NCBI RefSeq assembly: GCF_009914755.1
Contig: NC_060934.1
Direction: 5' to 3' (one strand)
Source: the human T2T-CHM13v2.0 reference genome, Homo sapiens
DNA length: 64,000 nucleotides
Under the pieces are notes generated by a model. That model did no database searches. It was given only the letters and a program-made list of their open reading frames with translations, and was not told where the DNA came from. The translations under genes and the position numbers were made by a program. Numbering within the stretch: position 1 is the first letter of the stretch; the number at the start of each line of letters is the position of its first letter. Shown here one piece after another: positions 1 through 64,000 of the stretch.

Positions 1-673
1 AATTAGCCGGGTGTGGTGGTGCATGCCTGTAATCCCAGCTACGTGGGAGGCAGGAGAATTGCTTCAACCTGGAAGGTGGAGGTTACGGTGAGCCGAGATC
101 ACGCCATTGCATACCAGCTTGGGCAACAAGAGTGAAACTCCGTCTCAAAAACAAAACAAAAAAAAAAAAAAAAAAAAAGAAAAAATGTAAACCTCCCAGA
201 AAGAATGAATGATTTCCAAAAAGTTTCAGGATCCAAGATGAACACATATAATCAATTTCTCTCTACTAACAATGAACATATGGAAATCTAAATTAAAAAC
301 ATAATACCACTTATTCCATAGAAAATTAAATAGTTTGGTATAAATTGAACAAAATATGTATAGGACTTTTGTGCTGAAAATTACAAAATGCTGATGAAAG
401 AAATAATAGAAATAAATGAAGACACATGGTCTCTTGATAGATTGGAAAACTCAACTTAGTAAGTATGCCAGTTCTCTCCAAATTGATCTGTAGGTTTAAT
501 GGCATTCCTGTCAAGATTCCAGTAAGGTTTTTCTCAGCTTTAAATAAACTTATTCCAAAATTTGCATAAACAGTCAAAGTCATAAACAGTTGAAACAATT
601 TGGGAAAATTTTTCTCAAAAGTTTTGAGAAAAAGAATAGTAGGAATTATTGTATCCAGTGTTAAGGCTTATTA

Positions 674-1192
674 CATTAGTCTCCCCTTTTCTGTGGTTTT
701 GCTTTCTGCAGTTTCAGTTACCTGAGGCCAGCTGTGGTTCAAAAATATTAAATAGGAAACTTCAGAAATAAATAATTCCTCAGTTTTAAGTTGCACACTG
801 TTGTGAGTAGCATGATGAAATTTTGCACTGTCCTGTCCCAGGACATGAATCAACCCTATGTCTAGCATACCCAGGCTGTATATGCTACCCATGAGTTAAT
901 TACTTAGTAACTGTCTTGATTATTTATTGTCACAATATGTGTTCAGGTAACCCTTATTTTACTTAATAATGGCCCTGAAGTGCCAGAGTAGTGATGATAG
1001 CATATTGTTATAACTTTTCTATTTTATGATCTTGTTAATCTTTCCCTGTCCCTAATTTATAAATTAAACTTTATCATAGGTTTGTATATTTAGGAAAAAA
1101 CATAGTATTTATAGGGCTCAATACTATCTGAGGTTTCAGGCTTCCGCTGGGTGTCTTGGAATGTACTTCCCTTGGATAAGGAGTGACTACTG
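674..1192. mobile_element. MER44/Tigger7-type TcMar DNA transposon
   Basis: TIRs cattagtctcccctttt / ggataaggagtgactactg flanked by TA, inserted in an L1 fragment. Confidence 0.8.
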
Positions 1193-1312
1193 TATGTATA
1201 TATTAATAGCTATAATAATCAAGAGGACAGGATGTTGGTAGAATATACACATTGGTAGAACATACATATAGAATGATGGAAAAGAATGGAAAACCTCAAC
1301 ATTGATTATGCT

Positions 1313-1690
1313 GTTATATAGACTATATGTTCATGTCTCCCCAGAATTCATATGTTGGAGCCCTCACCCCAAGTGTGGTGGTGTTTGGAGATATGCAGCC
1401 CTTGGCAGGTAATTAGGGTTAGATTAAGTCATGAGAGTGGGGCCCTCAAGATGAGGTTAGTGCCTTACAGGAAGAGGAAGTGAGAGCTTGCTCACTCACC
1501 ATGTGCATAGAGGAAAGGCGATGTGAATATGCAGTGGCCTTCTGCAAGCTAGGAAGAGGCCCTCACCAGGCCCTGGCCATGCTGGCGTCCTGATCTCAGA
1601 CTTCCAGCATTTGGAACCGTGAGGAAATAAACTTCTGTTGTTTAAGCCACACAGTCTGTGGTATTTTGTTATGGCAGCCGAAGCTAAGAC
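1313..1690 (+). mobile_element. MLT1A-type MaLR solo LTR
   Basis: Begins tgttatatagact...ccagaattcatatgttgg; ends aataaacttctgttgtttaagccac...gctaagaca. Confidence 0.8.
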
Positions 1691-1774
1691 ATTTGACAAA
1701 CTGTTGACAAAAATGCAAAAGAAATTCAGCCAGGTATTCAGCAAATGATGCTGGAGCATTTTAACGTATCTTGT

Positions 1775-5630
<3,856 letters not shown>

Positions 5631-6489
5631 ACATGGACCTGTTGTCCACTCAAGAACAACAACAAAATGAGATCTGCAAAGAAACGGGAAAAATGTGACC
5701 TATGCACAGGACTAACAACAGGCAACACAATAATATGGTTTCTGCCATTTAAGTTGGCAGAAACGGGGTTGTCTGGTGCAGATCAGTGTATATTGTGTAA
5801 TTTGAGGAAGAGCCAGTAAAATAATGAAAAATGAACAAAACCTTGGGAAACGGATATCATTAGGTGCACCAGCATATACAAATGGGAGTATCAATGTGAG
5901 AGAACAGAAAGGGAAAGAAAAATTTTTTGAAGAATTACAGAAACACCCACAATTTGTTGAAGAACACTAATATATTCATCCAAGAAGCTCAACAAACTCA
6001 TATGAGGATAAATGCAAAGAGACTTATACCCAGACACGTTACACTGAAAGATGTTTTTATCATGCTCTTATTTGACCTGCCTTATAAAAGTGATAATACA
6101 AGTGCTGGTGAGGACTTACAGGAACTGAAATGTTCATATGTTTTTGATGGCATGTAAAATGCTACAGTCATTCTAGAAAATAGTTTGTCAGTTCCATTTA
6201 AAACTAAAAACAAACTTAGCATGTCAATCACTAGTTGCACTGTTAGACATTTATCCTTGAGAAATAAAAACTTATGTTCCATCAAAAAAATTTCATAGCA
6301 GTTTTATGGGTAATAGCCCAAACCTGAATAATCCAGATGTTCTTGAATGGATAATGTGTGGTGTGTCCATACCATGAAGTGTTACCCAGCATTAAAATGG
6401 AATGAATGGCCAATACATGTAACATTATGGATGAATCTCAAGAGATTAAGCTGAGTTTTAAAAAACCCAATCTCAAAAATTTACATATT

Positions 6490-6885
6490 TGTTCTGGTCC
6501 ACCCCATAGTGTTGGGGTGAACCCTCCTACCCCCAATGTTTGGTTTGGATATCAAAACTGGTAATGATATTAAGAGTGTAAAAAGGAGTTTATTAGTTAT
6601 AGAGACAGGTTTCTAGGGAGACTAGAGAAGGCTCCTAAGGAGATCTAAATGTGGGTTGAGAAAGAAGGGAGAAGAATGGCTGCTTGTCAGTAGGAATTTG
6701 GGGTGGGGTAAGCGCACACAAAAGGGATGGAGTTTGTGTGGTTTGAGTTTCCTACTGGCATTGAGGGAGTGACCACCTAGGCTTTATTATTGGCTTGCCC
6801 AAATGTAGGGTAAGAGGGGAGATGGGTGGGATTTGAAATCTATTAGCAGCCAATTACCACAAATGCAGTTAGGCTGTTTATCATA
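6490..6885. mobile_element. Probable LTR inserted in an L1 3' end (family uncertain)
   Basis: TG...CA bounded ~400-bp block interrupting continuous L1 3'UTR sequence. Confidence 0.45.
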
Positions 6886-7269
6886 ATACCTCATGATTTT
6901 ATTTGGATAACACTTTTGAAATGACAACATAGAGATGGAGAACTGATTCGTGGTTGCCAGTGTTAGGAAGGCAGAGAGGGTGGGAGATGGCTGTAGTTAC
7001 CATGTGTGGCATCCTTGTGATGGGACTGTTCTGTATCACCAATGTTGTGATTTTCACAAAAATCTATACCTGTGGCAAAATTTATAGAACTAAATATACA
7101 CAACTAATGCATGTGAAACTTGTGAAATCTGAATAAGGTTGATTGAATAAATCAATGTCAGTTCTTGGCTGATATTGAACTATAGTTCTGCAAATTGTTA
7201 CCATGGAGAAAACTGGGTGAGGGGTACATAGAATCTTCTCATTATTTCTTCCAGCTGCATGTCAGTTTA

Positions 7270-8036
<767 letters not shown>

Positions 8037-8446
8037 CTATATGAGAGATGCTGGATCTCTTGTATCGCCAGTTTTACTGAATCTCATAGAGGATCTACTG
8101 TCCATTACACAGACAATAAAAAAAAATAAAACAAGGGTTGGGAAGTCAAATTGTCATTTTGTGTGCAGACAATTTGATTATCTGTACAAGCAAAAGTAAA
8201 TGTTACACAGAAGTGATTCAAATTACTAAAAAAAGTTAGTTTAGTGAGGTGGTTGGCTGTAAGAACAATACATAATATCAGTTGTGTGTTATTTATACAC
8301 CACGAAACAGGTATATAAGAAACAATTTTCTTGAGAATTATATGAGATATAATTCACATACTGTACTCTTCACCAATTTTACGTGTATAAATCAATCATT
8401 GTTAGTGTATTTGCAGGATTGTGCAACATTCCTGACAATTTTTTTT

Positions 8447-11474
<3,028 letters not shown>

Positions 11475-11709
11475 TAATTACGCCTATGTGGAAAATAATT
11501 TTATAATTTTATCAACTAAAATACAGTACTTATGTGCAGATTTTCCTTTAGTCTCACAGACTTCTCTTTCCAAAGTAATTAAGGTCAGGACTTCCTCCTG
11601 TATTGAAAGGGGTCCTTCATTGATACTATTTTTTACATTTGTAATGCAATTAGATGTTTTGGTGCAGGATGCCTTTATTCCTGGCTCCTCCTGAACTCAT
11701 GACTTCGGT

Positions 11710-12905
11710 GCAATGGGTAATTCCTTGAAATACACAAACTACCAAGAGTTACACAGAAGAAATAAACCATTCAAATGGACCAATATCAGTTAAAGAAATT
11801 GAATCCATAAAGCTTTCATAAAAGAAAAGAAAAGAAGAAAGAAAGAAAATAAATTATCAGACTTTTTTGGTTTCATTGGTGATTTCTGTGCAACATTTAA
11901 GGAAGAAATATATAAGTTCTCTACAGTGTCTTTCAGAAAAGAGATGCAAAGGGAACCTTCTTAACACTTTTGTAAAAGGCTGTTTTTTCTCTAATCTTAA
12001 AAGCATATGAAGACCTTGCAAAGAAGAAAAACCACACACTAATATCCCTCATAAATATAGATGCAAAAATCCAAATAGAATGCAACATTGTATGAAAATA
12101 ATTGGATGCTGTGACCACTCAAGGCTGGTCAGAGTTTGGAAATCAATTAATGTGGCCGGGTACGTTGGCTTATGCTTGTAATCCTAGCACTTTGGGATGC
12201 TGACGCAGATGGATTACCTGATGTCAGGAGTTTGAGACCAGCCTGGCCAACGTGGTAAAACCCTGTCTACTAAAAATACTAAATAAGCTGGGCGTGGTGG
12301 AATGCGCCTGTAATCCCAGCTCCTCTGAAGGCTGAGGCAGGAGAATCGCTTAGAACCTGGAACGCAGAGGTTGCAGTGAGCTGAGATTGCACCATTGCAC
12401 TTCAGCCTGGGTGATAGAGCAAGATTCTGTCTCAAAAAAAAAATAAAAATAAAAAATCTGTAACCCGCCACATCAACAGCCTGCAGAAGAAAACCATATC
12501 ATGTCAATTGATGGACAAGAAGCATTTGATAAAATCCAACACCCATTCATGATAAAACCGAGCAAACTAGGAATAGAGAGGAACTTCCTCAACTTGGTAA
12601 AAAAAAAATCTACAAGAAACCTACTGCTAAGAGCATACTTAGTGGTGAAACACTGGATACTTTCTCCCTAAGATAAGGAAACAAGATGTCCTGTCTCTTC
12701 ACTCTTACTCAACATCTCATTGGAAATGGTAGGTAATGCCATAAGACAACAAAATAAGAGGCATACAGATGGGAAAGGAAGAAATAAAACTTTCTTCGTA
12801 CAGGCATGATTGCCTAAGGAGAAAATTCTAGAGAACTCCCAAAACTATTAAGTCTTTGTAGCAAAGTTGGAGGATAGAAGCTTAATATAGAAAAATCAGT
12901 TCCTT
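11710..12905 (+). mobile_element. L1 ORF2 fragment (sense) with Alu at ~12154-12455
   Basis: RT-region sequence such as gcatttgataaaatccaacacccattcatgataaaa. Confidence 0.75.
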
Positions 12906-15900
12906 TTTTCATTATGTAGTTGTGTTATTTGTCCTTTTATTGTTGAGATGTAAGAGTTTTTTCCATATTCTGTTTAGCAGTCCCTAATTACATACATTAT
13001 TAGCCAATATTTTTCTCCCATTTGTGGGTTGTCATTTTATTGTCTTTGTTCTTGGTAGCAAAAGAGTTTTTCATTCCATGAAGTCTAATTTGTTTTTTCT
13101 TTTGTTGCTTGTATTTTTGGTACTTTATCTAAGAGGGCTTTATCTATCCCCAGGGCATGAAGATCCACTCCTGTATTTTCTTTAAGTAATGGCTTTTAAA
13201 TGTAGACCTGTGATCCATTTTCAATTAGTTTTTGTATATGGTGTGAGGAAAGGAATAATTTTGATTGTTTTGCATACAAATATTCAGTTGTCTCAGCATC
13301 ATTTCTTGAAAAGGTAATTTTTCTTTTTTCTTTTTTTTTTTTGAGAGGAAGTCTCTGACGCCCAGCCTGGTGGGCAGTGGCACGATCTTGGCTCACTGCA
13401 ACCTCTGCCCCCTGGGTTCACGCAAGTCTCCTGCCTCAGCCTCCTGAGTAGCTGGGATTACAGGCATGCGCCACCATGCTTGGCTAATGTCTTTGTATTT
13501 TTAGTAGAGATGGAGTTTCGTCATATTGGCCAGGCTGGTCTTGAACTCCTGACCTTGTGATCTGCCTGCCTCAGCCTCCCAAAGTGCTAGGATTACAGGT
13601 GTGAACTACTGTGCCCAGCCGAAAAGGTGATTTTTCAACATTAAATTGTGTTGGCATCATTGTTGAAAATTAACTGAACATAATATATAGTAGTGTTTAT
13701 TTGTGAACTCTCAATTTTATTTCATATGTTTTCCTCTATGCCAGTATCATACCATCTTGATTATTGTAATTTTGTAGCAAATTTTCAAATTGAGAAGTGT
13801 ATGTCTTCTAACTTTCTACTTCTTTTTTAAGATTGTTTTGATTATATTCAGTTCCCTAAATTTCCACATGAAATTTTAGACCAGCTTGTTAGTTTCTCCA
13901 AAAAGGCAGATGGGATTTTGGTAGGGATTGTGTTGAGTTTAGGTATTAATTTGGCAGTTATTGCCATCTTAACCATATGAACACTGTTCAGTGCCTTTCC
14001 ATTTATTTAGGCTGTCTTTAATTTCTTCTATCATTGTTTTGTGGTTTTCAGACTATAAGCTCTGTATTTCCTTGATTAAAGTTATAAGTATTTTATTCTT
14101 TTTGATGCTATTGTATATGGAATTTATTTTATTTATTTACTTATTTGAGACAGAGTTTTGTTCTTACTGCCCAGGGTGGAGTGCAATGGTGCGATCTCGG
14201 CTCACTGCGTCTCAGCCTCCCAAGTAGCTGGGACTACAGGCACATGCCACCAAGCCTGGATAACTTTTTTGTATTTTTAGTATAGATGAGGTTTCACCAT
14301 GTTGGCTGGGCTGGTCTCAACCTCCTGACGTCAGGTGATCCAGCCACCTCGGCATCCCAAAGTGCTGGGATTACAGGCTTGAGACATTATGCCCGGCCAG
14401 AATTATTTTTAAATTTTCATTTATGATTTGTTTGTTGTTAGTGAACTTGCACCCTGCAACATTGTTGAACTCTTTTATTAGTTTTAATAGTGTTTCAGCA
14501 GATTCTTTAAGATTTTCTATATGCATGAGTAGTCAACTGCAAATACAGATAGTTTCACTTTTGTTTTCAATCTAAATTCCCCTTCCCCTTGCTTTTCTTG
14601 ACTAGAATCTCCTGTGTGATGTGTAACCAGCAAGAGGACATTCTTGTCTTCTTTTTGTTCTTAGAGTAAAATCACTGTACCTTTCATTATTTAGTATGAT
14701 GTTAGTGGTGGACTTTTTGTAGATGCCTTTAATCAGGCTGAGGAAGTTTAACTCTATTCCTGGTTTGCTGATTGTTTTTATAGAGAAGATGGTCATTGGA
14801 TTGTGTTAAATGCTTTTTCTCTGTATACTGAGATGATCATGTGGTTATTGTTTCTTTTCTCCTTACGTGGTGTATTAATTGATTTTCAAATGATAAACCA
14901 AATTTGAATTACTAGGATAAATCACACTTGATAATTGTATGTAACCCTTTTTATATACTACTGGATGAAATTTGCTAGTATTTTGTTGAGGATTTATATG
15001 TCTGTAATCATGACACATGGATCTGTATTTTTTTTCATGTCTGATTTTGGTACCAGAGTAGTAGTATTGGGATCATAGAATGAGCTGGCAAGTGTTTCTT
15101 CTTATTTTCTTGGAGTTTTTGAGTAATTGATAATTCTTTTTAAATGTTTGATAAAATTCTCCAGTGAACCCTTATGGACCTGGGTTTTTTTTTTTGTTTT
15201 TGTAATGGGAAGTTTTCTTGTCTGTTTTTTGTCTTTTTTGAGACAGGGCCTCACTATATTGCCCAGGCTGGAGTGCAGTGGTGCAGTCATGGCTCACTGC
15301 AGCCTGACTTCCCAGGCTCAGGCAATTTTCCCACCTCAGCCTCCCAAGTAGCTGGGACTACAGGCATATGCCAGCACACCCAGCTAATTTTTTGTGTTTT
15401 TTTTTTGTAGAGATGGGGTTTCACCATGTTCCTGGGCTGGTCTTAAACTCCTGAGTTCAAGTGATCCACCTGCCTTGGCCTCCCAAAGTGGTAGGATTAC
15501 AGGCATGAGCCACAGCATCCCACCTGTAATGGGGAGTTTTAAATTTACAACTTCAATCTTTTTACTTGTGTAGGTCTTTTCAGATTTTTCTTTTTCTACT
15601 TGAGTTGGTTTTAGTTGTTTTTGTTTTATGGATTTTCCCATTTTGTTGAAGTTAAATAATTTGTTGGCATACATTGTTCATACCATTCTTTGTAATTATT
15701 TTTATTTCTGTAAGAGTACTAGTAATACATCTTTAATCCCTACTTTTAGTAATTTGAACCTTCTCTCTCTTTTTTTTCTTTTTCAATGTCAGTCTAGCTA
15801 GAGGTTTGTATATTTTGTTGATCTTTTCCAGGAATCAGCTATTGTTTTTCTGTTCTCTAGTTCATTAATTTTTACTCTATAATCTTTCTGCTTTCCTGCC

Positions 15901-16797
15901 TTCTGCTTGATTTGGTTTTGTATTGCTGCTCCTGTCCAAGTGTTTTAAGGTGGAAAATTAGTTTACTGATTTGAGATCTTTTTAAATATGGTTATTACAG
16001 CTACAAATCTCTAAGGATTGCTTTATCTGTGTTCCATAAGTTTGAGTATGTCTTCATTTTTATCTCAAAGCATTTTTTCTAATTTTCCTTCTTATTGCTT
16101 CTTTAACTTTTTTTTTTAACTTCGGAATATGTTATATAATTTGTGCATGTTTGTGCATTCTAAAAATTCCTTTGTCTTACTGATTTGTAATTTCGACTGT
16201 GGTCAGAGAATCATTTTAAATTTATTCTGGGGAATGTTTCATGTGTACTTTTGAAGCATACCTGCTCCACTGTTCGAGTGGAATGTTCTGTCTATATCTC
16301 TTAGATCTGGTTGCTTTAGAGTGTCATCTATATCTTCTGTTTCCATGTTTATATTGTGCCCAGTTGTCCTAACCATTATTGAAAATGGGGTATTACAGTT
16401 TGCAATAAGTATTGTAGACTTGTATATTTTTTTCTTTTAATTCTGTCAGTTTTTGCTACACATACTTTGAGGCTCTGTTAGTAGTACATACGCTTAGAAT
16501 TGTTATGTCTCCTTTATTGATTGACCCTTTTATTGTTATATTAATAAAATTCCCCTCTTTATCCTTAGTAAAATTTTTGTATTAAAGTGTATTTTGTGTG
16601 ATATTAGGATAGCTACTCCAGCCTTATAGGTGCCATGTGCCGGATATATCTTTTTCTGTCTTCAAATTTTCAACCTGTTTGTATCTATCTCTTATAGACA
16701 GCACATGTTTGGATTTTCACACTTTTGACAACCTGAGAATTGTTGCTTTTTGATTGGATTTTCAAATCATTCCCTTTTTCCTGTTGTTATTGCTATG

Positions 16798-17019
16798 CAG
16801 ATGGTTCCTGACTTAAAATGGTTTGACTTATGATTTTTTAACTTTTCAATAGGTTTATTGGGTTGAAACCCCTTTGTATGTTTAGGATTTACAGAGGTTC
16901 AACTTACTATTTTTTCTGTCCTTACTAGAATGTATTTCCATTTTAAGTGGAAAAACAATATTTTCAACTAATTTGACTATTATCAGGATGTAACTTGATC
17001 GTAAGTCAAGGAGCATCTG
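16798..17019. mobile_element. MER47/Tigger5-type MITE
   Basis: TIRs cagatggttcctgactta / taagtcaaggagcatctg. Confidence 0.75.
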
Positions 17020-17576
17020 TAGTTGGTTTTACCTCTGCCATTTTTGTTTTCGGTCTCCTGCTTTTTTGGTACTCTATTCCTTTTACTTTTGCTTTCTTTT
17101 ACATGACATGAATATATTTTATTTTATTATTTTTATAGGTTTCGAGGGTACAAGTGCAGTTTTGTTACCCAGACATAGCACATAGAGGTGAGGTCTGGGC
17201 TTTTAGTGTGGCCATCAGCAGAATAGCACCCATCAAGTAATTTCTTATCCTTCACCCTCCTCCCCACCCCTCCAAGTGTCCAGTGTCTCTCATTCCACTC
17301 TCTATGATTATGTGTATACAACATGAAATTAATATATTTTAGTATAACATTTTAATTTTTAAAATTATGATGTCCCTTTGAAAATTTATTTACCTAGTGG
17401 TTGCTCTAGAACTTACCTAATAAGTCTTGCCTTATCAAAATCTACTTCAGATTTCTGCTTCCTTAACTTTAGTAAAATACAGAAACATTACTTATATGTA
17501 TCTCTATTTTCTCTTCTCTATTTGTTATTTTTATATATATTACATATATATTTAAAACCCAACAATACATTGTATG

Positions 17577-17808
17577 CAGGCTGAGCATCCCAAATCCGAA
17601 AATCTCAAATGCTCCCAAATCTGAAACTGAGTGCCAACATGCTCAACATGCTAGAAGGAAATGCTTGTTGGAGCATTTCAGATTTTAGATTTCTGGATTT
17701 GGGAAGCTCAACCAGTAAGTATAATGTAAACATTCCAAAATTTGGAAAAAATCTAAAGTGAGAAACACTTTTGATGCCAAGCATTTCAGATAAGGGATAC
17801 TCAACCTG
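17577..17808. mobile_element. Tigger4/MER46-type MITE
   Basis: TIRs caggctgagcatcccaaatc / gataagggatactcaacctg. Confidence 0.8.
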
Positions 17809-19208
17809 TAATTGTTACTTTATGTCATTTGATGGCTTTTTGTTGTTGTTGTTGTTGTTTTTTTACTTTAAGTTCTGTGATACATGTGCAGAATGTGGAG
17901 GTTTGTTACATAGGTATATGTGTTCCATGGTGGTTGACCCATCTTCTTAAGTTTCCTCCCCTTGCCCCCACACCTCAACAGGCCCCAGTGTGTGTTGTTC
18001 CCCTCCCTGTGTTCATGTGTTGATGTCTTTTAAAGAAGCTGAAAGAAAGATAGGAAGTATCTATTCGTAGAGTTTGTTATACTAACCTTCTTATTCATCA
18101 TTTCTGCTTCAATTCATTTGTTTGTGTGGATTCAGAGTTACCATCTAGTGTAATTTCCTTACTCTGGCACAGATTTGTTCCTCTGTCTTTTTTTTTTTTC
18201 CCCTGGGAGTCTCACTTTGTTGCCCAGGCTGGAGTGCAGTGGCACCATCTGGGCTCACTGTAACCTCCTGCCTCCTGGGTTCAAGCGATTCTCCTGTCTC
18301 AGCCTCCCGAGTAGCTGGGATTACAGGCATGTGCCACCACAGCTAATTTTTGTGTTTTTAGTAGAGATGGGGTTTTGCCATGTTAACCAGGCTGGTCTTG
18401 AACTCCTGACCACAGGTGATCTGCCTGCCTTGGCCTCCCAAAGTGCTGGGATTACAGGCGTGAGCCACCACACCCAGCCACTCTATTTTTTTGCTTTATT
18501 CTTTTTTTTTTTTTTTGCTTTGTTATTTGTTTCCTTGTTTATCAATGTATTTATTTATTTTTTTTTTGAAACAAGGTCTCTCTGAGTCATCGAGGCTGGA
18601 GTGCCGTGGTAGGATCCCATCTCATTGCAGCCTCAACTTCCTGGGCTCAAACAATACTCCCACCTCAGCCTCCTGAATAGCTGAGACTATAGGTATGCAC
18701 CACTGTGCCCAGCTTATTAAACAAATTATTTTTTAGAGATGGTGTCTCAATATGTTGCCTAAGCTGATCTTGAAATCCTGGGCTTAAGTGATTCTCCTGC
18801 TTCAGCCTCCCAAAGTGTTGGGATTACTGGCATGAGCCACTGTGCCTGGCCTGTCTTATTGTTAAATACATTGCATTTTTATATGTTATAGGTCCAACAA
18901 TACAGTTATAAACATTGACTTATACATATTTGCTTATTAAATTGGGTAGGAAAAGAAAGGAGAAAAAATGTGCCTTTTTTACTCTCTCGTATCATTGCCT
19001 TTACCCACAATAATTGTGGATTTGAACTAGTGTTTGAAATCACTTGTTTTCACCCTAAAGAACTTCTTTTCTTTCTTTTATGGTTAGTGTACTTGCAATG
19101 GATTCTCAAGTTTTTTTGGTTTCTATTTGTTTTTTAATTTGAGGATTTTAAATTTTCACCCTCTGTTTTGCAAATAGTTCTGCTATTTTAGGTGACAGGT
19201 TATTAAAA

Positions 19209-19687
19209 AAGCTGGAAACCATCATTCTCAGCAAACTGTCACAATACAAAAAACCAAACACAGCATGTTCTCACTCACAGGTGGGAACTGAACAATAAGA
19301 ACACATGGACACAGGAAGGGAAACATCACACACCAGGGACTGTTGTGGGGTAGGGGGAGGGGGGAGGGATAGCATTAGGAGATATACCTAATGCTAAATG
19401 ACGAGTTAATGGGTGCAGCACACCAACATGGCACATGTATACATATATAACAAACCTGCACGTTGTGCACATGTACCCTAAAACTTAAAGTATAATAATA
19501 ATAAAATTAAAAAAAAAAATAGCTGTGTGACCCCAGGTCAAATTCTGTAAGTCTTAGCTTCTTTATTTGACAACTGGGAACACAATATTTTCCCCACCTC
19601 CCCCCAACAACTCCACCAGTATTGTGGTGAAGATCAAAGAAATAATTTCCTGTATGAATAAAAGGTATTTCATTGCAAAAAAAAAAA
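19209..19687 (+). mobile_element. 5'-truncated L1PA with apparent 3' transduction
   Basis: L1PA 3' end and A-tail (to 19519), ~157 bp of non-L1 sequence, AATAAA 19657-19662, second A-tail 19677-19687. Confidence 0.75.
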
Positions 19688-19858
19688 TTTTTTTTTCAGT
19701 CACTGAATATGTCATCCTGCCTCCTTCTGGCCTCTACGTAGTCTCTGATGAGAAGCCATATGTTAATCTTAGGACATTCCCTTCATGTGAGAAGTTGTAT
19801 TTCTCTTGATGCTTTCAAGATTTTCTCTTCGTCAACAGATGTGCAAGTTTTTGGCCTC

Positions 19859-19975
19859 TTTTTTTTTTTTTTTGTTTAATGCAACACTTCATGAACTTGT
19901 GTGTCATTCTTGTGTAGCTGCTGTGCTAATCTTGGTATTGTTCCAGTTTTAGTATATGTGTTGCAAGGTGAGCAT
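19859..19975 (-). pseudogene. U6 snRNA retropseudogene with poly-A tail
   Basis: Diverged reverse complement of U6 (cttcatgaacttgtgtgtcattcttg...tgctaatctt...ttccagttttagtatatgtgttgc...gagca) preceded by a T-run. Confidence 0.88.
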
Positions 19976-20150
19976 AGCCATTCATTTGTTTGAATATTTT
20001 TTCTGCTACTTGATATTTCTCCACTCCTTCTGGTACTTCTGTTATGAATATATTGGTGTAGTTAATGGTGTTCCTCATTTTTTTGAGCATTTCTTCATTT
20101 TTCATCACTCTTATTTCTCTCTGTTCTTTAGATTACTTAATCTCTATTGA

Positions 20151-20390
<240 letters not shown>

Positions 20391-20693
20391 TAGTGGAGAC
20401 GGGGTTTCACCACATTGGTCAGTCTGGTCTTGAACTCCTGACCGCAGGTGATTCACCTGCCTTGGCCTCCCAAAGTGCTGGGATTTCAGGCATGAGCCAC
20501 CCTGCCTGGCCCAATCTTTTGTTGAGTCATTCTAGTGAGTTTTCCATTGCAGTTATAATTTTTGAATCCAGAATTTTCATTGTATTCTTTTCTGTCTTCT
20601 TATTGATATTTTCTGTTTGATGAGGCATCATCATACTCCCTTTTCTAAGTAGTGTTTCCTTATGAACATATTTATTTTTATTTTTTATTTTGA

Positions 20694-20873
<180 letters not shown>

Positions 20874-22499
20874 TGACCAGGTTGATCTTGAACTCCTGAC
20901 CTCAGGTGACCCACCTGCCTCGACCTCCCAAAGTACTGGGATTACAGGCGTGAGCCACCGTGTCTGGCCCGAACATATTTATAATAGCTGCTTTGAGGTC
21001 AGCTAAGTCTGATAGCTGGGTCTTCTCAAGGGCAGTTGCTGTTGCCTGTCGTTTTTCCTGTATGTAGGTGACAGTGTCCTGTTTCTTTGTATGTCTTGTA
21101 ATTTTTTTGTTGAAGTATAGACATTTTAGAGAATACTTTGTGCTTCCTCTAGATACTGGTTCCTCTATTCTCTCTAGGGCTTGTTGTTATTTATTTAGGT
21201 GACTTGACTGTACTATTTGAGAGAAGCTTTTTCACTCCCATTGGGTTCTCACTGATGTTGCTTATCAGAGGGCTCCTCCTTGGAAATGCACACTATCTTT
21301 GGGATGGCAGTGGTGTTAACAGTGCTCTCTGAGTGTCTCTTTCTGTGATTGCTGTGTTAGCCTGTCTGCCTCTGTTGCTGTTATACTTTGCTGATAGCCG
21401 CTACTGATTGCTGATGTATTGCTCTATTGTTTTCAACACTGTCCTGGACCATATGTTGCTCTTAGTTTGCTCTTGTTAAATTTGGGTTCCTTCTAGAGGG
21501 TTGTCTTTGAGGCTTTGAGTTTGCTTTTTATGTTGCCATTCTGAAAGTCACCTCCTAGAAAACATAAATTTAAAAATCATTACTGTAGAAAATCTGTGTA
21601 TGTGTTTGTATGAGTGTTTCTGGTAGATAGGAACACATCTAATTGCCCTGGATGTCTCTTCTTAGCCATCTCTTTCCCTTGCTCTCTCCAGTAAACTTTC
21701 AGTTGGTCTGTGGTTTAGCTTGTTGCTGTCATAGAACTGCCACCCTCTTCTTAATTGGTTATCATTGAATTTCCATTCTTTTTGAGGGTGACCTTAGGCT
21801 TGCACTCACCCACACTCTGCTCTGAACAAAGTGAGTTTTCTGGAGGAGAGTTTGGGAACTCTCTGTCCTTACAGCTGGCCCTAGGTGAGAGTCCTGCTCC
21901 ATTATTCAGGATCTAGAGGCTACAGCAGTGTTTTGCTTTTCTCTGGGTGAGTGATACTGTGCTTTATGATCAGGGATCTGGGTTGGGGCAGTAGTCTCTG
22001 GTCTTCTTGGTTTCTTTTGGAATCTCTTCTCAATGACCTAGGTGGGCATTGTACTCCGCTATTCTCAGACTGCCATGACTGGGCTGGATATTTTAATTGG
22101 GGTGGTGGAGGAAGCTGGCTCAAGGCCTTTTGGCAGTTCTTTTCTAGAATTTGAAGCTGTAGGGGTTGAGGAGCACTGGTGGCTTGCAGGAGATAGATGC
22201 ACACAGAGAGAGGTCTGGAGATCTGTAAAGGGGCCTCCATGAATGTTCAGCGAAGTACTAATCGGCTCATGTATATGAGGAAATGAGTGAAATAACTTTT
22301 GAAAAGAATCAAAGGGAACAGTACACAATACTCACATAGGGCCTGGAAAAGGACTGATCCTGCCAGCCAGAGTGGAAAAACTCGTAATTCAGAGTATTGG
22401 GTAGAGTGTTCAGAAAGGTCTTTTCTCCGTGGTGAGGAGTAATGTGCCCCAAACTGAGCACTGCTCCAGATTTGCCTAACAAATCATAAAAGCAAGACC

Positions 22500-28710
<6,211 letters not shown>

Positions 28711-29138
28711 AGTAAAAGTTTGCTGAGACTTGGTCTTTTTGTCCAGAGTACTTTTTCTTCAATTTTCACATCTAGTAGTTTTATTAAGCTATGTTTTGGA
28801 GAAAACTGTTGCTGAACATTTTTCCCAGGTTCATGATGGTTCCTTTGAATATGTGGATCAGGTCTTTTATTTTTGGACAGTTTTCTTAGATTATACTTTT
28901 TAATATTAGATTTATTCTGTTGTTTTTTCTTCTTTAAGGACTGCAATAACATATATACTATATTATAATTTTATTTATTTATTTAATTGTAGACCATCTT
29001 TATCCAGAACTTTCTTTCTGATCCAATTTTCTTTTTTCTTACTCTTTTAAAATTATTGCTTCTTCTTTTTCTTGTTTCATTCTCCTTTGCAATGCTGTTT
29101 ATTCAAGTTTCAGTCAAGTGTAGTTTCCCCTTTGGCTC

Positions 29139-29562
29139 TGTATTAGTTGACTCAGGCTGCTGTAACAAAATTCAACAGACTGGGTAGCTTAAATAAATTT
29201 TCTCACAATTGTGGAGGCTGGAAGTCTAAAGTCAAGGTGCCAGCAGGGTTGGTTTCTGGTTAGGTCTCACTCCTTGGCTTGCAGATGGCATTTTCTTCTG
29301 GTGTCCTCACACAGCCTTTTCTCTGTGCATATGACCAGTGGTTGGGGGTGGTGGGTTGGGGGAGAAAGAGAGCTCATGCATGTGCTTTCCAGTATCCTCT
29401 TCTTCTTATAAGGACACCAATGCCATTGTATTTGTGTCTTACCCTTATGACCTCATTTAACCTTAGTTAATCTCCTTAAAGTCCCCATCTTCAAATACAG
29501 TCACACTGGAGGTTGGGGTTTTAACATACACATTTTTGGGGGGCACAGTTTAGTCCATAACA
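29139..29562 (-). mobile_element. MLT1A-type solo LTR
   Basis: tgtattagtt...gctgctgtaacaaa...gtccataaca. Confidence 0.8.
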
Positions 29563-30356
29563 GATTCCTTAATAAGGAATGTCTTTAATAAGTCTTAATA
29601 AGACTTGAATTACAAGTCTTATTTTCTGTGATTACTCTGCCCTCTTTACAACTTCATTCCTGAGTTTGATTACCCTTTGCCTCTTTAGTTTGCATACAGT
29701 CCAAGTCTCTTCTCTTGGATTTCCCACTAACCTGAGCTTTAATCTACGTGAACTCAGACATCTTCTGAGTATTTTCCCACTCATAGTGAAACTTTCCCTT
29801 TCTGGGAGTAGTTTTGTGTTTCATCCTCTCTGGGCTGTGTGTCTCCTCTATTCCATGTAATCACCACAGTCTCTGGCTGACTCTCTTTGTAGGCATGGGC
29901 TGTCACTTTTTTCTGTATTTGAGTATCTGTTGCTTAGTGGTGATTTGAAATTAGTAATATTCTCCATCTCCTAGTTATGTTAAAGTCATGGATTGTTTAG
30001 ATAGTGTTATTTGCTCCACTTATGGTGACCTTTATAATTCTTGGGAGGATGCATGGGGAAACGCAGATGTAAGCAGCTGCTATTATTCTTCTTACACTAG
30101 AAACCAAATGTGTGCCTTCAATAGTTAAATTCCTCTCTGTTTTTCCACTAGCCTAGGACTTTTGTTTCTGGTTTTTGTTTTTGTTTTTTGACCCCAAACC
30201 CATGAAATACAAAAAATATGCACTTGCAATTATGTTCATCTCTGGAAACTGGCCAAAAAACCAGTCAGCTGCAACATGGGGCATTTGTTTAGCGATTTCA
30301 TTCCCTAAGAAATGTTTTGGTATTTATGTGGTAAGATTAATTTTGCTTGTTTCTAG

Positions 30357-32542
30357 AAGTCTGGACAGCTGATCACCTGAAAGAGAGGAGCCAAGAAAAC
30401 CAATCTAAACATTTGTGGGAAGTTGTATTCATCAATAATGAAATGCTGACTAAGGAACAAGGTGATGTAATAGGAATACCATTTAATGTGGATGTAAGTT
30501 CTTTTCCTTCCAGAAAAATGTTCTGTCAGTGTGATTCATGTGGAATGAGTTTCAACACTGTTTCAGAATTGGTTATCAGTAAGATAAACTATTTAGGAAA
30601 AAAGTCTGATGAATTTAATGCCTGTGGGAAATTGTTACTCAATATTAAGCATGATGAAACTCATACTCAAGAGAAAAATGAAGTTTTGAAAAATAGGAAC
30701 ACACTGAGTCATCATGAGGAGACTTTGCAGCATGAGAAGATTCAAACTTTAGAGCACAATTTTGAATACAGTATATGTCAGGAAACCCTCCTTGAAAAGG
30801 CAGTATTCAATACACAGAAGAGAGAGAACGCAGAAGAGAATAACTGTGATTATAATGAATTTGGGAGAACTTTGTGTGATAGTTCATCCCTCTTGTTCCA
30901 TCAGATATCTCCGTCAAGGGACAATCACTATGAATTTAGTGATTGTGAGAAGTTCTTATGTGTGAAGTCCACCCTTTCTAAACCTCATGGGGTATCTATG
31001 AAACACTATGATTGTGGTGAAAGTGGGAATAATTTCAGGAGGAAATTGTGTCTGTCACACCTTCAGAAAGGTGATAAAGGAGAGAAACACTTTGAATGTA
31101 ATGAATGTGGGAAAGCTTTCTGGGAGAAGTCACATCTCACTCGACATCAGAGGGTGCACACAGGACAGAAACCCTTTCAATGTAATGAATGTGAAAAAGC
31201 TTTCTGGGATAAGTCAAACCTCACTAAACATCAAAGATCACACACAGGGGAGAAACCTTTTGAATGCAATGAATGTGGGAAAGCCTTTAGCCATAAGTCA
31301 GCCCTCACATTACACCAGAGAACACATACAGGGGAGAAACCCTATCAATGTAATGCGTGTGGGAAAACTTTTTGCCAGAAATCTGACCTCACTAAACATC
31401 AGAGAACACACACAGGGCTGAAACCCTATGAATGTTATGAATGTGGAAAATCCTTCCGTGTGACTTCGCACCTTAAAGTACACCAGAGAACTCACACAGG
31501 TGAGAAACCTTTTGAATGTCTTGAGTGTGGGAAATCCTTTAGTGAAAAGTCAAATCTTACACAGCATCAGAGAATTCACATAGGAGATAAATCTTATGAA
31601 TGTAATGCATGTGGGAAAACTTTCTACCACAAGTCATTACTCACCAGGCATCAGATAATTCATACAGGGTGGAAACCTTATGAATGTTATGAATGTGGGA
31701 AAACCTTCTGCTTGAAGTCAGACCTCACAGTACATCAGAGAACACACACAGGGCAGAAACCCTTTGCATGTCCCGAATGTGGGAAATTCTTTAGCCATAA
31801 GTCAACCCTCTCTCAACATTATAGAACACACACAGGGGAGAAACCCTACGAATGTCATGAATGTGGAAAAATCTTTTACAATAAATCATACCTAACTAAA
31901 CATAATAGAACACATACAGGGGAGAAACCCTATGAATGTAATGAATGTGGAAAAGCCTTCTACCAGAAGTCACAACTCACTCAGCATCAGAGAATTCACA
32001 TAGGGGAGAAACCCTATAAATGTAATGAGTGTGGAAAAGCTTTCTGCCATAAGTCAGCTCTAATTGTACATCAGAGAACCCATACACAAGAAAAGCCCTA
32101 TAAATGTAATGAATGTGGAAAATCTTTCTGTGTAAAATCAGGACTTATTTTCCATGAGAGAAAGCACACGGGGGAGAAACCCTATGAATGCAATGAATGT
32201 GGGAAATTCTTCAGGCACAAATCATCACTCACAGTACATCACAGGGCTCACACAGGAGAGAAATCTTGTCAATGTAATGAATGTGGAAAAATCTTTTACC
32301 GTAAATCGGAACTTGCTCAACATCAGAGATCACATACAGGGGAAAAGCCCTATGAATGTAACACATGCAGGAAAACTTTCTCTCAAAAGTCAAATCTCAT
32401 TGTACATCAGAGAAGACATATAGGAGAAAACCTTATGAATGAAATGGATATTAGAAATTTCCAGCCACAAGTCAGCCTCCATAATGCCTCAGAGTATTCA
32501 CACTGTGGAGAAAGCCCTGATGACATCCTGAATGTTCAGTAA
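30357..32542 (+). CDS. ZNF33A: Terminal coding exon of a KRAB zinc-finger gene: spacer with degenerate fingers, 16 C2H2 fingers and a short tail
   Basis: 731-codon ORF with 16 C-x2-C-x12-H-x3-H fingers and TGEKP-type linkers. The real start is the acceptor ttttgcttgtttctag|AA (phase 1, 30357), not the TTG of the ORF track. [21 protein letters not shown]...[11 protein letters not shown] matches recalled ZNF33A. KRAB exons lie upstream of the window. Confidence 0.93.
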
Positions 32543-32799
32543 CTATCCACAAACTCACCTTATGTTACTCCAAAGTAATAGTAGGGGATAAACCCATAGA
32601 CTACAACAATTATAGGACAGCTTTTGTTAGGAAGTGATATTCTATGTAATATCAGATGGTTAATACGGGCATAACACCTTACAGATTTTTTTTGAATTTG
32701 TGAAAGTTTTTGGCAAAAATGCAAATAAGGTTATGTTAGAATTTACACTGAGGAGAAAATTGTCAATTTAAGAAATCTAAAGTGAAAATTTTGCTTAGA

Positions 32800-32805
32800 A
32801 ATAAA
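32800..32805 (+). terminator. Candidate proximal polyadenylation signal (AATAAA) of the ZNF gene
   Basis: AATAAA about 260 nt after the stop, followed by GT-rich tgtttttgagttt. Confidence 0.45.
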
Positions 32806-34054
32806 ATACGACAAGTTATGTTTTGAGTTTGATGCCATAATAGTTTTTAGGGCACCTAACAATAATTTATAGATGTATATTGTGGAATGTAAAGCTTTAA
32901 GAACTTAAACAAAGGTAATAATTAAAATAACCTCACAAGAAGTTTAATGAGTAGAGAGAATTCCCATGTACACTTCACCAAACTTCCTCTAAGGATAATG
33001 TATAATCATAGTATATGGTCAAGTCCAAGAAATCGATGTTACCTTGCTGGTAGATAGAGACTTAGTCAGATTTTACTATGGTTTGCATGCACTCTGTGTG
33101 TGTGTGTACGTGTATGTGTGTGTGTGTGGTTATATCAAACTTTTACGACTTTTACATTTGAGTAACCATCAACACGATTAGTTTACAGAACTGAAAAGGA
33201 ATCTGAGATCTGTACTGTATCAGGATTACAAAGGATTTAGCCTCAAGTAGTTCCCTTTTTGTATTAATAACCACACGCTTTCTGCAACCCTATCCCTTGC
33301 ATCCACTTGACTATGAAGTTTTTTTAAAGCACAGATAAATTGAATAATCAGGGCAATAGCATTAAGCACATCTGCGAATTATCCCTGAAGTTCAAAAGAC
33401 TTATATATGTATAAGTGGTATGTGATATAAATCGTGTGTTTCATATGCATAATGGAATTTAACGTAATTGTGAATAGGAAGTAGGTATCCTAGTTTAGTA
33501 GTGGTTACATTATCAGGCCCATCCCAGATGTTTGTGATGTCCTGAAACAATTTAAAAGGAGACCCACAGAGCTAATGTTTATCCATTTAAAAGGTATAAA
33601 TCAAAATAACAAATTATCTAAAAAAAATCTATCCTGTACATGTGAAGATCTAGGCTCGCCTCCATGTTACTCCCTTTCTCTTCCTACCTGTGGCTCATGC
33701 CATGCCATGAAGTGCCTAGGGTACATATGTGAACATTCCAGCCTTCAGCATAAGTGGTAGTCCAAATTTTCTTTAAGCAGCTGCTCTCCAAGACAGGGCC
33801 CTGGAAAGGCCCACACATACAGCCCAGGGCTGCCCAGGGCTGTTGGACTGTCATTTCAAGGCTCATTGTCCCCAGACAGGGATCTGGGCCCTCAGACTTT
33901 TGAGAATATGAAGAGGAGGGTTGAGGCTGGAGCAGAACCAGAATCAAGCTGGTGTGGGGCTTTTATTGATAGTGTGAAGATTGTACACTATATTACATGA
34001 TCAGATCATACAAATAATCTAAGATTATACAGTCTAGTGATCCTAGATTACACA

Positions 34055-36025
34055 AGTAATCTAAGCTTCCACTTTAGGAAACTAGAAAAAGAAGAGCAAA
34101 TTAAATCCAAAGTAACCTGAAAAAACATTAGAGTAAAAATCATTGAAATTGAAAAGAGAAAATCGATAAAACCCAAAACTGGTTCCTTGAAAAGGTCAGT
34201 AAAATTGATAAACCTCTAGCTAGCTTAAGAACAAACAGAAGACAAATATTGCTAATACCAAAAATGAAAGAGGCCATCACAGCTAATCCTATGGTCACCA
34301 AAAGGATTAGAAAGAAACATGGACAACTCTGTCCATAAATTTGATAACTTAGCTAAAATGGACCAATTCCTTGCAAGACGCATTCTCTCAAAGCTCACAC
34401 AAGATAGACCTCAATAGGCATATGTATCTATTAAATAAACCAAAGCAGTAATTAATAACCTTCCAAGGCCAGGTACAGTGGTTCATGCCTGTAATCCCAG
34501 CACTTCACTTTGGGAGGCTGAGGCGGGTGGATCACAAGGTCAGGAGTTCGAGACCAGCCTGGTCAACATGGTGAAACCCCCTATCTACTAAAAATACAAA
34601 AAATTAGCTGGGCATGGTGGCATGCGTGTGTAGTCGAAGCTACTCAGGAGGCTGAGGCAGAAGAATCACTTGAACCTGGGAGGTGGATGTTGCAGTGAGC
34701 TGAGATTGTGCCACTGTACTGCAGCCTGGGTGACAGAATGAGACTGCATCTCAAAAAATAATAATGAAACTTTCCAAAACAAAGTGCCAGGACCAGCTGG
34801 GTTCACTGATGTGTTTTTGAGATACTTAAGGTAGAAATGATACCAAGTCTCTACCATCTCTTTCAGAAAATAAAAGCAGAGATAACACTTCCCAACTCAT
34901 TTTGTGAGGCCAGTATTACCCTAATAGCAAAACCAGGCAAAGATATTACAAGAAAGGAAAACTACAGATCAATATTTCCATTGAACACAGATGCAGAAAT
35001 CCTCAAAATATTAGCAAATCAGGAATGCAAGGCTTGTTCAACATTTGATATTCAGTGTAATCCATTGCATGCATTAGCAGCTCAAAGATGAAATACGATC
35101 ATATCAATAGGTACAGAAAAAGCATTTGACAAAATCCAATATCCATTCATGTTAAAACCTCTCAACACAGAAGGAATACAGGAGAACTTACTCAAGTTGG
35201 TAAAGAACATACTACAAAAAACCCTACAGCTAACATTATCCTTGATGTTTCCAACTAGACACTTTCCTACTAAGATCAGGAACATGGCAAGGAACACCAC
35301 ACCACTGCTTTTCAGCATTGTACTGGAAGTGCTATATAATGCAGTGTTAAAAAAAAAAGAAATAAAATGCACATAGATTTGAAAGGATGAAATACAACTT
35401 TGTTCACAAGTAACATGATTGTCTTTGTAGAGAATTCTAAATAACAAAAACCCTGCTGACATTAATAAGCAATTACAGCAGGATTGCAGGATACAGTCCT
35501 CAGGTAGATGATAAAAAGGAATTGGACATCAAGTCATTAAAAGACACGGAGAAACCCTAAATGCTTATTGTTAAGTGAAAACCAATCTGAAAAGGCTTTC
35601 TATTTTGTATGATTGCAATTATATGACATTTTGGGAGAGGCAAAACTATTGAGCCAGTGAAAGGACCAGTGGTTGCTGAGAGTTGAGGGGAAAGGAGGGA
35701 TGGCAGGTAGAGAGGTGATTTTTAAGGCAGTGAAAGTACTCTCTAGGGTACTGTAATTTGTCAAAACGCAGAGAATGGAAAACAGTGAACGGAAAACACA
35801 GAGTAAACCCTAATGTCAACTCTGGACTTCAGTTAATAATAATGTATCACTGTTGGCTCATTAATTGTAACAAATGAACCATAATGATGCAAGATGTTAA
35901 TGATTGGGGAGCCTGTGGAAGATGGGAGGGGAAAGGGTTATATGAGAATTCTCTATACTTTTTGCTCAACTTTCTGTAACCCTAAAGCTACTCTAAAAAA
36001 TGAAGTGTATCAAGTAAATAAATAA
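34055..36025 (+). mobile_element. L1 ORF2/3' fragments with Alu (~34466-34765) downstream of the ZNF stop
   Basis: [29 protein letters not shown] (34837-35091) is L1 RT-like. Confidence 0.8.
36017..36022 (+). terminator. Candidate distal polyadenylation signal at the 3' end of an old L1
   Basis: AATAAA at the L1 3' terminus, followed by a GT-rich tract at 36069-36092. Confidence 0.4.
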
Positions 36026-36172
36026 CCAACCAACCAACCCTGAGGAACATCTTGTTTCTGTACTAAGGTGTTCTTTTGTTAGTTGTATGTTTCTGACTGA
36101 ACATGTAAATCATCATTAGTGAACAATTGAATTGCTTTTGTACATCCTTAATATATTTTAAATTATGGTAAC

Positions 36173-36662
36173 TGTGACCTGAAATTAAGGACTAGTATTT
36201 TTGGTTCTCTTGACATCTGAAGCCAATAGGGCCTCAAATGACCTAACCTCATTTCCATCCCCACTCTGCTTCCACAGGTGAGGTAACTTAGCAGACAGTC
36301 CTCCTTGTCAGGGGGGCCAGGCACAATTCCTGCTTATTCCTAAGTAGTAAGATTTGCTTCCCTGCCAGCTCTTGGAATTATCACCAAACCCCTCACATCC
36401 TCCCACAGCAAACAGTGGTCACTGTACTCTGGATAATACAGCTGCTCGCCACAACCCCTCCTTTTCCACTCTGCTCCCTAGTCGAACCCTGTGTGGCTCT
36501 TCCCAGCATGTGGTGTCCTTCTCACCTTTCTGAGAGTTGGTGTGACTGACAAACTCACCTAGATCTTATCTGTCCAGTGTCAGGCGTTCAGTGTTCAACC
36601 TTTCTATAGCATTGGGGTGGGGATCCTTCCTTCACCATCAGGGTGAAAAGGAAGCAGTTACA
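36173..36662. mobile_element. Probable ERVL-type solo LTR (family uncertain)
   Basis: TGTGACC...GTTACA bounded ~490-bp block with LTR-like composition. Confidence 0.45.
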
Positions 36663-37596
36663 ACCATTGGCATAAACAGGATGGCCCATCCGAAGCCAGG
36701 GTCATCCAGTCCAATTTTAACTAACTGCTCTTAGCTAACTGACAGGTTCCATATTATGGCAAAGGCTTCTTGGACAGAACCACCAGTTGCTGGCAGGTTT
36801 GCACTTGGCCTGTGCTGTAATGCACTTTTCTTGGGGGAGGTGAGTGTCGCATCTCTTCCCATTCTAAAATGCTGTTGTGCACAGGACAAGAGTGCTCACC
36901 CATTGGCTGTATCCCTTCATGACTTGACTTGGGCTCAGCCTGTTTGGCAGGTGGTCTCTGAGGCTCCCACCTGTACAGGTAGTGACCACACTGTACAGCA
37001 CTTGACAGTCACTGTACAGTGACGAACTGATCAGCATTTGAGCCCCACTTTCCAAAGGTCTGGCTGGAGCTCTCTGATTATCATCACTGGCTGCATGGAA
37101 CATCCCTACAGACTATTGTTTGTTACTGCACACCCCTGGCTTGGGCATGCAGATGGCCTATTGTGAGGTTTGTGGAAAGGCAGGAGACAACTGAGGGAGG
37201 TGAGTGTGGCACTCCAGTTGCCTAACAAGGCATTCAGGAAGGGTAGTACCTGCATCCCTTTCCTGTGCTGCTCCTTCACTTGCTGCCACCACACATGCTT
37301 TCCTGACCCCTAAGAGTGTCAAGATGCACATGCATGGTGGCCCATGGTCCAGGTGCTGATGAGAAGAGAAAAGGATACCAGTTCTCCCCAGATTACCAGA
37401 GGAAGTAATCTCTGTAACTCTCCTGCCCTCCCAATGCAAAACCCCTTGCCAGTGTGCCTGAGCGTGGCCTGGCATTGCTGCTTGCCAACATGCCACAGGG
37501 TCAACCTTGCAATCATGGGGCCTGATGGCCTACACCTGGGCCACAGACTACATGACCTTACCTTGAACATAGGGAGAGTGACTGTGACATCCAATA

Positions 37597-38336
<740 letters not shown>

Positions 38337-38597
38337 AAATGTCTCTTGGAAATTTGGCATTTGGCCATGCTACACTCTCATCTCTGCACATGAGGAATAT
38401 GTTGGGACACTATTGAAAAAAATCAAACTCAACACCTAACGGCATGGTCCCAATGCTGCGTAAGACATTTGTCAGATTATTTTCAGGGGAAACTGTGAGA
38501 CTATTATGAGTGCGTGTGTATGGGCATGCAGCCTCTGTGTATGTGAGGTGAGGTTGGGAGAGAGATTTGTAATACCCCAGTTAATAGAATCAATCTG

Positions 38598-39158
<561 letters not shown>

Positions 39159-39914
39159 CTAGAGCAAGGCATTCTGACTGGTCCCACAGGTTCACATGGA
39201 AAGGAGATAGCACAAATGAATGAAGGAACTGTGGGAAAGACAGATATCTTAATAAATCACATTTCCTTTTTAAGGATATTTTTAAGGCACCGGTGGAAGC
39301 AGACATAGCTTGGTAATCTGTGGTGTATTCTCGGAAGGTACCACTTGAATGGGAAAGAGGAGACAGACAAAGACAACCAAGAGGCTTGAACTTGACAAAA
39401 ATTATTTATAACAAAATGGGCAGCTTTGTGCATAGAGGTGCATGTAAATATATACAAAATGCTAATAGTATCAGAAGATGAACATCCTGCTTTGTTCAGT
39501 GATTTCATGGAGTTGTTTTGCATTTCCTTGTCATGTTCTCTGTCTACATGTTTAAAGGGAGGATTACATGTGAACACTATCCGGTATTATGCATCTAAGC
39601 TTGTGTTACCAATCATTGGTAGATAGATAGTGAGGTAACTTCTAGTTCCCATCTCCTCTGGTAAGAGCTAAGATGCAAACTCTTTGTGATGAACTGACAT
39701 CAAGATGAAATATAGCACCCCTGTTTTCTCTGCGTCAGTCTGCCTTCAGGCTCACCCTGTGAACTCACCAAAGGGAGTGAAGTGTGGATGTGTCTCTTTT
39801 ACCTATTTTCACCTTGGTTCAGTTCTGGTTTATGCATTGTCCAGACTACCCAGGATGTGACGATTGCAGGGAGGAGGTCATGTTTGTCATAAAAATGCTT
39901 TGGCTCCTTAGGAT

Positions 39915-39967
39915 TCAGCAAAGGTATCCACTGCCTGGTGTCTGTGGTGCCTGCAGGACAGTGCATT
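39915..39967 (-). other. Candidate next exon of the DUX-like gene (stops after 17 codons, no second homeodomain)
   Basis: Strong acceptor cttttcttcctgttttcctacag|AA; phase 1 gives ECTVLQAPQTPGSGYLC*. Confidence 0.35.
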
Positions 39968-40344
39968 CTGTAGGAAAACAGGAAGAAAAGAGGGCTTTCA
40001 GGCCATCTTCACATCAACCCTACGACAGACATTTTCAAATATTGTTCTCACCATCCTTACTCCCTCCCAGGCCCCTGAGATGCTCATGCCCTTGGATTAA
40101 ACCCCTGCAGTGCTGGAAGAAGAGGACTCTGCACTGCCTGCCACACCAGGACTGGAAGATCCATGGCCTTCCCTTCTTCCAAACTACCTTCCCACAAGAT
40201 GGGGATGGTGGTCACATCTCCAACACTAGCATGCTGTGGAAGAGACATCAGCATTCTTGCAACAAATCTGGAAACAGCCTAAAGAGACATTTCTACTTCA
40301 AAGAGTTGCACTGAGGAAGTGCACTGGCACTGCTGGGGACTCAC

Positions 40345-40456
40345 CTGGGGCCCAGGGCTGAGGCTTCTCGTGTCCTTGGAGCTGCTGTCCTCCCGAGGAG
40401 TGTCCACACTGCAGCCAGCTCAGCCTCAGGTGTCTTCTCTGGTTTTGAAACCAAAT
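40345..40456 (-). pseudogene. DUX-family homeobox exon, recognition helix plus linker
   Basis: Acceptor cttttcccacttag|ATT; 112 nt encoding IWFQNQRRHLRLSWLQCGHSSGGQQLQGHEKPQPWAP; donor CCAG|gtgagt; in frame with the 43326-43477 exon. Confidence 0.85.
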
Positions 40457-40996
40457 CTAAGTGGGAAAAGAAGATTCAAGTTTTATCCGATTTAGTCTAC
40501 ATAATTTTAAGTATCTATTTGAGCTCAATACCAAGAATCACTTCCTTCTCTCTCCCATCTGTGATCTCCAGAGGAAAGGTCCCCGGGCTAGGAGACACTG
40601 GCTGGCATCCTAAAGCCAGAGCTGGCCAAAGGGTGTGTGTCCACTCTTCCTTCACCTCTTCCCCACCCCACACTTGTTTTTGTCTCACGCTCACTTGCTC
40701 TTTCTGCCTCCCTCTCACTCTTTAGGTCTCACAAAGGCTTTGGCCAAAGACTGACTGACTTTCCTTGGCTCTCTGTCATCTCCCCATAGTCAAAAGCATT
40801 TCATAACACACAATCCATGTGAAGGGACCTCTGATGAAAATCCATTTAAAGAGGAGCTCACTAATTATCAATACTTACTGCTGAGCCTGGAATCATTCAT
40901 ATATACCTCAGAGTTCATTCATTCCAGATGCAATACTAGATAAGGAGACTCCTATGAACCAAATATCTAACTCTGAATAGATAGTGACTGTCATAA

Positions 40997-42930
<1,934 letters not shown>

Positions 42931-43325
42931 AAAGAAACAAAAACCATGTGATGAGAAACGGGACTTTATGGCAGCACTGACCTCACTGTCCTCAATATGA
43001 CCTATTAAAGAACAAGCATTCTGAGCATTCTGTAATATTGGTTCCAGGTATCAATTACAACCTATCATGATCATGGTGACCCTATTACCTATATTCTCTA
43101 GAGCATGCAAATATGATTTAATTTTCTCCTACCAGGAAAAAGGCCCAATTTCACTTCCTTCCCCCATCAATGAATACACCAGACCACATGTTCCATGATT
43201 GGTAAAAGGCAGAGATAGGGGTCTTACTTTCAGTTCATTCTTAACATGGTGTAATTGGAGACTGCTTAGCCCAGCTTGTCTTTTTTCTTTGACCCCAAGG
43301 AAATGAAACAAAAATACAAGCCCAC

Positions 43326-43477
43326 CTGTATCCTAGACTCCAGACTGCTGATTTCTTTGGCCAGTTGTTCTCTGGTTGGTATGCCAGAGTAGGAGTTCTG
43401 CTTAAACAATGCTTGAAGGGCATCCTTTTGACTCGAGTTCAAGACAATTCTTTGTTGAGATTCTCTTGGGAGACAGC
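43326..43477 (-). pseudogene. DUX-family (PRD-class) homeobox exon, helices 1-2 and start of helix 3 (DUXB/DUXBL/DUXC-like)
   Basis: Acceptor tttctctaaaccag|GC; 152 nt encoding (G)CLPRESQQRIVLNSSQKDALQALFKQNSYSGIPTREQLAKEISSLESRIQ; donor CAG|gtgggc at the PRD-class intron position before WFQN. Confidence 0.85.
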
Positions 43478-44369
43478 CTGGTTTAGAGAAATGGGTCAAA
43501 GCCATAGGAAGGATTTGTTGTGGATTCACATCTGTGATTCAGTGTATACAGGCCTTCTGTTGATACCGGGTTCAAGGTGTTGAGTCCCAGTGGTCACTCT
43601 GTGTTTGTACTTTTTGGATACACACTCCATGATTAACTGGGTGCAGGGCATTACACAGATTAGAAAGGGTGATAGCCTTCATCCAGAGATCCACACCAAA
43701 AAGTGAATCTCATGCCATTCATAACATTGCACACAAACAACTCAGAAACCAGTTGAAAAGGGAGACATTGAACGAAACATTCAGTTTCAAAATGTGAAAA
43801 TCAAATTTGGACTTTCTGGGTTAAACACATATAGGGCAAGGGTTGAAAGACTACCTGTTGCGCTCTATGCTCTCTACATGAATAACAGAATCAATCGTTC
43901 CCCAAACCTCAGCATCACACAGTATACCCATGTAACAAAACTGCACATGTACCCCCTGAATCTAAGATAAAAATAGAAATTATTTTTAAAATTGTCAAAA
44001 AAAAATTAAAGATGTTATCTTCAAAGGGTGGTCATTAGGATGAACCTTGATGTGGTCGGAGGGAGGCATGTAGCTGAGTCCCAGTGTTTATATCTGGAGA
44101 GGAGAGTGAATGGCCTTGCATCCCCCATGCAGGGACAATGACCAGCAGGGTGTCAAGATCTGTTGTAATATTTGCACCATTACTGAAGATCTGTGTAGCA
44201 AACTGGTTCCCAGGGAACTCTTGGCAGGAATCAGAATGCATCTATGTCACTCCTTGTAAAATTAAAAAGGAAACAACAGGAACAACAAAAAACCCGGCAA
44301 CATTTCCTAGTATTTATGATGCCAGACATTTTCTGAGAGCTGTGTGGCAGCCTTCTTAGTGGAGAACAC

Positions 44370-44408
44370 AGTTTTTGTCCCACATCTCCATTCATCTGGG
44401 TCACTGTG
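44370..44408 (-). promoter_or_regulatory. V(D)J recombination signal sequence, 23-RSS
   Basis: Minus strand: heptamer CACAGTG (44408-44402), exactly 23-nt spacer (44401-44379), nonamer ACAAAAACT (44378-44370; 8/9 match to ACAAAAACC). Confidence 0.93.
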
Positions 44409-44837
44409 CTTCACTCACATGGCATTGCAGTGCTGTGAGATACACCACAGATACAGTCAGCTTTGTCCTGGGACTGGATGTTAGAGATGGTTAAGGAGTG
44501 GTCAGCCTCAGACCTGGAGCCTGAGAAGTGATCAGGGATCCCGTCCCCCTTGCCATGGTTTCCATCACTCTTAAGCCACATCACACACCAAGGGTCTTCC
44601 CTGACCATGCTACCATGCAGTGGTGTAGGTGCTACGCTTACTGCTCAGTGTGCAGGTGAGTTTGTCTGAGGCTCCCAGGCTGGAAGAGGGACCCTGAAAA
44701 CAAACTCATTACATCCTGGAGGAAGGAGAAGAGGGGACAATTCTGTCATGAGCGAGCCAGGGATCAGGATGCTGAGGGCCATCTTGGCCTGTTCCATGAA
44801 GGAGGAGGATAAAGAGGAGGAGTACGGTGTATGCCAC
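44409..44837 (-). pseudogene. Orphan immunoglobulin lambda variable (IGLV4-like) pseudogene: leader exon 44837-44789, intron, V exon 44693-44409
   Basis: Leader (V)AYTVLLLFILLLHGT resembles MAWTPLLFLTLLLHCTG. V exon reads LGASDKLTCTLSSKRSTYTTAW*, then after a frameshift LKSDGNHGKGDGIPDHFSGSRSEADHSLTISNIQSQDKADCICGVSH; the long CDR2 KSDG-x-H-x-KGDG is typical of IGLV4. Lesions: GTG start, GC donor, FR1 deletion, stop, frameshift. Confidence 0.92.
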
Positions 44838-44882
44838 AGTCCAGATACCCCAGTGCTCTACTGAGGCAGCCATGCTGCAGGT

Positions 44883-44932
44883 CTCTTATCCATCCTCCAG
44901 TCCCTAGAGAAACAGGGGCCCTTCATGCAAAC
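44883..44932 (-). promoter_or_regulatory. IGLV-type promoter remnant
   Basis: Octamer variant GTTTGCAT (44932-44925; consensus ATTTGCAT) about 90 nt upstream of the leader, and TATA-like GATAAGAG (44890-44883). Confidence 0.7.
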
Positions 44933-45900
44933 CCTTGGCCAACCAAACCCTCGTGGGGTCTTTCCTGCCCTGTGACTAGGTGTCATTTCTGGGAGGCGTG
45001 GGCCTGTGCTTACCCTGGCTTGAGGCTCTGCAGGGGCCCAGGGAGGACTCAGCTGCTAGCCCAGTGAGTCCTGAGTGGAGGCCAGGATCAGTGTCTGTTT
45101 CCCCATTTCCCCAGCTGAGAGCCCCACAGGTCCCCTCAGGGCAGGCCCACAGGTTATCCTCTCTGTGACTAGAGGAGGAGTGGTTTTCACAGAGGCTCCT
45201 GCTTCCACCTAAGCCAGGACCCCTGCCCACTCACTGCCCAATGACAGAGTGAGGTTCTTCCTCAGGGCAGCCGCCTGATGTCTCAGTCTTTAGTTTTCTA
45301 TGTAGGCCTCCTCATTGGGAACAGGGTGCACAATTCTCACTTCATAAGGAGTTCTTAAGGGAAGGGTTATCTCATATACAAATTGCAGCTGAAATAAGCA
45401 TACATTATCTACAAGCAGGGGCCATTCAGCCCTGAACCCACTTGCCAGGGTACTCATGAAGCCAGGTTTCTCTCTCCCCACTTGATTGCTCAGGAGATCA
45501 GCATATAGTGAGCAGTCTGGTGAGTGCTGGGGAGGACAAATTCACCTGATTGATAGATCCACTGAATTCTCTGTCAAGTGAGGAGAACCCCGGGAGTAGA
45601 AGGAGAAAGTACTGGAGAATCAGAAGACTTGGGGGTTTTTCTGAAGTGAGGGGTTAGAGAGATTCACTAAAGGAAGGGGATGCAAGTGACAACTTACAAG
45701 ATCTGAAAAACTTCCCATGGCTGTTTGGACATAGAGAACTTGCTGACTAAGTGAGGAGGTCACAGGGGAGAAGGAGATGGTAGGAAAGAAAGACTGGAGA
45801 ATCAAGACAGGAAATTGTGAATCAGAGATGAGGAATGGGAGAGGGTGAGTATGTTCCACACTTTATCAAAGACTGGAGGAGGCGCCAGTGGGGACATTGA

Positions 45901-47455
<1,555 letters not shown>

Positions 47456-47457
47456 AT

Positions 47458-47474
47458 GTATATATACACCAAAC

Positions 47475-47526
<52 letters not shown>

Positions 47527-47570
47527 ATACATATATATACACCATATATATATATATAATATATATATAT
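47458..47570. repeat. Compound (TA)n/(TG)n microsatellite
   Basis: Seen directly at the Alu tail position. Confidence 0.95.
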
Positions 47571-49151
47571 TTTTTCATGTATCCTCATGACCAGGGAAAT
47601 TATTTAAATTAACCTAAAATGACACTAATGGTATATAAAATATAGAAAGATAAACAGAAAAATAATCACAATTGTGGAAATATTAGGGGTATACATGAAA
47701 TAAATGCATGCAAATTCAAAATATAGGTATATTGATTTGTCTTGGTGTATCAGCGTCCTAGGCCTGAAATCACATGGACCACAAACTGGGTGGGTTAAAA
47801 CAACAGAAATGTCTCAGTTCTCGGAGCTAGTAGTGCAAAATTCATAGGCAAGACCAGGTTCCCTCTGATGCTTCTAGGGGAAACCTGTCCTTCCTGGCTC
47901 CCGGTGGTTTCTCATTTTTTTCCTGCTCCTCCTCTTTGCCATCCTTCCTCCATTCAGCAGGATGGCCCTGCATCAACTCAGTCCATGCATGTGAACCCAC
48001 CACCTCCATGCACCACATTAAGCACAGCTCCCTGAGTGATCCATAATCATCAACCTCCAGGCACTGACAGTCACTCTGTGTCCTCCCAGCTTTTGGAGAA
48101 ACTTGTGGACAAGTCATCTCCAAGTAAAGAAGATCTTGTCAATGTAAGACCATGCTTCTTTCTTATACAGAAATTTTGCTTTCCTGGTTTATTTCTTTTC
48201 CAATCAAATTTAGAGATAAAAATCTGACAATGTACATTATGGGAGATATAAAATATCCTTAGTTGAGGTGGTATTAGGTGGGCATCTCTTACTAACTGAC
48301 AGTTTCCATTATAAACTGTAATGAAGAGGCTCTAGTTTTCCCCTTTGAATTAAGGACACTGCCACAGCTAATCTAAATCAACTTGAAAGATAAATTTGGC
48401 AGGAAAATATCTTATCTTTTCCACAGTTATCCTCCGTGCTAGTTTTGGGGAACTTTGATTTTTGACTTAACCACTGTACCCCTTCTGGGTTTCTAAAGTC
48501 ATCAAGAGAAAAAACAGACCTGTGTGAAGTGCACAGCATAATATAATCCTCACAGTGCTTTTAAAATATGATTGCAGATGTCATCAGCCTCAGGGGAGAG
48601 TGGTATGTACCTTGAAATAACTCACTGAGGCACAAACTTGCTGACTTCTTGTCCTCCATCTTGGAGAAGATAAGGAGGATATGAAGGATGGAGAGAAAGA
48701 GGAAGAGGAAATGTGATGGTGGAGTGGGTAACATAAAAAAGGGAAGCCAAATAAGTATATGTGTTCTCAGTGGCTTCTCACTTTCTTTTGGTCCATCAAG
48801 GAGACCAACACATCTGAGGAGAGTGGTGATAGGCTGCTGTTAGCTGGGACCACACTTGCACTTTGAAAACAACCCCCAAAATCCCTGCAGGCAAATGAAG
48901 GATTTCCTGAGAACATCCTCCCAGGGAGCAGATACCCATTCTGCAGAAGCTCTAAGCCTGCTGGGCTAAGCCCTCCACAGGCCACTTTAATGAGGAGGAG
49001 AGGCTGTAGGTAGTGGTAGGACAACCATGTTGCATGAATTTTCTGTGTGCCCCGTCTTTTGACTCCATCTCAAAAAAAAAAAAAAAGTATGTGTGTTGCT
49101 TTGAAACACAAGTGCAGATGTTTATCAGCAGCCTTTGCCTTTGTGGGAGTT

Positions 49152-49958
<807 letters not shown>

Positions 49959-51894
49959 CAGTTTGTCAAGCTCCTGTAGGGCCAGCATAACCATGGCAAC
50001 CCTGAATAGTCTGTGAATGTTTGCAGGCCCCTTGCTGGTCTAATTTCAGGTACATCACGAAATGAAGCCGGCATCTAATGGAGAAGTAATGTCATGTACA
50101 CTAACATACGATACCAATGTTGATGAAGATAAAACTTGCCCTCCTACCAAATGGGAAATTAATCACTGGATACACACAATTATGAAAAAACTGGACATCA
50201 AGATTGTCCATCTCTACCTCTGTGCCAAACTCCAGACTTTCATTAATAAGAATGTATCAATATTGGTTCAGTCATTGTAACATTTACCACAGTCATGTAA
50301 GATGTGATTACCAAAAGGATGCTGAGGTGGGGGAAGGGTATATGAGAACTTTCTGTACTACTTCTTCAGTTTTTATGTTAATTCAAAACAGTTTCACATA
50401 ATGTCCATTAATTTAAAAAATATGGTAGCATTGTTCAGGAAGTGTTTCATTTTAGTTAATGTTTAACAAGCAGCTAAATATCTAAATACTACATTGAGAT
50501 ATTCTATACTATTAAAACTGAAACAATTTTGAAGTTGTAAATATATCTTCTGTAGTTGTAGCACTAGTGATTGACTTAATAAACTTAAATTTGCACACAT
50601 GAAATAAAGAATATAGCATAGCAATTTTAGAGTTGTCTGAAATATGGGATGCTGAATAATCTAGAATTGTTATCCTTGAATGAACTTAACAATTTAATTT
50701 CCACAGTACTTTCAGTTGACTGCTTTCCAGTGTGCACCTAGTTATGAGGCCAGTGGCAGATTATTCTCTTCCTCAGCTTGGTGTGGACGGTAGATTCTCT
50801 TGATCCCTCAATATCTACTGTCATATCCTGGAGGCAAGATGCTGGGAAACGTACTATGAAAAAGACAGCTTTTGACATCTTCCTGCCAGAGGCCGCAGAT
50901 AAATGAGTAATCATTTATTTACAGCTTAAATGTTTGACCCATTGTTCACCATCTGCATAGTGAAACCCCCTGAATCTCAGTTGGATTTTAACAAGAACCT
51001 GCAGTGCGGGCTGCACTCATAACCAACAGACAGACTGTGTAGGCAAATGCCTGTATTGAGATGAAACAATATAGAACTATTGGAGTGACCAAGAGCACTG
51101 GGCCTGGTGCATAAAGGTATGGGTTCAAGTCCTAGTTAGAAGATGCACAAACCTGAGAAAGTTATGGAGGTCTCTCTGTGCCTCAGCTCCCTGTTCTGAG
51201 GTATTGAAATGTTAATATGGCCTATGTTATGTTATAAGGCTAAAAATGGTGAAATGGAGGTAAAGCTTTTAGAAGACTGGTGATTCATAAGTGCCCTAAA
51301 GTGTTCAATCATTATATGTCTAGAAGAATATGCCAGAACCTTGGTAGTGGTTGAATACAGAGAAGAAACATGGGTGGCTCCAGGGGAGTGGAGGATGGAA
51401 TTTTCTTCTTTCTTTCCATGGGTATGATGCTTTACAGCTCATGGAGAATATCTGCTATTTCTTGTGATGCTTACACCAGCCTGGAGGAATGGGCAGAGCA
51501 GGGGCTACAACCCATATTTGACAGTTCAGGGAAGTGAAATGGAGAGATTTGAAATGGTCTGCCCAGAATCACAGCACCGATGAGTGATGGACCTGGCACA
51601 AGAAGGTAATTGGTTTTCTGTGGACTGAGGTCTCTGAAGACCTGAGACCTTGAAATAATACCCTGAACCCTTAACAAAGAGCTATTTTCACTTGCTTTCT
51701 CAACTGCTCCTACCCCAAAGTTTCTTCAGGAAGGCTGATTCCCTGGAAGAGGTGGCTAAGTCAAAAGAAGAGCTGAAACAATAATAAAAAAAGAATCCTT
51801 CAACCTCTAGGTTTTAATCCCTGATCTCACCTTGCAGTATAAGCCAGCTTATAATCAGTTGACCATCCTAAGGGACCATGGTCTGCTTGGCCCC

Positions 51895-54971
<3,077 letters not shown>

Positions 54972-55393
54972 GCCCCCAATCTGGCTCAGAACTCAGGACA
55001 TTTTAAACCAATTGCCAGTTGATGGCTGTGCCAAGAATCAACTTCCATTCAACTGGCCAACCTTTCATGAGTGGCTAATTGAAATTAACTGAAAATATGC
55101 CTGTCTGGGCTGATGCTTTAGTGGTTTAATGAATTAAATCTGTGACCCCAACTGTCTCACTGAGTTAATCTGAGCAACTATCTGAGCAACCTGGAGTAAG
55201 GCATACTTGAGAATGGGGAGTACCTAAATAAAGCCTATTTAAATAACTTGGAAGTCAAACCTGATGAAATGAATACTTGAATTTAATTAGACACAGGCAT
55301 AATGTATTCAAGGTCGTGAGTGAACATTGTACTATAGAGGAATGTAAACATGAAAACTAGCACCATGAGCAGGTAGATATATGGCTCCTAGTA

Positions 55394-55471
55394 TTAGGTT
55401 GGTGCAGTAATTGTGGTTTTTTGCCATTGAAAGTAATGGCAAAAACCACAATTACTTGTGCACCAACCTAA
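55394..55471. mobile_element. MADE1 (Hsmar1-derived MITE)
   Basis: ~78-bp near-perfect palindrome ttaggttggtgca...tgcaccaacctaa flanked by TA. Confidence 0.92.
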
Positions 55472-55858
55472 TAATAGAATGGGAAGTTTCCTGATTACTT
55501 GCAACAATTCAGACATATCAAAAAGTTAAGAATATAAAATCATGTTACATCTGCAAAAATTTTTTTTAACCTTTGAGATCAATATTTTAGTATTATAACA
55601 GCAGAAATAGAATATGAGGGAAAAGTTAAAAGAGCTGATGGAAAAGTTGAAGGACAAAATTACCGTTCTAGTGAAGTAAAAAGATACACCTTTTGAAGGG
55701 GAAAAGAAACAGAGGGCAATGATGTGTGATCTGTAAATAATGTGTAAAACAATAGTAAAGGTTGAACTTCTGAGATATAAATCTCAGAAGTTTTAAAAAG
55801 AGACAGATTTGAGAATTAAAAATTATTACCACGTGTAATCTCATTGAGAACAAATCTT

Positions 55859-56844
55859 TTTTTTCTTTTTTTTTTTTTTTTTCTGGCTCCAAAGATCCTT
55901 TACTGAGATCCACTTGAAACACTTTGGTCCTTATCTTGTTAACTGAGTTGACAGGCTGATGGTTGATCTAGGTAAAGGTTTCACGGTAGCCTATAATATA
56001 TCAAAACAGGTTCCTGAATAATGTATGTGAATGTCGTCAGGGTCTCTGTCCCATCTTCTTCAGGGTTCGATTAAGCTCCTCGAATCTGTGGATCTGACGG
56101 ATGAAGAAATTCCCATAGCGCCTGGCGACCTTGGTGTCCATGATGTGGATCATGTCCTTATCAATGTAGAAGTCAACCTCTGAGGCTGACTGAAATTCAT
56201 CATCCAGGGTTGTGATGCTGCTGGTCCACACCAGGTTCTTCAATTTGTGTTTGAAGACAGGAAGCTGGATCCTGAACTCCTGCTCTGTGAGGTCCAGGAA
56301 GCCAGCCAGCTTGGCCACAGGCATGGTGGTGTAGAGCTTGAGGAAGCTGCGGATGGTTGAAAGCTGGGCCTGCTGCTGTACTTCATCAGAAAACACCTTC
56401 GGCTGCTGCAGGAAGGGCTCTTTGTGGTAGTTGGGGTGCACATTATCGTAGTTGGGCACTACAGGCGACAGGAACTTGGGGCAGAAGTAACTGAAAAGTT
56501 CTTCATAGACTTCTGGGTCACCTTTCTGCATGCACAGCATCTTGTTGCTGTATTTATCCCACCGCTGGAGGTGAATGCTCTCATCAATACTCATGGGGTA
56601 CATCGTGAGGGCAATGGCCAGCAGTGCATGCATCTGCTCATTCTGCTTGTTAATCATCTCATACTTGTATGTGGTCCTCTGGAACATGCTCTTGGTCCTC
56701 TGGATGTAGAGGAGGATGTTGGCAAAGACCCGGATGGCATCCTGGTAGTGACACATCATCAAATATGCAAACCCAACATAATAGTATGTGGTGACCTGGC
56801 ACTCTGGCACACGGGAATATATACTCTTTTTGTTAAGTTCGATG
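55859..56844 (-). pseudogene. EIF3L: 5'-truncated processed pseudogene of EIF3L (C-terminal ~268 codons, 3' UTR, poly-A)
   Basis: Intronless IELNKKS...RVPECQVTTYYYVGFAY...KKMGQRP*; AGTAAA signal (55904-55899); poly-A; 13-bp TSD GAGAACAAATCTT at 55846-55858 and 56845-56857. Confidence 0.95.
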
Positions 56845-58319
56845 GAGAACAAATCTTAAGCTTAATTTTTAAAAAAAATTTAGTTGGGTATTAATGCATT
56901 TTAATATTATGGCTAATTTTAATAAGACCTTATAAACAAATCTAATCCCAATCTTGACTGCAAAAGAATTTCATAAACATTTTTATAACCTTTTATAATA
57001 TTTTATTTTATAACCTTTTATATCCATTTAATGTTATTTATCTTTTACATTTTTCTTTAAAACAATCCCTCAAAACTTCTAAACTAGGCAAAATTATGTT
57101 TCCCACCATGAAATTTCAGTTTTTTTTCCTCAAAATCTCCAGACTTAGGCCACTTTAATATTTGGTTTCAGATTTTGACATTTATACTCAGAAGATTTTG
57201 GTCTATAATTTCCCTTTCATAGAATGTCTCATACTGTATTTTGTATCAAGATTCTCCTCATCTGATGAAGGCAGTGTGGTTGTGTTTTTTCTGTATCTAT
57301 TCTATGAAAGATTGTGTACAAAAGTGGTGTGGGGAAACAGTACATTTTTCTAAAAATAGGAAAATATTTAAGACAAAAAGCTTGGTGGAAGAATCAAAAG
57401 TACAAATCAGTAATAATACTATAAAACATGTTCATAAATCCATAGACGAATTGGAGTGGGGGAAACAAAAAAATAAGGAAGACATTTTGAGTACAAGTGA
57501 ACTGGCTTATCTGAAGAAACCACAATCAGAAGATGAAAGTGAACATGCCTCAGCAACAGTACACAAAATTCCCCATATTTGAGCGTTCTTTGTATGACGT
57601 TCCAAAATTGACAAATGCTGTCAAACTTGAACCTCAAAGCTCATAGAGTGATAGTTAGAATGGAAGGCAAGATATGCCTCATCACATGATCACAGTGATA
57701 GGTCGCTGTAGAATTTTCAAATGAATACATGCCACATTATGGGGTCCAACTGCTGCTATTTTGACATGAGTAAAAGGGTCACTTAGAGTATATGTTGCAT
57801 TTCAAAAACTGAATCCCAGACCCACAGTATTATTCTCTGTGTATGAGATAAATGTTAAATGAGGCAAAAGACCTGTCTCTCAAATATATTTGATAGTGAA
57901 CATTTCAGAGTAAAGAGGGAAAAAGCTAACATGATGAGAATAAAAGGAGTTCCATGCTTGAGTTGAAATGCCCTCCCCACCCATTTCTACTGTTCCTGAA
58001 TCACTGGACATTTCTAGATTAAATAATTTAAAATTTGTTCCAGATTTAGTTTTAAAAGCATTATTATAAATTTAATTTTAAAAAGTAATTATATAAAACC
58101 TTCTTTTATCACTTATGTATAGTACCTACTTTTTCTCTCTATGCAACTACGTTTATGTACTTATTTCTGAATCTCTTTGAATTTATGGAGAGATCCTCCA
58201 TTAATGTATACATAAAAGGCTGGCTATTCACTGAAACATTAAGAAAAATGAAGCAGTATATGTTCACCAGTCAGTTGTATGAAAACATATAATTAATAAT
58301 TTTTTGAATGGAGACTTCT

Positions 58320-58915
58320 TTTTTTTGTGAGAAATAAATTCTTTATTAATTAACCAGTCTGTGATAGTCTGTTATAGCAACATGAAACAAGCTAAGATTC
58401 ATGGGAAACATTATTTATAATGCAGCCTATTTACTGATGTCTCCAGATAACTGTAATAATAAGCAGAATGACACATGCACGTGTATGTTTATTGTGGCAC
58501 TACTCACAATAGCAAAGACTTGGAACCAACCCAAATGTCCAACAATGATAGACTGGATTAAGAAAATGTGGCACATAGACACCATGGAATACTATGCAGC
58601 CATAAAAAATGATGAGTACATGTCCTTTGTAGGGACATGGATGAAGCTGGAAACCATCACTCTCAGCAAACTATCGCAAGGACAAAAAACCAAACGCCGC
58701 ATGTTCTCACTCATAGGTGGGAGTTGAACAATGAGAACACCTGGACACAGGAAGGGGAACATCACGCGCCAGGGCCTGTTGTGGGGTGGGGGGAGGGGGG
58801 AGGAATAGCATTAGGAGATATACCTAATGTAAATGAGGAGTTAATGGGTGCAGCACACCAACATGGCACATGTATACATATGTAACAAATCTGCACGTTG
58901 TGCACATGTACCCTA
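58320..58915. mobile_element. 5'-inverted L1PA insertion with apparent 3' transduction
   Basis: 13-bp TSD AATGGAGACTTCT (58307-58319, 58916-58928) enclosing a T-run, ~143 bp of non-L1 sequence and an L1PA 3' piece in + orientation. Confidence 0.8.
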
Positions 58916-60608
58916 AATGGAGACTTCTGATAACCCTAAATTCCAGGATTATATATGTGTTGTGGCACATCAGTCAGCCTGATCACACACATTCTTATGA
59001 TCTGGTCATGAGAATTAGGAAAGGGAAGGGAATTGACAAGCCCTTTAAACACGCAACAATGGAAAATTCTAAAATAAACATGAGAGAGTTGTCATGTCTA
59101 AAACAAAGTAGATACCCTTTTAGATATGAAATGGTTCAGTACAAATTTCCATCACTGCTGATTCATTACAAGTTTCTAGAACTATTTTATCAAATGGGTC
59201 ACTGATGAGATAAAAACTGCATTAATATAGATGTTGCCATTTTTTCAGGGATTATTTAATTGAAGGGGTAGTTGACAGTGTTTGGGAAGGAACGTGTAAT
59301 ATTTCCTCACTCTGAGTATAGAATTTTAATGGTTAATAGCTAGATAGAAAAATGTGTGTGTGTGTGTGTGTGTGTCCCCATCACAAACATACATATACAT
59401 GTCCAGTGACTCAGGAATTTCACCACTGCCTGTTTCATATGAAATTTAAGATTTAGTGCTGAAACGGAAGAAAAACTAGAAAACAGTGTTACATCTCTGA
59501 ATGCTCAATTAGGGGAGAAAATAAAAAGTATTTGGGAATATATCAAGAAAATAGAACCATCTGATTGAAGGAACAGCATTCAAAGAGCAGATCAACTTTC
59601 ATTTGGTTCAGCAAAATACTTTCCTTCCTGCTGCCACCTGAGTGTCCACAGTGAATGAAGAGTAAATGAATAAATATAAGCAAAGCCCTTAAAAGCTTCC
59701 TCACAGTGTCAGTGCTATATGATTGTTTAATTAATAAATCTGGAAAGATGTGCAGAAACTTAATTGTTACTTCCAGAGGCAGAACCTGATAGGTTGTGGA
59801 AGAGGGAAAGAAGGAAACCTAGATTTCAGTGTGTTATTTTGTACCTTATGAATGTCCTACAAGTGTGTTATTCTTGGTGCTTTTACTGTGATTTTTTTTT
59901 TAAGAAAGAACCATCACCACCAAAATAATGCATAAAACAACCACTTTATTTTGTTCATGGTTCACAGGGCTAGGAAGACAGAAAAGCTGGCTTATTGCTG
60001 CTTATTGGTTTTGGGGACTGCAGAGAAGACTCATTGGCTGGAGTTGAATCCACAGCAAAGGGTTGGCATCATCTGGAAGTGACTTCACTCACATGTCTGC
60101 AGAGGACATGGGGCTTGGCTGCAGGACCTATAGGAGACCTCCCAGGTACTCTGGGATTCCAGGTAGCAGAGCAGTCTCAGGACATTCAGAGCTTTGACTT
60201 GGTGATCAATAGCACCATAGGTGAGTGACCTGAGTGAACAAGGCAGATGCCCATGGCCTTTTTAAACATAACTTTGGAAGTTACAGAGCATCACTTTCAT
60301 GTCATGTGTCAGTGACAAGTTAGCACTAGTGTCTAGTCTGTTAAGGGTGGGCATAGCCCCCCAAATCTCAAGGGGAGAATAGCAAAAAAATTGCAAACAT
60401 GTTTAAAAAGCCACATGCACATTCTAGTTTAAAACTACTCAGGTTTTATCTCTCCTGGGCTTTCCACCACAGCTCTGGGGTGACCTTAGGGCTTATGTTT
60501 CCTCCTCAACTTGGAGGCAGCAGAGAAAGGGACCTTGGTAGTGGTTGTGGCCAAGGGTCTTTTGCTTATGTCCTGGGAGATCCACCTGATGCAGGTCAGC
60601 AATTGCCT

Positions 60609-60853
60609 AGTCTCACTTATAAGTGGTAGCTAAATGATGAGAACTCATGGACACAAAGGGGAACAGCAGACACTGGGCCTACATGAGGGTGGGGTGGGAG
60701 GAGGGAGAGGATCAGAAAAAATAACTATTGGGTACTAGGCCTAGTACCTGGGTGATGAAATAATCTGTACAACAAACCCCTGTGATATGAGTTTACCTAC
60801 ATGACAAACCTGCACATATCCCCCAAACCTAAAATAAAAGGTAGAAAAAAAAA
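60609..60853 (+). mobile_element. L1PB/L1MA 3' end fragment
   Basis: tctcacttataagtgg...aaataatctgtacaacaaacccc...aaaataaaag plus A-tail. Confidence 0.75.
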
Positions 60854-60925
60854 AGTTCTCGGTAGCAGAGATGCCTCTCAAATACGTGATAAAAGATACG
60901 TTACTTTATCACATAGGCCAGGGGT

Positions 60926-61007
60926 AAGGTAATTGTGGGTTTTACTTCTGTCTCAGTCCCAGTGAGAAGGTAATTGTGGGTTTTACTTCTGCCTCAGTCC
61001 CAGTGAG
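60926..61007. repeat. 41-bp tandem duplication (2 copies, 1 mismatch)
   Basis: aaggtaattgtgggttttacttctg(t/c)ctcagtcccagtgag x2. Confidence 0.95.
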
Positions 61008-61086
61008 TTGATTGACAAGTAAATGCAAACATAACATTGTATTGTGGGGCAATAAAAACTAATGTCTGCCTTAAATGTTGCTCTAT

Positions 61087-62327
61087 CAAGGAACCATTTA
61101 ATTGACTGTTAAATTTAAAAATCACAAGATTTAGGCTGGGCGTGGTGGCTCATGCCTGTAATCCCAGCACTTTGGGAGGCGGAGGCAGGTGGATCACCTG
61201 AGGTCAGGATTTTGAGACCAGCCTGGCCAACATGGTGAAACCCCACCTCTACTAAAAATACAAAAATTGGCTGGGCGTGGTGGCAGGTGCCTGTAGTCCC
61301 AGCTACTCAGGAGGCTGAGACAAGAGAATCGCTTGAACCCGGGAGGCAGAGGTTTCAGTGACCCAAGATTGCGCCATTGCATTCCAGCCTGGGCGACAGG
61401 AGCAAAACTCCATCTCAAAAAAAAAAAAAAAAAAAATCACAAGACTTAACTATTTGGAATGGAGAGGAGGCTTTATTTGTTATAAGGGATTACAGCCTGC
61501 AACAGGCTGAGAAGAATGCCTCTGGCTAAGACCAGAGACAAGCACTTTGAAGGAAGATAGGTTGGGGTAGGAGCATTATGCTGGACAAGTTAGCTAAACA
61601 TACATCTTCAACAGGTTAGAGGAGGAGCTATGAATATGCATGAAGGTGGTCCCAATGCACGTGTATTGAACCAATATGCATGTAACATATGACCTGTGTT
61701 CACTCTGGGGTGGAGACCTAACATTTGAATGTATTATAATTAGGCCCTATCAGTCAAAAGGTCTTTTCAGGACACAAAGGCACTCAAGTGTGCAACCTCT
61801 GTAAACCCAGCCAGAACCAGTTTATGGTGGGTGGTCTTCTTATCAGGAGAAAGTTACTGAAATCAGTCTCTTGTCTAATCAAAGCTGTAGTTATGGTGCT
61901 TGGGACAAGGGTTGGGAGCCAATTAGTGTCTGGTGAAGACCTACAGTTGTTTTCATTTTGCTTATCTCAAGGCCAGTGCTTATTTAGCTGCTAGAGAAAA
62001 AAGAAAAACCTTGTGGCAGTTAGACCATAGTTAAAGTTTAAGGTGCTTGACCTAACACTTGCCTGGCATGGCCTTAGGTATTGTTTATAATTTGGTATCT
62101 CATTGCCACAAAAAGTCTGTTCTGCCAGTCTTATGATCTCTATTTTAATGTTAATGCTGGTCAGTTCTTGTGTCTAAACCACAAACATGAGAGGGTATAA
62201 TGAGACATGTCTGACCTCCCATCTCGTCATGGCCAGGAACTCAGTTGTAAGGTTTTTCTGGGGTCCCCTTGGCTAAGGGGAGCGTCCTTCAGTTGGTGGG
62301 GGCTTAGGATTTTATTTTTAGTTTACA
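61087..62327 (-). mobile_element. MER4-family LTR with Alu ~61134-61436
   Basis: Reverse-complement homology to 49152-49958; ends ...ttttatttttagtttaca; Alu TSD aaaaatcacaaga. Confidence 0.75.
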
Positions 62328-63382
62328 ATTTCTGCAAAGGGAAAGGCTACTGATAAACCTTAAACATCCTGCACTTGTGTTTCAAAGCAATAAATCAGAC
62401 CTCTTAAGTACTAATGGAATTGTATACAATTTGTATGGTGACCACTTTCCCTTCCATCCTGAAAGCCCTGTGAGAACAGAGGTCTTGGCTTTTTTATTCC
62501 TTAACAGTTTTCTTACCCCCAAATTAGCACATAACAGCAGCTAGACAGATGAGAATCTCTCTCTTTGTTCCCCAGTTTCTACCTTGAACAATTCTCCCTG
62601 CCAACATGCAGAGTCACCCTGTAGCCTTATAGTTTCCCCAGCATCTAATATATGTTCTTCCAGTAACTGGAGACTGAGATGCTTCAGGGCCAGACAGCTG
62701 TGTTCTTAGCCGAGTGACAAGCAAGGCTTTGCTGGGCTTTTTACCTATTCACCTTAGAGTCCAAGCTGACCAACTCAAAACTATACACATGGGGCCAGAA
62801 AATCATCACCCTCTGAAGGTCAGCTATATGATCTTACAAGAGCTCATTAGAGATGAAAAACTGCTTTGTGAATTCCAAAGCATATCTCTAGCTCAAGATT
62901 GCCTCTCTTCATATTGTCTCCTTTTTTCCAGTGGCTCCAGTAGGCAAAAAACATAGAAAAATTGTTAATTTTGGAGACTTGTTCTGTTTCTAGTATTGAG
63001 AATTTAAATTCCAAGCTGTCCACTAGCTGCAAAAAGCAAGGAAGTTGTCACACTCAATTTCCTCTGCAGCTTTTCCTGATCAGTGTGTTCCGTCTAGAAT
63101 TTATGAAATTGAAAGCATTTAACATTTTATATCAATTTTATCATATTAATACATCTAGATGTAATAGCCACAAAACACAAAGCCATTAAACATTTTTTTT
63201 AATATTGCAAATTAAACCCATAGCAGTAAATCCAGCATTTGCAGTTAGGTTAGCATTACTGCTGTGGGAACTATTCAGGTTGGAAAGCAGATGAGGGAGG
63301 GTACAGGGGTGGCAAAGAAGGAGGCAGCTCTTGCAACAGGGCAGCAGCTGGGCTGAAGAAGAGGCTGGATGGAGTCTTGGAA

Positions 63383-63430
63383 CCCTCCCCACCCTCCCCA
63401 CCCTCCCCACCCTCCCACCCTTCCACCCCA
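63383..63430. repeat. (CCCTCCCCA)n C-rich minisatellite
   Basis: Three 9-mer copies plus degenerate units. Confidence 0.85.
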
Positions 63431-63570
63431 GCTTTGCTCCAGCCCTGAGAACTTTTAACAGTTTGGGGCCACCCAACACTCACCTTTATAATTTGTCAAT
63501 GTTGTTTTTCTTACCTCCCACCTGGAGAAGAGAACAAAAAACAAAGGCATCACTAGCAAATTCCACTTCT

Positions 63571-63875
63571 GGGCCAGGTTCAATGAGTCATACCTGTAAT
63601 CTCAGCACTTTGAGAGGCTGAGGGAGGAGGATCACTTGAGGCCAGGAGCTCAAGATAAACCTGGGCAACATAGCAAGACCCCATCTTTACAGAAAAAATA
63701 AAAGAGCCCGGAATGGTGGCACGTGCTTGTAGTCCCAGCTATTCGGCAGGATACATACCTGTAATCCCAGCTGAGGCAGGAGGATCACTTGTGCCCTGGA
63801 GTTCAAGGCTGCAGTGAACTATGATTGTGCCACTGCACTCCAGCCTGGGTGACAGAGTGAGAAGTAAAAAAAAAT
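63571..63875 (+). mobile_element. AluJ-like element
   Basis: ggaggatcacttgag...ggagttcaaggctgcagtg. Confidence 0.85.
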
Positions 63876-63893
63876 TTGCTTCTGATGCCAGCT

Positions 63894-64000
63894 GTATTGG
63901 GGTTTCCCAAGAACACTTCTGGGTTAAACAAATTGCTAGGAGGACTGACAGGACTCACAGTATGGCTATGACTTATTACAGCAAGGTCAGCAAAGGGGAG
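63894..64000. mobile_element. MER21-like LTR, runs off the window
   Basis: tgtattggggtttcccaagaacac...gctaggaggactgacaggactca. Confidence 0.55.

What the first reader, a model, noticed from the sequence alone, without database searches (positions are those of the whole stretch)
44370..44932. Orphan IGLV4-like gene segment with an intact 23-RSS outside the lambda locus
Seen in sequence: the full germline V architecture (octamer variant, TATA-like box, leader, intron, V exon), so it arrived by DNA-level duplication rather than retroposition. The coding part is disrupted, yet the RSS has a perfect heptamer, an exact 23-bp spacer and an 8/9 nonamer. The V ends in a long CDR3 with a stop just before the heptamer, as I recall for IGLV4-3. 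Established: V-lambda segments carry 23-RSS and IGL is on chr22. Inference: this is an orphon in a KRAB-ZNF cluster and a strong potential off-target RAG1/2 substrate.
Basis: partly seen in the sequence, partly recalled or inferred. Interest (0 to 1): 0.8.

Follow-up and report, generated by a model that had tools for sequence, protein, structure and literature searches.

The report
Ancient orphan V-lambda pseudogene, intact RSS
This is a long-dead copy of an antibody lambda light-chain V gene stranded on chromosome 10, duplicated on both sides of the centromere, that happens to keep a textbook recombination signal; it is a genomic relic rather than a working element.

Summary
On the minus strand, 44932-44370 carries a complete germline V-lambda unit: octamer variant, TATA-like box, leader, intron, V exon, and CACAGTG / 23-bp spacer / ACAAAAACT. 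It is a pseudogene with at least seven lesions. It is not a recent orphon. Its V exon is at most 77% identical to any chr22 IGLV. On a tree it groups (99/97) with two in-locus chr22 pseudogenes inside the IGLV4-like clade. Colinear chr10/chr22 homology covers about 2.8 kb (44009-46797), so the copy was made at DNA level. A second copy lies at chr10:43.456 Mb, 93% identical with an identical RSS and all the lesions. It is part of a segmental duplication of at least 18 kb. The intact heptamer and nonamer fit chance survival or earlier in-locus selection (P about 0.05-0.1). The motif is not unique: 450 genome sites match within one mismatch. RAG activity is untested, and no consensus-like 12-RSS partner lies in the window. 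An IMGT review lists no chr10 IGL orphon. Verdict: an ordinary relic, probably an unlisted orphon pair.

The parts
44009..46797 (-). Orphon block: stretch colinear with the surroundings of two chr22 IGL-locus V pseudogenes (chr22:22594412-22596936 and chr22:22474048-22475554)
   Evidence: Colinear blastn segments at 65-70% identity: 46797-46374, 46027-45841, 45599-44330 and 44197-44009. No colinear match was found beyond these ends in 40 kb of each chr22 region.
46020..46347 (.). Repeat insertion inside the block. It is masked in the hub table and absent from the chr22 counterpart. It is present in both chr10 copies.
   Evidence: There is a gap in the colinear match: window 46374 to 46027 against chr22 22594819 to 22594842. 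The p/q alignment runs through it. The repeat family was not determined.
44925..44932 (-). Octamer variant GTTTGCAT (7 of 8). The 10q copy has ATTTGCAT.
44884..44889 (-). TATA-like ATAAGA, shared with the chr22 relatives
44789..44837 (-). Leader part 1. The ancestral initiator ATG is GTG here (44837-44835). An upstream in-frame ATG lies at 44873-44871.
   Evidence: Alignment with four chr22 relatives, all of which have ATG at this column
44694..44788 (-). Leader intron. The donor is GC instead of GT (44788-44787), there is a 21-bp deletion, and the acceptor AG is at 44695-44694.
44409..44693 (-). V exon, disabled by a 37-bp FR1 deletion (junction 44678/44677), a TAG at 44612-44610 and a 5-bp FR2 deletion (about 44602/44601). 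The codon aligned with the relatives' second conserved Cys is intact at 44449-44447. It has a long CDR3 and a TGA at 44413-44411.
   Evidence: PDB matches
44370..44408 (-). 23-RSS: heptamer CACAGTG (44408-44402), 23-bp spacer, nonamer ACAAAAACT (44378-44370)

Best explanation
A non-functional relic (orphon) of a V-lambda gene of the IGLV4-like lineage. A DNA block of about 2.8 kb or more was copied from the IGL locus into what is now the ZNF33A-ZNF37A intergenic region. The block held the V promoter, leader, intron, V exon, 23-RSS and flanks. The gene was already dead when the region was duplicated to the other side of the chr10 centromere, so there are now two copies. Nothing suggests a present function. 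The RSS heptamer and nonamer are intact most likely for two reasons: part of the lineage's divergence accrued while the segment still worked inside the IGL locus (inferred), and 16 bases can escape later neutral decay by luck. As a RAG target it is one of several hundred consensus-grade 23-RSS motifs in the genome and probably sits in inaccessible chromatin (inferred, not tested).
For: - Lambda V identity: PDB hit at E=2.2e-16 and chr22 IGL matches.
- Tree of 26 V exons: chr10p and chr10q pair at 100/100. They join chr22:22596k and chr22:22474k pseudogenes at 99/97, inside an IGLV4-like clade of 10 rows at 99/99. The stem to the chr10 pair is 0.23 substitutions per site.
- Best V-exon identity to chr22 is 77% over 248 bp.
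- Genome-wide there are only two close copies, both on chr10. The other 6 of 8 matches and 8 of 10 matches are on chr22 between 22.44 and 23.29 Mb.
- Colinear flanks run from 44009 to 46797.
- Seven lesions are present in both chr10 copies.
- The paralogue is 92.8% identical over 701 bp with a 39 of 39 identical RSS. It lies inside p/q homology of at least 18 kb at 89-92% identity.
- Changes derived on the chr10 stem are evenly spread: 36 of 233 informative sites upstream, 36 of 233 in the V exon and 5 of 33 in the RSS.
- By codon position the stem changes number 6, 7 and 12, with 9 synonymous and 16 non-synonymous. This suggests a mix of constrained and neutral time.
Against: - Heptamer plus nonamer show 0 of 14 informative stem changes, against 5 of 19 in the spacer. 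By my arithmetic on those counts, Fisher one-sided P is about 0.05, and P is about 0.07-0.1 from the 15.5% rate. That is mildly more conserved than neutral decay predicts.
- The two nearest chr22 relatives have both lost the heptamer, one by a C-to-A change and one by an 8-bp deletion.
- Between the p and q copies, the 3' V half plus RSS has 6 substitutions in 240 bp. The mean for 240-bp windows across 9.3 kb is 15.7, which puts this stretch at the 3.75th percentile.
- These three points leave room for weak constraint, but all were chosen after seeing the data.
- Absence from annotation was checked only in the hub's RefSeq table and one review.
Confidence: 0.85

Rival explanations
1. Active off-target RAG substrate. 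The intact 23-RSS is bound and cut by RAG1/2 in developing lymphocytes and contributes to chr10 structural variants.
For: - The heptamer is perfect, the spacer is 23 bp and the nonamer matches 8 of 9.
- The nonamer has A-A-A at positions 4-6. That fits the purine-A/T-purine rule stated in the abstract of PMC12711392.
- The spacer is of V-lambda type. On my own PWM built from 14 chr22 V-lambda RSSs it scores 39.2 bits. Leave-one-out scores of those RSSs range from 27.5 to 59.4, and the next-best site in the window scores about 0.
- The unit brings its own octamer/TATA promoter about 520 bp from the RSS.
Against: - 12 of the 14 in-locus RSSs score higher on that PWM.
- 450 genome sites match the motif within one mismatch, many in A-rich repeat tails.
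- No 12-RSS with up to 2 mismatches lies in the 64-kb window.
- The two chr10 copies are both 23-RSS and cannot pair under the 12/23 rule (established knowledge).
- RAG2 needs H3K4me3 (abstract of PMC5175335, seen in the listing). I recall that 3' ends of KRAB-ZNF genes are H3K9me3-rich; this was not tested.
- No held paper contains both 'RAG-mediated' and 'ZNF33A'.
Confidence: 0.1
2. The RSS, or the 3' half of the V exon with it, is kept by selection for some exapted role on chr10, such as a regulatory or architectural element.
For: Heptamer plus nonamer show 0 of 14 stem changes against 5 of 19 in the spacer. The p/q divergence is low at 6 per 240 bp, the 3.75th percentile. The RSS is identical in both copies.
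Against: - All the tests are marginal and post hoc.
- The spacer and the V exon diverge at the same 15-16% as the upstream DNA.
- The coding part is wrecked.
- A simpler cause exists: selection on the RSS while the segment was still in the IGL locus.
Confidence: 0.03
3. Recent orphon copied from IGLV4-3 or another present-day chr22 V gene.
For: It shares a long CDR3 and a TGA two bases before the heptamer with the IGLV4-3-like segment L006.
Against: - Identity to L006 is only 75% over 239 bp, and the best identity to any chr22 V is 77%.
- The stem is 0.23 substitutions per site, against 0.018 and 0.034 for the two tips.
- The long CDR3 is also shared with the two chr22 pseudogenes.
Confidence: 0.02

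Closest known systems
Human IGL orphons listed by IMGT (two IGLV and two IGLC on 22q outside the locus, two IGLV on chromosome 8; Lefranc and Lefranc 2020, PMC7555362 section 3.4.2, passages read)
   Same: It is a germline-configuration V-lambda segment outside the IGL locus, unable to contribute to light chains, and copied at DNA level with promoter, intron and RSS.
   Different: - It is on chromosome 10, which that review does not list.
- It is present as a pair flanking the centromere.
- It is far more diverged from all in-locus genes (at most 77% in the V exon). I recall IG orphons as typically much closer to their in-locus relatives; this was not tested here.
In-locus chr22 V-lambda pseudogenes at chr22:22596k (L003) and chr22:22474k (L007). 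From recalled gene order these are probably among the IMGT clan-designated IGLV pseudogenes downstream of IGLV4-60 and IGLV4-69. The names were not tested.
   Same: - They are the nearest relatives on the tree (99/97).
- They share the long CDR3, the nonamer ending in T and about 65 bp of DNA downstream of the RSS.
- Their flanks are colinear with the chr10 block.
   Different: Both have lost the heptamer, one as CAAAGTG and one by an 8-bp deletion. They keep FR1 and the ATG. Path lengths are 0.40 and 0.44 substitutions per site.
IGLV4-3 (L006, name recalled) and the mouse V-lambda-x type light chain (PDB 2qhr, as named by its depositors)
   Same: They share the SDG.H.KGDGIPD-type CDR2/FR3 region and a long germline CDR3. 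L006 also shares the TGA just before the heptamer.
   Different: L006 is an open V exon in the locus. By hand count on the alignment printed, the chr10 fragment is about 60% identical in protein to the V-lambda-x-like chains. It is 75% identical in DNA to L006.
Cryptic RSSs used in off-target V(D)J recombination
   Same: It is a CAC-initiated heptamer with a nonamer at 23 bp, outside an antigen-receptor locus.
   Different: It descends from a true RSS rather than arising by chance, and its match to the consensus is much better than I recall for most cryptic RSSs. No evidence of use could be obtained here.

Membership tests
Germline V-lambda gene segment | Octamer and TATA promoter upstream of the leader | tested here: met
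   GTTTGCAT (7 of 8) at 44932-44925 and ATAAGA at 44889-44884, aligned with the same elements in 4 of 4 chr22 relatives. The 10q copy has ATTTGCAT.
Germline V-lambda gene segment | Leader exon, short intron and V exon with conserved Cys, Trp and Cys | tested here: met
   All parts align. The codons that align with the relatives' conserved Cys, Trp and second Cys are present; which residues these are is from recalled domain knowledge. The reading frame is broken by ATG to GTG, a GC donor, a 37-bp deletion, a 5-bp deletion and a TAG.
Germline V-lambda gene segment | 23-bp-spacer RSS directly 3' of the V exon | tested here: met
   CACAGTG-23-ACAAAAACT
Germline V-lambda gene segment | Significant sequence similarity to lambda V domains | tested here: met
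   PDB phmmer E=2.2e-16 and chr22 IGL DNA matches. Pfam V-set is below its cut-off because only half a domain is in frame.
IG orphon (IMGT sense) | IG gene located outside the main locus | tested here: met
   The window is on chr10 (hub table). All other relatives lie on chr22 between 22.44 and 23.29 Mb.
IG orphon (IMGT sense) | Already catalogued as an orphon | tested here: not met
   The review PMC7555362 counts six IGL orphons, on 22q and chromosome 8, plus one processed gene on chromosome 18. The hub's RefSeq table has no row here. IMGT gene tables, GENCODE and HGNC could not be consulted.
IGLV4 subgroup | At least 75% nucleotide identity to subgroup members (IMGT rule, recalled) | tested here: inconclusive
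   Identity over 234-248 aligned bp is 77% to L004, 75% to L006 and 74% to L005. The tree puts it with unassigned pseudogenes inside the wider clade.
Functional RAG target | RSS sequence competent by RIC or REC score | not testable with these tools
   The RIC model is not available here. The published 23-RSS threshold is -58.45 (passage in PMC5203794). The surrogate PWM score is 39.2 bits, within the 27.5-59.4 range of 14 in-locus RSSs.
Functional RAG target | Partner 12-RSS in cis | tested here: not met
   0 matches to the 12-RSS consensus with up to 2 mismatches in the 64-kb window. Weaker cryptic partners were not scanned.
Functional RAG target | Accessible H3K4me3 chromatin, RAG binding, observed breaks | not testable with these tools
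   No chromatin or break data are available. 0 held papers contain both 'RAG-mediated' and 'ZNF33A'.

The most novel reading that the evidence does not exclude
The two chr10 copies are a previously uncatalogued, very old IGLV orphon pair. Their lineage split from all surviving human V-lambda genes roughly six times longer ago than the 10p/10q duplication. Their consensus-grade 23-RSSs, each next to its own octamer promoter, are still cut by RAG in human pre-B cells. That would make them fixed, paired off-target sites flanking the chr10 centromere.
Probability: 0.08. Interest if true: 0.55.

Novelty: new member of a known kind. Interest (0 to 1): 0.3.

Why it matters
If it is unlisted, it adds a chromosome-10 pair to the short list of human IGL orphons. 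It also shows that an orphon can keep a full RSS long after its coding part has decayed. It is a clean natural test case for whether sequence-perfect RSSs outside antigen-receptor loci are protected by chromatin alone. Otherwise it is a neutral relic with no expected phenotype. For repertoire and structural-variant pipelines it could attract mis-mapped IGLV4-like reads or be flagged as a predicted cryptic RSS.

Tried and rejected
- Pfam scan of three open fragments. Only sub-threshold Ig hits for P0001 and none for the other two. Uninformative because of the frameshifts.
- The search for homologous proteins with residues 17-77 of P0001, longer proteins. It returned 1 protein among 3 candidates, a 100%-identical 256-aa prediction from one 2.6-kb contig. 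It gave no information on relatives in other species.
- Test for constraint from p/q divergence. The result was the 3.75th percentile, which is not compelling.
- Codon-position and synonymous test on the stem. Counts were 6, 7 and 12, with 9 synonymous and 16 non-synonymous. This is suggestive only.
- My first RSS scan printed no RSS lines at all, even for open in-locus V segments, because the pattern tried only one spacer length. It was redone.
- Literature. 'orphon' + 'IGLV' + 'chromosome 10' gave 3 papers, none about a human chr10 orphon (passages of one read). ZNF33A / ZNF37A / 'immunoglobulin lambda' gave 12 papers holding at least two terms, none holding the lambda term. 'clan IV' + IGLV + pseudogenes gave 1 paper, on yak. 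'RAG-mediated' + ZNF33A gave 0.
- Guy et al. 2003 (PMC420363) and Tunnacliffe et al. 1993 (PMC309326) describe the 10p/10q ZNF clusters and may mention this segment. Neither is held. I saw only their titles, in a reference list.
- Rejected readings: a chance motif, retroposition (intron and promoter are present) and a recent IGLV4-3 copy.

Full report
**What is there**

Read on the minus strand, window 44932-44370 is a complete germline V-lambda unit. The RSS is CACAGTG (44408-44402), a 23-bp spacer and ACAAAAACT (44378-44370). It is the only site in the 64-kb window within one mismatch of the 23-RSS consensus, and none of 100 dinucleotide-preserving shuffles produced one.

The longest in-frame piece of the V exon (44644-44411, 77 aa) matches lambda light chains of solved antibodies. 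The best E-value is 2.2e-16, and the hits include a mouse chain its depositors call 'V lambda x'. Pfam alone gives only sub-threshold Ig hits, because just half a domain is in frame.

**Anatomy and lesions**

I aligned the unit with four chr22 relatives. This gave the following parts:
- Octamer GTTTGCAT at 44932-44925, 7 of 8. The 10q copy has the perfect ATTTGCAT.
- TATA-like ATAAGA at 44889-44884.
- Leader part 1 at 44837-44789.
- Intron at 44788-44694.
- V exon at 44693-44409.

Relative to all four relatives, the chr10 sequence carries these lesions:
- The initiator ATG is changed to GTG.
- The splice donor is GC instead of GT.
- There is a 21-bp deletion in the intron.
- There is a 37-bp, frame-shifting deletion in FR1.
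- There is a TAG at 44612-44610.
- There is a 5-bp deletion in FR2.
- There is a 12-bp deletion upstream of the octamer.

The TGA two bases before the heptamer and the long CDR3 are not lesions of this copy. The open chr22 segment L006 ends the same way. I take L006 to be IGLV4-3 from recall of its position and features.

**Where it came from**

A search of the window's own assembly with 701 bp gave 8 matches:
- The window itself.
- A second chr10 copy at 43455717-43456420, on the opposite strand, 92.8% identical.
- Six V segments on chr22 between 22.44 and 23.29 Mb, at 65-73% identity.

A 2-kb query gave the same picture, with 10 matches: 2 on chr10 and 8 on chr22. Over the V exon alone, the best chr22 identity is 77% over 248 bp to L004, an IGLV4-69-like segment. 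Next come 75% to L006 and 74% to L005.

I built a maximum-likelihood tree of 26 V exons: 23 from chr22, one kappa outgroup and the two chr10 copies. The chr22 places were taken from the ranked list and were not exhaustive. The tree shows:
- The chr10 pair joins at 100/100.
- The pair sits beside two chr22 pseudogenes, L003 at 22596k and L007 at 22474k, at 99/97.
- All of these lie within an IGLV4-like clade of 10 rows at 99/99.
- The stem to the chr10 pair is 0.23 substitutions per site. The tips are 0.018 and 0.034.

So 'IGLV4-like' is right, but this is not a copy of IGLV4-3 or of any surviving gene.

**Extent and mode of transfer**

Colinear similarity to the L003 region covers window 46797-46374, 46027-45841, 45599-44330 and 44197-44009. 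Similarity to the L007 region covers 45384-44010. The copied unit is therefore at least 2.8 kb, from about 1.9 kb upstream of the promoter to about 360 bp downstream of the RSS.

The block is interrupted by a masked repeat at 46020-46347. The chr22 counterpart lacks this repeat and both chr10 copies share it. Promoter, intron, RSS and flanks are all present, which rules out retroposition.

**The paralogue**

The 10q copy lies inside a block of p/q homology of at least 18 kb at 89-92% identity. The block runs from window 36676 to 55056, limited by what I fetched. The two copies lie about 5.3 Mb apart in inverted orientation. Titles seen in a reference list describe duplicated zinc-finger clusters flanking the chr10 centromere; I could not read those papers.

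None of the seven lesions differs between the p and q copies, so the gene was dead before that duplication. The RSS is identical at 39 of 39 positions.

**Age**

At 499 sites where at least 3 of 4 chr22 relatives agree, 77 changes are shared by both chr10 copies (15.4%). A further 31 are private to one copy (6.2%). The stem is therefore about five times as long as each post-duplication branch.

Under a constant clock, the lineage split from its nearest chr22 kin about six times longer ago than the 10p/10q duplication. With primate neutral rates (recalled), the duplication falls at tens of millions of years ago. The split then falls around or before the radiation of placental mammals.

The split could have happened inside the IGL locus. 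The move to chr10 is bounded only between the split and the duplication. Without other vertebrate genomes I could not narrow this.

**Is the intact RSS remarkable?**

Several points bear on this:
- Stem changes are evenly spread: 36 of 233 sites upstream, 36 of 233 in the V exon and 5 of 33 in the RSS.
- Inside the RSS, all 5 changes are in the spacer (5 of 19 sites). None are in the heptamer or nonamer (0 of 14).
- By my arithmetic on those counts, this is P of about 0.05 (Fisher, one-sided), or 0.07-0.1 from the 15.5% rate. It is marginal and post hoc.
- The nearest relatives show what decay does. L003 now has CAAAGTG and L007 lost the heptamer in an 8-bp deletion.
That would also have protected the RSS.
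- Between the p and q copies, the 3' V half plus RSS has 6 substitutions per 240 bp against a mean of 15.7. That is the 3.75th percentile of windows, low but not extreme.

I read these as chance plus earlier in-locus selection, not as present function.

**RAG target?**

By consensus match, the RSS is as good as those of open in-locus V-lambda segments, several of which have 8 of 9 nonamers. On a simple PWM built here from 14 chr22 V-lambda 23-RSSs it scores 39.2 bits. The leave-one-out range is 27.5-59.4, though 12 of 14 score higher. The next-best site in the window scores about 0. This PWM is not the RIC score, which I could not compute. The published 23-RSS RIC threshold is -58.45 (passage in PMC5203794).

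The nonamer keeps A-A-A at positions 4-6, the feature stressed in the abstract of PMC12711392.

Against special status:
- The same pattern within one mismatch occurs 450 times in this genome, against 115 for the reversed control. Many matches are in A-rich repeat tails and many are true IG RSSs.
- No 12-RSS with up to 2 mismatches lies in the window.
- The two chr10 copies cannot pair with each other under the 12/23 rule.
- RAG2 recruitment needs H3K4me3 (abstract listing of PMC5175335). I recall that KRAB-ZNF 3' regions are heterochromatic; this was not tested.
- No held paper links ZNF33A with RAG-mediated events.

Activity is therefore possible in principle but unsupported.

**Known or new**

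[quoted passage not shown] It adds a processed gene on chromosome 18 (PMC7555362, section 3.4.2, passages read). The hub's RefSeq table has no feature at this place.

I could not consult the IMGT tables, GENCODE or HGNC, nor the 10p/10q sequence papers. 'Unlisted' is therefore provisional.

In kind this is an IG orphon pseudogene, a well-known class. Its unusual traits are its age, its presence as a centromere-flanking pair, and the survival of the RSS.

**Verdict**

This is an ordinary genomic relic with a small curiosity value. It is a new member of a known kind, with interest 0.3.

Noticed in passing
G000 chr10:43063084-43063332 (+), outside the window: An open, kappa-like V exon (120 aa open frame, 41% identity to the lambda query) lies about 0.39 Mb from the 10q copy. 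It is probably the known IGKV orphon of chromosome 10 (name recalled). If so, the chr10 pericentromere has collected IG segments from two different loci.
   Followed up: no
L008 (chr22:23257765-23257996) and L012 (chr22:23226000-23226236): Two V-lambda pseudogenes carrying TAG stops form a 100/99 clade with the IGLV4-3-like segment L006. They lie 37 kb and 69 kb upstream of it. I could not tell which catalogued pseudogenes they are.
   Followed up: partly
L005 (chr22:22575637-22576194): In this assembly the IGLV4-60-like segment reads in two frames, with a one-base gap in FR2 relative to its relatives. This could be a pseudogene allele or a different gene from the one I recall as functional.
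   Followed up: no
window 46020-46347: A masked repeat is inserted into the orphon block. It is shared by the 10p and 10q copies and absent from the chr22 counterpart. Its subfamily would give a minimum age for the block on chr10, but it could not be classified here.
   Followed up: partly
P0002: A 256-aa protein predicted from a single 2.6-kb public contig is 100% identical to the chr10 V fragment.
   Followed up: no
window 36676-55056 against chr10:43446000-43465999: The 10p/10q homology covers at least 18 kb at 89-92% identity and reaches to within about 600 bp of the ZNF33A 3'UTR end given in the hub table. Its full extent was not mapped.
   Followed up: partly
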